Below are positions 1 through 64,000 of a stretch of 64,000 bases of DNA, one piece after another (positions within the stretch are counted from its first letter, which is position 1; every line of letters starts with the position of its first letter). The notes beneath the pieces were generated by a model, which worked only from the letters and a program-made list of their open reading frames with translations, was not told the DNA's origin and ran no database searches. The DNA lies in the NCBI GenBank assembly GCA_031265845.1, contig JAISCC010000016.1, positions 2,763 to 66,762 of the forward strand. Reading direction: 5' to 3'. The DNA comes from Treponema sp. (lineage in GTDB: Bacteria > Spirochaetota > Spirochaetia > Treponematales > Breznakiellaceae). Both the position numbers and the translations under genes were made by a program.

Positions 1-132
1 CTGACTTCTCCGCAGCGACTCCACCAGATTGCAACGCCAACGGAAAACAAGGTGGATGTTAAGGCGATGCGCCAGATTGAACCGGTGGAATTCAAACGAC
101 CGCCAAATGCCGGCGCCAATGAAGGCATGTAG
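1..132 (+). CDS. 3' end of an unidentified CDS entering from upstream (partial)
   Basis: Frame 1 is open from the window edge to TAG at 130-132 (...ATPTENKVDVKAMRQIEPVEFKRPPNAGANEGM*). No recognisable motif. Confidence 0.25.
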   Translation: MTSPQRLHQIATPTENKVDVKAMRQIEPVEFKRPPNAGANEGM

Positions 133-141
133 AACAATACC

Positions 142-2055
142 ATGAAAAGCAAGCGAAGTCCGCTTTTGAAAGCGTTTTCAAAAGCGCTTTCAAAAGGCGT
201 CTTGTCCAACTATAAAACCCTCATTCCCTATCTGTACCGTTACCGCTTTCAATATATAGCGGGCTTTGTCTGTCTCCTCATCGTTGACGCGGCGCAGGTC
301 ATTATCCCGCTGTTCCTGCAACAAGCCATAGACAGCATTGTCGCGGGCGGTTTTACCGCCGGAACAATTATAAAGCCTGCGGTCGCTATGGTCGTTATGA
401 TGACGATTGTCAGCGGCGGGCGGTTTTTGTGGCGGTATTTCATACATGGCTCGGCGCGGCGCATTGAAACCGAAATGCGCGCGGCGCTTTTCGACCATTT
501 TCTTACGCTTTCCTACGATTTTTTCCAAAAAAACAAGATTGGCGACCTGCTTTCCCGTTCAACCAACGATCTTGACGCGGTGCGTGTCGCCATCGGCATG
601 GGGCTTGTCGCGCTGGTTGACGGAACCGTCATGGCGGTCTCTATTCTGGCGATCATCTTCATAAATGACGCCCATTCCGCGGCGCTCGCTATTATTCCCC
701 TGCCCCTCATCACGGCGCTGATCCTGCTGTTCGGCAATCTGGTCGGCAAGCGTTTCCAAAAGGCTCAGGAAGCCTATTCCGCCATGAGCGGCACGGTGCA
801 GGAAACCTTCGCCGGCATCCGCGTGGTGAAATCTTTTGTCAAAGAATGGCATTTCATGCGGAAGTTCGCGGACACCAATGACGATTACCGCGCCGCGAAC
901 ATGGCGTTGGTAAAACTCTACGGCATTTTTTTCCCGCTGATCGGCTTTTTTTCAGGATTAACTTCTATTATATTGCTGGGCGCGGGCGGCGTTCGTGTCA
1001 TCCAGGGCGCTATGACGCCTGGACAGTTGACCGCCCTGTTCCGCTACTTTCAGATGCTAATCTGGCCGCTTATGGGCGCAGGCTTCATGGTGAATTTGAT
1101 ACAACGCGGCGCGGTGAGCCTTGGGCGCATAAACGAGGTGATGCATACGCACCCCCTCATCGCATCGCCGGCGCATCCTAAACAGCCGGGTGCCAATGTC
1201 CCGAATGCCAACGTTCCGCTCATAGAATTTCGCAACCTCACCTTCGCCTATGACGGACATGAGGAGCAGAGCGTCAAAAAACAGAATATACTCGAAAATA
1301 TCAACCTCACCATTGAGCGAGGAACATGGCTTGGCATACTGGGACGCACCGGCTCGGGAAAAACAAGCCTCGTGAAGGCGCTTGTACGCATGATAGAGCC
1401 GCCCGCAAATACGGTTTTTGTGAAAGGCGTTGACGTACGGGACTGGGACTTGAAAGAGTTGCGCCGTCTTGTCGCCGTTACGCCGCAAGATTCCTATCTC
1501 TTTTCCGATTCCATAAGACAAAACATAGCGTATGGACTTGAAGACGCTCAAGGTGGCGCCGAAACTGACGCCGCAACCGAAAAAATAGAAAAAGCCGTTT
1601 CCTTGTCCGCCATCGACAAGGATCTCGCAAATTTCGCGGATGGCTTGGACACTATCATCGGGGAGCGGGGACTGACGCTTTCCGGCGGGCAGAAGCAACG
1701 GGTCTCCATTTCTCGCGCAGTCATAAAAGACAGCGAAGTTCTCATTTTAGACGACGCGCTTTCCGCAGTGGACGCTGAAACCGAGCAAAAAATACTCTCG
1801 CAGCTTCTGGAAACAAGGCGGAAGGTGGATTCTGCGCGGATCGGCGCACAAAACGGGAGACAGCCCACGGTCATCATTATTTCCCATCGCATCTCAACGC
1901 TCTGCAACGCGGACAAGGCGCTGGTGCTGGACGAAGGGCGCATCACGGAATACGGAACGCCAGCGGAACTCATCGCACATAACGGCTTCTACGCCAAAAC
2001 TGCGGCGTTGCAACAGTTGGAGCGGCAGGACGGCATGAAGCAGAGGTTAGATTAG
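142..2055 (+). CDS. ABC transporter, fused permease/ATP-binding exporter (MsbA/multidrug type)
   Basis: 637 aa. N-terminal multi-TM domain, Walker A GRTGSGKTS, signature LSGGQKQR, Walker B LILDDALSAVD. Confidence 0.85.
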   Translation: MKSKRSPLLKAFSKALSKGVLSNYKTLIPYLYRYRFQYIAGFVCLLIVDAAQVIIPLFLQQAIDSIVAGGFTAGTIIKPAVAMVVMMTIVSGGRFLWRYFIHGSARRIETEMRAALFDHFLTLSYDFFQKNKIGDLLSRSTNDLDAVRVAIGMGLVALVDGTVMAVSILAIIFINDAHSAALAIIPLPLITALILLFGNLVGKRFQKAQEAYSAMSGTVQETFAGIRVVKSFVKEWHFMRKFADTNDDYRAANMALVKLYGIFFPLIGFFSGLTSIILLGAGGVRVIQGAMTPGQLTALFRYFQMLIWPLMGAGFMVNLIQRGAVSLGRINEVMHTHPLIASPAHPKQPGANVPNANVPLIEFRNLTFAYDGHEEQSVKKQNILENINLTIERGTWLGILGRTGSGKTSLVKALVRMIEPPANTVFVKGVDVRDWDLKELRRLVAVTPQDSYLFSDSIRQNIAYGLEDAQGGAETDAATEKIEKAVSLSAIDKDLANFADGLDTIIGERGLTLSGGQKQRVSISRAVIKDSEVLILDDALSAVDAETEQKILSQLLETRRKVDSARIGAQNGRQPTVIIISHRISTLCNADKALVLDEGRITEYGTPAELIAHNGFYAKTAALQQLERQDGMKQRLD

Positions 2056-2129
2056 CGGTTTGAAGCCAACTCAAAGGTTCTCGCCATATCAGCGCAACGC
2101 GCCACGCCGCGCAAACGGGTTCCTGGGTG

Positions 2130-2690
2130 TGAATAATCTGCAAAGAAAAAATTTGGAGATGATCTACAAAGTACGATGAGCCTTAAACGAAGCCGTAATT
2201 GATGTAAAAAAACGCCATATCACACGCTTTCCAGTCGTTGTACAGCTTCTTCGAGAAACAATAGTCCCCGCAAAAGACCCGTCGTATCCTACGCCTCATC
2301 CGGCCGCCGCCCTCCTCTTTCCCGCTTTACGCCGCGATTCCCCCGCTTTCCCGGTGACACGCTAGACAAGCCATATTTCGCTCTTCTTTTTCCCTGCATA
2401 CGTCCAAAACTCGTCCGCTTCAAGACCATAGCGGGAAAACCAGAGGGTTATTATATATTCGGCTGATGCGAGCGCTTTGGCGGCGCTGATTATCAGTACG
2501 GCGCGACATCCCGTATGCCGACTCCCCGGACGAGCGTAATTTTGACCAGTCCGGCTATCCCGGAAAGGCGCCCCCGGCGGGTTGTCTCATGGTTGCCGAT
2601 GAACTGTCGTCCGCGATCTTTACAACCGAAAAAAATTCTTCTCGCCTTCACCACTTGACTTTTTTCTTGTTTCATGCTACAAATAGTCAA
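2130..2690 (-). pseudogene. IS1-family-like transposase remnant (multiple frameshifts and stops)
   Basis: Minus-strand fragments in different frames: ...GVGIRDVA..., VLIISAAKALASAEYIITLWFSRYGLEADEFWTYAGKKKSEIWLV*, ...LYNDWKACDM.... The DE(F/M)W-x-(Y/F)-x-GKKK block is typical of IS1-type transposases. Boundaries approximate. Confidence 0.4.
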
Positions 2691-2702
2691 GTCAAGAAGA
2701 GG

Positions 2703-2776
2703 GGGCCTTTAGCTCAGTTGGTCAGAGCTGCGGACTCATAATCCGTCGGTCCTTGGTTCAAGTCCAAGAAGGCCCA
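2703..2776 (+). tRNA. tRNA with CAT anticodon (elongator Met, or lysidine-modified Ile2)
   Basis: Cloverleaf read by hand: acceptor GGGCCTT/AAGGCCC, D-arm GCTC-AGTTGGTCA-GAGC, anticodon loop CTCATAA, T-arm CTTGG-TTCAAGT-CCAAG, discriminator A. The anticodon stem lacks the three G-C pairs of an initiator. Confidence 0.85.
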
Positions 2777-2833
2777 AGTTGTAAGTTCTTGTAACATAAG
2801 AGTTGCGGAGTGGCTTGCGAAAGTGTGTGTTTA

Positions 2834-3029
2834 ATGGCGGGGGTAGGAAAAGAAAGTTCGGGAAGTCCTAAAGCGGCATGGGTTTGTTTTTCACCATCAT
2901 GGCAGAGGCGATCATGACATATGGTTCAAAGTCTCCGCCAATATCAAAGTGACAGTTGACGGGAAAATAAAATCCCGGCACATGGCGAACCAAATTATGA
3001 AAGAGGCGGGGATAGATTATCACTTTTGA
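2834..3029 (+). pseudogene. HicA-family toxin, start separated from the body by a frameshift
   Basis: ATG at 2834 reads MAGVGKESS... and stops early. The adjacent frame gives EKKVREVLKRHGFVFHHHGRGDHDIWFKVSANIKVTVDGKIKSRHMANQIMKEAGIDYHF* (HicA-like GDHDIW ... ILKQAGI pattern) but has no in-frame start after a TAG. Confidence 0.5.
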
Positions 3030-3120
3030 GACAGCCATTCAAGATGGCGGCGACGGGGAGAAGATATGACCGCCAGAACATGCGGGGTGGGAAGTTTGCA
3101 GTTTGCAATTCCCTAGTACC

Positions 3121-3225
3121 ATGCAAACTCGCAAACCACATCTATCTCCACCCACGGGCAGAAGCGATCATGACGTGTGGCTAAAGTCTCCTACCAGATC
3201 AATGAAGATGAACGGAAGCAAATAA
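3121..3225 (+). pseudogene. Second, more degraded HicA-like remnant
   Basis: MQTRKPHLSPPTGRSDHDVWLKSPTRSMKMNGSK*. DNA at 3157-3202 is a diverged direct repeat of 2901-2947 (GGCAGArGCGATCATGACrTrTGG...AAAGTCTCC). Confidence 0.3.
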
Positions 3226-3611
3226 GACTGCCTAACCTTTGGTTAGGCAGTCTTAAAAAAGGCGTAGCGAAACAATACACCCTTAAGGCGTTGAGTGGTG
3301 GTTTGTGGCGAAGGATGTGTGCGGCATACTGGGGATAAACAATGCGTCGCAAGCCCTCGCGGATTTTCCTGAAAGCGAGAAGGATACCCTCATTGGTAAT
3401 GAGGTATAGCCAAAAGCGCTTCTATGCCTTAATGCGGGGTACAAACACCCTCCATGAGCGCAGTAGAAGCCCGTAGAGAGGCGCAAACCGCCCCGGACGG
3501 CGGCCACCAAGGGCCTTGAACCGCCGCTATCCGACGATTTTGAGGATCGCATTTTTATCATACCCACTTGTCATATCCGCAGACTGCCATTTGCAACTTT
3601 TTATATTACAA

Positions 3612-3785
3612 TTACTTACAAACACTAAACAGATAGCATATCCGCGCTAGTACGCCAGTCTGCACATTCTCTCCTTTGGCAAGTTTCGCAACGCTTGCGG
3701 CGTTTATCCTTGCGGCGCGCTGTAAATCGCCCTTGTTCATATTCTTGTCTATCAGCAAGCGCTATAATTTCTTATAGCTCATCAT
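3612..3785 (-). pseudogene. XRE/Cro-C1-type HTH regulator with an in-frame TAG at codon 8
   Basis: Reads MMSYKKL*RLLIDKNMNKGDLQRAARINAASVAKLAKGENVQTGVLARICYLFSVCK*. The family normally has KLWKLLIDK, so TGG->TAG at 3762-3764 is the simplest explanation. Confidence 0.6.
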
Positions 3786-4005
3786 TGCGCTGTTCCTCCA
3801 ATTCGAGCCACTGCGACCTAATACCGCTTATTCTAACATATTCGAAATCGTTTGCCACTATTTTCTTTACAAACTCGTAAACCAATTTTACTGATGCTAA
3901 TTCACCCCATGCGGCTGCAGCGCGTCTTACTGGCTTATGGGACTTTTTAATATTTGTTTGAAAATACGCTTGACAAAACTCGTTCGATTTCGACCCATTC
4001 ACCAT
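3772..4005 (-). CDS. Small hypothetical ORF overlapping the start of the XRE pseudogene
   Basis: 77-aa ORF from the track. Its stop overlaps the XRE ATGATG, a toxin-antitoxin-like arrangement. No recognisable motif. Confidence 0.2.
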   Translation of the reverse strand: MVNGSKSNEFCQAYFQTNIKKSHKPVRRAAAAWGELASVKLVYEFVKKIVANDFEYVRISGIRSQWLELEEQRNDEL

Positions 4006-4450
4006 CTACAAATGGAATACAGATGAAGAAGTTGAATTTCTATAAATGATATGGAAAAAATCGGGAATTGACAGGGATTTAATAAAATATTCTGATATGA
4101 ATTTTATCAACAAATAATGGACATACAAACAAGTGAAAAACGGGGGGAAGGTTCGGCGCAGAAAACTCTCCGCTCTCATGCTGGAGAGAAGCGCATCTCA
4201 TAATGAAGAGATGCGCTTCTCGTGAAAAAGACTCCCGCATCTCTTTTCGGAGACTCCCGCATCTCGCAAGCAAATCCCTTGACGGCGCGGCGATGATGCC
4301 GGACGCGGACTTATGCGGCGCGGCCTGCGCCAGGATCGCCTCGCGTGATTCTGTCAAGTTTAGGACTTTGCTCCGGCGTATTTTTCCAGATTTTGGCAAA
4401 AGAATATTTTCAGGCGGGGCGGGTTCGCGTCTCATTGCCGGCGCGAAGCT

Positions 4451-5611
4451 CTATGAATCCATCGCCCATGAAATATCTCCCCGAAGATTCCCTCCCTGCA
4501 CGGTTTCACATATACTTTTAAATTCTTCCGCAACAGACATAAATACGTCAACGAGAACCGGATCAAAATGAGCGCCTTTTCCTTCTTTGATGATGGAGAC
4601 GGCTTTTTCATGCGGAAAGCCTTTTTTGTATGGGCGCGCTGAAATAAGCGCGTCATATACATCGGCTATCGCCATCAATCGTCCCTGAAGAGGTATGTCT
4701 TGGCCAACGAGTCCTAAAGGATAGCCGCTTCCGTTCCATTTTTCATGGTGAAAACCAGCGAAAATCTTCGCATGCCGCGTCAATTCATTGGGGCGCGTAT
4801 ACGCCTCAATGCGGTCAATGATGGTGTTTCCGTAATCGGTGTGCCGTTTCATGGCGTTGAATTCTTCATCGGTCAGCTTGCCAGGTTTTTGGAGAATGGC
4901 GTCGCTTATATAGATTTTACCCACATCGTGCAACTGTGAAGCCTGCACCACCATCTCAATATTCCAGTCAAGCGTTTGATCCGTGTAAATGTCTTTTTCC
5001 TGAAGCTTGTGCAGCAAGATGCCGATGCCGCTGCGCGTTCTTTCAATGTGTCCGCCGGTAACATCATCGCGGCATTCAACCATTTCCGCCATAACACTGA
5101 TAATGGCGGCTTGCAGTTCCCAGACCCTCTGCGATTCGGCTTCTATGAGTACGCTCATGTCTTTAACCATTTTTTGCAGATTGGCGTTGAAATTGTGGAA
5201 CGCCTGTTGTTGCTGCTCTATAGCCTGTTGTTGCGCCGATACAAATAATTGAGTCTCAACACGTTTGATTAAAACGGGTCCAAAAAACGGCTTGCAAACA
5301 TACCCAATAGCGGCGCTGTTTAACTTGGCGTGATATTTCGCCAAATCATAATTGTCAACAATAAAAAGAACGGGGATGCGCGCCACGCCCGGTTCTTTTG
5401 AGAGCATGTCAGCCGCGCCGAATCCATCAATTACCGGCATATTTACATCAATTAGAATTAAATGTGGATGCTGTGTTTTTAATATTTCAAGCATGCCTGC
5501 CGCCGAACTCGCGGTGCATACATCGTATCTATTCGTCAAAATGTTGCGGGCGTCCATTAAACTGGCAATATTGTCGTCAACTAGCATTATCAAAGATCGG
5601 CTATCGCTCAT
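4451..5611 (-). CDS. Response regulator, REC domain + HD-GYP phosphodiesterase domain
   Basis: N-terminal REC (LMLVDDN...ILIDVNMP), then HDVGK and HHEKWNGSGYPLGL motifs. Confidence 0.85.
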   Translation of the reverse strand: MSDSRSLIMLVDDNIASLMDARNILTNRYDVCTASSAAGMLEILKTQHPHLILIDVNMPVIDGFGAADMLSKEPGVARIPVLFIVDNYDLAKYHAKLNSAAIGYVCKPFFGPVLIKRVETQLFVSAQQQAIEQQQQAFHNFNANLQKMVKDMSVLIEAESQRVWELQAAIISVMAEMVECRDDVTGGHIERTRSGIGILLHKLQEKDIYTDQTLDWNIEMVVQASQLHDVGKIYISDAILQKPGKLTDEEFNAMKRHTDYGNTIIDRIEAYTRPNELTRHAKIFAGFHHEKWNGSGYPLGLVGQDIPLQGRLMAIADVYDALISARPYKKGFPHEKAVSIIKEGKGAHFDPVLVDVFMSVAEEFKSICETVQGGNLRGDISWAMDS

Positions 5612-5808
5612 GATGCCTCCTTACCTTTAAAACAGGATTAGTTTACCATAATTGAATATTTTTTTCAACATTAGAATTGTGAGAAGAAAAACACTCTGGG
5701 ATGGTTTTCCCTCACAGTCAGTTTTGAACCAACCCGAACATAGGTCCGCGCTAATGAAACCCATTCAAAGCCCTTGACTTCAATAGCGTTACGGTTTATT
5801 GTAACGCT

Positions 5809-8460
5809 ATGAATTATATTGATCTTCCGGTATATAGACACAAAGACCGCATACTTTCCGCGCTCGAATCCGATCAGGTGGTTGTTGTGGAAAGCCCCAC
5901 GGGTTCGGGCAAGACAACCCAACTGCCGGTTATCCTGTACGAAGCGGGATACGGCGAGCGCGGCGTTATCGGCGTTACTCAGCCGCGGCGCATCGCCGCG
6001 CTTTCGGTGAGCGAGTTCATCGCAAAACAGACTGGCGCAACCTTGCCCGGCGGGGAAAATCCGGGTGTCGTGGGCTACAAGATGCGCTTTGAAGACAGGA
6101 CGGATAGTTCCACAAAGATAAAAATAATGACCGATGGCATCCTGCTTCAGGAAATGAAGCTTGATCCGTGGCTTTCCAGATATGGCTGCATTATTATTGA
6201 CGAGGCGCACGAGCGCAGCCTCAACATAGATTTCATATTGGGGTTGTTGAAACGAGTTTTGGATATCCGCACGGAATTCAAGGTGATCGTGTCATCCGCG
6301 ACGATCAACGCGCAGGTCTTTTCAGAATATTTTGGGGAATGTCCGGTGGTTAAAATAGACGCGGTTTCCTATCCGGTGCAGGTCATATACGAGCCGCCGC
6401 CTTTGCCGCAAAGCAAGAGCAAGCGGGAATTTTCAAGAGAGAAGTTTGGCGCCCAGAAAGCGCAGAATACTGGCGCGGCGCCCGCAGCGTTTTCCGATCC
6501 CGCGCTTGCGAAAATTGTCGCCATTATGGATCGTATCACTGGCGAAGGGCGCGAAGGCGATGTACTCATTTTCCTGTCCGGTGAAAAAGCCATCAAGGAC
6601 TGTATGGCGCATCTGTATGGCGCTCCTTTCGCATCAAAGCTCCACATCGTGCCGTTGTACGGGAGGCTTGGCAAGGAGGAGCAAGAGCGGGTTTTTGAAC
6701 CCGCTCCCATAGGAAAGATCAAGACCGTGATTTCGACGAATATTGCGGAAACTTCGGTTACGATTGACGGGATAACCACGGTGATTGATTCGGGATTTTC
6801 AAAACTCAATTTCTACAACCCCAACACCTACACGTCGAGTCTTGTCGAAGGTCCCGTGTCAAAGGCTTCCGCGAATCAACGGAAAGGCAGGGCGGGGCGC
6901 ACCCGGGAAGGCGTCTGTTACCGGCTCTATTCGCCCAAGGACTTTGACCGGCGCCCGCTCTTTACCACTGAGGAAATCTACCGTACGGACCTTTCCGAGG
7001 TGATACTCCGCATGTCCGATCTGGGGGTCACCGAATTTGAGGAATTTGACTTTATTTCGCCGCCGGTTCACGAAGGAATTGTCGCTGCCATTGAGACGCT
7101 GAACCTGCTTGACGCGCTTGAGCCGGATCGCACTCTGTCCAAGATCGGCAAGATGATGACGGAATTCCCCCTTTCACCCCGCCAGTCGCGTATCATCGTG
7201 GAGTCCATTCTAAAGCGCCCGCAGGTGGTTGAAGAGACCCTTGTCGCCGCCGCGTTTCTTTCATCTCAAAGCCCGTACATCCTGCCTCCGGGCGAGGAAT
7301 TCGAAGCTCGCCACGCCCACCACCGGTTCCGCGATCCAAACGGCGATTTTGTTTCCTATCTTACGTTGTACCATGAGTACCGGAGCGTTGCCGGCGGAGC
7401 CGCAGGCAGGGCGCATTTTTGCGAGAAAAATTACCTTGATTCAAAATCAATGGCTGAAATTGTCAACATCGTGGACCAGCTTGGCGAAATCACCGCCGGT
7501 ATGGGGGTGCCGGCGCTGAGCGGCGGTCCTATTGAGGATTATTTATGTTGTATAGCGCAGGGTATGATCCAGTTTGTGTGCGTCCGCGACGACTGGGATT
7601 CCGAAACGTACAGCAGCCTCACCGAAGACGGCATTATCATTCATCCGGGTTCCGTGATGTTTAAAAGCGAGCCGAAGTACATTGTTGCGGGCGAAATTGT
7701 CAGAACCAGCCGCATGTACGCCATGTCGGTTTCTCCGCTTTCGTCGGCGACGCTTGCACGGATAAGCGAGGATCTGTTTGTCGCGTTAGGCGGAGACATG
7801 GCGAAACTTGGAAAGCCGGTGGCGAAATCCGGAAAGTTGCGGAAAGGATGCAAGCAGGTTCCGGGGCAAAAGACCGGAGATCGCGCTGGCGCGCATAGCG
7901 TCAAAATCGGAAGCGAAACCTTTGAAGTGAAGACGGTTAAAAAGCGAAGAACGGCGTCTCTTCAATGGGAAAAAGTCGCAAAGATCAAAGACTCCATACC
8001 AGAGATGAACCTTAAGCCTTTTAGGGATATACGGGGGCATCTTGTTCTGAAAGACGGTTGGGCCATCTGTCATAACGAACGGCTTGACCGCATTCTGTCT
8101 TTTATCCCTTTTATCGATCTCAATGACAATGTGATAAGCGTGGCGCTGGTGAGAGCGTGTCCCGATAAAACATATAATTCCCGTGAGCGTCTGCCGGATT
8201 TGCTCGAATGTTTCCCCCTGCTGACACTTCTTTGTCCCATGAAAAAGGGCAAGGCGAAAATACTGGGTTTTATCAGCCTGAATACGGATCACAACGGCAA
8301 TTACTGGTTTTCCTGCCGGAAAAATTTTTCCGCCTGCGTCAACAGAAGCCTTGCGGCGCTGGAAGACCTTATCGACGAGTTGGACGAGACAGTTGATATT
8401 AGCGTGAAGGCAGTCATCAACGAGACGTATAGACGGCTGAGCGTTTCGGGTTTCGCATGA
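5809..8460 (+). CDS. hrpA: DEAH-box ATP-dependent helicase, HrpA/HrpB family
   Basis: GSGKTTQLP Walker A, DEAHERS, SATINA, TNIAETSVTI, QRKGRAGR motifs. 883 aa. Confidence 0.8.
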   Translation: MNYIDLPVYRHKDRILSALESDQVVVVESPTGSGKTTQLPVILYEAGYGERGVIGVTQPRRIAALSVSEFIAKQTGATLPGGENPGVVGYKMRFEDRTDSSTKIKIMTDGILLQEMKLDPWLSRYGCIIIDEAHERSLNIDFILGLLKRVLDIRTEFKVIVSSATINAQVFSEYFGECPVVKIDAVSYPVQVIYEPPPLPQSKSKREFSREKFGAQKAQNTGAAPAAFSDPALAKIVAIMDRITGEGREGDVLIFLSGEKAIKDCMAHLYGAPFASKLHIVPLYGRLGKEEQERVFEPAPIGKIKTVISTNIAETSVTIDGITTVIDSGFSKLNFYNPNTYTSSLVEGPVSKASANQRKGRAGRTREGVCYRLYSPKDFDRRPLFTTEEIYRTDLSEVILRMSDLGVTEFEEFDFISPPVHEGIVAAIETLNLLDALEPDRTLSKIGKMMTEFPLSPRQSRIIVESILKRPQVVEETLVAAAFLSSQSPYILPPGEEFEARHAHHRFRDPNGDFVSYLTLYHEYRSVAGGAAGRAHFCEKNYLDSKSMAEIVNIVDQLGEITAGMGVPALSGGPIEDYLCCIAQGMIQFVCVRDDWDSETYSSLTEDGIIIHPGSVMFKSEPKYIVAGEIVRTSRMYAMSVSPLSSATLARISEDLFVALGGDMAKLGKPVAKSGKLRKGCKQVPGQKTGDRAGAHSVKIGSETFEVKTVKKRRTASLQWEKVAKIKDSIPEMNLKPFRDIRGHLVLKDGWAICHNERLDRILSFIPFIDLNDNVISVALVRACPDKTYNSRERLPDLLECFPLLTLLCPMKKGKAKILGFISLNTDHNGNYWFSCRKNFSACVNRSLAALEDLIDELDETVDISVKAVINETYRRLSVSGFA

Positions 8461-8534
8461 GCCATTTCTCACTATATAGCGCCGATTTGTGAACCTCCTC
8501 GCCTTGAAGTCTAAACTTGACCCACTAAGTCGGC

Positions 8535-8579
8535 GGTGTCAGACACCAAAACATTTTTGGCAAGTCGGCGTCTGACGCC
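8535..8579. repeat. Two tandem REP-like palindromes upstream of the RAYT gene
   Basis: AAGTCGGCGGTGTCAGACACCAAA (palindrome at 8535-8547), then AAGTCGGCGTCTGACGCCAAA (compensated palindrome GGCGTC-T-GACGCC at 8567-8579). Confidence 0.7.
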
Positions 8580-8613
8580 AAAGCAATTTGCATGACAATC
8601 TCTTATTATAAGT

Positions 8614-9123
8614 ATGAGAAGTTTGCGAACGCTCCACGACGGAGCGACCTACCATGTCACGTCGAAAATTGACCATGACGACATGGCTCTGCTTGAGCCG
8701 CGATTCAAGGCGCTGTTCCTCTCCTTCGTCAAAAAGGCGAAAGGGAAGTTCGACTTCCGCTTATGGGATTTCTGCATTATGGGAAATCATATTCATTTCC
8801 TGATAAAGCCGGGCAAAGATGGCAATCTGTCAAAGATAATGCAATGGATAAAATGCAACTTCGCCAAAGCGTGGAACAAGATGAACGGGCGCAAGGGGCA
8901 TGTGTGGGGGGAGCGGTTCTATTCACGCGTAATCAATGGGATAAGGGACTTTTTGAGGGTGCGGGAGTACATAGCGGAGAATCCGGTGAAGGCGGGGCTT
9001 GCGGAGCGGGCGGCGGAGTGGGCGTTCGGGAGCTTGTATCACCGGTTGCACAGACGCTCCGGTTTATTGGACGACGCAGTGTCAGACACTTTTGACGGCG
9101 CTTTTGACGGCGCGGAGCTATGA
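8614..9123 (+). CDS. REP-associated tyrosine transposase (RAYT) / IS200-like Y1 transposase
   Basis: HUH motif HIHFLI and catalytic-Tyr region HVWGERFYSRVI, then YIAENPVKAGL, a COG1943-type layout. 169 aa. A compensated palindrome AGTGTCAGACACT lies at 9078-9090 inside the 3' end. Confidence 0.75.
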   Translation: MRSLRTLHDGATYHVTSKIDHDDMALLEPRFKALFLSFVKKAKGKFDFRLWDFCIMGNHIHFLIKPGKDGNLSKIMQWIKCNFAKAWNKMNGRKGHVWGERFYSRVINGIRDFLRVREYIAENPVKAGLAERAAEWAFGSLYHRLHRRSGLLDDAVSDTFDGAFDGAEL

Positions 9124-9352
9124 GTTAAATCCTATCGTTTGTTGGTCAAGTTTAGCTTGAAGGGCGGGGGTAGTACGCTCACTGTCAACAAGCCAAATTT
9201 TATCTGCGGATTACGCAACTTGCGCCATGCATGGCATCGCAGATTTAAGAGGGATTTTCGTATAAAAATCTGTGTAATCCGTGAAAATTCGCAGCCTCTT
9301 GGCTCATCTTCGCTTAAGAGGCGAAGAACCTTCGTCCTTTTCACTCTTTTCA

Positions 9353-10528
9353 CTACACATTCGGTATAATTATTTTTTCAATAATGAATGCGGCGGTTTC
9401 ATCAATAGCGTCAAAACTCACCTGTTTGGGAAGCTCAATGGCAAACGCTTTGCGCGTTTTCTCTCTCAAAGCATCCGTATAGGTCAAGACGCCACACTCA
9501 ACGGATTCCACACCGTCAAAGGACAGAGATTTTCTGTTTACCGCTGTCATATCTTCCAGCTTAAACGCCTCTTCATCTATATACGCCTCGCATCGCTTTC
9601 CGTCTACGATCACCGGGTAACCGCCTGTATACCCAAACGCTCCCAGCGAATGGAATGTCCGTCTTTCTTTTTTTATGAACGCATCTATAATGGAACAAAT
9701 AATGTCGAAGTTGCTGGAGGCGTTCATCATATTGCGTTTCGCGTCCACAGGCATGTCTATTTTACAGCGGCTGTACAGCTCTTTTGCATTGAGGTCAAGC
9801 GGATTTCCATTGTAACTGAGCGAAAGCAACGGGTCTGCGTTTTCGGTGTGTCCTTTTTTGCTAATGACAACATCGTGAAAATGCGCCGTCGCAATGCGCA
9901 TTTCAATATTCCAGTAATCTGAAATGCCAGCCATGCCGGCGGCGAATTTAATGCGGGGAACAAGGTGATTGAGGTTGCCGCTTCCAAAATCGGGGTGAGC
10001 TTTTCCCGCGCTTTTGAGCCAAGGGATGACCGCGTCGGAATACGAGGTGTTGATGACAACCGCCTTTGTATCAACAGCATCGCAGGCGGCCATAATTGTT
10101 CGGATATATTTTATGGCAAGCGGCGACCATATACCGTACGCCCGCAGATTATGCCACGATATTGCGCCGTATTTTAACCCTGAATATACACGGCTTGAAT
10201 TGACAATAAAGTCAGGCTTGCTCCGCGCTATACACTGCGCAACCGCATTGAGATTGTCCAGATCGCAACCGGAATCGATCTGAATAGTGGTTCTATTCTG
10301 TCCCCGGATAAGGGAAGCTATCCTGACGATATTGACGTCTGATTCCATACGCGCCTTGTTTCTTCCGGCTGCGACAATTCGCAAGGCCGGCAAGCGCGGC
10401 GACGCGGAAACCAGATAATCCAGCAGATACAAACCCACGCTGCCCAACCCGATTATCATAATTGTTATTGGTTCTTCCCGATTGAGTTTGTTTTTAAGAA
10501 TTTTTAGCCTCTCGTCAAGCGTCTTCAT
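9353..10528 (-). CDS. Saccharopine-dehydrogenase-like NAD(P)-binding oxidoreductase, substrate unknown
   Basis: N-terminal Rossmann motif IMIIGLGSVGLYLLDYL. The ~390 aa size and layout resemble the saccharopine / carboxynorspermidine dehydrogenase family. Last gene of the phosphonate cluster strand. Confidence 0.45.
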   Translation of the reverse strand: MKTLDERLKILKNKLNREEPITIMIIGLGSVGLYLLDYLVSASPRLPALRIVAAGRNKARMESDVNIVRIASLIRGQNRTTIQIDSGCDLDNLNAVAQCIARSKPDFIVNSSRVYSGLKYGAISWHNLRAYGIWSPLAIKYIRTIMAACDAVDTKAVVINTSYSDAVIPWLKSAGKAHPDFGSGNLNHLVPRIKFAAGMAGISDYWNIEMRIATAHFHDVVISKKGHTENADPLLSLSYNGNPLDLNAKELYSRCKIDMPVDAKRNMMNASSNFDIICSIIDAFIKKERRTFHSLGAFGYTGGYPVIVDGKRCEAYIDEEAFKLEDMTAVNRKSLSFDGVESVECGVLTYTDALREKTRKAFAIELPKQVSFDAIDETAAFIIEKIIIPNV

Positions 10529-11012
10529 ATTTTTCCTCCTTCAATGAGCCGCTGATCAACGCTTCTAAAACGTCGTCATAATCATGTATAGTGTTGCAAT
10601 TTATCCATTTTTTCATAGCGACGATTTCTATTTCTTCCGCTGTTTTTCCGGAAAAATAAGCGTTGATTATTTCAAGATTTGTTCCCGCTCGCCGCTTTTC
10701 AGAAAGACGCTTTATGATGGAAAAAAGGCGTTTCGCATCAACAAATTTCCACACTTGCGCTGAATTGTATATGCCAAGAAACGGTTCGTTAATTATAGAA
10801 CGCTTTGTGATCCGTATCATAGAGGTATTTAAAATGGCGGCGCATGTCCTCATAAAGCGCGACCGCTTTTTCCGCCCGAATTGGCGCGGTGTTAATGGTC
10901 AGCGTATCTTTCCGCGCCGCGACAAGTTTGTCAAAATACGCCTTGTCAAAAAACAAATCGCCTTCAACAAAAACAATTTCTTCGGGCGCGTATTTCTCCG
11001 CCGCCTCTACGC
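10515..11012 (-). pseudogene. N-terminally truncated, frameshifted nucleotidyltransferase (LicC/MobA-like fold)
   Basis: Two overlapping frames: ...GVEAAEKYAPEEIVFVEGDLFFDKAYFDKLVAARKDTLTINTAPIRAEKAVALYEDMRRHFKYLYDTDHKAFYN* and ...EPFLGIYNSAQVWKFVDAKRLFSIIKRL...KKWINCNTIHDYDDVLEAL. The GxGxR N-terminus is absent. Confidence 0.45.
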
Positions 11013-11567
11013 CTAAAACAAGGCTGTACCGTAAATCCGGGTGAGCATGGGCCGCTTCTCGTCCTCCCGCCAGTAGTCCCCGGCGATGTTCATCTCCCTG
11101 GTGTTGTGCACGTGGAAACCCCGGCACAGATCGGTCCAGAGAACGGTGCCGGGGGAACCGGTGCTACCTTCGGCGTGGGTGCGGTTTTCGTAGACCGTGA
11201 TCGTTTCCCCCTCGGGCAGATCGCTGATAAGCTCTGTTTTGAAGTCCTCTCCGGCAAAGCACCGCAGAACCTCCTCCCGGCTCAGTTCCACCCGCACAAA
11301 GCCCTAGCGGGAGTCGATAATCGCCTTCATCTCCGCCTCGATGCGGGGAAGGTACTCCGCCGTGAAGGGACTTGCCGCCGGTGCTTTTGGGGAAGGCGAA
11401 ATCGTAGTAAAAACCGTTTTCGATGGAGTACCCGATGGCAACTTTGGTTCATGGATAGAGCCGGGTAACCGCCTGGCTATGACATGACTAACGGAATGAC
11501 GGATACGGTCAAGTTTTTCACCGTGGGGCAGGATTTTATCGGAAGACTGGGAGACTGAATCGGACAT
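11013..11567 (-). pseudogene. Fragment of threonyl-tRNA synthetase (N2 editing / second additional domain), several frameshifts and a TGA
   Basis: LDRIRHSVSHVIA..., an alternate frame with QAVTRLYP*TKVAIGYSIENGFYYDF, then LPRIEAEMKAII, ELSREEVLRCF, DLCRGFHVHNTREMNIAGDYWREDEKRPMLTRIYGTALF. This matches E. coli ThrRS residues ~70-242. No catalytic core follows. Confidence 0.65.
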
Positions 11568-11841
11568 GGGGAATACCTCTCTGTTCGCGGCCCGTTTGCG
11601 GCGGAACCGGGCACATTATAGGGACGAACGGCACTTCCAGCCCATAATGCACAGTCTCTCTTGCTCCGTTCCTGACGCTTACTCGTCTCCCTTGAGCCTT
11701 TAGAACACTATGGCCTGTTTCCAAGACGATATCAAGGCCCGCGCTACTTCACGGAAAATGTTATCAAAATTATCATAATTATCATATAGAGTGTTCGATA
11801 ACTTCAGTTATCGAACAAGTCCAATGTAAACCCCATATTGC

Positions 11842-11870
11842 GGGTCAAGTTTGGCGCGTTAGGGCGGGGC
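11842..11870. repeat. Solo copy of the RAYT-unit terminal repeat
   Basis: GGGTCAAGTTTGGCGCGTTAGGGCGGGGC shares GGTCAAGTTT and AGGGCGGGG with the right repeat at 9142-9169. It is followed by the hairpin GCGGGG-cgttaga-CCCCGC. Confidence 0.5.
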
Positions 11871-11919
11871 GTTAGACCCCGCGCGAATAAACATGCCGCC
11901 TGCACCCGGCAATCGTCAT

Positions 11920-14896
<2,977 letters not shown>

Positions 14897-14914
14897 GGCT
14901 CGCCCTTCTGTTCA

Positions 14915-16225
14915 TTACTTTCCGCCCGGTATAAGCTCTAAAATCTGTTTGATAGGCATACACAACCGGTCCGCCTCAAGCGAGCGTCCGTTTTTAAGGA
15001 TCGTCTCCGCCGTTTGCATCATGGCGGGGTACGACGCGCGAAGCATGTGGTTTGCGTAAATGACAATGTTCGCCCCCCACCCGGCAAGTTCCTGTTCCGT
15101 ATACTGATTGTATGTCGTCGGCACCAGCACAAGAGGGACATGTTCATATTCGCTCCTAAATTGTCCGCAAAAGGCGCGGATATCCTCGCCGGATGTTTCC
15201 TTGCTGTGAATCATAACGCCATCCGCTCCTGCGGCGACGTATGCCCTTGCGCGTTCCAGCGCGTCAGACACCGGAAAACCGGCTATGAGACTTTCAAGCC
15301 GCGCGATAACCATAAAGTCATTTGTAACCTGGGCGCGTTTGCCCGCGCTGATCTTTTCGCAGAATTCCGGAATTGGGCATAGCTCCTGTGTCACTTCAGC
15401 GCCAAAGAGCGAATTCTTTTTTAGCCCTATCTTGTCTTCTATTATCACCGCGCTGACACCGTTCCGCTCAAGCGTCCTCACGGTGAACACAAAATGTTCG
15501 CTTTTGCCTCCGGTGTCACCATCGAAGACAATGGGTTTTGTCGTACATTCAAGAACATCGGTCAACCCCTGCAAACGGGTGGTTAGGTCCACCGCCTCAA
15601 TATCCGGCTTTCCTTTGCTGGTGGAATCGGTCAGACTCGACGACCACATGCCGTCAAAGCTGCGCGTTCCGTTTTCTTTCACCATTTCAAGACGCTCCAC
15701 AATAAGAGCGGAAAGACCGGAGTGCGCCTCCATGATCCGCAAGAACGGCTTTGCGTCAAGCAACCGCCGCAACGCCTTGAGCCTGATGTCAGGCGTCGTT
15801 CCGATGGAGCGCACGGCTTCGTTCAGCGCGGAAGAGTCAACGCCCTGCGTATAAGGGACTTCAATGACCTCGCCGCCCAATTCTTTCATTACGGCGAACA
15901 CTTCCTCACGCATTTTTTGTTCCGGCCCGATTTTCCAGTCATCTCCATGAATTATCGCATCTGGCTTGTACGCGCGCAAATTCGGCGCATAACTCCATTC
16001 TTTCTGGGGAACAACCCGCGCCACTCCTTTTATACGTTCTATTATTTGCCGACGCTGTTCATAGTTGAGAAAGGGCAGTCTTTTATGCGCGGCGATGGCG
16101 GAATCTGTAAGGAGTCCAACCAGTACATCTCCATATTTCTCTCCTTCGCAGATAATATTTATGATGCCCGGATGAATGATGTCCCCCCTCATCCCAAGAT
16201 ATACGGTTTTCCTCTTTTCAGACAT
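14915..16225 (-). CDS. pepM: Phosphoenolpyruvate mutase with N-terminal cytidylyltransferase-like domain
   Basis: C-terminal PEP mutase (LRIMEAHSGLSALIVE, EDKIGLKKNSLFG). The N-terminal ~130 aa is TagD-like, but HxGH reads HPGI and RTxGISTT reads YTQGVDSS. Confidence 0.85.
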   Translation of the reverse strand: MSEKRKTVYLGMRGDIIHPGIINIICEGEKYGDVLVGLLTDSAIAAHKRLPFLNYEQRRQIIERIKGVARVVPQKEWSYAPNLRAYKPDAIIHGDDWKIGPEQKMREEVFAVMKELGGEVIEVPYTQGVDSSALNEAVRSIGTTPDIRLKALRRLLDAKPFLRIMEAHSGLSALIVERLEMVKENGTRSFDGMWSSSLTDSTSKGKPDIEAVDLTTRLQGLTDVLECTTKPIVFDGDTGGKSEHFVFTVRTLERNGVSAVIIEDKIGLKKNSLFGAEVTQELCPIPEFCEKISAGKRAQVTNDFMVIARLESLIAGFPVSDALERARAYVAAGADGVMIHSKETSGEDIRAFCGQFRSEYEHVPLVLVPTTYNQYTEQELAGWGANIVIYANHMLRASYPAMMQTAETILKNGRSLEADRLCMPIKQILELIPGGK

Positions 16226-16276
16226 AATTTTTCCTTAAAAAACTGATGATATACAACAACTTTATAATACTTGCCG

Positions 16277-16318
16277 TCAAAAGTCAAGCGTTCATGCGCA
16301 CGGACGCTTGACTTTTGA
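16277..16318. promoter_or_regulatory. Perfect 15-bp inverted repeat about 50 nt upstream of the pepM start
   Basis: TCAAAAGTCAAGCGT - 12 nt - ACGCTTGACTTTTGA, inside a ~520-nt non-coding region between ftsK and pepM. Confidence 0.35.
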
Positions 16319-16744
16319 ATGAAATGTCATTAAAGTTTAATCCATACCGTCGTTTCTTTACACCTTCATTCTTTTTTCGCTTGATGAATTTATTGAGTTG
16401 TCGCGGTTGTTTGTATATAAGACGTTTCATGCCCCCGCGATTGCGGTTCTAGGCGTAAGCGCCATAGTAAGGCGTCTGTACGCCGCCGCTTTATGCTGTC
16501 GCCGAGAAACGCCGGCAGTTCGAACGGGCGATTCAAAACGCCTTAAACCGAAAATTGACGTTAATTAAAGCGGTTTTCTCCGGGGGGCGAGCAGTATATG
16601 ATCCTTTCAACCTGTCGCCGGCAGAATCACTATCATCTTGTTTGCGCGATTAGAAGCTCTTTGGGCCTGTTGATTCAGATTCCATTCTTTATCGCCGCAT
16701 TCTTATTCAGTGTTGACCAGCTTTGCAATACCGGCCGCGCCGCG

Positions 16745-19561
16745 CTAAACGCCCCGTAACAATTCCCTGGGTTTCGAGCCTTGCGCCGGACCAACCAACC
16801 CCCGCTGTTCCATCATTTCCACGAGCCGGGCGGCTCTGTTATAACCTATCTTGAGGCGGCGCTGTATGTAGCTCGCGCTCGCCTTCCCTTGTTGCAACAC
16901 AATTTCCCACGCCTTTTCGTAGAGCGGGTCTTCGCCTTCGCCAAAAACATCAGGTTCTACGCCTTCTTCATCGTCAAAGAAAATTTCATCGTCAATATAA
17001 TCAGGCTCGCCAAGCGTTTTGACGTATTCGACCACCCGCTCGACTTCCTCTTCCGAAATAAACGCCCCCTGCATACGGATGGGGAAGGGATCGACCACGC
17101 CTGCGTAAAGCATGTCGCCTTTGCCCAGCAGTTTTTCCGCGCCAACCATATCAATGATGATGCGGCTGTCCATCTTGCTTGCCACCATGAACGCGATGCG
17201 GCTGGGAATATTCGCCTTGATGAGACCGGTGATGACATCAATGGACGGACGCTGGGTCGCAAGCACAAGGTGAATGCCCACGGCGCGGCTCATGGCGGCT
17301 AAACGCGCCACAGTGGACTCAAGCTCTTTGCCGGTGGTCGCCATGAGATCCGCAAATTCATCAATAACCACAACGATGTACGGCATGTGTTCCGTGGCTA
17401 TGTTCCGCTCTTTTATGCGCCTGTTGTAACTCTTTATGTCCCGTACGCCCATTGAATCAAGGCAAGCGTAGCGCCGTTCCATTTCGCAGATGCAGTACTG
17501 GAGCGCCTGAAACGCCTTCTTGGGCTCGGTAATCACCGGTGTCAGGAGGTGCGGAATATCGTTGTACAGTTTGAGCTCCACGATCTTCGGATCAATGAGG
17601 ATGAGCCGCACTTCTGAAGGCGAGCGTTGGTACAAAATGGAAAGAATCAAAGCGTTTACGCATACGGACTTGCCCGAACCGGTGGCTCCGGCTATGAGGA
17701 GGTGGGGCATCTGGGTAAGATCAACAGTTTGCGACTCGCCGGTGATGTCTTTGCCCAGCACAACCGGAATTCCCAATCGCTTCCCGTCATGTTCATGTTC
17801 CAGCCTGTCTTCTATGATTTCGGCGAAAGACACGATGTTCCGCTTGACATTCGGCACTTCAATGCCCACCGCATGTTTGCCGGGAATAGGAGCGACGATG
17901 CGCACGGACTGAGCCGCGAGGCGAAGCGCGATGTTGTCTTGCAGGTTGACGATTTTCGAGAGCTTCACTCCGGGCGCGGGCAGTATCTCGAACATCGTGA
18001 TGACCGGGCCCTTGCGTATGCCGGTAACTTCCGCATGAATCTTAAATTCATTGAGCGTTCTTTTGAGGATTTCCGCAGCATCCTGCGTCGCCTTGTCAAT
18101 AATCCAGTACTGTCCGTCAGGATAGTCGTTGAGGATGCCCAGTATGGGTATCTGATAGCTCTTCCATTTCCTTGGCAAAGCCGCGTGGATCACCGGAGAT
18201 CGCGGCGCGGGCGGAACGGCTGAGGCGGCTGTCGCTTGTTCCCTTTTTTTTTCCGCGCCGCGTTTGGCCGCATCCGAGTCAGACTCTTCAGAATGTCTCC
18301 CGCCGCCGGTGATTTCATCCGGATCGTGTTCAAAGGGCTCTGGCAGATCGACATACGCCGTAGGCGCCGGTGGCACGGCTTCCACTTCTCTGTCTTGAGG
18401 CTGGCGTACGGGACGCACGGACTTTTGCGGATAATTCGCGTCATCGGTGATTTCTTCGGGACGGTAATCAAACGGTATGGGAATGTCAACGTACATCACG
18501 GACGGCGATACCGGAGGCTGCGCCGGAAGTGGAACCGGTTTCGCCAGAGGGCGCGAGTTTTCCGCATTTGCGGACGGAGCGCCCGTCGTTGCGGAGGATT
18601 TCTCCCGTTCGCAGTCCTTTACATATTCCTCCTTGTCATCCATGCCGTCCGCATCGCGTCGCTTTTCAGGATAGACCGCGCCGTCGGTGATTTCTTCCGG
18701 TTTGTAATCAAATATATCGGGAATGTCAGCGTATGCGGCAGGCTGATCGCCGGCGTCTTTACTGTCATTCTCGCCTGGTTTTGCTTTTCCTTTTTCAATC
18801 GTTTTGTTTAATTCATTGAAGGCTTGCGCGCTGCTCAAAGGCTTTGGAGATGGGAGGTCTATCTCCATGCCATTCTCATCATACAAATCATGCAAAACAG
18901 CCGCGGAGGGCTGCGCTTCCTCTTCACCAGATTCTTCTGGTACGACAGCCTCTCTATTTATAATGGTCAGAAATTTTGTCTTCCGGCTTTTGCCTGAGGG
19001 TTTGTTTTGAAACGAAGCGTTGTTTTTCGCGGCAGGCGAGTCCACAGAGGAGTCATAGGGGGATAATTCAGGCGTTTCCGTTGCGTCCGGGTTTTCTTTT
19101 TGAAACAGCGCTTCGTTAAGGATAAGAATGACGATGAGTTCAATAAGTATACAGAACAATATGATGCAGATGTACCCCACTCTGCCAGTCAGTTGCAGAA
19201 AATCGGAGCTTTCAGCCAATTCATCAAAAAGGTGAAAATAATTATAACCAATAGCCAATGTCACAAACGGCGCCAGCGATGCGCCTAATGTAAATATGCG
19301 CGCCGGCTTGTACACCGGGTCAATTAACAGGATGGCTCCCCAAAGGCAGTACACCGGTATGGCAAACGCCAGAATTCCATAGGCGTTTGCAAAGAAAGCG
19401 CCCAGAGGCGCCGCGACATTCGGTATATCGAACAAGCCGTCCGCTATGGCGAACCCTGTATAGAGGGCAAAAATAAACAAAGCCCCAGCCCCCGCCAATG
19501 AACCTATACGGAAGGGAGAGATATGAGAACCTGATTGTTGTTGAGGATCACCGCTTTTCAA
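16745..19561 (-). CDS. ftsK: DNA translocase FtsK/SpoIIIE
   Basis: N-terminal TM segments, long Pro/Glu-rich linker, motor domain with GATGSGKSV Walker A, C-terminal gamma wHTH (ASASYIQRRLKIGYNRAARLVE). Confidence 0.9.
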   Translation of the reverse strand: MKSGDPQQQSGSHISPFRIGSLAGAGALFIFALYTGFAIADGLFDIPNVAAPLGAFFANAYGILAFAIPVYCLWGAILLIDPVYKPARIFTLGASLAPFVTLAIGYNYFHLFDELAESSDFLQLTGRVGYICIILFCILIELIVILILNEALFQKENPDATETPELSPYDSSVDSPAAKNNASFQNKPSGKSRKTKFLTIINREAVVPEESGEEEAQPSAAVLHDLYDENGMEIDLPSPKPLSSAQAFNELNKTIEKGKAKPGENDSKDAGDQPAAYADIPDIFDYKPEEITDGAVYPEKRRDADGMDDKEEYVKDCEREKSSATTGAPSANAENSRPLAKPVPLPAQPPVSPSVMYVDIPIPFDYRPEEITDDANYPQKSVRPVRQPQDREVEAVPPAPTAYVDLPEPFEHDPDEITGGGRHSEESDSDAAKRGAEKKREQATAASAVPPAPRSPVIHAALPRKWKSYQIPILGILNDYPDGQYWIIDKATQDAAEILKRTLNEFKIHAEVTGIRKGPVITMFEILPAPGVKLSKIVNLQDNIALRLAAQSVRIVAPIPGKHAVGIEVPNVKRNIVSFAEIIEDRLEHEHDGKRLGIPVVLGKDITGESQTVDLTQMPHLLIAGATGSGKSVCVNALILSILYQRSPSEVRLILIDPKIVELKLYNDIPHLLTPVITEPKKAFQALQYCICEMERRYACLDSMGVRDIKSYNRRIKERNIATEHMPYIVVVIDEFADLMATTGKELESTVARLAAMSRAVGIHLVLATQRPSIDVITGLIKANIPSRIAFMVASKMDSRIIIDMVGAEKLLGKGDMLYAGVVDPFPIRMQGAFISEEEVERVVEYVKTLGEPDYIDDEIFFDDEEGVEPDVFGEGEDPLYEKAWEIVLQQGKASASYIQRRLKIGYNRAARLVEMMEQRGLVGPAQGSKPRELLRGV

Positions 19562-19593
19562 TCGTACTACCTTGACACCCTTAAACGTCCGTA

Positions 19594-21843
19594 TTAGAGA
19601 CGTCTTTTTTTCAAAATATCGGCAGAAATATCTTCCATCTTCACGTTATAATACATGTAGCCGTAAGCCGCCGCCGCCGCCGCAACCCGTTTGCCGTATT
19701 CCCGGGTTTCGGTTATGCTTATAGTTTCCAAAAACAGATCATCGGGCAACAATGGTTCTGCGGCGCGGAGCCGCCTCACTCTAGTTGGCCCCCCGTTGTA
19801 TCCGAGCAGGGCCAAGAGAACGGCGTCCGTCCGCCCGATAAGGTGCGCAAGGTAATACGAGCCGATGTGTACGTTTACCTCCGGGTCTTTCAAATTCAGA
19901 CCTGCTTTCAGGTAATCGGGACCTCCCTCATTGCGTATGCGCTCCGCCATTTCTACGCCCGTAAGGTCCATTATTTGGGTGAGACCTTCGGCTCCCGCCG
20001 ATGAAACCGCAGACGCCTCAAACGCGCTTTCCGTATGAATAAGCCCAAACAGCGTGGCTTCGCTTATATTCGCCTGTTCCGCATATTTTTCTATTATAGC
20101 ATAAAACGGTCTGGGATAATAGAGGAACATATCGGAAAACGTAAAAGAATATTCTTTTGTTTTCATATATGAACTGGCGAGGCGTATGGATTCATAGTAT
20201 TGACCGTCATCGGCAAGGGCTTGAGCCAGTATGCGCGATTCGTCTATGGTCAACGCCGACGCCGACCGCTGAATATAGGGAAACGCATAGCGTGAGGCGC
20301 CATAGTTAAAAAAGCCAAGCAGAAAGTCCAAGAGTCCGGCTTGCCCCGCCTCCCCTTCATCATTTTTTTTGGCCTTTTTCTTTTTTTCAGCCGCCTTGAG
20401 CTTTTCGGGTTGTTCCGTAAAGACATGTTTCCCAAGACGCGAGGCGCTGAGCGTCCGGTAATAAAAAGAAGCGGTTTGCTCCTCATAGGCTAACCTGAAA
20501 AAAGAGCCTGCGGAGCCATCTAATCCCGTATACGCCGCGGCTTTCGCCGCCGGCATGTAGCCTTCGGAAATGATCCTGCCAATGATGTAGGCGTATTGCG
20601 CTATTATCGCGCCGTCGGCGTATTGCGCGCCATTCACGCTTCTGATGCAACTAAAAATTTCCAACAGCTTGGTCCATGAATGGCTCGCCACAACAGCTTG
20701 GCATAATTCACCTAAAACATCAGAAAAGTAGGACGCCTCGTTCCATTGGTTTGCGTAAATACGGAGCAGGGGGATCGCTTTTTCAGGAGACTGTTTAAAC
20801 GCGACATCCAAAATGTACCAGATGCAGGCGTCTTCCTGTTCCGCGTCCGGCGCGAAAACCAGGGAGCGGGTGAAATAGTCAGAGGCTTCGCTCCAATGGG
20901 ACGCCTGACGCTCCATTCTTCCCGCGAAAAACAGCAGGTTGTACCGCGCATGAGCGGTTTTTTCCCATTCTTTTTTGGTGCGCACCCATTCCTGCATCGT
21001 GTTGTCCCATGCGGTGAAGAGCTTGACGCCTTCCGCTCCCGCGCCTGCGTATTGAAAACAGCGTCCTAAATCCGCTATGAGCGCCGGATTCTTGAAAAAA
21101 AGCGTGTGATCCTGCGCAATGATCTTGCGAAATGTTCCGATAGCCCCCCCATACGACCTTCGCGCCGTTTCAAAATGTCCTTCTATTGCCCATCTCTCAG
21201 TCTCGTTAAAAACAGAGGCGGCCCCCTCCCATTCCGACGCCTCTCTGTATGTCCATGTGTGTACGTCCGCGACCGTTCCGTCCAGCAGAAATTGAAACAG
21301 TTCCTGTGAAACGTCCCCTCCCAATTTAAGCGTAGAGAGAAGATAGAAGGCTCTGTCCCACAGTTGATCGCCGGACGAGGCGCTCCGCGCGCCAATCATA
21401 TCTCCGGTAAAATACAAAACGGCGGCTTTCAATGGCGGCGGGGCCGCGCCGCCTGTCGCCTCAAGAAGACTTGCCGCAAGACCCGGATCATCCATCATAA
21501 AAGCGAAGAGTTCATGTGAGGCGGCTTCCTGAACCTGCGTTGAAGGGGAAGAGAGCGCCGTCATGAAAAGGTTGATCGTCCGCAATTTCGGCGCGGCTTC
21601 TTCCGTTTTCATCAACAGAGCCGCGTAAAAAGGGGCGGAAGGGTGAATATAGGTTATTTCCCGCATTTTTTCCGGTTCCGCTTCCAGTATGAAAGTTACA
21701 TCGCCTTTTTTCAGGCGCTTTTCCGCTTCTTGCATGGTTATATCAAATGCCAGTTCAGCCTCGCTCTTGCACGAGTAAAAAAAGAGCGTGGATACAAGAA
21801 GCAATGGAAAAAAAATTTTCTTGCGGCGCGACCGGGTTTTCAT
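19594..21843 (-). CDS. Soluble lytic murein transglycosylase (Slt70-like) lipoprotein
   Basis: Lipobox LFFYSC, long helical superhelix region, C-terminal SLT domain HTESAFEASAVSSAGAEGLTQIM ... YNGGP. Confidence 0.75.
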   Translation of the reverse strand: MKTRSRRKKIFFPLLLVSTLFFYSCKSEAELAFDITMQEAEKRLKKGDVTFILEAEPEKMREITYIHPSAPFYAALLMKTEEAAPKLRTINLFMTALSSPSTQVQEAASHELFAFMMDDPGLAASLLEATGGAAPPPLKAAVLYFTGDMIGARSASSGDQLWDRAFYLLSTLKLGGDVSQELFQFLLDGTVADVHTWTYREASEWEGAASVFNETERWAIEGHFETARRSYGGAIGTFRKIIAQDHTLFFKNPALIADLGRCFQYAGAGAEGVKLFTAWDNTMQEWVRTKKEWEKTAHARYNLLFFAGRMERQASHWSEASDYFTRSLVFAPDAEQEDACIWYILDVAFKQSPEKAIPLLRIYANQWNEASYFSDVLGELCQAVVASHSWTKLLEIFSCIRSVNGAQYADGAIIAQYAYIIGRIISEGYMPAAKAAAYTGLDGSAGSFFRLAYEEQTASFYYRTLSASRLGKHVFTEQPEKLKAAEKKKKAKKNDEGEAGQAGLLDFLLGFFNYGASRYAFPYIQRSASALTIDESRILAQALADDGQYYESIRLASSYMKTKEYSFTFSDMFLYYPRPFYAIIEKYAEQANISEATLFGLIHTESAFEASAVSSAGAEGLTQIMDLTGVEMAERIRNEGGPDYLKAGLNLKDPEVNVHIGSYYLAHLIGRTDAVLLALLGYNGGPTRVRRLRAAEPLLPDDLFLETISITETREYGKRVAAAAAAYGYMYYNVKMEDISADILKKRRL

Positions 21844-21868
21844 GTTCTCAAATCACCTTCTTGCAAGC

Positions 21869-22939
21869 CTACAATTTCGGCGGGATGCGCAGAACGACGC
21901 CCGGCAACAAAATCGCCGAAGGGCGGAGTTTGTTGTACCGCGCGAGCCGGGCGTAAAGCCACGGGTTGTTATAAAAAACATCGGTTATATCCCAGAGCGT
22001 GTCGCCCCAGCGCACCCTGTACGTTGTACCATTTTTGGGAATGGGTTTGGGCGCTTTGTAAGAGCGCACTGGCGCAAGCGGTCTTTTCAGTTTTTGTTCT
22101 GACTGCGGCGCTGGTTTTGCGATTTCTCCGGCAAGCGCGGGAGTGGGCGGCTCTTGCGGATCCGGCTCCTGTTCGGACGGCGTTTCGGCATACGCGGGAG
22201 CGGGCGGCTCTTGCGGATCCGGCTTCTGTTCAGGCGGCGTTTCGGCATACGCGGGAGTGGGCGGCTCTTGCGGATCCGGCTCCTGTTCGGGCGGCGTTTC
22301 GGCAAGCGCGGGAGCGGGCGGCTCTTGCGGATCCGGCGTTTCCGCTGTTGCGGCGACCGCCGGCGTTTCGGATGCGAGGGCTTTGCCGCGAAACAGAAAA
22401 ACCCAGAGCGCGCCGCAGATTGCGGCAAGCGACAGGATGGCGATACAAACAGGAACGAGGGGAAATTTTTTTGCAAATTTCTGTTCGTATAGCAAATCTA
22501 TAGGCAATAAACCGGCAGTTTCTTCGGTTATTTCCGGTGTTCTCAGCGTTTCAAATTTTTCACCCGCGCTATTGCGCCCGCTGTTGCGCTCGCTTTCACG
22601 ACCATCATCTTGATCAGCCGCTTTGAGCCATATTACCAGCTGCCGGTCTTCGCCTGTTTTTAAATTTTTTGCGCTTGCGCTGATTTTTCCCTGTCCATTC
22701 GATTCGATGGCGAGATCAAGAGCATCTCCATCCATTTCTCTCTTTTCATTTCCAAAAAGCAAACGCCCTATGTGTTGAGCGTCTTCCATGTCGCGCAGAT
22801 CGCTTTTGTAAAAATCTATTTGCGCCCGTTTTTGTCCTTTTCGCGCAGGTATGAGCGCAAATTTTTTCTTTTGCGGATCATTCTCATCAAGAAGCGGATA
22901 AAAATTCCCATTAGCTATTTTTATACCGATAGTCGCCAT
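21869..22939 (-). CDS. Membrane-anchored LysM-domain protein with Pro/Glu-rich tandem repeats
   Basis: Central TM segment (FPLVPVCIAILSLAAICGALWVFLF), repeats ETPPEQEPDPQEPPTPAYA, C-terminal LysM (YRVRWGDTLWDITDVFY...LLPGVVLRIP). Confidence 0.7.
   Translation of the reverse strand: MATIGIKIANGNFYPLLDENDPQKKKFALIPARKGQKRAQIDFYKSDLRDMEDAQHIGRLLFGNEKREMDGDALDLAIESNGQGKISASAKNLKTGEDRQLVIWLKAADQDDGRESERNSGRNSAGEKFETLRTPEITEETAGLLPIDLLYEQKFAKKFPLVPVCIAILSLAAICGALWVFLFRGKALASETPAVAATAETPDPQEPPAPALAETPPEQEPDPQEPPTPAYAETPPEQKPDPQEPPAPAYAETPSEQEPDPQEPPTPALAGEIAKPAPQSEQKLKRPLAPVRSYKAPKPIPKNGTTYRVRWGDTLWDITDVFYNNPWLYARLARYNKLRPSAILLPGVVLRIPPKL
22140..22335. repeat. 57-bp (19-codon) tandem repeat, about 3.4 copies, inside the LysM gene
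   Basis: GGGCGGCTCTTGCGGATCCGGC recurs at 22145, 22202, 22259 and 22316. Confidence 0.8.
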
Positions 22940-23023
22940 CTTTTTTCCCTTTTACTTTAGTTTGAAGCGGAGAATTTGTCAATGCCACGCATCGAAAGAA
23001 TTCCGCCATAACTCGGCATACTC

Positions 23024-24145
23024 TCATTTTTCCAGCAGGTACAGATACTCCTTTACATGGACATTCCGCCCCGCGAGGTTTCTGCATCCCCTGAATGTGT
23101 TGTACTTTGTTTCCAGTATCTCCAGTTTGCCGTTTTTTTTGAGCAAGGCGGTCATCTCTTCAAGAGAAATAAAACCCTCGGAATTAAAAGAGATCATCAC
23201 GTATTTCGCGTTTATGCTGTGTATCAAATCCAGCAGCGCTTTGGGCGCTTCGCGCTTTTTGTTATACGCCGAACGGTTCCAGTCATGGGGGATGCCCGAC
23301 ACTTTGCTCACTGCGGCAGGCCGTTTATTGTCGAGGATGACATTAAGCATGAAGTAATTTGAGCCGTACGGATGCTGGTTGTACGGCGGATCCAGATACG
23401 CCAGATCGACTTCCGGCGCGGACTTGACAACGCTGTTTGCATTGCCGTTATATATGACGGTCTCGCAGTTGAAGTTGCTGAAAACCGGAAAAGGCAGAGT
23501 GATGTCGCCTTTTATCCTCGTCAGGGCGTTTTGTTCGCTTCCGCCGAATTGACCGATTCCGGTCGCCCTATTTTTGTAAAACCCCTTGAAAACGCCCGGC
23601 GTATTCGCGTGAATTGAGGCTTCCGAAAGCAGGGGCGCAAGGAAGAATTTTTTGAAAGGCTCGTCAAGCTGCTCTATTGCGTTGCGCGCGGTGTCTATGT
23701 ACATAGCGTTTCTGCGCGTATAGAACACCCGCTCGTTTCGCCTGATGTCATTGTCGTCCACAGGCGCGTACAGCTTCGTGACGACCCCTTCTTTTAGAGG
23801 AGCGCTCGTTATAGTGGACATGACGTCATGGTACCGTTTTTTTAAAAAAACCATATTTATGTCGCTTGCGTTAGCCAGATAGCAACTGTTTATCAGGGCG
23901 GCGTATTTTTCCATGTCGTTTACCAGCAGAAAGCTTGCATATTGTTTGAAGCGCCGCGCCACCACTCCCGAACCGCTGAACACATCGAAGACGGCGAGTT
24001 TGCTTTTGCCCAATTTCCTTTGCACCAGATACACGCCGCGTTCAATAAACTTCATGAGCGAGCGTTTGTTTCCAATATAAGTTATTATTTGTTTGGTAAG
24101 ATACTCTTTGTTTTCACATGGAAATAAACCCAACTGTACGCTCAT
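23024..24145 (-). CDS. N6-adenine DNA methyltransferase (alpha-type motif order), apparently orphan
   Basis: YIGNKRSL, motif I FDVFSGSGVV, motif IV DPPYN, about 190 aa between I and IV. Start moved to MSVQLG (24145); the ORF is open to 24337. No endonuclease ORF on either side. Confidence 0.75.
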   Translation of the reverse strand: MSVQLGLFPCENKEYLTKQIITYIGNKRSLMKFIERGVYLVQRKLGKSKLAVFDVFSGSGVVARRFKQYASFLLVNDMEKYAALINSCYLANASDINMVFLKKRYHDVMSTITSAPLKEGVVTKLYAPVDDNDIRRNERVFYTRRNAMYIDTARNAIEQLDEPFKKFFLAPLLSEASIHANTPGVFKGFYKNRATGIGQFGGSEQNALTRIKGDITLPFPVFSNFNCETVIYNGNANSVVKSAPEVDLAYLDPPYNQHPYGSNYFMLNVILDNKRPAAVSKVSGIPHDWNRSAYNKKREAPKALLDLIHSINAKYVMISFNSEGFISLEEMTALLKKNGKLEILETKYNTFRGCRNLAGRNVHVKEYLYLLEK

Positions 24146-24815
24146 GGATTCATCATACCACACTCCCCGTTTTTTGAAAACTTGTAAATATGAGGTATGA
24201 GCGGCTGTTCCAAACCACGCAGAGCGGCAGTTTTGGAACAGCCCCATGAATCTTACTTTATTGACAACGGCGTCCATAGCGCATAAAGAAGTTTTCTGAA
24301 GATGAAAGGGCGGCGCGTGCGCCATAGTGAACGGCATGTTTTGAAAGCGCCATCAAAATGTCTTGTATTTTCACACGGCGTAATACTGTTTCGTATAATG
24401 CTTTTTCAAGGCGATGCGCCCAATTTTCCAAACGCAAGCCGCTTCGCAATTCGCTCTTTTTCTCAAGATTGAACGCCTAATAAACCCTATACGCCCCCTC
24501 CCGTATTGTCTGAAGCGGGATACTCTTTCAATTCTGATAAAAATACACGCTTTTTTCCTCCCGCTCTTACGGCGGTTCAGCGCCGCGCCGGTTTTGGATC
24601 GTTCTTTCCCTTCAATTTCTAACAAAAAGGTTGTTGTGGCAATCATAAACGCTGAAAACATAACGTCAAAATTGATAGAGGCTGTTCCTGATGTCGCTGT
24701 GGCAAAAGTTAGAAATTTTGAACCACTGCAAAATGTGAGAAATAGTATCACTCAAAAAAATAATATTAAAGAAACTAATAGCGAAGACAAATAGCGTGGC
24801 GTATGATCCAACTTC

Positions 24816-24844
24816 GCCTAACGTTCCACAACGGAACGTTAGGC
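24816..24844. repeat. Perfect 12-bp stem hairpin
   Basis: GCCTAACGTTCC-acaac-GGAACGTTAGGC. No flanking T-run, so not called a terminator. Confidence 0.4.
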
Positions 24845-24855
24845 TCAATATCCGA

Positions 24856-24884
24856 TTGACAAATATTTGGCAAACCGGTATAAT
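24856..24884 (+). promoter_or_regulatory. Consensus sigma70-type promoter
   Basis: TTGACA, 17 nt, TATAAT, followed by GGAGG (24893-24897) and ATG at 24906. Confidence 0.55.
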
Positions 24885-24905
24885 AAAACAATGGAGGATT
24901 TAATT

Positions 24906-25405
24906 ATGGAAAGAAAAGCTGAATATAAAGGTTTCAGAAAATCAAACGGATGCAGGAAAAGAAGGATGGGTTTTTAGTAAATAGGCTGATACTGGTACAA
25001 TACATTTGCTTTTAATATAGACGATGTTGCCTTTCATTATAGCATATACATGGTTCTTATATTGAAGATTTTGGTACGACTCCACCTCCAAGGGGCTGGG
25101 GGATACGGCGGGTAAGTAATAGGGAAGCAATATTTTTAGGAACATATTACAGAAATATTAAACTCAATGGTCATACCATTGAAATTATTTATGTATACGA
25201 CTGGTGGAATATTGAACATAATAGACTTGATAATGAAATAAAAAATTATGCGGATAATTATAAAGAAACCAATCTAGAACCAGTAGAAATGGTTCAATAT
25301 AGTCGTGATACTGGTTTAGGGCTTGATCTGATAATAACTTGCGAATTGAATTTAGATACAGGAATTAGAAAAATACTCGGAGGACAATATATACATACAC
25401 AATGA
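24906..25405 (+). pseudogene. AT-rich decayed gene of unknown family (multiple frameshifts)
   Basis: The ATG frame stops after 23 codons (MERKAEYKGFRKSNGCRKRRMGF*). A start-less open frame at 25041-25405 reads ...GTYYRNIKLNGHTIEIIYVYDWWNIEHNRLDNEIKNYADNYKETNLEPVEMVQYSRDTGLGLDLIITCELNLDTGIRKILGGQYIHTQ*. GC is visibly far below the flanks. Confidence 0.4.
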
Positions 25406-25598
25406 AAAATCGGATTTTCACATGCATGTCCGCTTGCGGACGAGCGGCTTGCCTGCGGCTTTGCCTCGCCGCCTACAGTCCGAAGAGCCGTACGCCGCCC
25501 TTGACAGTACGCCGTAGTTTAGAAACAAACTTTGCCCGCTCCGGTTGACCGAACAGACGGTTTGTATTAAGATGGTTTTTAAAAGGATATTTCATGCT

Positions 25599-26149
25599 AT
25601 GAAAAGTCTAAAAAAAATATGTTTGCTGTTCTGTGTTTGCGCATTGCTTGCGGCGTGTACGTCCGATCCCTTCACCGGAAAGAAAACCGCCGCGTTGGCG
25701 GGCGACAGCGATCTGTTTCCCGAATCTTTCACTCAATATCAAGAATTTCCGGATAAAAGCGCCATCATGTATGAGGGAGACGACGTAGAAGTGGTCAAGC
25801 GGGTTGGGGACAGGATAAAAGCCGCCGCAGAACAATGGGGCGTTTCATTGGGGCAACCGGATTATTTGAAAGACTATCAGCGGGAGCGCCACCTGGCACA
25901 AAGCGGAGCGTTAAACGCATGGTATATGCCCAGGGGGAAAGACGATCCCGGCCATTACGGGCTTATCCTATGACGATAGCGGATTACGCTCCCGAAGAAG
26001 CGGTGGCGTTCTGGGAACGCATGTCCACGCTGGGTGGCGGAACGCTGGAGTTCCTCAGCGCCCCCGCTTCGGACAAAAGGCGCGTCGCAAATAGTAAAGG
26101 CTGGATACCGGAAGCCCGAGCGGTAGCAACCACAAAACTGAATGGTTGA
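25599..26149 (+). pseudogene. M48-family (YcaL/LoiP-like) lipoprotein metallopeptidase, frameshifted, HExxH region deleted
   Basis: Lipobox LLAAC. ...LNAWYMPRGK... then a frame change to ...IADYAPEEAVAFWERMSTLGGGTLEFLSAPASDKRRV. No HExxH anywhere, and about 70-80 aa shorter than the family norm. Confidence 0.55.
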
Positions 26150-26155
26150 TCTTGC

Positions 26156-27373
26156 ATGAAGTTGCTCCACACTGCGGATCTTCATCTTGGAAAGGTTCTC
26201 CACGAATATTCTCTTATTGAAGATCAGCGGTATATGCTCCAGAATCTGCTCGCCGTCCTCAAAGACCCTTCGTTCAGCGCGCTGGTCATTGCCGGCGATG
26301 TGTACGACCGTTCCATACCACCTCCGGACGCGGTGAAGCTCCTGGGTCCCTTCCTTGGGCAGTTGAAGAAGGAATGTCCCGGTGTTGAGGTGTTTCTTGT
26401 TTCCGGCAACCACGATTCGGCGTCGCGGCTCGGTTTCGGCAGAGAGCTTTTCGCGGAACTCGGCGTTCATGTTGGTACGGAGCCGGAAGACGCCTGCAAA
26501 CCGGTTGTTGTTACGGTCAGGGAAGAGAAAACCGCGTTCTTTTTGCTGCCCTTCCTTGCCGCAGGTTCTTTGAAATCCGCGTTGACAGGCGGGGACGGGC
26601 AGGAGCCGGCGCCGCTCCGGTCGCAGGCGCTTCTTGCGCGGGAAGCTGCGGCGCGGCTTGAGAAAGCGCGGCTGGAAGCCCTTGAAAACGGCGCGGACAA
26701 CACGGCGCTGGTCGCCCACCTCTTCGCGTCCGGCGGACTCTCCTCACAATCCGAGCGGACATTTCTCGGCAACGCGGAATTGGTCGACGTAAACCTCTTT
26801 TCCGGCTTTGATTACATTGCGCTGGGGCATCTGCACGCCTTTCAGAAAGCCGGGGAAAAAGCGTTTTATTCGGGAAGCCCGTTAGCCTATTCTTTCTCTG
26901 AAGCTGATCGGGAGAAGGTCTTCCTCGCCGTTACGCTTGAAAAGGGAAAAGCGCCGCATGTTGAACCCATTCCCATAACGCCGTTGCGGAAGATGACGCG
27001 GCTCAAAGGGGAGTTCGCCTCTTTTTTGCAAGGCTCGTCAGACGAAGCGCAAGCCGCCGCGTCCGATTATCTTGAAATCACCCTGACCGACACGGCGCTT
27101 ATTGAAAATCCTCTTTCCCTGTTGAGCAGACGGTTTCCCTATCTGTTGCGCATTGATCAGAGCGACGCCGTCAATGCGCGGCTGCGGGAAAGGACAGCCG
27201 TTTTGAAAGACCTGCGCGCCGCGCATACGGCGTTTATGATGAAAAAAAACGGCGAGGATATTGTTGATGATTTTTCCGCTTTTCTTGGCGAGATACATGG
27301 GCGGAAAGACGCTTATGAGGAAGAATTGGCGTTGTTCAAAGACATGCTCCTTGAAACGGAGGCGGAGCCATGA
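26156..27373 (+). CDS. sbcD: Exonuclease SbcD (Mre11-type nuclease)
   Basis: LHTADLHLG, GDVYD, GNHD, GHLH phosphoesterase motifs. 4-nt overlap with sbcC. Confidence 0.9.
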   Translation: MKLLHTADLHLGKVLHEYSLIEDQRYMLQNLLAVLKDPSFSALVIAGDVYDRSIPPPDAVKLLGPFLGQLKKECPGVEVFLVSGNHDSASRLGFGRELFAELGVHVGTEPEDACKPVVVTVREEKTAFFLLPFLAAGSLKSALTGGDGQEPAPLRSQALLAREAAARLEKARLEALENGADNTALVAHLFASGGLSSQSERTFLGNAELVDVNLFSGFDYIALGHLHAFQKAGEKAFYSGSPLAYSFSEADREKVFLAVTLEKGKAPHVEPIPITPLRKMTRLKGEFASFLQGSSDEAQAAASDYLEITLTDTALIENPLSLLSRRFPYLLRIDQSDAVNARLRERTAVLKDLRAAHTAFMMKKNGEDIVDDFSAFLGEIHGRKDAYEEELALFKDMLLETEAEP

Positions 27374-30300
27374 AGCCGGAACGGTTGTTGATGAACAATT
27401 TCGGACCCTTTGCGGGCGCCGTCTCCATTGATTTCACCGGTCTGGATGATATTTTCCTTATCACCGGAAAGACGGGCGCGGGAAAAACCACGATATTTGA
27501 CGCGATCTGTTTTGCGCTGTACGGGGAAGTTCCCGGCGGGCGCAACGCTCATCTCCCGCGTCTGAAATCCGATTTTGGCGGCGAAAGGGCGGCGCCGGGA
27601 CTCGCCGCGTCCGCGTTCTCTGGCGAGTGTTCCGTCTCCCTGGAATTTTCACTTGGAGAGCGGCTGTTCCGGGTGGAACGAAGCCCCAAACAGGAGAAGC
27701 CCAAGAGACGGGGGACGGGTGTAACCGTCGCTGATGAGACGGCGGTTCTTTGCGAGCGTCTGAACAACCAATGGGAGAGTGTAAGCTCACGAAAGACCGA
27801 GGCGGATCAGAAGATAAAGAACTTGATCGGACTTGAACCCGGCGAATTTTTCAAAATAGTGCTTCTGCCCCAGGGAGAATTCGCCGAATTTCTCCGCCAG
27901 AACACCAATGATCGCAGAGCCGTGCTGGGCAAGCTCTTTCCCATTGACAGAGCGATGCGCGTCAAAGAAACGGTCGCCGGTAAAGCGAAGGAAGCCGAAG
28001 AGGTTGCAAAGCGACTCAGACTAGCGCTGGAAGAGCTTGAGGAGCGGTGTTCTATAGAGCGTTTTGACGAGGCGAAGCGGGCGTTTATTGAAACATTGCG
28101 CCAAGCGCGCTCGAAAATCGCCGTTCTGTCCAATGAACAGACGCTCTTGTCCAAAAAGCGCGATCTCAAACAGCGCGAAGCGGATCACGCCAAACGCCTC
28201 GCCTCGCTACAAGAAGATTGTGGCAGACATGCGGAGCGCGGCGCTTCCATCCATGAAAAGAAGAACGCCTGCGAGCTTTCAAAAAAGACGCGCCCTTTGA
28301 GAGAGCGGCTCATCCTTGTTGAAGAAGGCGAGTCCGCGCTTATGCGTCGTGAACATGACGTGAAGAATGCGCGGGAGTCCGCGCACGAAGCGCGGGAAAA
28401 CGCGGAACATGCCGAAAAAAACGCGGAGGTACTCCAAAAACTGGAGGCGGATATACGGGCGTTGCAGGAGAGACGGCCCGCGTTGCTCGAAGCCCGCGAA
28501 GCTGAGGCGTCGCTTTCACAAAAAGCGCGGGATTTAGCCAGTGAGAAGGAGCGCAACCGGTCGCTTCTCGATCAGAAAGTGGAACAAGAGCGGAAGCTGG
28601 CGAAAGAAGACGCGGAAATTCAGCGGTTGCAGGCGCTCGCTTCTCAAATCCAGCGTCTTGACGCCCAGCATGAGCAGGCGAAAGCCGTGTACGACAGCCT
28701 TGTTCACCTTAAAAGAAAGCTTTCCGATGATATAGAGCCTTTGGTGTGCGAGGAAGACGAGCTTGGAGACGGAATAGCGGCGCTGGAGCGGATGGAAAAA
28801 GTTCTTGCAAAACAGATTCCGGCGCTTGCCGATGAAGTGAAAAGCCTTGAAGCTGAAAAAAAAGCGTATGAACACGCGGGTCTGGCCGCGACCCTCGCCG
28901 CAGGCTTGAAAAAAGGCGATCCGTGTCCGGTGTGCGGAGCGGTGGAACATCCGCGTCCGGCGTCTGCGGTTGCGCGGAAATTCGGCCTTGACGAGCGGAT
29001 AGAGGCGCTCGGCGCCGCGTTGAAAACTGCGGAGCGCGACGAGGCTGTCTGTAAAGCCGATCTGGACGCGAAAAGACAGACGCTTGACCGTACGCGGAAA
29101 AAACTCGCGGGCTTGCACAAAGAGGCGCGGACTTTGATGAGCGCCGCCTTGTTTGCGGAAAACGGCGTCCTTGGGGACGGCGCGCCGGATATTCCACAGG
29201 ACATCCCGCCGTCAACGGAAATAGCGATGCTGTTGAAAAAACAAAACGACGTTCTGAACACGATTACCGGTCAATGGGGAGACGCGCGTCAGGCGAACAG
29301 CAAGTTGCCGGTTCTGTATAAGGAAAAGGAGCGTACAGCAGCCCTTGCCGCCGAAACCGGACAACGCATTGCCATTAGCGCGGAAAAACAGAGTGCCCTC
29401 CTCGCGGAAATAGAGGCGCTTGAGCGCAGACAGCGGCGCGTATTGGGAAACGCGGCCGGTGACGGTGACGCGGGCGCATTGGCAGGCGCCGAAAAAGCCC
29501 TCGCGGAAACTGAAAAAGCCCTGTCGAGGTCTGAATCCACTGTCGCGGCGTTGCGGGAAGCGCGTGAAAACGCCCAAAAACGTCTTGCCGCCTCGCTTGC
29601 CGCCGAACAATCAGCCTGCGCCGCCCGCGAAGAAGCGGCGATGAAACACGCGAAAGCCGTTTCAGCCATGGACGCCGGCATTGCGGCGTCGCCCTTTGAA
29701 GACATAATCGCGCTGAAAAACGCCATGCTGAAGCCGGAAACGGAAGCTGATTTTGAGAAAACCGTGCGGCAATGGGAGGATGAGCGGGAAAAATTGCGCC
29801 TCCTTTTTGAAGAAGTGGAAAACGCGGTGAAAAGCCTGCAAGCGGAACTGCGGGACATGGGCGGCGATGAAGACGAGGCGCGTATTCGGGAGAAACTCGC
29901 GGAACTCGCGGTTGAGCTTGAGAGAACGGAAGAGGAGCGGGACAGAATACAGGCGGATCTGGCGGCTGCGGAACGGGACGGCGCCCTTCTCAAGGAAAAG
30001 CGCGGGCAATACGCCGCCTTGCTCAAGAAAAGCGAAGTTTTGGCGCGTCTGCGAGACGATATTGAAGGCAGAACCGGCGAAAGACGCTCTTTTGACGCAT
30101 GGCTTCTGGGCAAATACCTCGCCGAAGTTACGGTTTTTGCGACCAGCCGCCTTGAACGCATGAGCGAGGGGCGCTATTCCCTGTTGCTTAACACGGAGCG
30201 CGAGAGCGGACGCGGCCTTTCCGGTCTTGATCTTGAAGTGTTTGACGCCTATACCGGCAAAACGCGCCCGTGCGCCACCCTTTCAGGCGGGGAGAGCTTC

Positions 30301-30579
30301 ATGGCTTCCATAAGCCTTGCCCTTGGACTTGCGGATTCCATACAGGAACGCTCAGGCGGCATAAAACTCGACGCGGTGTTCATAGACGAAGGCTTTGGCT
30401 CTCTTGACGACGCGAGCCTTGACAAGGCGCTCGGCATACTGGACGAACTGCGCGAGCAACGCACGGTGGGTCTCATCTCCCACGTGGGGGACTTGCGAAC
30501 CCGCATCCCAAGCCGCATTGAAGTCATCAAGAGCAGCTCCGGATCAACGATCAGCATATCGCATGAAATGGAGCCGTGA
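27370..30579 (+). CDS. sbcC: Exonuclease SbcC (Rad50-type SMC-like ATPase)
   Basis: Walker A GKTGAGKTT, long coiled coil, zinc hook CPVCG, signature LSGGESF, Walker B VFIDEGFGSLD. Confidence 0.9.
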   Translation: MKPERLLMNNFGPFAGAVSIDFTGLDDIFLITGKTGAGKTTIFDAICFALYGEVPGGRNAHLPRLKSDFGGERAAPGLAASAFSGECSVSLEFSLGERLFRVERSPKQEKPKRRGTGVTVADETAVLCERLNNQWESVSSRKTEADQKIKNLIGLEPGEFFKIVLLPQGEFAEFLRQNTNDRRAVLGKLFPIDRAMRVKETVAGKAKEAEEVAKRLRLALEELEERCSIERFDEAKRAFIETLRQARSKIAVLSNEQTLLSKKRDLKQREADHAKRLASLQEDCGRHAERGASIHEKKNACELSKKTRPLRERLILVEEGESALMRREHDVKNARESAHEARENAEHAEKNAEVLQKLEADIRALQERRPALLEAREAEASLSQKARDLASEKERNRSLLDQKVEQERKLAKEDAEIQRLQALASQIQRLDAQHEQAKAVYDSLVHLKRKLSDDIEPLVCEEDELGDGIAALERMEKVLAKQIPALADEVKSLEAEKKAYEHAGLAATLAAGLKKGDPCPVCGAVEHPRPASAVARKFGLDERIEALGAALKTAERDEAVCKADLDAKRQTLDRTRKKLAGLHKEARTLMSAALFAENGVLGDGAPDIPQDIPPSTEIAMLLKKQNDVLNTITGQWGDARQANSKLPVLYKEKERTAALAAETGQRIAISAEKQSALLAEIEALERRQRRVLGNAAGDGDAGALAGAEKALAETEKALSRSESTVAALREARENAQKRLAASLAAEQSACAAREEAAMKHAKAVSAMDAGIAASPFEDIIALKNAMLKPETEADFEKTVRQWEDEREKLRLLFEEVENAVKSLQAELRDMGGDEDEARIREKLAELAVELERTEEERDRIQADLAAAERDGALLKEKRGQYAALLKKSEVLARLRDDIEGRTGERRSFDAWLLGKYLAEVTVFATSRLERMSEGRYSLLLNTERESGRGLSGLDLEVFDAYTGKTRPCATLSGGESFMASISLALGLADSIQERSGGIKLDAVFIDEGFGSLDDASLDKALGILDELREQRTVGLISHVGDLRTRIPSRIEVIKSSSGSTISISHEMEP

Positions 30580-30674
30580 CAGGAATCCGCTCCAGAGCGA
30601 GCTTCCCGTCCGCTACGGCGACCGGCGGCGGTCTTTTCAGTCATCCGCATATATTGTTCATGCGCATCTCGTGC

Positions 30675-31571
30675 TCACACCCGCAAATCCGCGCCGCTAT
30701 GCGCTCTCTCCGCCTCAAGCCGCTCTCTTATCTCTTCCAGCCCGCAGCCCGCCTGTATCATCGCCAATAGCTCCATGTCCCGTTTTTCAATGCCTTTAGC
30801 CATACCTTCTTCGCGCCCTTCTTCGCGCCCTTCTTCACGCCCTTCTTCGCGCCAGGCAGTCCTGGCGTCGTCCCAGTTCCATTCAGTCAACAACATGTTC
30901 ATCACCTCCGAGGCGTTCGCCTCCAAAAACTCTTTCAGAATGTCATGCTCCACGCACCACCTCACAGCGTCTCTCATCGCGGACTCCTTCCCGCCGCCCT
31001 TCGCCTCGCGCTCCCTCACTTTCGCCACGAACGCGCTGTACCCCCGCAACGGCCCGCACCGCCGCGCCATCTCCTCGTTCCGCCCTTCGTTGATGTTGTA
31101 CACCTTCACCGCCAATTCCAGCGCGGGCGCCTCCGGTTCGGGCAGACCCAACCCTTCGCTCCGCTCGAATGAGTCCGACAACCGCATGACGCTCTCGTCA
31201 GGACAGTCCGCGACGCCGTTGTACAACACGATGAACTCGGGGCGGGGCAGGAGAACTTTTTTCGCGCGGTACAGCGCTTTGTTGTCTATGATTTTCTCAT
31301 AAATGCGGGCTATGTACAGCAACAGCCGCAACGCCATATTGGGGTTGATTGTGCTCTGGTGTTCGATCAGCACGACCACCTTGCCGCCTATCTCGAAGGA
31401 GATGTCGTTGATCCGCTCCATGAACAACGCGCCCTCAAGGGTGTTGATCTTTATGGGGACGGACGGATCCACGTCCACGCCCTCAAGCGCGCCGTACAAG
31501 TCCCGCAGGGCGTCGGGGTCGCTGAAAAGGAGGGAGAACACGCTGTCTTTGTACTGTTTGTTTACGCTCAT
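30675..31571 (-). CDS. Rpn-family recombination-promoting nuclease / putative transposase (PD-(D/E)xK, YhgA-like)
   Basis: KDSVFSLLF...DISFEIGGKVVVLIEHQS...LLLYIARIY pattern. C-terminal (REEG)x4 encoded by a 12-bp tandem repeat at 30805-30852. Confidence 0.7.
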   Translation of the reverse strand: MSVNKQYKDSVFSLLFSDPDALRDLYGALEGVDVDPSVPIKINTLEGALFMERINDISFEIGGKVVVLIEHQSTINPNMALRLLLYIARIYEKIIDNKALYRAKKVLLPRPEFIVLYNGVADCPDESVMRLSDSFERSEGLGLPEPEAPALELAVKVYNINEGRNEEMARRCGPLRGYSAFVAKVREREAKGGGKESAMRDAVRWCVEHDILKEFLEANASEVMNMLLTEWNWDDARTAWREEGREEGREEGREEGMAKGIEKRDMELLAMIQAGCGLEEIRERLEAERAHSGADLRV

Positions 31572-31863
31572 GATTGTTCCTTGCCACTAGTATACGGGAT
31601 GTTTGACGAATGTGCAACACGAACAGCGCAAACAGCGCGAATGGAGGCGCGTGATTCGATGCGCCGTCCGCAAAGGAAAACCGGAAGACGGTTTTTCAAC
31701 GCTCCGTTCATTTTTCTTTCCCGCTTTTCTTTTCTGCGCCTCTTTTTTCTTTTCACCTTGATAAATTGTGGAATAGCACTGTATTATAATAGGCAAAGCG
31801 ATATATTATATGCAGTGATATGGAAAGAAAATCGCTTCAAACGTCAGTCTAAAGGAGAAAAAA

Positions 31864-32733
31864 ATGAAAAAAGCGGCAATCGCCCTTGTCTTTGCGGCAA
31901 GCGCGGTGTTGGTGTATGCGCAGACAAGCGTCAGTTTGGACAAAGCGCTGAATGATTCGGTCGTCTATTTTAACGCGCGCATTCCAGGCGGAACACGAGT
32001 GGCGGTTCCCTATATCAATGGGGGAAGCGCCGACTTGTCCGGCTATGTGGCGGGCAAGCTGACGGCGCGGCTGGTCAATGACAGCGCCTTCGTTGTTGTG
32101 GAGCGGGACAAAGAGCGCGTAGGAGGGATTGAGGAGGAGATGAACTACCAGTTGTCCGGCAACGTGAGCGATGAGACGATGGTGTCAATCGTGAAGAAGC
32201 TGGGGGCGCAAGTCCTGATCGCCGGATCGCTGAGCAGGCAGGGGCGTCAGTACCGGCTGGAACTCCGCGCTATAGACGTGGAGACCGGAAGGATCACGGC
32301 GAGCCGCGTAACCGAGAACATTCAGGGGGACGGCGCGTGGGAGATGCCGTCGCAGACGCGCGCCGGGCTTGCGTTTGAAGGCGACTCGCTGGCGGAGCGG
32401 GACAAGCGGACGTTGTACCAGGGCGTACGGAAAGGGGCGCAGAAGTACGGCGTTTCAATGGAGATGCCCTCGTCCATCCAGACTGCGGAAAAAGAAGCGG
32501 GCGGACTGCGCTTTATCATAACGTTTGAAGCGGAGAAGCGATCTCAAAGATACTCGGACCCGATCTTTGTGGGAGAGGTGACGGTCGGACTGGAGCGGGA
32601 CGGGGTGATGGTGAGAGAATCGAAACGTCATTCCATTTCCGAGACGACCGAACGCCTGCTTTTTCAGCGGGCTGCGGACGCGATAGAGGGCGACCGGCTT
32701 TTCTTCCAGGGGCTTGATGAGGATATAAAATAG
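31864..32733 (+). CDS. Secreted protein with LpoB/FlgO-like domain
   Basis: Signal peptide MKKAAIALVFAASAVLVYAQ. Domain pattern VVERDKERVGGIEEEMNYQLSGNVSDE...GAQVLIAGSL...YRLELRAIDVETG. Confidence 0.45.
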   Translation: MKKAAIALVFAASAVLVYAQTSVSLDKALNDSVVYFNARIPGGTRVAVPYINGGSADLSGYVAGKLTARLVNDSAFVVVERDKERVGGIEEEMNYQLSGNVSDETMVSIVKKLGAQVLIAGSLSRQGRQYRLELRAIDVETGRITASRVTENIQGDGAWEMPSQTRAGLAFEGDSLAERDKRTLYQGVRKGAQKYGVSMEMPSSIQTAEKEAGGLRFIITFEAEKRSQRYSDPIFVGEVTVGLERDGVMVRESKRHSISETTERLLFQRAADAIEGDRLFFQGLDEDIK

Positions 32734-32802
32734 CGCAGAGCGGCGCGGGACGGCGTATGCTATAAGCGGCTTATGTTATAAGCATGAAAAAAAGGAGAAA
32801 AA

Positions 32803-34581
32803 ATGAAAAAGAGCGTGGCGTTTGTTTTGATGATGGTGGCGGCGTTGGGAGTGGCGGGCGCGGCGTATGGGCAGAAGAAGGAGAGCCTTGCGGTTCTTCC
32901 GTTTACCGGCGTGCAGACGAGCGATGGGGAAACCATTGCGCGGGCGTTTGCGCGGGCGCCGGTTTGGCGGGATGCGTTCAATGGGGTGATGTCCATAACG
33001 CGGGCGACGCAGGAGTTCATACAGTTTGAACAGCGGTTTCAACGAATGTCCGGGTTGACTGACGCGGACACGATCTTCGAGTTGGGGAAGCAGTTGAACG
33101 CATCGCACGTGATGACAGGGTATACGACGAAGTTCGGAAACAGGAATCTGGCGCTGGTGAGCATACTTGACGTTGAAAGCCTGCAACTGATAGCTGGAGA
33201 ATACCGGGTGTATACGAAGATAGAAGAGGTGGCGGACATGATACCTGACATGGCGCGGAACATGGCGCGTGCAGTGGGGCGGGACACGAGCAAACTGCCC
33301 GGGCTGTCCGTGCCGCCGTTCAGCAGGGAAAACGGGATAAACGAGAGCGACGCGCAGACGCTGGCGCAGATATTGGCGATAGGGCTGGCGAATGGGAACA
33401 AGTACGCGGTGCTGCCGAGGACAGACAGTCTGGAGAAGGTGCGAGAGGAGCATAGCAGGCAGAGGAGCGGGCAGACGGATCAAGAGCGGGTGAAGCGGCT
33501 GGGGGTCGGAAGGAACGCGGAGTATGTGCTTGTCAGTTCGGTGGGTACCTGGGGGAGTCTGCTGTCTTTTGATGCAGACGTGCATAATATAGAGAGTATG
33601 ATATTGAGAGAAGGGTTTGCGGAGCGGTACAAGGACTTTTCGGAAGGTTTGGAACTGATACCCAGACTCGCGGCAAGGCTGAACGGGGAGACGATCACGG
33701 CTGCACCGGCGGCTCCCGCGCCCGCGCAGGCGGCTCCGGCGCAGAAGCCCATGCCGGCGAACATGGTGAGGATAGGTGGCGGGACGTTCACGATGGGAAG
33801 TCCCACGACGGAGGCGAGTAGGGGGAGCGATGAATCGCCGCAACATCAAGTGACGATAAGCAAGCCGTTCTACATCGGGAAGTATGAGGTGACGCAGAAG
33901 GAATGGACTGAGGTGATGGGCACAACGATACACCAACAGCGGGCTCTTGCGGGTTATAGCGGCGATTCGACATACGGGGTGGGGGACAATTACCCGATGT
34001 ATTATGTGAGCTGGTACGACGCGGTGGAGTACTGCAACAAGCGGAGCGCAAAGGAAGGGCTGGCGCCGGCGTATACGATAGACAAGACGCGGAGCGACGG
34101 GAACAACGGCAATGGGGGCGACAACGTGAAGTGGGTGGTGACGAGGAATGTGAACGCGACCGGGTATCGCCTGCCGACGGAGGCGGAGTGGGAGCTCGCG
34201 TGCCGGGCGGGGACGAGCGCGCCGTTTTACACGGGGAACAACATAACGACGAACCATGCGAACTACAATGGGAATTACCCATACAACAACAACGCGAAAG
34301 GAGAGTACCGTCAGAGGACATGGGCAGTGGGGAGCGGGACGCCGAATCCGTGGGGGCTGTACGACATGAGCGGGAACGTGTGGGAGTGGTGTTGGGACTG
34401 GTATGGGAGTTATAGCAGTGGGTCTCAGACAGACCCTTCGGGCGCCGCCGCTGGCTCTGACCGCGTGGAACGCGGCGGGTCGTGGAACGACGATGCGCAG
34501 AACGCGCGTTCTGCCTACCGGGGCAGCGACACCCCATCGGGCAGGAGCGTCAACCTTGGCTTCCGGCTGGTTCGCCCCTAG
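32803..34581 (+). CDS. Secreted protein: two LpoB-like domains + C-terminal FGE-sulfatase (SUMF1) / C-type-lectin-fold domain (paralog P1)
   Basis: Signal peptide, then MVRIGGGTFTMGSP...YRLPTEAEWELACRAG...NPWGLYDMSGNVWEWCWDWY...RGGSW...GFRLVRP. Confidence 0.8.
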   Translation: MKKSVAFVLMMVAALGVAGAAYGQKKESLAVLPFTGVQTSDGETIARAFARAPVWRDAFNGVMSITRATQEFIQFEQRFQRMSGLTDADTIFELGKQLNASHVMTGYTTKFGNRNLALVSILDVESLQLIAGEYRVYTKIEEVADMIPDMARNMARAVGRDTSKLPGLSVPPFSRENGINESDAQTLAQILAIGLANGNKYAVLPRTDSLEKVREEHSRQRSGQTDQERVKRLGVGRNAEYVLVSSVGTWGSLLSFDADVHNIESMILREGFAERYKDFSEGLELIPRLAARLNGETITAAPAAPAPAQAAPAQKPMPANMVRIGGGTFTMGSPTTEASRGSDESPQHQVTISKPFYIGKYEVTQKEWTEVMGTTIHQQRALAGYSGDSTYGVGDNYPMYYVSWYDAVEYCNKRSAKEGLAPAYTIDKTRSDGNNGNGGDNVKWVVTRNVNATGYRLPTEAEWELACRAGTSAPFYTGNNITTNHANYNGNYPYNNNAKGEYRQRTWAVGSGTPNPWGLYDMSGNVWEWCWDWYGSYSSGSQTDPSGAAAGSDRVERGGSWNDDAQNARSAYRGSDTPSGRSVNLGFRLVRP

Positions 34582-34718
34582 TTCCGCTGGCGTCAGCAGT
34601 GGTGGCGGGGATGGAGAGGGCGGCGGTGTGGGCGGCGGTCAACGCCGCCTTGCCGCCGACCGCGTAGTCCCCGCTTTTGCGCGGGTCTGGTTGTCGCGCC
34701 CGTTTGTCCGTCTGCGGG

Positions 34719-34934
34719 GGTGTCGGGGGGCAAGCCCCCCGACACGCGCTGAGCGCCGGCCCGGTGTCAGACATCGGGTCGCGGCGTATGTGTGCGGTGT
34801 CAGACATCGGCACGGCGCGGTGGGGAATGGCTCGCCCGCGCTGTGAAAGACACTGGCACGGCGCGGTGGTGTCAGACACACGACGGGCGGATACGGGGCG
34901 GCGAGCAGGGCGGTGGGCGGCGGTGTCAGACACC
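34719..34934. repeat. Cluster of five REP-like palindromes between P1 and P2
   Basis: GTGTCGGGGGGC-aa-GCCCCCCGACAC (34719-34744); GGTGTCAGACATC at 34763 and 34796; GGTGTCAGACACA at 34868; GGTGTCAGACACC at 34922. GGCACGGCGCGGTGG occurs twice. Confidence 0.75.
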
Positions 34935-35042
34935 GAAGGTATCAATGGTACAATAACCAAAACAGGAGATACCTATGAAAATGATTAGTGCGGCGCTGAC
35001 GCGTATCGCGCTCGCCGCGCGTATGGGCGGGAGCCCGCGAAC

Positions 35043-35816
35043 ATGGTGAGGATAGCGGGCGGGACGTTCACGATGGGAAGCCCCTCGACGGAGGTTGGCA
35101 GGGGAAGCGATGAGACGCAACACAGCGTAACGATAAGCAAGCCGTTCTATATCGGGAAGTATGAGGTGACGCAGAAGGAATGGTATGACGTGATGGGGAG
35201 CAATCCGAGTTATTTCAAAGGGGACAATCTGCCTGTGGAGCAAGTGAGTTGGTACGACGTGATAGAGTACTGCAACAAGCGGAGCGAGAGGGAATGGCTG
35301 ACTCCCGCGTACACGATAGACAAGACGCGGAGCGATGGGAACAACACAAACGGAAGGGATAACGTGAAGTGGGTGGTGACGTGGGATCGGAACGCGAACG
35401 GGTACCGGCTGCCGACCGAAGCGGAGTGGGAGCTTGCGTGCCGCGCCGGTACGAGTACGCCGTTTTACACGGGGAGCGACATAACGACGAACCATGCGAA
35501 CTACAACGGAAACTATCCATATAATAACAACGCGAAAGGAGAGTATCGGGGTAAGACATGGGCAGTAGGGAGTGGGACGCCGAATCCGTGGGGGCTGTAC
35601 GACATGAGTGGGAACGTGTATGAGTGGTGCTGGGACTGGTATGGGGCGTATAGCGGGACGCAGACAGACCCTGCGGGCGTGGCTGGCGGCTCCTACCGCG
35701 TGGTACGCGGTGGGTCGTGGTGCAATTACGCGCAGTATGTACGTTCCGCCTACCGGTTCAGCGACGCCCCGTCGAGCAGGTACGGCACCTTTGGCTTCCG
35801 GCTGGTGCGCCCCTAG
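35043..35816 (+). CDS. FGE-sulfatase / C-type-lectin-fold protein (paralog P2), signal peptide out of frame
   Basis: The domain is intact from MVRIAGGTFTMGSP to GFRLVRP. RBS + ATG at 34975 encodes MKMISAALTRIALAA... in another frame and stops at 35047-35049. Confidence 0.65.
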   Translation: MVRIAGGTFTMGSPSTEVGRGSDETQHSVTISKPFYIGKYEVTQKEWYDVMGSNPSYFKGDNLPVEQVSWYDVIEYCNKRSEREWLTPAYTIDKTRSDGNNTNGRDNVKWVVTWDRNANGYRLPTEAEWELACRAGTSTPFYTGSDITTNHANYNGNYPYNNNAKGEYRGKTWAVGSGTPNPWGLYDMSGNVYEWCWDWYGAYSGTQTDPAGVAGGSYRVVRGGSWCNYAQYVRSAYRFSDAPSSRYGTFGFRLVRP

Positions 35817-35885
35817 TTCTGCTGGTGTCAGGCACGCGGCGGCGTATGATCGCTCATTATAAAGAAAGGCAAAAGGAGAAGCGGA

Positions 35886-36740
35886 ATGAAACGCACCGTA
35901 GGATTGATAATGGCAATGGGGTCGCTGGAGACGGCGTATGGGCAGGATACCATACCCGCGAACATGGTGAGGATAGCGGGCGGGACGTTCACGATGGGAA
36001 GCCCCTCGACGGAGGTTGACAGGCATGACAGAGAAACACAGCATCAGGTGACGATAAGCAAGCCGTTCTCCATCGGGAAGTACGAGGTGACGCAGAAGGA
36101 ATGGGGAGAAGTGATGGGGAGTAATCCGAGCAGGTTCAAAGGAGACAATCTGCCTGTGGAGCAAGTGAGTTGGTACGACGTGATAGAGTACTGCAACAAG
36201 CGGAGCGAGAAGGAGAAGCTGACGCCGGCGTATGCGATAGACAAGACGCGGAGCGATGAGAACAACAGAAACAGATGGGATACCGTGAAGTGGATAGTGA
36301 CGTGGAACCGGAACGCGAATGGGTACCGCCTGCCGACCGAAGCGGAATGGGAGCTTGCGTGTCGGGCGGGGACGAGTACGCCGTTTTACACGGGGAGCGA
36401 CATAACGACGAGCCATGCGAACTACGATGGAAATTATCCGTACAACAACAACGCGAAAGGGGTGTATCGAGAGAAGACGTGGGAAGTGGGGAGCGGGACG
36501 CCGAATCCCTGGGGGCTGTACGACATGAGTGGGAACGTGTGTGAGTGGTGTTGGGACTGGGATGGGGCGTATAGTGGAGGGGCACAGACAGACCCTGCTG
36601 GCGCGGCTGGCGACCTTTTCCGCGTGAATCGCGGCGGGTCGTGGAACTATGACGCGCAGGACATCCGTTCCGTCTGCCGGGGCGGCAACACCCCGTCGAG
36701 CAGGTACGACGACATTGGCTTCCGGCTGGTTCGCCCCTAA
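35886..36740 (+). CDS. FGE-sulfatase / C-type-lectin-fold protein (paralog P3)
   Basis: Short N-terminal leader MKRTVGLIMAMGSLETAYGQ, then the same domain ending GFRLVRP. Confidence 0.75.
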   Translation: MKRTVGLIMAMGSLETAYGQDTIPANMVRIAGGTFTMGSPSTEVDRHDRETQHQVTISKPFSIGKYEVTQKEWGEVMGSNPSRFKGDNLPVEQVSWYDVIEYCNKRSEKEKLTPAYAIDKTRSDENNRNRWDTVKWIVTWNRNANGYRLPTEAEWELACRAGTSTPFYTGSDITTSHANYDGNYPYNNNAKGVYREKTWEVGSGTPNPWGLYDMSGNVCEWCWDWDGAYSGGAQTDPAGAAGDLFRVNRGGSWNYDAQDIRSVCRGGNTPSSRYDDIGFRLVRP

Positions 36741-36811
36741 AACACGAACCACAGAACACGAACGGCATGAACAAAGGTCGGCGACGCTGGCGCCTGACGC
36801 CGCGCAACCCG

Positions 36812-36824
36812 CGTGTCTGACACC
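36812..36824. repeat. REP-like palindrome (one mismatch)
   Basis: CGTGTCTGACACC, downstream of P3. Confidence 0.5.
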
Positions 36825-36899
36825 AGCGCCCCGAACAGAAGAAGCGTGAAGCGAAATCAAACTCGTGATGAGCGAGCCAACCAAGCGTTAGCCACTAGA

Positions 36900-36950
36900 G
36901 CCTGTTCCAAAACTCGGTTAGTGCGCAAACATGTTTGCGTTGGAACAGGC
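36900..36950. repeat. Nested inverted repeat sharing the CTGTTCCAA motif
   Basis: GCCTGTTCCAA ... CGCAAACATGTTTGCG (perfect 16-nt palindrome, 36924-36939) ... TTGGAACAGGC. Confidence 0.5.
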
Positions 36951-37006
36951 TTCCAAAAAAGCGGTCTAAAGCCCACTTTTTCTATTTTTTCTATAAATAT
37001 AAGGTT

Positions 37007-37036
37007 GCTGTTCCAAAACTGAAGTTTTGGAACAGC
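37007..37036. promoter_or_regulatory. Perfect 14+14 palindrome (candidate operator) 35 nt upstream of the 37071 start codon
   Basis: GCTGTTCCAAAACT-ga-AGTTTTGGAACAGC. Followed by CACTATACAT, AAGGAG and ATG. Confidence 0.45.
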
Positions 37037-37070
37037 CTCACTATACATAAGCATAAACAAGGAGATTATT

Positions 37071-37811
37071 ATGGCAGGATTGGAAGAACTGCGAAATGTG
37101 CTGCACGTCATCAGGGCGTGGCTGTATCCCAATTATCTGGAACACGGGGGCAAGTTCATCGCCCGCGCGAAAACCGAGAGGACCCTGAGCGTGGAGCAGG
37201 TCTGCGCCGAGGCCGTCACGCGGGGCGGCTCGGACCTGAACTACGACACCATGGTGGACGCGGTGAACGCCTACTTTGACGAGGCGTTCTATCAGCTTGC
37301 GGACGGGTTCAGCGTGGAGAATGGCTACTTCTCAATACACCCCAAGATAGGCGGCACCTTTGATCACGCGGACGACAAGGCGGACAAGGAGAGAAACCCC
37401 GTTGACTTCGCGTTCCGCAAGCGGCGGGAACTGCGGGACGTCATCTCTCGCATCACGGTGGAGATTGAGGGCGCGGCGGAGAGCGGGGCGTATATCGCCG
37501 AAGTGTTGGACGTGACCAGCGGTACATCGGACGAGCGGCTCACTGCGGGCGGCGTGGTTACGATACTGGGGAGCCGCGTCAAGATAGCCGGGGAAGACCC
37601 CTCCTGCGGACTCTACCTGGCGCAGGCGGACGGCTCGACCATCAAGGTGACGGGGAATCTGGTGGACAACCAGCGCAACCGCATATCCGCGCAGTTGCCG
37701 ACGCTGCCGCCCGGGGTCTACCGCGCGCGGATACTCACCCAGTTTTCCGGCGGGGGCGCGCTTTTAAAAGAGCCCCGTCGCATAGACTATGGCGTTGAGC
37801 TGACCGTCTAA
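37071..37811 (+). CDS. HU-like DNA-binding domain protein with C-terminal Ig-like DUF4469-type domain
   Basis: The N-terminal LSVEQVCAEAVTRGGSDLNYDTMVDAVNAYFDEAFYQLADGFSVENGYFSIHPKIGG resembles bacterial HU-CCDC81-type domains. C-terminal ...LPPGVYRARILTQFSGG... Called from memory of the family. Confidence 0.45.
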   Translation: MAGLEELRNVLHVIRAWLYPNYLEHGGKFIARAKTERTLSVEQVCAEAVTRGGSDLNYDTMVDAVNAYFDEAFYQLADGFSVENGYFSIHPKIGGTFDHADDKADKERNPVDFAFRKRRELRDVISRITVEIEGAAESGAYIAEVLDVTSGTSDERLTAGGVVTILGSRVKIAGEDPSCGLYLAQADGSTIKVTGNLVDNQRNRISAQLPTLPPGVYRARILTQFSGGGALLKEPRRIDYGVELTV

Positions 37812-37926
37812 GTCCCACCTGCGGGGTCAGCTAGCTCCCACATGTGGGGTCAACTAGCCCCCGCGTGTGGGGTCAATTAGCCCCCGCAGGTGGGGTCAAC
37901 TAGTTCCCCCGTGTGGGGGCGACTGT
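37811..37926. repeat. Five tandem ~23-nt units, each containing its own short palindrome
   Basis: agtCCCACCTGCGGGGtcagct / agcTCCCACATGTGGGGtcaact / agcCCCCGCGTGTGGGGtcaatt / agcCCCCGCAGGTGGGGtcaact / agttCCCCCGTGTGGGGGcgactg. Confidence 0.75.
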
Positions 37927-38062
37927 TCAGAGGCTCTCCTGGAAGTCTCACATTGTCAACACGGTACGTGAAGATGAACCCAAGATTCCACAGAATGCGC
38001 CATATATGGCGCGCCATACAGAGCGCGGATTTTTTTAGAGAAAACTTGTTGAAAGAATCTCA

Positions 38063-38257
38063 TACGCCGCGACCCGCCCTAACCGTGCGCGGCGCGGCGT
38101 TGAGGCGCACTGCATGTCGCAAGAAACCCGCCTACGGCGGCGCCTTTGGCGGGGCGGCGGCACGGCGGTGTCAGACACCTTTCCCGTACGCCGCGACTCG
38201 CCCTAACCGTGCGCGGCGCGGCGTTGAGGCGCACTGCATGTCGCAAAAAAACCGCCT
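38063..38257. repeat. Two ~70-bp direct repeats, 124 bp apart, flanking a REP palindrome
   Basis: TACGCCGCGAC(C/T)CGCCCTAACCGTGCGCGGCGCGGCGTTGAGGCGCACTGCATGTCGCAA... at 38063 and 38187. GGTGTCAGACACC at 38167-38179. Confidence 0.75.
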
Positions 38258-38302
38258 TTGGCGGCGGTTGCAATAAAAGGGGATTGCGGGTATAGTCAAA
38301 GC

Positions 38303-39346
38303 ATGAAAATATCTAGTCTATTATTATTAGGAGCGCTATTTTTAATGGTGGAAACAACAGAAGCCGCGCCGAATGACGCGGCGTTGGGAGACGGGCTTTT
38401 TGCGAGAATCGCCACGACGCGGGGGGACATAGTAGTCCGTCTGGAATATCAAAAGGCGCCGCTCACGGTCTGCAACTTTGTGGCGCTTGCGGAAGGGAAG
38501 ATGACCAGCGTGGGCGGCAAGCTGTTTTACAACGGATTGACGTTTCACCGCGTCATTTCCCGCGCCAATGGCGACCAGAGCGATTTTATGATACAGGGCG
38601 GCGATCCGCTTGGCACCGGACGGGGCGGACCCGGGTATCAGTTCGCCGATGAATTCGATCCCAGCCTGTCCTTTGACAAACCCGGCGTACTCGCCATGGC
38701 AAACGCGGGCGCGAACACCAATGGCAGCCAGTTTTTCATCACCATTGCAGAAACCCCGTGGCTCAACAACAAGCACACCATCTTTGGGACTGTGGTACAG
38801 GGGCAGAATATAGTCAACAGCGTCAAACAGGGCGATAAGATTGTCAGCGTCTCCATTGTCCGCAACGGGGCTGACGCGACCGCTTTCAAGGCTGATCAAG
38901 CCGCGTTTGACGCGCTCCGGCAGACCGTCAGGCAAAGGGCGGAAGCCACGATCAAGGCGAACCGGGATGCGGACGTCGCATTGATACAGAAAAAATACCC
39001 CACAGCCCAGCAAACCCCTTCCGGCGCCTACTATCTTGTCCAAAAGGAAGGCAAGGGCGCGAAACCGGTTAAAGGCAGCTTCGTGTCGGTGACGTACAAA
39101 CTGTCGTTCCTTTCAGGAGAGGTGATAGATTCATCCGATATACACGGGGCGCCGCTGGAATTTCAGGCGGGAATGGGGCGCATGATTCGGGGTTTTGACG
39201 AAGCGGCGCTGGACATGAAGGTCAATGAAAAACGGCTTGTCATTTTGCCGCCGGAGCTTGCCTACGGAGACAAGGACGCGGGGGAGGGCGCCATTCCGGC
39301 GAATTCCTTTCTTGTGTTTGAACTTGAACTGGTAAAAGTGCGATAA
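38303..39346 (+). CDS. Dual-family peptidyl-prolyl isomerase, cyclophilin + FKBP, secreted
   Basis: Signal peptide MKISSLLLLGALFLMVETTEA. Cyclophilin block FHRVI...MIQGGDPLGTGRGGPGY...MANAGANTNGSQFFIT. FKBP block VTYKLSFLSGEVIDSS...MIRGFDEAALDMKVNEKR...FLVFELELVKV. Start moved from 38258 to 38303. Confidence 0.8.
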   Translation: MKISSLLLLGALFLMVETTEAAPNDAALGDGLFARIATTRGDIVVRLEYQKAPLTVCNFVALAEGKMTSVGGKLFYNGLTFHRVISRANGDQSDFMIQGGDPLGTGRGGPGYQFADEFDPSLSFDKPGVLAMANAGANTNGSQFFITIAETPWLNNKHTIFGTVVQGQNIVNSVKQGDKIVSVSIVRNGADATAFKADQAAFDALRQTVRQRAEATIKANRDADVALIQKKYPTAQQTPSGAYYLVQKEGKGAKPVKGSFVSVTYKLSFLSGEVIDSSDIHGAPLEFQAGMGRMIRGFDEAALDMKVNEKRLVILPPELAYGDKDAGEGAIPANSFLVFELELVKVR

Positions 39347-39562
39347 CGCGCCGTTGCGGATGCGTCTGCGCGGATGACATCTGCCATAGGCGATTTATAA
39401 TCCGGCCGGGACCGGCAAACGCTTGCCTTATCCATGGGTACTGAGTTATATTATTAACAGGAATAATTCTTATTAGAGGGGACTACGGACTTTTAGCCCT
39501 GGGGTTACAGTCCGCCCTCCACGTTACGGCGCCGTTTGAAACGGCATTAAAGGAGAACTTGT

Positions 39563-40234
39563 ATGGATACAAGCGCGTTATTTAAACTTTCCTACGGACT
39601 CTATGTAGTTGGCGTAAAAACCGAAACGGGTTTAGGCGGATGCATTGTAGACGCGGTGGGGCAAGTCGCCGCAGGAGACAGCCCGTTGGCGTCGCTTGCC
39701 TGTATGAAGAAAAACTACACCAACGAATGTATAAAAAAGACCAGCGAATGTACGCTTTCCGTGCTGTCCACAGACGTTGATCCGTTTGTCATTGGCAATT
39801 TCGGCTTCCAGTCAGGGCGCGATGTTGAAAAATGGGTGAACGCGCCGCATACCATCAAGGACGGGTTGCCGTTCCTCAACAACGCCTGCGCGTACCTCCG
39901 GCTCCGTGTGGTTAATGCCCTTGAATTTCCCACGCACACCCTGTTCATCTGCGAGGTGGCCGACGCTGAAAACGGCGAAAATCCCGCAAAGCCCCTTATT
40001 TACGGCGATTATCAAGCGACAATGAAAGCGGCTGTGGGCGAGGCGTTCCAGAAATTCAAGGAAGCCGGCAAGCCTTCTCAAGACTGCGCCGCAGCCAATG
40101 CGGTTGGCGGCGCGAAATGGCGCTGCCCGCTCTGCGGCTATGTCTATGACGGGGACATTCCTTTCGAGCGATTGCCCGACACGTGGAAATGCCCTCTGTG
40201 CGGCGTTGGAAAAGAGTCGTTTAAGTCTGTCTGA
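39563..40234 (+). CDS. Flavin reductase-like domain fused to rubredoxin (high-molecular-weight rubredoxin type)
   Basis: N-terminal FMN-binding split-barrel pattern (LSYGLYVVG...GCIVDAV). C-terminal [12 protein letters not shown]...[13 protein letters not shown]. Confidence 0.75.
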
Positions 40235-40239
40235 TCGAT

Positions 40240-41016
40240 TTAAGCGGACGGCAACCCAAAGAAACGGTTGGAATTTTCCCACAGTTGCCGTCCCACCGCC
40301 TCCCTGTCCATGCCAAGCATGTGCGCAAGGCAATGCGCGGTGATGGGGAGGTATTTCGGCAGGTTGCGCTTGCCTCGATGTTCGGCAGGCACCATAAACG
40401 GGCTTTCCGATTCGATGAGCATCCTGTCAAGCGGGATCACGCCAATGGTTTCATGGAGATTCTTTGCGTTTTTGTAGGTTAAATTGCCCGCAAACGAGAA
40501 GTACAGGTTGAGGCGGAGCGCGCGTTTCGCGTATTCGGCGTTTTCCGAGTAGCAGTGCAGGACGCCTCCCCGCGGCGGTAGCCGATCCCGCAAAACATCG
40601 AGTAAGTCTTTGCCCGCGTTGCGGTTGTGTATGATTGCCGGCAGGTTGAACTTTGCCGCCATGTCGAGTTGATTGATAAACAGTTCGATCTGCGATTTCC
40701 TGTTGCCGGAGCTGCGGAAGTAATCAAGCCCGGTCTCGCCTATGGCAATGACATGGGGCAGGCGTACGCTTTGTTCTATCACTTGAATCCAATCCCTGCC
40801 CGGCGTTTGCACTTCGACAGGGGAGACCCCCACGGCGAAGTAGACATTTTCGGATGATCTCAAATTCTTATAGACTTGCTGAAAATCATAAAGATTGTTG
40901 CAAATCGACATGAGACGGGAGACGCCGGCTTGACGAGATTCTTGAATAACCATAAGCTGTTCAATAGGGTCATCATAAATGAGCCCTAAATGGGCGTGAG
41001 TATCAAAGTACTGCAT
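40240..41016 (-). CDS. tatD: TatD-family metal-dependent hydrolase/DNase
   Basis: MQYFDTHAHL start, GETGLDY, HNRNA, VLHCYS, ESESPFM motifs. Start moved to 41016. Confidence 0.8.
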   Translation of the reverse strand: MQYFDTHAHLGLIYDDPIEQLMVIQESRQAGVSRLMSICNNLYDFQQVYKNLRSSENVYFAVGVSPVEVQTPGRDWIQVIEQSVRLPHVIAIGETGLDYFRSSGNRKSQIELFINQLDMAAKFNLPAIIHNRNAGKDLLDVLRDRLPPRGGVLHCYSENAEYAKRALRLNLYFSFAGNLTYKNAKNLHETIGVIPLDRMLIESESPFMVPAEHRGKRNLPKYLPITAHCLAHMLGMDREAVGRQLWENSNRFFGLPSA

Positions 41017-41268
41017 GATTAAATCCACAAAGAAAGGTTTATCTATTTCCAAACTGGATGTAAGAAATATAGCACAGGTTTGGCAAACCGTCAACAGAAA
41101 TTATCAATAAATTTTGCCCGGCGCGTTCAGAGGACGCGGCGTTAAACCGTTATGACTCGGTTGCGAATAAAACTTTACTTTTATTGCAATTTGGAGTAGA
41201 CTGAAAGTCTATGAGATGCATATCTAGACGCATGTCTAAAAAAAGGCGCATGTCTAAAGGATTGTAAG

Positions 41269-42123
41269 ATGGAAGAACGTGATATAAAGTTGTCGTTTTT
41301 GTCAAAGGACGAGATCGTCTGCCCCGCGTGCGAGACTGTTTTTCACCGTGAAGAATTGCTGTCGGGCGGCGGCAGGCTCATAGCCGGCGAGCTTACCGAT
41401 GAACTGCACCGCGTGTACGAGCCTTCCGCAAAATATGGGGAAGTCTACCCTCTCGCCTATCAAGCTACGGTATGCCCCGAATGTTGGTATGCGGCTATAG
41501 ACAAGGATTTCGCGCTTCTGGACGAAGATTTGTGTTTTGATGTCAGTCAATCCCGCGATGAAAGAAGAGACGAGGTTGAGCTTCTGTTTCCCGGCGTCGA
41601 CTTCTATCAGAACAGGACGTTAATGGCGGGAGCCGCATCCCAATACTTGGTGTTGCGCTGTTACGACTATTTCTCAAAAAATTTCTCTCCTACCATTAAG
41701 CAAGGGATGGCGGCTTTGCGCGTCGCGTGGCTCTGTGAAGATTTGCACAAAAAGACGCCTAACGAGCATTACGATTGGGTCGCAACCCTCTTTAAGAAAA
41801 AAGCCCAGTATCTGTACGAAAGAGCGGTGGCATTTGAGCAGACAGGAGAGGAGGCTCTCTCCGCAGTGAAAAATCTGGGTCCGGATGTGGATAAAAACTA
41901 CGGGTATGAGGGCGTTCTCTATCTTGAGGGGCTTCTCACGCTGAAATATGAGTGCGCCGGTACTGTTGAGCAACGCAACGCAACGCTTGAAAGCGCCAAA
42001 CGCACCATTGCCAAGATGTTCGGTTTAGGAAAGTCGTCCAAAAACAAGCCGGGCCCCTTGTTGGAACATGCTAAAAATCTTTATAACCGCATCAAGAAAG
42101 AATTGAATGACATTGATGAATGA
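41269..42123 (+). CDS. DUF2225-type protein (zinc-ribbon + helical domain)
   Basis: CPACETVF...SGGGRL...VCPECWYAA pattern at the N-terminus, helical C-terminal part. Confidence 0.55.
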   Translation: MEERDIKLSFLSKDEIVCPACETVFHREELLSGGGRLIAGELTDELHRVYEPSAKYGEVYPLAYQATVCPECWYAAIDKDFALLDEDLCFDVSQSRDERRDEVELLFPGVDFYQNRTLMAGAASQYLVLRCYDYFSKNFSPTIKQGMAALRVAWLCEDLHKKTPNEHYDWVATLFKKKAQYLYERAVAFEQTGEEALSAVKNLGPDVDKNYGYEGVLYLEGLLTLKYECAGTVEQRNATLESAKRTIAKMFGLGKSSKNKPGPLLEHAKNLYNRIKKELNDIDE

Positions 42124-42904
42124 GAAAGGCTCAAACCGGAACATCAGATTGCTGATTGCCTATGACGGCACTGATTTTTCGGGCTGGCAAACGCAGAAAA
42201 TGCAAAAAGCGGCGCGTCGTACGGTGCAGGGGCGCATAGAAGAAGCCCTGCAAAAGCTGCACAAACATCCGGTGAGTCTCGCCGGTTCCGGGCGCACGGA
42301 TGCGGGCGTTCACGCCGCCGGTCAGATCGCCAACTTTTACACCGATATACAGGGCATGTCCCCTGAACGCTTCACGCCCGCGCTGAACAGCCTTTTGCCG
42401 CGGGATGTGCGCGTCCTTGCGGCTGAGGAAACCCACAGCGGCTTTCACGCCCGTTTCGACGCGCGGGCGCGGACGTACCGGTATCATATCATCGCGGGCA
42501 GACACGCCCTTCCCCACGAATTGCGGTATGCGTTGCAAGTGTGGAACCATCCTTCCATAGAGCGGCTCAATTCCTATGCGCGGCTCCTTCGGGGCGAGAT
42601 GGATTGCTCCACATTTGCAACGCCGAAGGATCCCAGCGAATCCCGCTTCCGGTACATTTTCAACGCCTGCTTTTTTATACAGGGGGATGTCCTTGTCTTT
42701 GAGATTACGGCAAACGCCTTTTTATGGAAGATGGCGCGTTCCATTGCGGGAACCCTGCTGTTTTGCGAGGAGAAAGACGTGTCCGCATCCGAGTTTCAAT
42801 CGCTTGTCGACAGCAAAGACAGAAGCAGGGCAGGGCCGACCGCTCCGCCGCAGGGTCTGTTTTTGTGGAACATAGCGTATGGCGGGGCGCGCCGCGGATT
42901 TTAG
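42107..42904 (+). CDS. truA: tRNA pseudouridine(38-40) synthase TruA
   Basis: IAYDGTDFSGWQ, GSGRTDAGVHA, RYHI motifs. Confidence 0.85.
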   Translation: MTLMNEKGSNRNIRLLIAYDGTDFSGWQTQKMQKAARRTVQGRIEEALQKLHKHPVSLAGSGRTDAGVHAAGQIANFYTDIQGMSPERFTPALNSLLPRDVRVLAAEETHSGFHARFDARARTYRYHIIAGRHALPHELRYALQVWNHPSIERLNSYARLLRGEMDCSTFATPKDPSESRFRYIFNACFFIQGDVLVFEITANAFLWKMARSIAGTLLFCEEKDVSASEFQSLVDSKDRSRAGPTAPPQGLFLWNIAYGGARRGF

Positions 42905-42982
42905 CAAGTGGATTAGCAAACGGCGATGACGCATGAGCGATTGCCTTCCATCTGTCCGCTTCGTGTCTGAGAGCGGGCGCAT

Positions 42983-42995
42983 GGTGTCAGACACC
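42983..42995. repeat. REP-like palindrome
   Basis: gcgcATGGTGTCAGACACC. Confidence 0.6.
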
Positions 42996-43017
42996 ATTGC
43001 GTTTACCAAAGAATAGG

Positions 43018-43087
43018 GTCCGCGAATTGCGCAAATGAACGCGAATGAAGACGAAAAAATATTCGCGGACATTCGCGTTCATTTGCG
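43018..43087. repeat. Interleaved inverted repeats (A-B-A'-B')
   Basis: A GTCCGCGAAT (43018-43027), B CGCAAATGAACGCGAATG (43030-43047), A' ATTCGCGGAC (43061-43070), B' CATTCGCGTTCATTTGCG (43070-43087). B/B' is a perfect 18-mer pair. Confidence 0.7.
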
Positions 43088-43132
43088 GACAAAAAAATAG
43101 CGAGTCCCTGCGCTTAGCGCAAAACCCCGCAT

Positions 43133-43145
43133 GGTGTCAGACACG
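43133..43145. repeat. REP-like palindrome (one mismatch)
   Basis: ccgcATGGTGTCAGACACG, with the same ATGG prefix as the copy at 42983. Confidence 0.55.
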
Positions 43146-43200
43146 CCCCTGTATGTCACGGAACCACCGCCTCGACTATCTCTCCAAAAGACCCCTTTCC

Positions 43201-43830
43201 TCATTCCCGCTCAATCTCCCAGCGTCCGCACATATACACCCGCTTGCCCCGGTCCTGTTCGCCGAATTGCAACACGCACGGGGAAGCCGTGTCAAACGCG
43301 GACAAGAACAATTCCTTTTCAATGTCCACCGGAAAATGATCGAGTATAGCCCAGCGGATTTCTATGCCGTGGACATGGAGCGGCTTCCCCCGCCCGCCGC
43401 TTTCGCTGTCGTGGCAATAGATCAGGATTTCTCGCGGGTTTTTCAGGCGGATGATCAGTGCTGGCACGGACTTCGGGCGGTTGCACCGGGCTTCTGCCTT
43501 CACTATACACCGGCAAACCCATGCGCTCCCTATCCTCGTCGGTAACGTTGGGGTTGTAAAGCAGATACGCCTTGCAATAGACCCGGACAGCCTTTTTCAG
43601 GGCGTTCCTGCTTTCATTTTTGTTCAAGACATCCACTTTTCCCCGGTTGGGGTTCTGGGCAGCCTCGAATTTCGCCTCGCAATCGGTCAAGAGCGCCTCC
43701 AGCGCGGACTGATGGCTGGGAACGAGCCAGCGGGCGAAATGGACAAGAGCGTAGACGTAGAGGACTTTGACAAATTTCAGAAACGCCCCGTCCTTGCGCG
43801 GAAGGTAATCAGTGTTATTAGCTATGCAAT
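43201..43830 (-). pseudogene. Conserved-hypothetical gene: no start, in-frame TAG upstream, one frameshift
   Basis: ...NNTDYLPRKDGAFLKFVKVLYVYALVHFARWLVPSHQSALEALLTDCEAKFEAAQNPNRGKVDVLNKNESRNALKKAVRVYCKAYLLYNPNVTDEDRERMGLPV... continues in another frame as ...KPLHVHGIEIRWAILDHFPVDIEKELFLSAFDTASPCVLQFGEQDRGKRVYMCGRWEIERE*. Confidence 0.4.
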
Positions 43831-43974
43831 ACTCCTTTTTCCCCTTAGCGAGGCGCTGATCGTCTCTCGTCAGGATTTGGTCGTCTATAATCTAATCCCT
43901 GTCGTCTCTAATCCGGTGTTTGACGGCGCCCGTTTGGACGCCGTCGTAGTTCCGTTTGTAGTTTCGCCTGTAGC

Positions 43975-45864
43975 TTAGGATGTTGATTCTACAATAGATA
44001 TTGCGGTATGGTTGCTGCCATACTTGCTGGTATTGCCCCCGGCGGCGGTTGTCGCCGTCACGCCCCATGCGCTGGTGTAGTCCGCCGCCTTTCCGGAAGG
44101 AACGGTAATGGTGATAGTAATGCTGCCACTATACGGCGTGGTATAAGAAAAAACGGAGCTTCCTATAGTTGGCGGCGTTGCTGGCAGGCTTATCGAAGTA
44201 AGTTTATCACAAAAGGCGAAGGCATAGCCGCCTATGGAAGTTGCCGCAGGCAGGCTTACGGTAGCAAGCTTATCACAGCTATAGAATGCGTCACTGCCTA
44301 TGGAAGTCGCCGCAGGCAGGCTTGCCGAAGCAAGGTTGTTATTGGAATAGAATGCATAGGAGCCTATGGAAGTTGCCGAAGACGCTGTTACCGAAGTAAT
44401 CTTTGTATTGTAGTAGAACGCATAGTCGCCTATAGCCGTCACTGAAAGCGTTATATCGCCGCTTGCGGAAGGATAGGCGATCAGTGTTGTCCCCGCCTTG
44501 TTCAGCAACATGCCGCCATTGGCGCTATATTGTGTATTCCCGCTGTCAACCGTTATGCTTGTTAAAGCCGTGCAACGGGCAAAAGAAGCGCCGCTGATTG
44601 TTGTTAGAGAGGCTGGAAGGCTTATTGAAGCAAGGCTCGTGCACCCACTGAACGCAAAGGAGCTTATGGAAGTCGCCGCTGGAAGGCTTATCGAAGCGAG
44701 GCTCGTGCACCCACTGAACGCAAAGGAGCTTATGGAAGTCGCCGCTGGAAGGCTTGCCGAAGCAAGGCTTGTGCAGTCCTCAAAGGCATAGCTTCCTATA
44801 GACGTTGCCGAAGGCAAGGTTACTGAAGCAATCTGTGTATTGTCGGCGAAGGCAAAGCTGTCTATAGCCGTAATATCTGAAAGAGTTATACTACCGCTTG
44901 CGGAAGGATAGGCGATCAATGTTGTCCCCGCCTTGTTCAGCAGCATACCGCCATTGGCGCTAAACTTTGTATTCCCGCTGTCAACCGTTATGCTTGTTAA
45001 AGCCGTGCAATCTCTAAAGGCATAACCGCCGATTGTCGTTAGAGAGGCGGGCAGGCTTATCGACGCGAGGCTTGTACAGCCGCTGAACGCAAGGGTGTTT
45101 ATGGAGGTTATCGAAGGCAGGCTTACCGAAGTAATGACAGTGTTGTTATAGAATATATAGCTGAGGCTTGCTATCTCAGTGATTCCCGTCCCGATTATTT
45201 CTTTAAGGTTGGTAAAAGCTTTGAATGAGGAAGCGGAATAAGTCCCCTCTTTTATGCTTTGCGCCCCATTCGGCAGTACCAAAGACACCACCTTAGCCGC
45301 GCCCGCGCCGGATCCCGGATCAAATTCCGCGCCGCTTATCGTACTCCCTGAAATATCGAGCGCAACGTACTTGCCGGTGCTGTTAATGGCGGAGAGAACT
45401 TCTGTCCAGCCAGCGCCTGCAAGATTGATGCCCAAGGCCACTGGAACCGGATTGTCGGCCGCGATCCCAGCCGAAGCGCTTGCTAAATACGATGTAAGAG
45501 CGCTAATAGAGTCAATCAGATTATCCAGTGGTCCTGCCACTACGGTAACGGTGAAGGTCGCTGTTTTGCCGTTTATCGTTACCGTGATCGTCTTCTCTCC
45601 CGCCGCGCTTGAGTCATAGCCTGAAATATTGGCGGAAGTGACGGTTTCCGCTTTGGTGGATCCGTCCGAATAGATTCCGGTTACCACAAGTCCGGTTACA
45701 TCAAGCGCTTCCCCTATCGCATACACGGTCTTCGTTGGCTGACTGCTTACCGTTAAATACACCAGGGAGGGACTTTCTTCCTCCGGCTCCTTGCAACTGG
45801 CAAGGATCACCGCTAAAAGCGTTAGAAACGCGAACAACGCGTTTTTACCATAGGTACATTTCAT
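43975..45864 (-). CDS. Surface lipoprotein: Ig-like domain + BspA/LrrA-type leucine-rich repeats
   Basis: Lipobox VILASC. Ig-like segment (YLTVSSQPTKTVYAIGEALDVTGLVVTGIYSDGS...TFTVTVV). Many ~22-aa LRR_5-type units (SLPAATSISSFAFSGCTSLASI). Confidence 0.8.
   Translation of the reverse strand: MKCTYGKNALFAFLTLLAVILASCKEPEEESPSLVYLTVSSQPTKTVYAIGEALDVTGLVVTGIYSDGSTKAETVTSANISGYDSSAAGEKTITVTINGKTATFTVTVVAGPLDNLIDSISALTSYLASASAGIAADNPVPVALGINLAGAGWTEVLSAINSTGKYVALDISGSTISGAEFDPGSGAGAAKVVSLVLPNGAQSIKEGTYSASSFKAFTNLKEIIGTGITEIASLSYIFYNNTVITSVSLPSITSINTLAFSGCTSLASISLPASLTTIGGYAFRDCTALTSITVDSGNTKFSANGGMLLNKAGTTLIAYPSASGSITLSDITAIDSFAFADNTQIASVTLPSATSIGSYAFEDCTSLASASLPAATSISSFAFSGCTSLASISLPAATSISSFAFSGCTSLASISLPASLTTISGASFARCTALTSITVDSGNTQYSANGGMLLNKAGTTLIAYPSASGDITLSVTAIGDYAFYYNTKITSVTASSATSIGSYAFYSNNNLASASLPAATSIGSDAFYSCDKLATVSLPAATSIGGYAFAFCDKLTSISLPATPPTIGSSVFSYTTPYSGSITITITVPSGKAADYTSAWGVTATTAAGGNTSKYGSNHTAISIVESTS
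44611..44808. repeat. Near-identical 66-bp (22-codon) tandem repeats inside the LRR gene
   Basis: GCTGGAAGGCTTAT... recurs at 44611, 44677 and 44743. Confidence 0.75.
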
Positions 45865-45950
45865 TCTTTAGCCTCCTCATTTCGCTTTGCATACGCATCC
45901 TTCAACACGCTAAACCAACGGTTTAGATATGCATGGTTGATAACGGCGCA

Positions 45951-45986
45951 TATATAAAAAGCCCGCGGCCATAAGGCCGCGGGCTT
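45951..45986 (-). terminator. Intrinsic terminator on the minus strand, about 90 nt upstream of the LRR start codon
   Basis: Minus strand reads AAGCCCGCGGCC-ttat-GGCCGCGGGCTT followed by TTTTATATAT. Confidence 0.6.
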
Positions 45987-46045
45987 CAAAGAATGAGGCG
46001 CGAAGAATTGAGGCGCAAAAAATCGCGCTGTCTGAATTGCGGCGG

Positions 46046-46138
46046 TTACAAAGCCGTCATGGGGGGGGGGGGGGAATTCTTCGCGCAGGAAAGCGCGTTC
46101 AACGGCTTGTTCTTATAAAAAGAGTTTAATGCATTCAC
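46046..46138 (-). other. Candidate 30-codon leader ORF containing the C14 tract
   Basis: AAGGAG (46151-46156), 12 nt, then GTG. Reads (M)NALNSFYKNKPLNALSCAKNSPPPPMTAL*. Too short for the ORF track; hypothetical. Confidence 0.3.
46061..46074. repeat. Homopolymer G14 (C14 on the minus strand)
   Basis: Counted directly: 46061-46074 are all G. Confidence 0.9.
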
Positions 46139-46213
46139 TTTTTATCAACACTCCTTTTTTGAAGTTTTAGACACGCGAAGCTGTTCCGCCATACGGATTC
46201 GCTTTTAAAAGAA

Positions 46214-46242
46214 AGTATATGCCTTTCATCTTATATTGTCAA
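46214..46242 (-). promoter_or_regulatory. Near-consensus sigma70-type promoter reading toward the leader ORF and LRR gene
   Basis: Minus strand: TTGACA, 17 nt (atataagatgaaaggca), TATACT. Confidence 0.45.
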
Positions 46243-46379
46243 TCGGTGAAAACTGGCGATACAAATTTAACCGATTGCGCTATTGGAAAACTTGTTATAG
46301 TATAGAGTGAAGGGAAGTTCTGTAAACTCCGGTTGAGTTTCTAGAGGTTTCCTTATATTATGAGCGAAGGACTGACGCC

Positions 46380-47453
46380 ATGCACATGACGATACGATGG
46401 TTTGGGAAGGGTTTCGACGCGGTGACGCTTGAACAGATACGCCAGATTCCCTTGGTAAAAGGGGTGATCGCCACTCTTTACGGCACGATTCCCGGTGAAG
46501 TATGGGAAAAAGAAGCCATTGCGGCGCTTAAAAAAGAGGTCGAGGACGCGGGGCTATGCATTGCGGGCATTGAGAGCGTCAATATCCACGACGCCATTAA
46601 GACCGGCGCTCCTGAACGGGACAAATACATAGACAACTATATCACGACGCTGGAACGGCTTGGACAAGCCGACGTTCATCTGGTCTGCTACAACTTCATG
46701 CCGGTGTTCGACTGGACGCGCACCGATCTTGCGAAAAAACTGCCGGACGGCAGCACGACGATGGCGTACGCTCAGAACATCATCGACGCCATCGACCCCA
46801 ATGACATGTCGTCTTTGATTGAGCGGCAGTCGAACGGCTTCACGCTTGCGGGCTGGGAACCGGAGCGGCTCGGCAAACTCAAAGAGTTGTTCGCCTTGTA
46901 CAACGGCGTTACCGAAGAAACGCTCGTTGCGAATCTCGCATACTTTCTTGAAGCCATCATGCCTGTATGTGAAACATACGATATTAAGATGGCCATCCAC
47001 CCGGACGATCCGGGCTGGTCTGTGTTCGGTCTTCCCCGCATTATGAAAAACAAGGATGATCTTGTCCGCCTTGTAACGATGGTGAAAAACCCGTGCAACG
47101 GCGTTACGCTTTGCACCGGAAGCCTCGGAACCAACCCCAAAAACGACATCCCGTCCATAATACCGGCGCTGAAAGGGCGCATCCATTTCGCACATCTCCG
47201 CAATGTCCTGCATACCGGCGACGGGACGTTTGAGGAATCAGCCCACCCTACAAGCTGCGGTTCCCTTGACATGTTCGCCATTGTGAAAGCCCTATACGAC
47301 TCAGGCTTTGACGGGCCCATCCGCCCGGATCACGGACGCGCTATTTGGGGCGAAAAGGGTATGCCGGGCTATGGATTGTATGACCGCGCCTTGGGCGCGG
47401 CCTACCTTAACGGCTTGTGGGAAGCGGTCGAGCGGTTGGGAGGCAAAGCATGA
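46380..47453 (+). CDS. uxuA: Mannonate dehydratase
   Basis: MTIRWFGKGFD...V N-terminus like E. coli UxuA (TWRWYGPNDPV). ~355 aa xylose-isomerase-like barrel. ATGA overlap with the next gene. Confidence 0.8.
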   Translation: MHMTIRWFGKGFDAVTLEQIRQIPLVKGVIATLYGTIPGEVWEKEAIAALKKEVEDAGLCIAGIESVNIHDAIKTGAPERDKYIDNYITTLERLGQADVHLVCYNFMPVFDWTRTDLAKKLPDGSTTMAYAQNIIDAIDPNDMSSLIERQSNGFTLAGWEPERLGKLKELFALYNGVTEETLVANLAYFLEAIMPVCETYDIKMAIHPDDPGWSVFGLPRIMKNKDDLVRLVTMVKNPCNGVTLCTGSLGTNPKNDIPSIIPALKGRIHFAHLRNVLHTGDGTFEESAHPTSCGSLDMFAIVKALYDSGFDGPIRPDHGRAIWGEKGMPGYGLYDRALGAAYLNGLWEAVERLGGKA

Positions 47454-49081
47454 AACTAAACAGCGCCGAATTGTCAAAAAAAGAACAGTGGGAGAAAGCG
47501 GGGATTCTGTTGCCCCAATTCGACAGGAACGCCATGATCGCTGAAACGAAGCGCGCGCCTGAGTGGGCGCATTTCGGAGCCGGGAATATTTTCCGCATAT
47601 TTCCGGCCGCTCTTCAGCAGAGCCTTTTGGAGCGGGGGCTTGCCAGGACGGGCGTTATTGTCGCCGAGGGCTATGACGGCGAGATTATCGACAAGGCGTT
47701 TTCACCCTGCGACAATTTAACGCTGGCCGTCACCTTAAAAGCGGACGGCAGCATTGAGAAGCGGGTGATCGGCAGCGTGGCGCAGGCGTTGAACCTTGAA
47801 AAACCAGATCAGTTTTCCGTTTTGCAAACCATTTTCCGTTCGCCGTCTCTTAAAATGGCGAGTTTCACCATCACCGAAAAAGGCTACAGCCTGAACTCAC
47901 GCGAGGGCGGCTTTTCGCCCGATGTTCAAGCCGACTTTGATTCCTGTGGCGCGGCGAGTTATATAGGAAAAGTGTCCGCGCTCCTTTTGGAACGGTACAA
48001 GGCGGGAGCTTTTCCCATCGCTATGGTGAGCATGGACAACTGTTCCCATAACGGAGACAAACTTTTCGCCGCAGTCTCCGCCTTTGCGGATCAATGGGCG
48101 GCAAAGGGCTTCATTGACAAAGGTTTCGCCGATTATGTGCGGGATAGGGCGAAAGTCGCGTTTCCGTGGTCAATGATCGACAAGATCACGCCGCGCCCGG
48201 ATGAAGGCGTACGGAAAATGCTTGAAGAATCCGGCTTTGAGGATACGGCGGGGCGGATCACCACAAAACAGACCTATATAGCTCCGTTTGTCAACGCTGA
48301 AGAAACCCAGTACCTTGTTATTGAGGATTCCTTTCCCAATGGCAGACCTCCGCTTGAAAAGGCGGGCGTTTTATTTGCCACGAGAGAAACAGTTGACAAA
48401 GTGGAAAAAATGAAGGTGTGTACGTGTCTTAATCCTCTGCACACAAGCCTCGCGGTGTTCGGTTGCCTTTTGGGGTATACCAAGATAAGCGATGAGATGA
48501 AGGACGCGGATCTGGTCGCGCTGATAGAAGGCGTCGGCTACAAGGAAGGGTTGCCGGTTGCAGTCGATCCGGGCGTCCTTTCGCCGAAAGCGTTTATCGA
48601 TCAGGTGGTGCGGGCGCGGCTTCCCAATCCCTTCATGCCCGATACGCCCCAGCGGATCGCCTGCGACACATCCCAGAAGATTCCGATCCGGTTCGGCGAA
48701 ACCATCAAAGCCTATCTTGCGAGCGAAACGCTCAATGTGGAAGATCTGCGCCTTATCCCGCTGACGCTCGCGGCGTGGGCGCGCTACCTGCTTGGGATCG
48801 ACGATACGGGCGCCGCCTTTACTGTAAGCCCTGATCCGCTGTACGAGAGCCTTTTCGCGCATGTGAAGCATATCAAGCTGGGCGATGTCGGCGATTTTCA
48901 TGGCGCCTTGCAGCCGATATTCTCGGACGCCTCCATTTTTGCAGTGAATCTCTATGATGCGGGACTCGGAGCGCGGGTCGAAGGCTTGTTTGCGGAGATG
49001 GCCGTCGGCGTTGGGGCGGTGCGCAACACGTTGCGGAAGTATACGGCGGAGTCGGCGCGTTCAAGCGCGGGCGGGCTATAA
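47450..49081 (+). CDS. uxuB: Mannitol-dehydrogenase-family oxidoreductase, likely fructuronate reductase (D-mannonate oxidoreductase)
   Basis: HFGAGNIFR N-terminal Rossmann motif, MVSMDNCSHNG, DKITPRP motifs. Coupled to uxuA. Start moved to 47450. Confidence 0.7.
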   Translation: MKLNSAELSKKEQWEKAGILLPQFDRNAMIAETKRAPEWAHFGAGNIFRIFPAALQQSLLERGLARTGVIVAEGYDGEIIDKAFSPCDNLTLAVTLKADGSIEKRVIGSVAQALNLEKPDQFSVLQTIFRSPSLKMASFTITEKGYSLNSREGGFSPDVQADFDSCGAASYIGKVSALLLERYKAGAFPIAMVSMDNCSHNGDKLFAAVSAFADQWAAKGFIDKGFADYVRDRAKVAFPWSMIDKITPRPDEGVRKMLEESGFEDTAGRITTKQTYIAPFVNAEETQYLVIEDSFPNGRPPLEKAGVLFATRETVDKVEKMKVCTCLNPLHTSLAVFGCLLGYTKISDEMKDADLVALIEGVGYKEGLPVAVDPGVLSPKAFIDQVVRARLPNPFMPDTPQRIACDTSQKIPIRFGETIKAYLASETLNVEDLRLIPLTLAAWARYLLGIDDTGAAFTVSPDPLYESLFAHVKHIKLGDVGDFHGALQPIFSDASIFAVNLYDAGLGARVEGLFAEMAVGVGAVRNTLRKYTAESARSSAGGL

Positions 49082-49405
49082 CCGCATCTTCTCAGCGTCC
49101 GATTGACGCTCTTATTTCGCTAGAATCAACTGCCCCCAGCTTTTGCCGGGGGCTTAAAAGGAGGCGGCGCGATTTTGGGCAAAGGAATCTGGTATATTGG
49201 CAAAAGAGAAGCGCGAACAGGTGATGGCACGTCATTTCAAGCAAATTTTTGCGCAACAAGCGCAGAGATGGCAAACCGCCCCGATCCGTTGCCGCAAGGC
49301 CGCGTCAGACTGCCATGCGAAGTGTGACCGCACTTCATCGCTTCCTGCATTTGATGGGAGTTATTGTAATTTCATCATCAAAAGCGCTTTAATTGGCATA
49401 TCATT

Positions 49406-49735
49406 TCATACTTTTGCAAATTGCCCATCAATCCACTCTGCATATTTCTTTGCATCGCCATTAAAACAGTCATGCGTCCGTCCAATCTCGACGCCATCGG
49501 CATACAAAACTGTCATTGGTAAATTCCATGATGCGCCAAGCGTATAATAACCAATATCCAAGTCAGCCCCTGATACATCACACATCAAATATCTATATTT
49601 ATTGCGCAGAATACGGTTCTTAGCCTCTCTAAAGCGTCTGTCACCCTCTAGTGTTCCGGGGGACGAGTTGTAGCCGAAATATACGACAACTCTTTTGTTG
49701 TCCGCTCGGTACTGTTCAAATTCTTTTACTGTCAT
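49406..49735 (-). CDS. Hypothetical protein (possible thioredoxin-like fold without CxxC)
   Basis: 109-aa ORF in lower-GC DNA. No motif recognised. Confidence 0.3.
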   Translation of the reverse strand: MTVKEFEQYRADNKRVVVYFGYNSSPGTLEGDRRFREAKNRILRNKYRYLMCDVSGADLDIGYYTLGASWNLPMTVLYADGVEIGRTHDCFNGDAKKYAEWIDGQFAKV

Positions 49736-49986
49736 AATGGAACCTTAAATACTTCCAATTTTAATTAATCATACTATATTTTTGCATTTAGCCAACAAAA
49801 AACCGCTCAAAATAACACTTCACTCTACGTCGTACATTCGACCATTCCGGTTGGCTACACTGACGGCTTAAACCGGCTTTTAAGTGGAAAGCGCCGAGTC
49901 TTAATCAAAAGCAGGTTTATCCTCTAGTCGGGCGTATTTGTATGGATCAATATATCGAAAGTCCGCCGCCGCTTGATTTCGGGCGT

Positions 49987-50268
49987 TCAATAAAATTTGA
50001 TAAAAAATTCTTTATACGCGCCGGTAGGGTTTTGGGGACTCGCAGCGACGCCGTCAACTCTGGCGTATGGAGGGCCGCAACGCAACCATTTCAAAAATGC
50101 GGACTGCTTTTTTTCGTCCCCTTCGGACCAGACTTCGACGCCGTCATCACCGGTGTTTCTAACCCAGCCCGATAATCCAAGCGTACGCGCCGCGTCTTGA
50201 CATGCGTATCGAAAGCCAACACCCTGCACCCGTCCGGTAATACGCGCAAAAAAAGCGGTTTCAGCCAT
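49987..50268 (-). CDS. acyP: Acylphosphatase
   Basis: ARITGRVQGVGFRYACQDAARTLGLSGWVRNTGDDGVEVWSEGDE. Start moved to MAETAFF (50268). Confidence 0.8.
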   Translation of the reverse strand: MAETAFFARITGRVQGVGFRYACQDAARTLGLSGWVRNTGDDGVEVWSEGDEKKQSAFLKWLRCGPPYARVDGVAASPQNPTGAYKEFFIKFY

Positions 50269-50977
50269 GCTCTTCCTCTTCAAGGGTCTGAACAACCTCT
50301 GCGGAAAACCCTTCATATTTTAGCCTTTGCCGTCTTGTCCGAGAGGATTCAGAGTCAATCAAATTCTTTGCGGCGAACTTTTTCACTAACGCAAGCTCCG
50401 TTTCAACATCAAGCGCGGCTTTCAGGACTTTTTTGGCTGTACCACATGGGATTCCTTTAGCGCAAAGTTTTGCCAGCAACTTGTTGGGGCTGTCGGATTT
50501 TAGGGAAAGTCGTGATTGCACCCACAGTCCCGCATACCGTTCATCGTTGACCGCTTCTATGCTTGAAAGATAATCAACAACCGCTTTGACGCAAGAAGAT
50601 GTGTGTCCACGCGCTTTCAATTTATATTCAAGACCCAAACACGTTTGCTCGGCGTTGGCAATGAGGGAAAGGGCGGCGCGTTCAGTCCGCAAGCAGGCGC
50701 ACGCAAACCGCAATTCTGCGTCTTTGTCTTCGGATATTTCAAACGGCGTTGAGGCCAACGAAATCGAATGCAACGCCACACAGGATATAAAATCTTCTTT
50801 CAAGTAGGCGGTTTTTATAGAGAAAAGCCTGCCGTCCGATAAAGCGATACGGTAGACTTTTGGAGCGTTTTCCGCTTTTATTGAAGTAATTTCCACCCTC
50901 ATCGCGTCCATAAGACGAATGAAGCGCCACACGCATATAGTGCCCGCTTGCAACGCCCGCCGCAGGCGGCGCAACAA
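50261..50977 (-). CDS. recX: RecX family regulatory protein
   Basis: Helical repeat pattern LEYKLKARGHTSSCVKAVVDYLSSIEAVNDERYAGLWVQSRL...LLAKLCAKGIP. True start uncertain. Confidence 0.6.
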   Translation of the reverse strand: MLRRLRRALQAGTICVWRFIRLMDAMRVEITSIKAENAPKVYRIALSDGRLFSIKTAYLKEDFISCVALHSISLASTPFEISEDKDAELRFACACLRTERAALSLIANAEQTCLGLEYKLKARGHTSSCVKAVVDYLSSIEAVNDERYAGLWVQSRLSLKSDSPNKLLAKLCAKGIPCGTAKKVLKAALDVETELALVKKFAAKNLIDSESSRTRRQRLKYEGFSAEVVQTLEEEEHG

Positions 50978-51010
50978 GGCGCAAAGCGAACGCAGAGCGG
51001 CGGCAAAAGG

Positions 51011-51403
51011 TTAACGCTTGGAAAACTGAAATCTACGCCGCGCGCCGCGCTGACCGTATTTTTTGCGTTCAACCATACGAGAATCACGGGTCAAGTACCC
51101 GTTGGCGCGGAGGCTGGCGTAATTCGCCTGATCGATCTGACACAATGCGCGGGCAAGCCCATGCCTGCATGCGCCCGCCTGTCCGTGGATACCGCCCCCG
51201 TACACATTGATGAGAATGTCAAATTTGTTCTCGTTGGCGGTTGCCATAAGGGGTTGACGCACCATTATCGCGTGTTCTCCCTGTTGAAAATACTGGACAA
51301 GCTCTTTGCCGTTTATCGTGATTCCACCGTTGCCGTCTTTTATGTAGACACGCGCAACTGAAGTCTTCCTTCTGCCGGTTCCAATACCAAGATTTTTCAT
51401 CAA
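51011..51403 (-). CDS. rpsI: 30S ribosomal protein S9
   Basis: GTGRRKTSVARV...GGGIHGQAGA...DSRMVERKKYGQRGARRRFQFSKR. Confidence 0.95.
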   Translation of the reverse strand: MMKNLGIGTGRRKTSVARVYIKDGNGGITINGKELVQYFQQGEHAIMVRQPLMATANENKFDILINVYGGGIHGQAGACRHGLARALCQIDQANYASLRANGYLTRDSRMVERKKYGQRGARRRFQFSKR

Positions 51404-51411
51404 TCCACCTC

Positions 51412-51840
51412 TTATAATTCGATCTTTTCGGGACTTTGGGCCGCATGAGGGTGATCCGGACCCGCGTAGACCTTTACGTTGCTCAACAACTTGCGACCAA
51501 GGGGTCCTTTTGGCAACATGCCCTTTACCGCCAACTCAAGGGGGCTTGTCGGGTGCTTGCTGATGAGTCGTTCAAAGGTTTCAGACTTAAGACCGCCCAC
51601 ATACCCGGTGTGCCGGTAATATATCTTGTTCTGAGCCTTGCGTCCGGTAACCGCTACTTTATCCGCGTTTACAATCACCACAAAGTCGCCGCATTCTTGA
51701 TGGGGCGCGAATATTGGTTTTTCCTTGCCCCGTACAATAGCCGCCGCTTTTACGGCGACTCTGCCGAGAGACTTGCCTTCGGCGTCAATAACAAACCATT
51801 TCCGCTCAATTTGAGCCGGTTTTACAAATAGCGTTTTCAT
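51412..51840 (-). CDS. rplM: 50S ribosomal protein L13
   Basis: RKWFVIDAEGKSLGRVA...KPIFAPH...GDFVVIVNADKV.. TG.K...KIYYRHTGY. Confidence 0.95.
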   Translation of the reverse strand: MKTLFVKPAQIERKWFVIDAEGKSLGRVAVKAAAIVRGKEKPIFAPHQECGDFVVIVNADKVAVTGRKAQNKIYYRHTGYVGGLKSETFERLISKHPTSPLELAVKGMLPKGPLGRKLLSNVKVYAGPDHPHAAQSPEKIEL

Positions 51841-52040
51841 ACCATAACCTTTTAGTTAAAATCAAAAATAGACATACAGTTTACGATACCGCCGCACTTT
51901 TTGTCAAGAGGCATATTGAGACGTATAGTTCAACCGTATTCCCGCTCGTTTTTGGTTCATTCGCACATAAAAACACTCGTATAGAGAGCGCTATGCGGAA
52001 GCGGCGCGAACCAAAGGATCGGGCTTCTGATCCCATCATT

Positions 52041-52535
52041 TCACCTTTTTTTCACGGCTTTCACTTTTTTCTTGGCGCCGCCCTTTGTTCTGTCAAAAGA
52101 ACCGGTTTTACCGTCATCCCACGGCGCGCCGGATTTTTTTTCTTCTCCTTTGAATTTTCTCACAACAAGGCGTTTCTTGGGAAAAGACGCGCCGACATCG
52201 CCGCCATAATTGCCGCCGCCGCTATAGTTGTCGCTGCGGGCGTCCCCTCGGCTGTTGCCACGTACAGCGCTATATACCGCGCCACGCGCCACGCGCTTTT
52301 TTTCACGGTCGGCTTTATCCATAACTTTCAGGGCTTCTTCAAAGCCGCCCAAAAACTGCGTAAGATCATCGGCGAAAAGCACCACAGACTGCCGTTCAAA
52401 GCCGCCTTCGTCTTTGTTTTTGCTCTCGACAATGTTAAGGTAAATGTCGCCCAGCCTATTCTCTTTTACATTGAAAAAATACGTCCTGTTCTGCAACTGG
52501 ACCCGCGTTGAAAAAATCTCACCTCGTAAACCCAT
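52041..52535 (-). CDS. PUR-alpha-like nucleic-acid-binding protein (DUF3276, Bpur-like)
   Basis: IFSTRVQLQNRTYFFNVKENRLGDIYLNIVESK...RQSVVLFADDLTQFLGGFEEAL, basic Gly/Lys-rich tail. Start set at MGLRGE (52535), preceded by GAGGAG. Confidence 0.65.
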   Translation of the reverse strand: MGLRGEIFSTRVQLQNRTYFFNVKENRLGDIYLNIVESKNKDEGGFERQSVVLFADDLTQFLGGFEEALKVMDKADREKKRVARGAVYSAVRGNSRGDARSDNYSGGGNYGGDVGASFPKKRLVVRKFKGEEKKSGAPWDDGKTGSFDRTKGGAKKKVKAVKKR

Positions 52536-52572
52536 ACATTCTCCTCGCGCATCCCACCCGGAACGCGCATAC

Positions 52573-54441
52573 CTATTCATTGTCGGCTTCAATAACCATT
52601 GCCCGTTGCCACGCGATCAATTCCCGCTCAAGGTCGAAACATTCAGCGTCAGCCATGATCCGAAACACAGGTTCGGTGCCGGAACCACGCATCCACAGTG
52701 AAGCGATGCGAGCGTCCTGATCGCCAACAAAGATTATCTTCAATCCACCACGTCCGGCTTCGCCGAAATTCTTGATGTCAAGCCTTTCTTCTATGCCATT
52801 ATAACACGCCGCGTCCCACGCGACAATGCCGTATTGTTTGTATAGATGTTTTTTCTTTTTTTCCCAATCACGCGCAAATATCTTCTGGTACCGTTCTTTT
52901 AAAGCGGTGTGATCCGCAGACTTCACTTTGAGCAACGCGTCCTGAGTATAACCGCCGGTGCTGACAAAGGGCGGAAGAGTCTTGATAATGTCCGCCAAGG
53001 TAAAATCATCTTTATATGGAGCGATATTGCCCGAAAGATCGCGCCAAATTTCAAAAAGCCCCTTTTTATCGCCCGCGCTTCTTATGGCAAGCATTTTGAG
53101 CAAGGCAAACACCGTGTCGATGGGATCGCGCACCGCAGATGGATGCGTAATATTGCCGCCTGCGGAACCTTCCCCCAAAATACGCACCGTATAGCCCAAT
53201 CCGCGCAGTTTCCGCGCAAGGGACACCACATTCGCCTCCCCCACTTCGGCGCGGAATAGTTTCGCGCCGAACGCCTCGGCTATAACATCAATACGCAACG
53301 ACGTGGGATCGTTGACCACAACGGCGACATCATCAAGGAACCTGCCGCTTTCATCACAACGCAACGAACCGGTCCATACAAGATGGGACAATTCCGCGAC
53401 GCAGGCGAGCGCAAAAACTTCCTGCGCCTCAAGAGCGCGGATTTTTTTCAAGGTTTCGTCCCAAATCACGATGTTGCCGCGGTCGCCGTCGCAATCCGGC
53501 ATGTATCCCATGACAAAAGCCGGGTCGTGAGCGCGCTGTTCTTCCAGAAATCGAGCCGCATAGTCAAGCGATTCGCCCTCCGGCACAATACGATGCGCTA
53601 TGGCTCCGGCTTCACCGTTGAAAAAGGCGAATTTCACTCCGAGAGAGAGCAAGAATTCCCTGTCAATGGAAACAGCGCGCGCCGAACCGTTAAAGTCCGC
53701 TATGACGCCGATGGGATGATCCTGTATTGTTCTTTTAATGTCCGCAAACAGCTTCTCCTGTTCCGTCCTGTCCGCGACAGCCGATGTCACTTCCCGCGTA
53801 AAATCACGGTACGCGGACAACGCTTCTTGCTTTACATGCGGCGAATCGCCGTACGCCGCGTCAATCAGAGCCTGATCAGCTCCGTTGATGAGGGACAACG
53901 CCTTTTCTATCCTGCCGGACTCGGAAAGGAAGGAACGGAAGTCCTCAATAAGGAGCTTTGCCTCGGAACCGGCGAGTACGCCGCCGTCTGTCAACCCGAA
54001 TTTAAGTCCGTTGTGTCCGATTGGGTTATGGCTTGCGGAAATATAGACAAACCCCTGCGCTCTGCCTGAAACGCCTTCGCTTCTCGCAAACGCCATTATT
54101 TCAGGAGCGGCTGTAATGCCCGTCCAGCGGACGGTACACCCCCCGGTTGTCAATGAGCGCATCATCACATCGGCAATGCTTTTGCCGGTGGGTCTCGCGT
54201 CCATGCCCACAATCAACGCAGGTTGCGCAACGCAGGTTGTTTTCTTTACATAATCCGCAAAAACCTTGGCGGCGGCGGCAACGATTACGCTATGAGCCGG
54301 TGAAATTTCACTATGGGGATTCTCTTCGTCTCCGTCCGGAGCAAAAATGGCGCGCCACCCCGACGCGGATAAAATCATGGTGGAAAGCGCGGCGTCAATC
54401 GCCGCTTCCCGCAAACCGGGATCGTCTTTTGTCAATTGCAA
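52573..54441 (-). CDS. Phosphoglucomutase / phosphomannomutase family protein
   Basis: Active-site loop ISASHNPIGHNGLKF, metal loop DCDGDR, C-terminal RGSGTEPVFR. Confidence 0.8.
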   Translation of the reverse strand: MQLTKDDPGLREAAIDAALSTMILSASGWRAIFAPDGDEENPHSEISPAHSVIVAAAAKVFADYVKKTTCVAQPALIVGMDARPTGKSIADVMMRSLTTGGCTVRWTGITAAPEIMAFARSEGVSGRAQGFVYISASHNPIGHNGLKFGLTDGGVLAGSEAKLLIEDFRSFLSESGRIEKALSLINGADQALIDAAYGDSPHVKQEALSAYRDFTREVTSAVADRTEQEKLFADIKRTIQDHPIGVIADFNGSARAVSIDREFLLSLGVKFAFFNGEAGAIAHRIVPEGESLDYAARFLEEQRAHDPAFVMGYMPDCDGDRGNIVIWDETLKKIRALEAQEVFALACVAELSHLVWTGSLRCDESGRFLDDVAVVVNDPTSLRIDVIAEAFGAKLFRAEVGEANVVSLARKLRGLGYTVRILGEGSAGGNITHPSAVRDPIDTVFALLKMLAIRSAGDKKGLFEIWRDLSGNIAPYKDDFTLADIIKTLPPFVSTGGYTQDALLKVKSADHTALKERYQKIFARDWEKKKKHLYKQYGIVAWDAACYNGIEERLDIKNFGEAGRGGLKIIFVGDQDARIASLWMRGSGTEPVFRIMADAECFDLERELIAWQRAMVIEADNE

Positions 54442-54648
54442 TTTTAACCTCTAAATATATATCTTTATTGCTTCAGCATCGTCAAACGCTCAAATTAGGG
54501 GATAGTTTAGGAGGTATTGAGACAAATGTCAAGTGTCGTTGTCGCAACCAACAAAGCGGCGGCGCGCGCGCCGCCGCTTTCACTGAAATGCACGGACAAG
54601 CCGCTCCACCCCAAAAGGCGAGGCGGCTCATTAAGATAGAAGCCCCGT

Positions 54649-55992
54649 TTATTTCAACAGCGCCTTTTCTTCTTCCCACTTGTTTTTGAACACTGCGGCT
54701 ACGGCGTCCCAAGTTTTATTTCCAAGAGCGTAATCGTAGAGGGTCGCGCCGAGATCGTCTTTGAACGCCTGACTGGGGAAGCTCGTAAAGTTCCACGAAA
54801 CCGCCGAAAGATTGGGATCGCTCATAAAGCGGAACGCCTCTTTTTCAAGCGGGTTGTCCGGACGCTCGTCAGCGCCGAACGTACTGAACGGCGTGACAAA
54901 ACCGAGTTTTTCAACGGCGGCTTTCTTGCCGTTAGGAGTGTTGAAAAGCCAGTCAAGGAGTTTGAGGGACGCCTCTTGAGACGCCTTTGAAGCCTTGTCG
55001 TTGACGCAGATGAAGTTTTCCGTACCGGTGCACAACCCCTGCGTTTCCTCGCCGCTCACGCCCGTGTAGATCGGCATATATTTGACATCGGAAGCCTGCA
55101 CCACATTGCCGGCTATGCCCGCAATCTGCCCCCATCCCCATGTGCCGTTCTGCACCATAGCCGCCTTGCCGAGCGCAAACTCGGACATGGAATCGTCAAC
55201 GGACTTGGAGCCGATCATCATGGGATCCGTCACCGAATTGTTGATGTACAGATCAAAAATATTGCGGTATTGATCGCCGTACGTCAGATCGATCTTCTCC
55301 AGATCGCCTACGTCCTTGTCGCGGAATTCGTAGTAAATGGGCAGGTTCGCCAGATGGGTCTGCCAGCGCCAGTCCTCGCCGGGTCTGAACGAGGTCGACG
55401 CGAACACGCCGTCAACGCCTAAATCAAGCTTGCGGGCGGTCATGTCTTCCACCACGGCTTTAAGGGTGGCGAAGTTGTTGATCTGCGCGGCGCTGGAAAT
55501 GTTTGTAACCGCGCGGTCAGACAGCGCGAAATACTTGCGGAAGATCGCGTCATTGTAAATGACGCCGTAGGTCTCAACCGCATAGGGAAGCCCGTACACG
55601 CCGCCATCCGCGGCAATAGCCATGCTTTTATCGGAAAGCCACGCGTACAGGTTCGTGTCCTTCAGGTCAGCCGTATAGGTCTTCCAGTTCATGTAACCTA
55701 TTGGCCCATTAATGTTGAACAGCGTCGGCGGATCCGATTTGGTGATCTCAGAGCGCAACGTCTGCTCATAGGTGCCGCCCGCAGCGGTGACGACCTTGGC
55801 TTCAACGCCAGTCTCCGCAGAGAATTGATTGATCACTTCTTTCCATTGAGCGTCAATTTCCGGCTTAAAGTTAAGCAGATAAACCTTCCCCGCCACATCT
55901 TTTTTACTACAGGATCCGAATAGAATCGCTGCCAGCAGCAAGGGCATTAAGGCGGCGAACTGTTTGTTCAGCCTTTTCATATGCTTCAGCAT
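54649..55992 (-). CDS. ABC transporter substrate-binding lipoprotein (family-1, sugar type)
   Basis: Lipobox ILFGSC, typical SBP_bac_1 length and pattern. Start set at MLKHMKRL after GGAGG. No permease or ATPase gene adjacent in this window. Confidence 0.7.
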   Translation of the reverse strand: MLKHMKRLNKQFAALMPLLLAAILFGSCSKKDVAGKVYLLNFKPEIDAQWKEVINQFSAETGVEAKVVTAAGGTYEQTLRSEITKSDPPTLFNINGPIGYMNWKTYTADLKDTNLYAWLSDKSMAIAADGGVYGLPYAVETYGVIYNDAIFRKYFALSDRAVTNISSAAQINNFATLKAVVEDMTARKLDLGVDGVFASTSFRPGEDWRWQTHLANLPIYYEFRDKDVGDLEKIDLTYGDQYRNIFDLYINNSVTDPMMIGSKSVDDSMSEFALGKAAMVQNGTWGWGQIAGIAGNVVQASDVKYMPIYTGVSGEETQGLCTGTENFICVNDKASKASQEASLKLLDWLFNTPNGKKAAVEKLGFVTPFSTFGADERPDNPLEKEAFRFMSDPNLSAVSWNFTSFPSQAFKDDLGATLYDYALGNKTWDAVAAVFKNKWEEEKALLK

Positions 55993-56155
55993 ACATTCCT
56001 CCTCATAAGGATAAAAAAATACATTTGCGCTACACAAATGGCAAATGCTAGATTTGAAACCGCCGCCATTATATGGCTCTTTTGCGGCGGCGTCCACTCC
56101 CAGCGGGGGCGCCGTTCCCGCTGGATGCGTCCCTCATGGGACGCCATGTCAACGC

Positions 56156-57301
56156 TCAAAGGCGGTTAAGAATAGTCCCCCCCCCCCCCCCGGACAAGGT
56201 GAAAGCAACGGTAAATTCATTTTGGGTTGCGGCAAATTTATCGGCGACTTTCTCAAATAAATCGATCAAATCCGGCGCAAAATGCGCTCCTTTTCCCGCT
56301 GTAATGAGTCTCACAGCCTTGTCATGGGTGAGGGCTTTTTTGTAAGGGCGTTTGGATGTAATGGCGTCATACACATCGGCAATGGCCAACAAACGTCCAA
56401 GAAGGGGGATGCTTTCTCCCGAAAGCCCTTGGGGGTAACCGGCGCCATCCCACCGCTCATGGTGAGTTCCGGCGAAAATCTTCGCATACTCAAGAAAATC
56501 ACAGGCTGAGGACTTCGCTTCAATCTTTTCAATAACCCCCACGCCGAGCGTAGTATGCCCCTTCATTATTTCGTACTCTTCTTCATTAAGCGCGTCTTTT
56601 TTTTGCAACACGCTGTCGCTGATGCCTATTTTGCCGATGTCGTGCAGTTGGGAAGAGAGGAGCAGCAGGTCGACATCCCACTTTTGAGTTACACTCTCAT
56701 ACAGTTTCCACTCTATCAAGCCGTCGACCAAAATCTTCAGGTACGCCTGCACCCGCTCATTATGGCCGCCAGTAACGTCGTCCCTACAGTCAACGATGTC
56801 AGCCATAGTTTTCAATACGGCGTTTTGCAGTTCAACCACCGTTTTTGTCTTTTCAGCGACCAGGTTTTGCAGGTTGCCGTTAAACTCCTGCAATTCTTTC
56901 CGTTGCTTTTCAAGAACCTCTTGCTGGGAATTCACCAGAATATGCACCTCAACGCGCTTGCGGAGGATGAACGGCGAGAACGGTTTTGAAATGTAATCAA
57001 TTGCGCCGAGGGTCAGTCCTTTCACTTCGTCTTCAATTTCGCTTTTTCCGGTCAGAAAGATCACCGGGATGTTCAGCGTACCGGGAGCCTTCTTCAACAA
57101 CGTGATGGCTTCATAGCCGTCCATATCGGGCATATCAATATCAAGCAGGATAAGAGCCGGTTTATTGCGTTCAAGCAACTCAAACATTTTTTTTGCTGAC
57201 GGTACGGTAAACACATTGTAAAGCGACATTAAAGCGTTCTTGCCGATCTTGAGATTTGCTATACTGTCATCAACAATCATAATGGTTTTTCTGTCGTCCA
57301 T
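56156..57301 (-). CDS. Response regulator, REC + HD-GYP domain (paralog of 4451-5611)
   Basis: IMIVDDS...LILLDIDMP; HDIGK; HHERWDGAGYPQGL. The C-terminal tail ...SGGGGGTILNRL* is encoded across the G15 tract. Confidence 0.85.
   Translation of the reverse strand: MDDRKTIMIVDDSIANLKIGKNALMSLYNVFTVPSAKKMFELLERNKPALILLDIDMPDMDGYEAITLLKKAPGTLNIPVIFLTGKSEIEDEVKGLTLGAIDYISKPFSPFILRKRVEVHILVNSQQEVLEKQRKELQEFNGNLQNLVAEKTKTVVELQNAVLKTMADIVDCRDDVTGGHNERVQAYLKILVDGLIEWKLYESVTQKWDVDLLLLSSQLHDIGKIGISDSVLQKKDALNEEEYEIMKGHTTLGVGVIEKIEAKSSACDFLEYAKIFAGTHHERWDGAGYPQGLSGESIPLLGRLLAIADVYDAITSKRPYKKALTHDKAVRLITAGKGAHFAPDLIDLFEKVADKFAATQNEFTVAFTLSGGGGGTILNRL
56177..56191. repeat. Homopolymer C15 (G15 on the minus strand)
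   Basis: Counted directly: 56177-56191 are all C. Confidence 0.9.
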
Positions 57302-57643
57302 AGGTTGACCTCAATTTTTGACATGTTTTTTTAATTGCTTGTTGAGCTTTTTCAAAACTCTTGAAAAGACATCTATCATTATACACCTTCATGTAAATTA
57401 GTAAAGTAGTTTGCAATAAAAATCGCAATGCTGACATACATCGCCAACGCCTTCTGAATGACACCGCTCCGCCTTTTAGGACGCTCCTATAAGCCTGCGC
57501 AGCGGGCTGCGATAAGCCTCTTTGCGCAACACGGTTCAAAGCGTTTGCATGGCGCTCCTGTAGGACTGCGCAAGGGGATATAACCGCGCAAAAACGCGGC
57601 GCCCCATTCCCCATTCAGGCGATTTATGCCATAATAAGAAACC

Positions 57644-59269
57644 ATGCGAAAAAAGCAGTTGATCATACTCGGCGCGGGAGTCATGCAAGGCCCCGCAATC
57701 AGAGCCGCGAAAAACATGGGGCTTGAAGCCATTGCGGTGGACGGCGACCCGGACGCTCCCTGCGTCAATGAGGCGGATCGTTTTGAGAGAATCGATCTTA
57801 AAGACAAGGAGGGCGTAGAAGCCCTTGCGCGTTCTTTGCAACCGCACGGCAGGCTTGCGGGCATTATGACCGCAGGCACGGACTTTTCGGCTTCGGTCGC
57901 ATGGGTCGCGGAACGATTGGGGCTTCCCGGGCTGTCTTATGAGACGGCGCTGAACGCATCCGACAAGGAGCGCATGCGCTCCTGTTTTCAACGGGACGGC
58001 GTTCCCTCCCCCGCTTTCACAACGTTGTCCGCCGCGCCGGCCGCCGGCTGGAACGCGCCCTTTCCCTTTCCAGTCGTGGTAAAACCTGTTGACAACATGG
58101 GCGCGCGGGGTTGCCGCCGCGCGGACACGGCTGAAGACCTGCGCAAGGCGATTCGCGACGCCTTCCCCTTCTCCCGTTCAAATAGAATCATAATAGAAGA
58201 ATATATGGAAGGGCCCGAATTCTCCGTTGACGCCATTGTATGTCAGGGAGAAATCACCATAACTGGACTTGCGGATAGACACATCGTGTTCCCGCCCTAT
58301 TTTATCGAAATGGGACACACCATGCCCACGGATATCGATCCGGAAACCGCAGGGAACCTGCTTTCCGTGTTCAAAGCGGGCGTCCGCAGTCTCGGCGTCG
58401 CCAACGGCGCCGCAAAGGGAGACATCAAGCTCACGCCCAAAGGCCCCATGATAGGCGAGATAGCGGCGCGGCTTTCCGGCGGCTACATGTCGGGCTGGAC
58501 ATACCCCTATGCGTCGGGGGTCGAGGTTGTCCGCGCCGCCATAGGAGTCGCCATAGGAGAGAATCCCACGGCTGTCGCCGCATCCCTCACGCCTTCACGG
58601 AATTGGACGGCAGCCGAGCGGGCGTTCATCTCCATACCGGGCGTAGTCCGCTCCGTAGCGGGAGGCGACGCCGCCAAAGCGGTCCCATACGTGCGCGACC
58701 TTTTCCTGCGTGTAAAACCGGGTGACGCGGCGCGGTTTCCGGTAAACAATGTAAGCAAAGCCGGCAATGTCATAGCCGCCGCGCCCACCCGCGCGGAAGC
58801 CGTCCGCGCCGCGGAAACGGCTGTCCGTTCATTGCTCGTACGGTTGGAAACGCCCAACGAGGACACGGCTTCTTTCCTTGAAAACGGCGGGGCGCCAGAC
58901 GCCTTCCCGCCGTCCGCCTACGCAATCTCTCCTGAAATGCAAAATTTGCTCGAAAAACTGCCGGCAGGGATTGAAAAAAACATGGACCGCTCTTATAATA
59001 AGAGCATTCTGGAAAGAAGCGCCGGTCAATCCCTTTCTATTATGCCATTTCCTGAATTTGAAACAGCGGAATATACGGACTGGCTGGGAAGAAACGCGCA
59101 GGCAAGCTTGGAAGCCGTCAGAACGCTTGCCGGTCTTTCTCTTCCGGTGAGAAGGTTGGACAGCGCCTGTTCCGGTATGGCTTTGGGGCGCGGTTTTTGG
59201 AAGGCGCTTATACGAGGGGGCTATCAGGGGGCGGTTTATCTGATAGATTCTTTACTGTCAAGGGGCTGA
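57644..59269 (+). CDS. ATP-grasp domain protein with C-terminal extension
   Basis: LIILGAGVMQGPAI; VVKPVDNMGARG; IIIEEYMEGPEFSVDAI; MGHTMP pattern. Confidence 0.7.
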   Translation: MRKKQLIILGAGVMQGPAIRAAKNMGLEAIAVDGDPDAPCVNEADRFERIDLKDKEGVEALARSLQPHGRLAGIMTAGTDFSASVAWVAERLGLPGLSYETALNASDKERMRSCFQRDGVPSPAFTTLSAAPAAGWNAPFPFPVVVKPVDNMGARGCRRADTAEDLRKAIRDAFPFSRSNRIIIEEYMEGPEFSVDAIVCQGEITITGLADRHIVFPPYFIEMGHTMPTDIDPETAGNLLSVFKAGVRSLGVANGAAKGDIKLTPKGPMIGEIAARLSGGYMSGWTYPYASGVEVVRAAIGVAIGENPTAVAASLTPSRNWTAAERAFISIPGVVRSVAGGDAAKAVPYVRDLFLRVKPGDAARFPVNNVSKAGNVIAAAPTRAEAVRAAETAVRSLLVRLETPNEDTASFLENGGAPDAFPPSAYAISPEMQNLLEKLPAGIEKNMDRSYNKSILERSAGQSLSIMPFPEFETAEYTDWLGRNAQASLEAVRTLAGLSLPVRRLDSACSGMALGRGFWKALIRGGYQGAVYLIDSLLSRG

Positions 59270-59270
59270 T

Positions 59271-60359
59271 ATGGCAAAAGGGGCGAACCCTATACTAAAA
59301 CATCGCTTTTTTCTCTGGCTCCTCCTCGCCGCGCCGCTTGTCGCAGTCCAGCCGCAGGATAAAACGTTTTCTTTACAAGACGCCCTCGCCATACTGCCCG
59401 AATTTCAATGGGACCCTTTTCTGCAAACCGGAACTTTTTACAGTTCAGGACATTACGCCAGTTTTCAGGCGGGGCTTAAAGGAGAACGCTGTTTTTCGCT
59501 GATTGACGGGTATGAGGTCATCAGCGCGCCTTCGCCTTATCTGGAAAACGGAGCGCTCCGCTTTCCAGAAAGTTTCATCATATCGCTCAAGAACGCCATT
59601 GACGCCGAGATCAAAAATGACTTGAAGCCGTTCAAAGTGGCGGCAATCATCCTTGATCCCGGTCATGGAGGCAAAGATTCCGGAGCCACAGCCGTACAGA
59701 CCATCAATGGGAAGAAAGTTTCCTTGAAGGAAAAAGACATTACGCTTGCCATAGCGCTCAATCTGCGGGACAGGCTTGTCAAACGTTATCCCGGCAAAAA
59801 GATACTTATGACGCGCGCCACCGACGTTACGTTGGCGCTAGAAGCCAGGGCGTCTTTTGCGAATGGGATAAAGCTCGAAGAAAATGAAGCCATCATCTTT
59901 GTCTCTATTCATTGCAATTCGGAAATAAACGCCAATCTCAAGAAGAATCCGGCGCGTGGATACGAAATATGGTACCTTCCCCCCAAGGTGCGGAGAGAAA
60001 TCATTGAAAAAGACAACTTTAACGGGAGCGAGGGAGTCAGAAGCATTCTCAACACCTTAAAAGAAGAGGAATTCACCTACGAAAGCAAGTTGCTCGCCGC
60101 ATCCCTTCTCGCGCGGTTCGATGAATTCATCGCGCCGGCAAGTCCTTCGCGCGGTATAAAAGAAGAGCAGTGGTACGTGGTGAAAAGAACGAACATGCCT
60201 TCGGTTCTGATAGAACTCGGCTTTATAAGCAACCCCTCAGACGCGGCGTTGCTGTTCGAGAAGCAATCCCTGGAGAAATACACCAAAACCCTTTTCGAGG
60301 GTTTGGTTGACTTTGTAACGCTTTACGAAAAACCGGGAGGTTTTAGCATCATAGAATGA
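59271..60359 (+). CDS. N-acetylmuramoyl-L-alanine amidase (Amidase_3 / AmiC type)
   Basis: IILDPGHGGKDSGA, SIHCNS, LIELGFISN motifs. N-terminal signal/anchor. Confidence 0.8.
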   Translation: MAKGANPILKHRFFLWLLLAAPLVAVQPQDKTFSLQDALAILPEFQWDPFLQTGTFYSSGHYASFQAGLKGERCFSLIDGYEVISAPSPYLENGALRFPESFIISLKNAIDAEIKNDLKPFKVAAIILDPGHGGKDSGATAVQTINGKKVSLKEKDITLAIALNLRDRLVKRYPGKKILMTRATDVTLALEARASFANGIKLEENEAIIFVSIHCNSEINANLKKNPARGYEIWYLPPKVRREIIEKDNFNGSEGVRSILNTLKEEEFTYESKLLAASLLARFDEFIAPASPSRGIKEEQWYVVKRTNMPSVLIELGFISNPSDAALLFEKQSLEKYTKTLFEGLVDFVTLYEKPGGFSIIE

Positions 60360-60862
60360 AACCCATTTCCTCTATTTTTTCCATTGCAATCCGCTTCTTT
60401 ACCGGCAAACGTATGAGGCGGCTTTTGTATCTTATCATTCTCGGCGCAGCCGCGATTAGAAACGCGGCGGATTCTGATACAATCCGACGTACGTTTGTGT
60501 TTTATAATATGAAAAATTACACGCCTCAAGCCGAAGAACATATGTTGTTGCGTTCGCATTCCGAAGAAGCGTCTCTCACACGATACGTGGAAGAGACTCT
60601 CTTTGGACCCCGCAACCCGGATTCGGCGCCGCTTTTTCCCAGAGGAACAAAATTGCTGTCGCTCTTTTACAGGGACGGCGTCGTTTACATTGATCTTTCC
60701 GAAGCGGCGGCGCTTCCTGTCGTCATTGAAAACAGCAGGGCTGTGCCGATGGAAGGCGGTGTAGCGCGAGGGGTTTCAACATTCAGGGAAAGCCTTGCAA
60801 GAAACTTTCCTTTTATAGAAGAAACAAAATTTTTTATTGAGGGACATTCGATAGATTTTTGA
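60356..60862 (+). CDS. GerMN-like domain protein
   Basis: TM anchor, then LTRYVEETLFGP...PLFPRGTKLLSLFYRDGVVYIDLS. 4-nt overlap with the amidase gene. Confidence 0.45.
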   Translation: MKPISSIFSIAIRFFTGKRMRRLLYLIILGAAAIRNAADSDTIRRTFVFYNMKNYTPQAEEHMLLRSHSEEASLTRYVEETLFGPRNPDSAPLFPRGTKLLSLFYRDGVVYIDLSEAAALPVVIENSRAVPMEGGVARGVSTFRESLARNFPFIEETKFFIEGHSIDF

Positions 60863-60958
60863 TAAATTTGAAAGAAAAGACGTTGACAATTTTAGCAAAT
60901 AGCGTATAATAAGAGAAAATCATCTTTTTAAGATTTTTGCAAATCAAAGGAGTTATGG

Positions 60959-61942
60959 ATGAAACGGATATTCATTCTTTCGATCATTTCATTGTTGGCA
61001 ATAGGATCTCTTCTTGCAAATGAAGATGTCTTAATTGACTTTTCACAGCTTGCGGCTGACACGCCGGCGGAGGAGAATAATGGCGTAACAGCGCTCAATG
61101 AGGCGACTGTCATTGACACTTCCAATTACACCGCGAACAACTACACGGACGAGCAGAAGGCTCTTATGAAGACATCTCTTGCTATCGAAAACTGGCTGGT
61201 AAAGATTTCAAATTCTTCCGCGACTATTCAAAATCAGACTGTGAGCAAGAGCAAAGAATCAGCCTCAAAAGCATATGGAACAGTGCTGGGCGTTCGCGCG
61301 CGGTTTCCGAATGCAAGTTGGAATGCGGTGGCTACCATTAAACCGCCGTTTGAAATTCCTGCGTATGAACCGGCTGCTGAGGGAAGTGAAGCCTCTTCTA
61401 AATTTGAAGGCGGATATGGCGTGATCAAGAATGTGGGAACCATTAAATCTATCGCGGTTAATGTCTATGGTCTCAACTATCCTTATACACTCTATCTTAT
61501 TCTCATTGACGGATCCGGGAAAGAGATTTCGGTTAACCTCGGCCCGCTCAATTTTCAAGGGTGGGGTGAGCTTCGGTGGGATAATCCGCGCTACGCCCAA
61601 GATGTACGAGATCGCCAGCTTGCGTCCGCGCCTATCTATCCCCAAGAGTCAAGCCTAATCAAATTTGGCGAATTCCGCATTATTAGGACCGGCGATCAAC
61701 CCGGCGGTGACTTCATAACCTATTTCAAAGATGTTAAAGTCATCTACGATCAGGCTGTTCTTGAAGAAGAGCGCGATATTGACGATGAAGCTGTCTGGCA
61801 GATTCAGACGACTCGTGAGAGTGCGAAGAATAAAGCCGCTCAATCCGACCAGTCCAACAGTCTCTTCCTGCAAGCTGTTGATAAGAAAAGGCAAGCCGCC
61901 GAATCTTTCGACGCTCAGCAAGCCACCGATGAAGAAGAATAA
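60959..61942 (+). CDS. flaA: Flagellar filament outer layer (sheath) protein FlaA
   Basis: Signal peptide, then EDVLIDFSQL..., KTSLAIENWLVKISNSS, the FlaA family pattern of spirochaetes. Confidence 0.75.
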   Translation: MKRIFILSIISLLAIGSLLANEDVLIDFSQLAADTPAEENNGVTALNEATVIDTSNYTANNYTDEQKALMKTSLAIENWLVKISNSSATIQNQTVSKSKESASKAYGTVLGVRARFPNASWNAVATIKPPFEIPAYEPAAEGSEASSKFEGGYGVIKNVGTIKSIAVNVYGLNYPYTLYLILIDGSGKEISVNLGPLNFQGWGELRWDNPRYAQDVRDRQLASAPIYPQESSLIKFGEFRIIRTGDQPGGDFITYFKDVKVIYDQAVLEEERDIDDEAVWQIQTTRESAKNKAAQSDQSNSLFLQAVDKKRQAAESFDAQQATDEEE

Positions 61943-62022
61943 GCGCATCGCTTAAAACTTACCGGTAAAAAAGTAAAAAAGGCTGTCTAATAGGCAGCCT
62001 TTTTTACTATAATCGAATAACA

Positions 62023-63246
62023 ATGGAACTACCTGACAAGAAAAAATTGCAAGACAGCTATATTCGCTATGCGAGTGTACGGTTAGCGACAGCAAAGGGC
62101 ATTGAGGCGAGTTTGGAGGATATCCTCTCGTTTTTTTCTCCCCGCCCTACTGTCAAGGGGAGGATCAAGGATTTTGACAGTTATTACAAAAAATACATTA
62201 AACTGCTGAAACAAAATCCTGACAGTACGGAAGCTCCTCTTATAACTGATATTATAGGCATCCGGGTGGTGTGTCCTTTTATAGCGAATCTCAGTGAAGT
62301 GCAACAGATCGTTGGCAAGCATTTTACGGTTATCGACACCGAAAGAAAGGGTTCCAACTATTCCTACAAGGAATTTGGGTATGAATCCATACATCTTTTG
62401 ATAAATATACCGCAAGATGTTATAGAAAAATTTAGTCATTCAGGCTGTGATGTCGCCGAAATCCAGATACGCACCATTTTGCAGGACGCATGGGCTGAAG
62501 TTGAACACGAACTCGTATACAAGGCGGAATTCACCCCGTTTGACATGATCATGAAACGAAAACTTGCGGCGCTCAACGCAAGCCTCTCTCTTGCGGACAC
62601 CATATTTCAGGAAATCAGGGACTACCAGCAACAGCTTCATGCGGAATCAAGCAAACGCCGGGAAGACTTTTTTAACAAACTGGAAGAGAATGTCGACACC
62701 TTCCTCTTCAGCGATGTCGAGCTTGAGTCAGAAACGAAGGCATATACCGTATGGGAGCAAAACAAAAATGCGAGTATAGACGATCTCTTGCTGAATGCGC
62801 TTTACGCGCATAACCGCAAAGATTTTGATACGGCAATCAAACAATACACTCAAATTCTGTCCATGAACCCCAAAAACAACATTATTTCCATCATTTACAG
62901 TCACCGCGGCATGGCAAATTTCGCGCAATCTTGTTATGAAGACGCGGTGGTCGACTTCAACAAAGCGCTTGAATATGACGGCAAGGCGTACAAAGCCGCA
63001 TATTATCGCGGACTCGTAAAGCTGGTTCAGCGCAAATGGGTTGAAGCGGTCGATGATTTTACGCTTTCGCTCGCCATCAATCCCTATCAACCCTTCTGTC
63101 TCTACCGTCGCGGACACGCCAGCTACCACAATGGTGATAAAATTCAGGCGCTTTCCGACTGTGAAGCAGCCCTTCTCCTGATGCCGGATTTTGAAGACGC
63201 CATGAAATTTAAGAAATTTATCTTAAATAGAATAAATTTTGTGTAA
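62023..63246 (+). CDS. RelA/SpoT-domain small alarmone synthetase fused to TPR repeats
   Basis: ITDIIGIRVVCPF, GYESIHLLINIP, AEIQIRTILQDAWAEVEHELVYK. C-terminal TPR-like units (YSHRGMANF..., AYYRGLV..., LYRRGHASY...). Confidence 0.75.
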   Translation: MELPDKKKLQDSYIRYASVRLATAKGIEASLEDILSFFSPRPTVKGRIKDFDSYYKKYIKLLKQNPDSTEAPLITDIIGIRVVCPFIANLSEVQQIVGKHFTVIDTERKGSNYSYKEFGYESIHLLINIPQDVIEKFSHSGCDVAEIQIRTILQDAWAEVEHELVYKAEFTPFDMIMKRKLAALNASLSLADTIFQEIRDYQQQLHAESSKRREDFFNKLEENVDTFLFSDVELESETKAYTVWEQNKNASIDDLLLNALYAHNRKDFDTAIKQYTQILSMNPKNNIISIIYSHRGMANFAQSCYEDAVVDFNKALEYDGKAYKAAYYRGLVKLVQRKWVEAVDDFTLSLAINPYQPFCLYRRGHASYHNGDKIQALSDCEAALLLMPDFEDAMKFKKFILNRINFV

Positions 63247-63380
63247 AGAGAGTTTCTTTGCGTCCGCAACGCATCAGCCGCTAGTGTCAAACGCGACCTT
63301 TCCCCAAAAGATCCCATTTATCAAAGTTTTAGCGCCTTCTTTGCTAAAAAGGCGCTAAAACCTACAAGTGCAACAGGCTG

Positions 63381-64000
63381 CTAGGAAGCAAAGAGAAGGT
63401 TTTTTAGTTCATAGACACAGGAACGCGCTTTTCTATCCGCTTCCCACACCGCATCTACGGTAACGGCGCCCGTCCAGTCCCGTTGCAAGACAGATTCTAC
63501 GATATGCGCAATATCAAGAAAGCCGATTTTTTCTTCTAAAAACAGGGACGCCGCTTCTTCGTTAGCCGCGTTATACGCCACCGGATACAACGCCCGCGCT
63601 TTTGCGACCCGGTAGGCGAGCGGAAGAAGGGGAAATTTCTTTTCATCCGGCGCTTCAAATTCCAGCATTACGGATGTCATATCAAAATTATCAAAAGAAA
63701 CCATGCCTTTGTTCGGGAAAAACAATGCGTCTTGAATGGGGCGGCGCATGTCGGGCTTTGACAGTTGGGCGTATATGCTGCCGTCTACAAACCGTATCAT
63801 GGAGTGAACGACGCTTTGGGGATGCACCACAACTTTCACCTTATCGGGCGGCATGGCAAACAGTTTCACCGCTTCAATCACCTCAAGCCCCTTGTTTGCC
63901 ATGCTTGCGGAATCAATGGTGATCTTCGCGCCCATCTTCCATGTCGGATGGGCGAGCGCGTCTTTTGGTTTTACCCGCGCAAGCTGTTCAGACGACAGAG
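63381..64000 (-). CDS. dxr: 1-deoxy-D-xylulose-5-phosphate reductoisomerase, C-terminal part (5' end outside the window)
   Basis: HPTWKMGAKITIDSASMANKGLEVIEA...VVHPQSVVHSMIRFVDGSIYAQLSKPDMRRPI matches Dxr. The frame stays open to the window edge. Confidence 0.85.
   Translation of the reverse strand, partial: LSSEQLARVKPKDALAHPTWKMGAKITIDSASMANKGLEVIEAVKLFAMPPDKVKVVVHPQSVVHSMIRFVDGSIYAQLSKPDMRRPIQDALFFPNKGMVSFDNFDMTSVMLEFEAPDEKKFPLLPLAYRVAKARALYPVAYNAANEEAASLFLEEKIGFLDIAHIVESVLQRDWTGAVTVDAVWEADRKARSCVYELKNLLFAS

Follow-up and report, generated by a model that had tools for sequence, protein, structure and literature searches.

The stretch of DNA analysed here, 64,000 nucleotides from Treponema sp. 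(the window), carries on its minus strand a gene for a 629-aa BspA-type leucine-rich repeat (LRR) lipoprotein (43975–45864), with a signal peptide, a lipobox-like LASC motif, Pfam Big_3 and LRR_5 repeats and a lipoprotein-type N-terminus (MKCTYGKNALFAFLTLLAVILASC). We found 5632 relatives of this protein, the nearest ones with a source name being annotated "MAG: Treponema sp. leucine-rich repeat protein". An exact-protein look-up of the UxuA and LRR proteins of the window returned no identical entry on record, and in a genome scan anchored on UxuA the best relative among the matches listed was 72% identical, with L001 and L004 lacking LRR-gene synteny.

Upstream of the lipoprotein gene, the first-pass annotation had described a promoter, a short upstream open reading frame (uORF), a run of 14 C, a terminator and the main ribosome-binding site and ATG, and each of these was found in place on the minus strand. 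The sigma-70-type promoter, TTGACA-17-TATACT (46214–46242), matches 11 of 12 consensus positions, with a transcription start site predicted near 46207–46206. A Shine-Dalgarno (SD) sequence, AAGGAG (46151–46156), precedes the GTG start of the uORF (46138) by 12 nt, a spacing that is above optimal and weighs against the explanation we favour below; TGA and TAA codons lie in frame directly upstream of this GTG. In the assembled frame the uORF (46046–46138) consists of 30 codons and a stop and encodes VNALNSFYKNKPLNALSCAKNSPPPPMTAL. It contains the C14 homopolymer (46061–46074; G14 on the plus strand), which is read TCC CCC CCC CCC CCC. The tract starts about 140 nt past the −10 box, inside the uORF, and promoter spacing is thus excluded as a model for the window, in agreement with the earlier claim that the mechanism is a different one. 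Only two G/C runs of at least 8 are found in the 64-kb window. The second long tract of the window (56177–56191) is not the same kind of device, since all three frames stop there within 3–9 codons.

Downstream of the tract lies an intrinsic terminator (predicted; 45956–45987), a G+C-rich hairpin (45987–45958) followed by UUUUUAUAUAU; the hairpin consists of 13 pairs (10 G-C) closed by a 4-nt loop, is followed by a T5 run, and has a folding energy of −29 kcal/mol. Adjoining its 5′ side is an 11-nt box, GCCTCATTCTT (45989–45999), that is complementary to the SD and start region of the main gene. In the predicted fold the tract is enclosed by a 12-bp stem, its 5′ arm GCGCGAAGAATT (46075–46086) pairing with a 3′ arm AATTCTTCGCGC (45998–46009) that belongs to an imperfect tandem duplication of the box; no locus other than the window has this stem, so any role it may play is uncertain. 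A small hairpin, CTAAACC-gtt-GGTTTAG (45910–45926), lies in the spacer that separates the terminator from the main SD; its counterpart in the related locus L081 is CTAAAAC-gtt-GTTTTAG, a compensatory double change. The main ribosome-binding region (45861–45878) comprises GAGGAGG (45878–45872), AAAGAATGA (45869–45861) and the ATG (45864–45862), which is overlapped by a TGA (45863–45861). It had been considered earlier that the lipoprotein gene might have a promoter of its own past the terminator; no promoter-like site was found between the terminator and the main ATG in the window. A search of Rfam 15 with the window leader gave only sub-threshold chance matches (Leu_leader, 18.5 bits against a cut-off of 50; anti-hemB, 16.6 against 49.5), and the leader of the related locus L083 had no match.

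The length of the C tract sets the frame in which the uORF continues. Recomputing the frames bore out the earlier claim that tract lengths divisible by three leave the frame open to the TGA overlapping the LRR ATG, and that the third frame stops at once. With 12, 15 or 18 C the uORF encodes 91–93 aa and terminates at TGA 45863–45861, and with 13 or 16 C it stops immediately at a TGA. The long alternative frame comprises 66 codons from the tract onwards (45861–46061) and crosses the box, the terminator and the main SD. A chance expectation of 4–5% had been put on such an open frame, which is valid for a single frame named in advance and is overstated here: in dinucleotide-preserving shuffles of the window, 52% had one or more of the three frames open across the terminator, and in about 26% such a frame reached to 45 nt or less from the ATG. 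Taken by itself the window thus does not exceed chance, and at the level of sequence it is the comparative data that give the frame pattern its significance. No called protein resembling a long-frame product was found among 5.8 billion database proteins (clusters), which counts against the explanation we favour below; the sole match to the window long-frame product was a low-complexity repeat ORF, P0121.

For this comparison we used the upstream regions of nine related BspA-type LRR lipoprotein genes from metagenomes (L081, L082, L083, L157, L158, L159, L161, L162 and L163). Six of them are full-length and bear a terminator (L083, L157, L158, L159, L162 and L163), L161 is without a terminator, and two further copies are truncated by contig ends; the window, the six full-length terminator-bearing relatives and L161 make up the eight scorable loci. 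Eight of the nine regions carry a C tract on the sense strand (lengths 11, 11, 12, 12, 12, 12, 13 and 13). Since these tracts of 11–13 C lie at the equivalent position in eight independent assemblies, the homopolymer is no assembly artefact, a concern raised in the first-pass annotation. Lengths of 11, 12, 13 and 14 are thus seen across loci that are homologous but not identical, and as they come from consensus assemblies this variation is suggestive only. The 25 nt preceding the tract are homologous between the window and L158, with an identical reading frame in both.

The surrounding elements are also shared. The box, the hairpin and a TTTTTATATATGCG block occur together in eight of the nine upstream regions (six full-length and two contig-truncated), and every one of the nine loci extending this far has kept the hairpin, with energies from −15 to −29 kcal/mol. 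The inner stems of the hairpin vary among loci with compensated changes, such as G-C to A-U in L157; double changes were found in 1 of 39 structural pairs, so that covariation is minimal. The homologous loci have promoters at the equivalent position (TTGCGY, TTGCAT or TTGAAA, a 17-nt spacer, then TATAAT or TATTAT), and seven of the nine regions combine the promoter with a uORF ATG exactly 7 nt past the −10 box, the uORF entering the tract in the CCC frame. The uORF starts differ, with an SD and GTG in the window and a putative leaderless ATG in the relatives, and both lead into the CCC frame; the putative nature of the leaderless start weighs against our favoured explanation. Three to four consecutive Pro codons are present in all eight scorable loci. 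The uORF peptide itself is poorly conserved, at 29–45 aa and with a hydrophobic middle part in some copies only. The cassette immediately precedes an LRR lipoprotein gene at no fewer than nine different chromosomal sites. Between the tract and the ATG the relatives are 91% identical among themselves, and they amount to perhaps three to five independent observations given this identity. The three diverged layouts (the window type, the main group and the terminator-less L161) share little beyond the tract, the box and the hairpin.

Wider searches added no copies. A scan with GGGCTTTTTATATATGCG of a metagenome collection without samples containing homologous cassettes gave 73 matches, mostly in unrelated conserved coding sequence and a few by chance, none of them with the box or a C tract. 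A viral-contig scan with the box pattern gave two chance matches, in DNA of 64–66% G+C, and comparing the leaders with all loci assembled for the analysis yielded no additional copies.

Conservation of the read-through frame, suggested earlier as a check, was borne out, with long frames in all seven other scorable loci. Each full-length relative has one or two short frames that stop 0–4 codons past the tract (up to 8 codons in the terminator-less L161), and each locus has one or two long frames, which cross the terminator in the terminator-bearing loci. In silico, a one-base change of the tract moves the uORF between a short and a long frame in 8/8 loci, again across the terminator where there is one. 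In the seven terminator-bearing loci the frames are bimodal: nine stop at most 4 codons after the tract, twelve pass the T-run, and none stops between 5 codons past the tract and the T-run. In shuffles this pattern had a P of 0.02–0.04 for the five loci having two long frames. A long frame ends at an ATGA overlap in six of the eight loci (the window, L157, L159, L161, L162 and L163); some long frames, in L158 and L162, end 19–42 nt short of the ATG, so strict stop-start coupling is not universal.

At its assembled length the tract leads the uORF into a short frame in each of the eight scorable loci, despite differing tract lengths (11–14) and differing offsets before the tract, and the short-frame stop is reached by three solutions (GCAGCT-TAA; CCG-TAG in L157; CGT-TAG in L162). 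Under random phase the chance of eight short frames in eight is about 0.001, or about 0.01 allowing for related copies; the pattern is also in keeping with plain selection for a fixed short uORF. The stop of the short frame precedes the hairpin by 36–42 nt in the relatives and by 59 nt in the window. In E. coli an intrinsic terminator is fully active when the stop codon lies more than about 27–30 nt upstream, and less than 10% active at 5 nt (PMC4824070). The spacers of 36–59 nt exceed this limit, and the geometry fits these measurements. The codons of the tract are informative as well: CCC accounts for just 29% of the Pro codons of window genes, and if Pro-Pro-Pro-Pro alone were selected an all-CCC tract would have a P of about 0.007 per locus, which argues that the homopolymer itself is under selection.

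The box had gone unremarked in the first-pass annotation. Of the seven relatives whose sequence extends to the box, five (L082, L083, L158, L159 and L163) have it unchanged, L157 has one substitution and L162 two. The predicted duplex between the box and the main SD has an energy of −15.4 kcal/mol in the window (P 0.04), about −16 kcal/mol in six of the seven relatives (P ≤ 0.001) and −10.2 kcal/mol in L162 (P 0.05). Minimum-energy folds pair the box with the SD or AUG region in 7/7 leaders, as does the RNAalifold consensus. All seven terminator-bearing loci read the box as CCT CAT TCT (P-H-S) in a long frame. Because a conserved anti-SD box stands beside the hairpin, translational unmasking with coupling is at least as likely a readout as pure anti-termination. 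A separate candidate antiterminator helix would join the post-tract CCGCAGCTT to the 5′ arm of the hairpin. In L082, L083, L157 and L158 this is the highest-ranking upstream pairing, and L157 shows a three-way coordinated change. It is weak (−8 to −10 kcal/mol, versus −13 to −28 kcal/mol for the terminator), is not kept in the window, L159 or L163, and appears in L162 in the nascent fold only and not as the best partner; we did not adopt it.

What the analysis shows is how the leader is built, how far it is conserved, how its frames depend on tract length and which structures are predicted for it; from these we infer translation of the uORF, termination at the hairpin, instability of the tract and an effect on expression. 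The explanation we favour, with about even confidence, is a frame-switch attenuator with translational coupling, in which tract length would most likely be changed by slipped-strand events. The 380 nt ahead of the lipoprotein gene would form a single regulatory leader with one promoter, whose RNA encodes the uORF first, and tract length would set the frame in which ribosomes exit the C tract. With C14, in the short frame, ribosomes would stop 59 nt ahead of the terminator, the hairpin would form and most transcripts would end there; in any RNA that reads through, the box would pair with the main ribosome-binding region and hide it, leaving the gene off. With C15 or C12, ribosomes would translate the box and the hairpin, blocking the terminator by pyrBI-type coupling and opening the box-SD helix, and the ribosome released at the TGA overlapping the ATG could restart on the lipoprotein gene, which would be on. 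The most likely driver would be heritable slipped-strand change, amounting to phase variation of a surface LRR lipoprotein family in which most cells would keep the majority of copies off; slippage on the C run, transcriptional or ribosomal, could add a low, non-heritable on-fraction. Because the layout is common to eight related loci, a one-base change in the C run probably toggles the LRR gene, by a previously undescribed route. It counts against this mechanism that ribosomes are slowed by poly-proline, which could undo the tight coupling that anti-termination requires (PMC5021804).

The uniform short frame could also mean that the switch is not heritable. Selection would then have fixed the tract length, and the short Pro-Pro-Pro-Pro uORF would be a sensor of EF-P, prolyl-tRNA or tRNA-Pro modification, or would set the fraction of ribosomes or RNA polymerases that slip into the long frame, giving a low, tuned amount of read-through. 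We consider this unlikely, although several findings fit it: all eight loci are short, and the matching stops in L157 and L162 were made by point substitutions, as in selection for a stable frame; a +1 ribosomal shift out of the assembled frame reaches a long frame in seven of the eight loci and a −1 shift in six; PPPPPP upstream of the pyrL terminator causes EF-P-dependent read-through in E. coli (PMC5021804); and the proline codons of mgtP control mgtCBR (PMC12360218). However, a poly-proline sensor alone has no need of the all-CCC codons described above, and C11–14 runs are expected to be mutationally unstable, so that their retention speaks for a use of this instability. Even when stalled on the tract, a ribosome would be at least 36 nt from the hairpin, so stalling alone would not obviously alter termination, and no conserved antiterminator helix was found in the leaders. 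Another reading, which we regard as improbable, takes the promoter, uORF and terminator as a small gene in their own right, whose product would be either a C-rich small RNA or a small protein, with the lipoprotein gene served by its own unrecognised promoter past the hairpin and the tract no switch in cis. The discrete RNA of about 250 nt predicted from promoter to terminator (161–208 nt from the uORF start across loci) is in keeping with it, and the action of the small RNA RepG on the tlpB G-repeat of H. pylori is a precedent for interplay between homopolymers and small RNAs (PMC8295292). Against it stand the position of the cassette directly upstream of an LRR lipoprotein gene at so many sites, the complementarity of the hairpin-adjoining box to the SD of that gene, the poor conservation of the uORF peptide, and the failure to find a promoter-like site past the hairpin in the window or a matching Rfam family.

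The tract might instead alter the geometry of a second promoter just downstream, giving phase variation of the promoter type known from T. pallidum tpr and tp0126 and from Bordetella fim. Six relatives do have a TATACT 14 nt past the tract, within TTAATTATATATACT, L162 has GATACT at a similar distance, and L161 has TACTAT 13 nt past the tract. Yet the −35 position would fall within the C run, transcripts would meet the terminator about 25 nt from their start, and the tract sits inside a conserved uORF whose frame is maintained. A second promoter is rejected in the window, which has no −10-like hexamer after the tract, and is unlikely in the relatives given the position of the −35 and the terminator that follows; overall we give this reading little credence. 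Least probable of all, and in our view a slim chance, is a functionless pattern, in which a conserved 5′ UTR carries a terminator-like stabilising hairpin and the C tract and open frames are accidents of shared ancestry. The window alone lies within chance and the relatives are closely related to each other, as such a reading would have it, but equivalent logic recurs in three diverged layouts, the short frame is kept across different tract lengths and stop codons, and the complementarity of box and SD is significant.

The proposed frame-switch attenuator has partial parallels in known systems. As in pyrBI (pyrL) of E. coli, a leader ORF runs through an intrinsic terminator where a close ribosome could block the hairpin, here in alternative tract phases only (one frame in the window, one or two in the relatives). 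The signal in pyrBI is UTP-sensitive RNA polymerase pausing with a fixed leader frame, whereas here it would be the frame set by a homopolymer, and the leader adds a predicted box-SD helix and a stop-start overlap that pyrBI does not have. Phase variation of C. difficile cwpV acts through leader termination and invertible DNA. Leader termination likewise underlies phase variation of E. coli fim and C. difficile flgB, through invertible DNA and Rho (PMC12360218). In all three a heritable DNA switch past the promoter decides on termination before the structural gene, as proposed here, but they are site-specific inversions that need a recombinase, in contrast to a slipped-strand length change read by the ribosome. 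The leader ORF here resembles mgtP (mgtCBR) and the PPPPPP-pyrL reporter in having successive Pro codons ahead of a termination signal (PMC5021804, PMC12360218); those systems sense translation speed with mixed Pro codons and defined alternative stem-loops, unlike the pure C run here, for which no conserved antiterminator was found.

Among homopolymer switches, a G/C run of at least 8 upstream of a surface-protein gene is a feature in common with T. pallidum tprE/G/J/L and tp0126 (poly-G) and with N. meningitidis porA and opc, and in T. pallidum G tracts of at least 8 vary in length within isolates (PMC7864442). In those genes the tract is part of the untranscribed promoter, either between −35 and −10 or at the −10 box or the start site, whereas the present one is predicted to be transcribed, inside a uORF. 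The variable G-repeat of H. pylori tlpB is similarly placed in the transcribed 5′ leader rather than in the promoter or main ORF (PMC8295292), but is read out by pairing with the trans-acting small RNA RepG; for the present tract, which lies in a putatively translated uORF, a partner of that kind is not known. BspA-like LRR families of Ca. Mycoplasma girerdii are phase-variable via simple repeats, with the consensus often off and minority variants on (PMC5476646). Both cases involve a multigene family of BspA-type LRR surface proteins with simple repeats; in Ca. M. girerdii these are dinucleotides in the structural ORF that truncate the protein, and here the repeat is in a regulatory uORF and the structural ORF is intact. 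As in contingency loci, a homopolymer of at least 8 (C14 in the window, C11–C13 in the relatives) is found together with a surface-type lipoprotein family downstream. We tentatively propose, at somewhat less than even confidence, that these leaders represent an undescribed class of contingency locus in gut treponemes, in which the exit frame of the uORF C tract would decide between a stop before the terminator and read-through with anti-SD opening and ATGA overlap, switching each BspA-type LRR gene heritably on or off with its protein intact.

To our knowledge, simple repeats are currently credited with phase variation at two kinds of site: in promoters they change spacing, and in coding regions they truncate the protein. 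If our reading is true, repeats would act at a third site as well, a regulatory uORF working through an intrinsic terminator and translational coupling. Long intergenic G/C runs are usually ignored or taken as assembly noise, and some of them may be switches of this uORF-frame type. Engineered E. coli experiments show that the physical principle works: at tR2, a single inserted G shifts the stop from 28 to 5 nt before the hairpin and lowers termination from about 90% to less than 10% (PMC4824070). If the reading holds in these organisms, gut treponemes, which are little studied, would vary individual copies of their LRR surface lipoproteins in the manner of pathogens.

All elements that the first-pass annotation had listed at the leader of the LRR lipoprotein gene were found on the minus strand of the window. 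A promoter matching the consensus at 11 of 12 positions (TTGACA-17-TATACT, 46242-46214) is followed by AAGGAG (46156-46151) and a GTG-initiated small upstream ORF (uORF; 46138-46046), inside which a run of 14 C (46074-46061) is read as S-P-P-P-P, with the stop four codons on. Downstream lie a terminator, made up of a 13-bp G+C-rich hairpin and a T run (45987-45956, -29 kcal/mol), and then GAGGAGG and the main ATG at 45864, which opens a 629-aa protein with a lipoprotein-type signal, a Big_3 domain and BspA-type LRR_5 repeats. No promoter was recognizable between the hairpin and the main ATG in the window, the sole recognizable one being upstream of the uORF, and the terminator is thus an attenuator by position. 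Two further promoter-like sites lie in the 515-bp divergent intergenic region: a second one on the minus strand, upstream of the leader promoter (TTTACA-16-TATACT, 46326-46299), and one on the plus strand (TTGAGT-17-TATTAT, 46333-46361), presumably for uxuA (start 46380).

The frame arithmetic of the annotation was reproduced in silico: 12, 15 or 18 C give an ORF of 91-93 codons whose TGA overlaps the main ATG, and 13 or 16 C an immediate stop. The 4-5% chance expectation attached to this open frame, however, is valid only for a single frame named beforehand. In dinucleotide-preserving shuffles of the window stretch from tract to ATG, one or more of the three frames ran past the terminator in 52% of cases, and in 26% one or more came to 45 nt or less from the ATG. 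Taken alone, the long frame of the window is unremarkable.

We therefore turn to related leaders. A genome scan anchored on the divergent neighbor UxuA gave, among the matches listed, a closest match of 72% identity and no synteny. The LRR protein itself has thousands of relatives, the nearest with a source name being “MAG: Treponema sp.”. Examination of the contigs of ten relatives yielded nine upstream regions homologous to the window leader or alike in logic; a search of Rfam gave no family match for the leaders. The main group consists of six full-length copies (loci L083, L157, L158, L159, L162 and L163). Their promoters combine a TTGCGY or TTGCAT -35 box, a 17-nt spacer and TATAAT, and exactly 7 nt separate TATAAT from ATGAAYACAAACGTA, a leaderless uORF that starts MNTNV and enters tracts of 11, 11, 12, 12, 12 and 13 C. 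After the tract come a conserved box complementary to the main SD/start region (CGCCTCATTCTT), a hairpin, TTTTTATATATGCG, a second hairpin, and finally GAAGAATGAAGGAG with the main ATG. L082 is of this type, its contig beginning 48 nt before a C12 tract, and L081, truncated at the hairpin by the contig start, shares 91% identity with the window from hairpin to ATG. Both contigs break inside the cassette, as would be expected if the cassette were multi-copy or the tract heterogeneous in those samples. L161 has a third layout (TTGAAA-17-TATTAT, 7 nt, then a leaderless uORF starting MKLNV through C13), without a terminator and with the tract 62 nt before the main ATG. Since the neighboring genes differ between loci, the cassette accompanies LRR genes in many chromosomal settings, a distribution that shows the tract to be real and conserved.

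Several other repeats and neighbors were observed. G/C runs of at least 8 number two in the whole 64 kb window. The second, a plus-strand C15 at 56177-56191, is G15 in the sense of a minus-strand response-regulator/HD-GYP gene (56156-57301; Pfam Response_reg, HD_5), 7 codons before its stop. All three frames there end in 3-9 codons, so that a change in length exchanges only the short tail at the C-terminus. Three hairpins lie beyond this run, as does the start of a gene for a sugar-binding lipoprotein. A dispersed motif, GTCTGACACC, occurs 21 times in the window with one mismatch allowed (1.8 expected), clustered in intergenic DNA (8535-8579, 34763-34934, 36815, 38167-38179, 42983-43142), and also upstream of the cassette in L158 and L163; as CTGACACC it is frequent upstream of homologous LRR cassettes, and so would seem to be a REP-like repeat particular to the lineage. 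A 23-nt tandem unit, TATGCGTGAGAGACACTCTCACC, itself an inverted repeat, immediately precedes the cassette promoter in L162 (2019-2193; 7.6 copies, 97% match) and L157 (~835-1035) and is absent from the window. Just 3' of the window LRR gene, two overlapping minus-strand ORFs of 123 and 100 aa (43201-43690), neither with a Pfam match, have the appearance of a single gene broken by a frameshift. An HU-DNA_bdg/DUF4469 gene stands immediately after the LRR gene in five relatives (L082 3452-4318, L083 5646-6353, L158 5368-6108, L159 3742-4482, L162 4250-4957); its window homologue (37071-37811, plus strand; 28-35% identity by tblastn) lies ~6 kb from the LRR gene.

Frames were scored at the eight loci whose uORF is complete, with long-frame ends given relative to the main ATG (+4 being the TGA of the ATGA overlap). 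At all eight, the assembled tract length sets the short frame, in which the uORF stops soon after the tract. The window (14 C) has a short uORF of 30 aa and a long frame ending at +4 with 15 C. The corresponding values are 12 C, 45 aa, -30 and -4 in L083; 13 C, 30 aa and +4 in L157; 12 C, 31 aa, -19 and -41 in L158; 11 C, 41 aa, -4 and +4 in both L159 and L163; 12 C, 29 aa, +4 and -42 in L162; and 13 C, 43 aa and +4 in L161. The read-through frame first noted in the window is hence conserved, with one or more long frames in all seven relatives scored. The short frame is reached by different routes, tract length and preceding offset varying between loci, and ends at three different stops (GCAGCT-TAA; CCG-TAG in L157; CGT-TAG in L162). 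Eight short frames in eight has P ~0.001 under random phase, or ~0.01 with near-identical cassettes counted once. Of the 21 frames at the seven terminator-bearing loci, 9 end at most 4 codons past the tract, 12 clear the T run and none ends between; for the five loci with two long frames, the pattern of one frame ending within 4 codons and the other two crossing the terminator had a shuffle P of 0.02-0.04. In all seven, a long frame reads the box as CCT CAT TCT. Apart from this, the uORF peptide shows little conservation, its hydrophobic middle part being confined to some copies, and it is the frame, not the peptide, that seems to matter. CCC makes up 29% of Pro codons in window genes, giving an all-CCC Pro run P ~0.007 per locus, which points to selection for the homopolymer itself.

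Predicted RNA folds retain the hairpin at all nine loci that reach it (-15 to -29 kcal/mol), with inner stems that differ between loci through compensated changes. The box-SD duplex is ~-16 kcal/mol in six of seven box-reaching relatives (P ≤ 0.001 versus shuffled boxes) and weaker in L162 (-10.2 kcal/mol). In the window it amounts to -15.4 kcal/mol (P 0.04), with TCATTCTTT (45996-45988) able to pair with AAAGAATGA (45869-45861), start codon included. In each of the seven full leaders, the minimum-energy fold has the box paired with the SD or AUG region, and RNAalifold returned a three-way junction of box-SD helix, terminator and third hairpin; covariation is nearly absent because the group is 91% identical. 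A window spacer hairpin (45926-45910) carries a compensatory double change in L081. A candidate antiterminator helix, pairing the post-tract segment with the 5' arm of the hairpin, was not conserved across loci. The box is duplicated once in the window (46013-45989). The translation of 45864-46061 (minus strand) had a sole match, P0121 (149 aa), a low-complexity predicted protein with FAPHxLRP-like repeats of the kind expected from translating tandem copies of box-like DNA (TTCGCGCCTCATTCTT), so that elsewhere the box may form a longer tandem array.

In the long state, a ribosome would traverse box and hairpin, blocking termination and opening the box-SD helix, and would stop at or beside the main ATG, favoring re-initiation. 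Slipped-strand change of the C11-C14 run would be the most economical way of setting the frame. The E. coli terminator tR2 is fully active with a stop codon more than ~27-30 nt upstream and almost inactive at 5 nt, and one inserted G that moves the stop flips it between both states, translation being required (PMC4824070). The same principle operates in pyrBI attenuation. G runs of at least 8 vary in length within T. pallidum isolates (PMC7864442), and BspA-like families of Ca. Mycoplasma girerdii are repeat-controlled, with the consensus off (PMC5476646). For the present leaders, we infer uORF translation, termination, tract instability and an effect on expression.

Alternatively, the tract may be fixed and serve as a poly-proline/EF-P sensor, or as a place where ribosomes or RNA polymerase slip, with precedents in mgtP and a PPPPPP-pyrL reporter (PMC5021804, PMC12360218). 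The uniform short state fits such a role, but this reading explains neither the pure C run nor by what means a stall 36 nt or more away from the hairpin could take effect, and we regard it as rather unlikely. That the leader is an independent small RNA or small-protein gene is improbable: it is invariably linked to an LRR gene, its box is complementary to the SD, and no promoter was recognized downstream. Still less probable is a promoter-type switch driven by the C tract, which the tract position excludes for the window. Chance is an unlikely source of the frame pattern, as three diverged layouts share the same logic.

The component parts of the proposed switch are already known: homopolymer contingency loci, leader-ORF attenuation, translational coupling and anti-SD helices. 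To our knowledge, invertible DNA is the only known form of heritable switch acting through leader termination, as in C. difficile cwpV. Such switches also include E. coli fim and C. difficile flgB (PMC12360218). Full-text literature searches gave no report of a repeat in a regulatory uORF deciding ribosome passage across a terminator. Comparative sequence evidence partly supports, and extends, the phase switch that the annotation had proposed. We see about an even chance that the tract-set uORF frame controls the lipoprotein gene, via the terminator, the anti-SD helix or both, and are much more confident that the leader represents a conserved cis-regulatory cassette of this LRR lipoprotein family.
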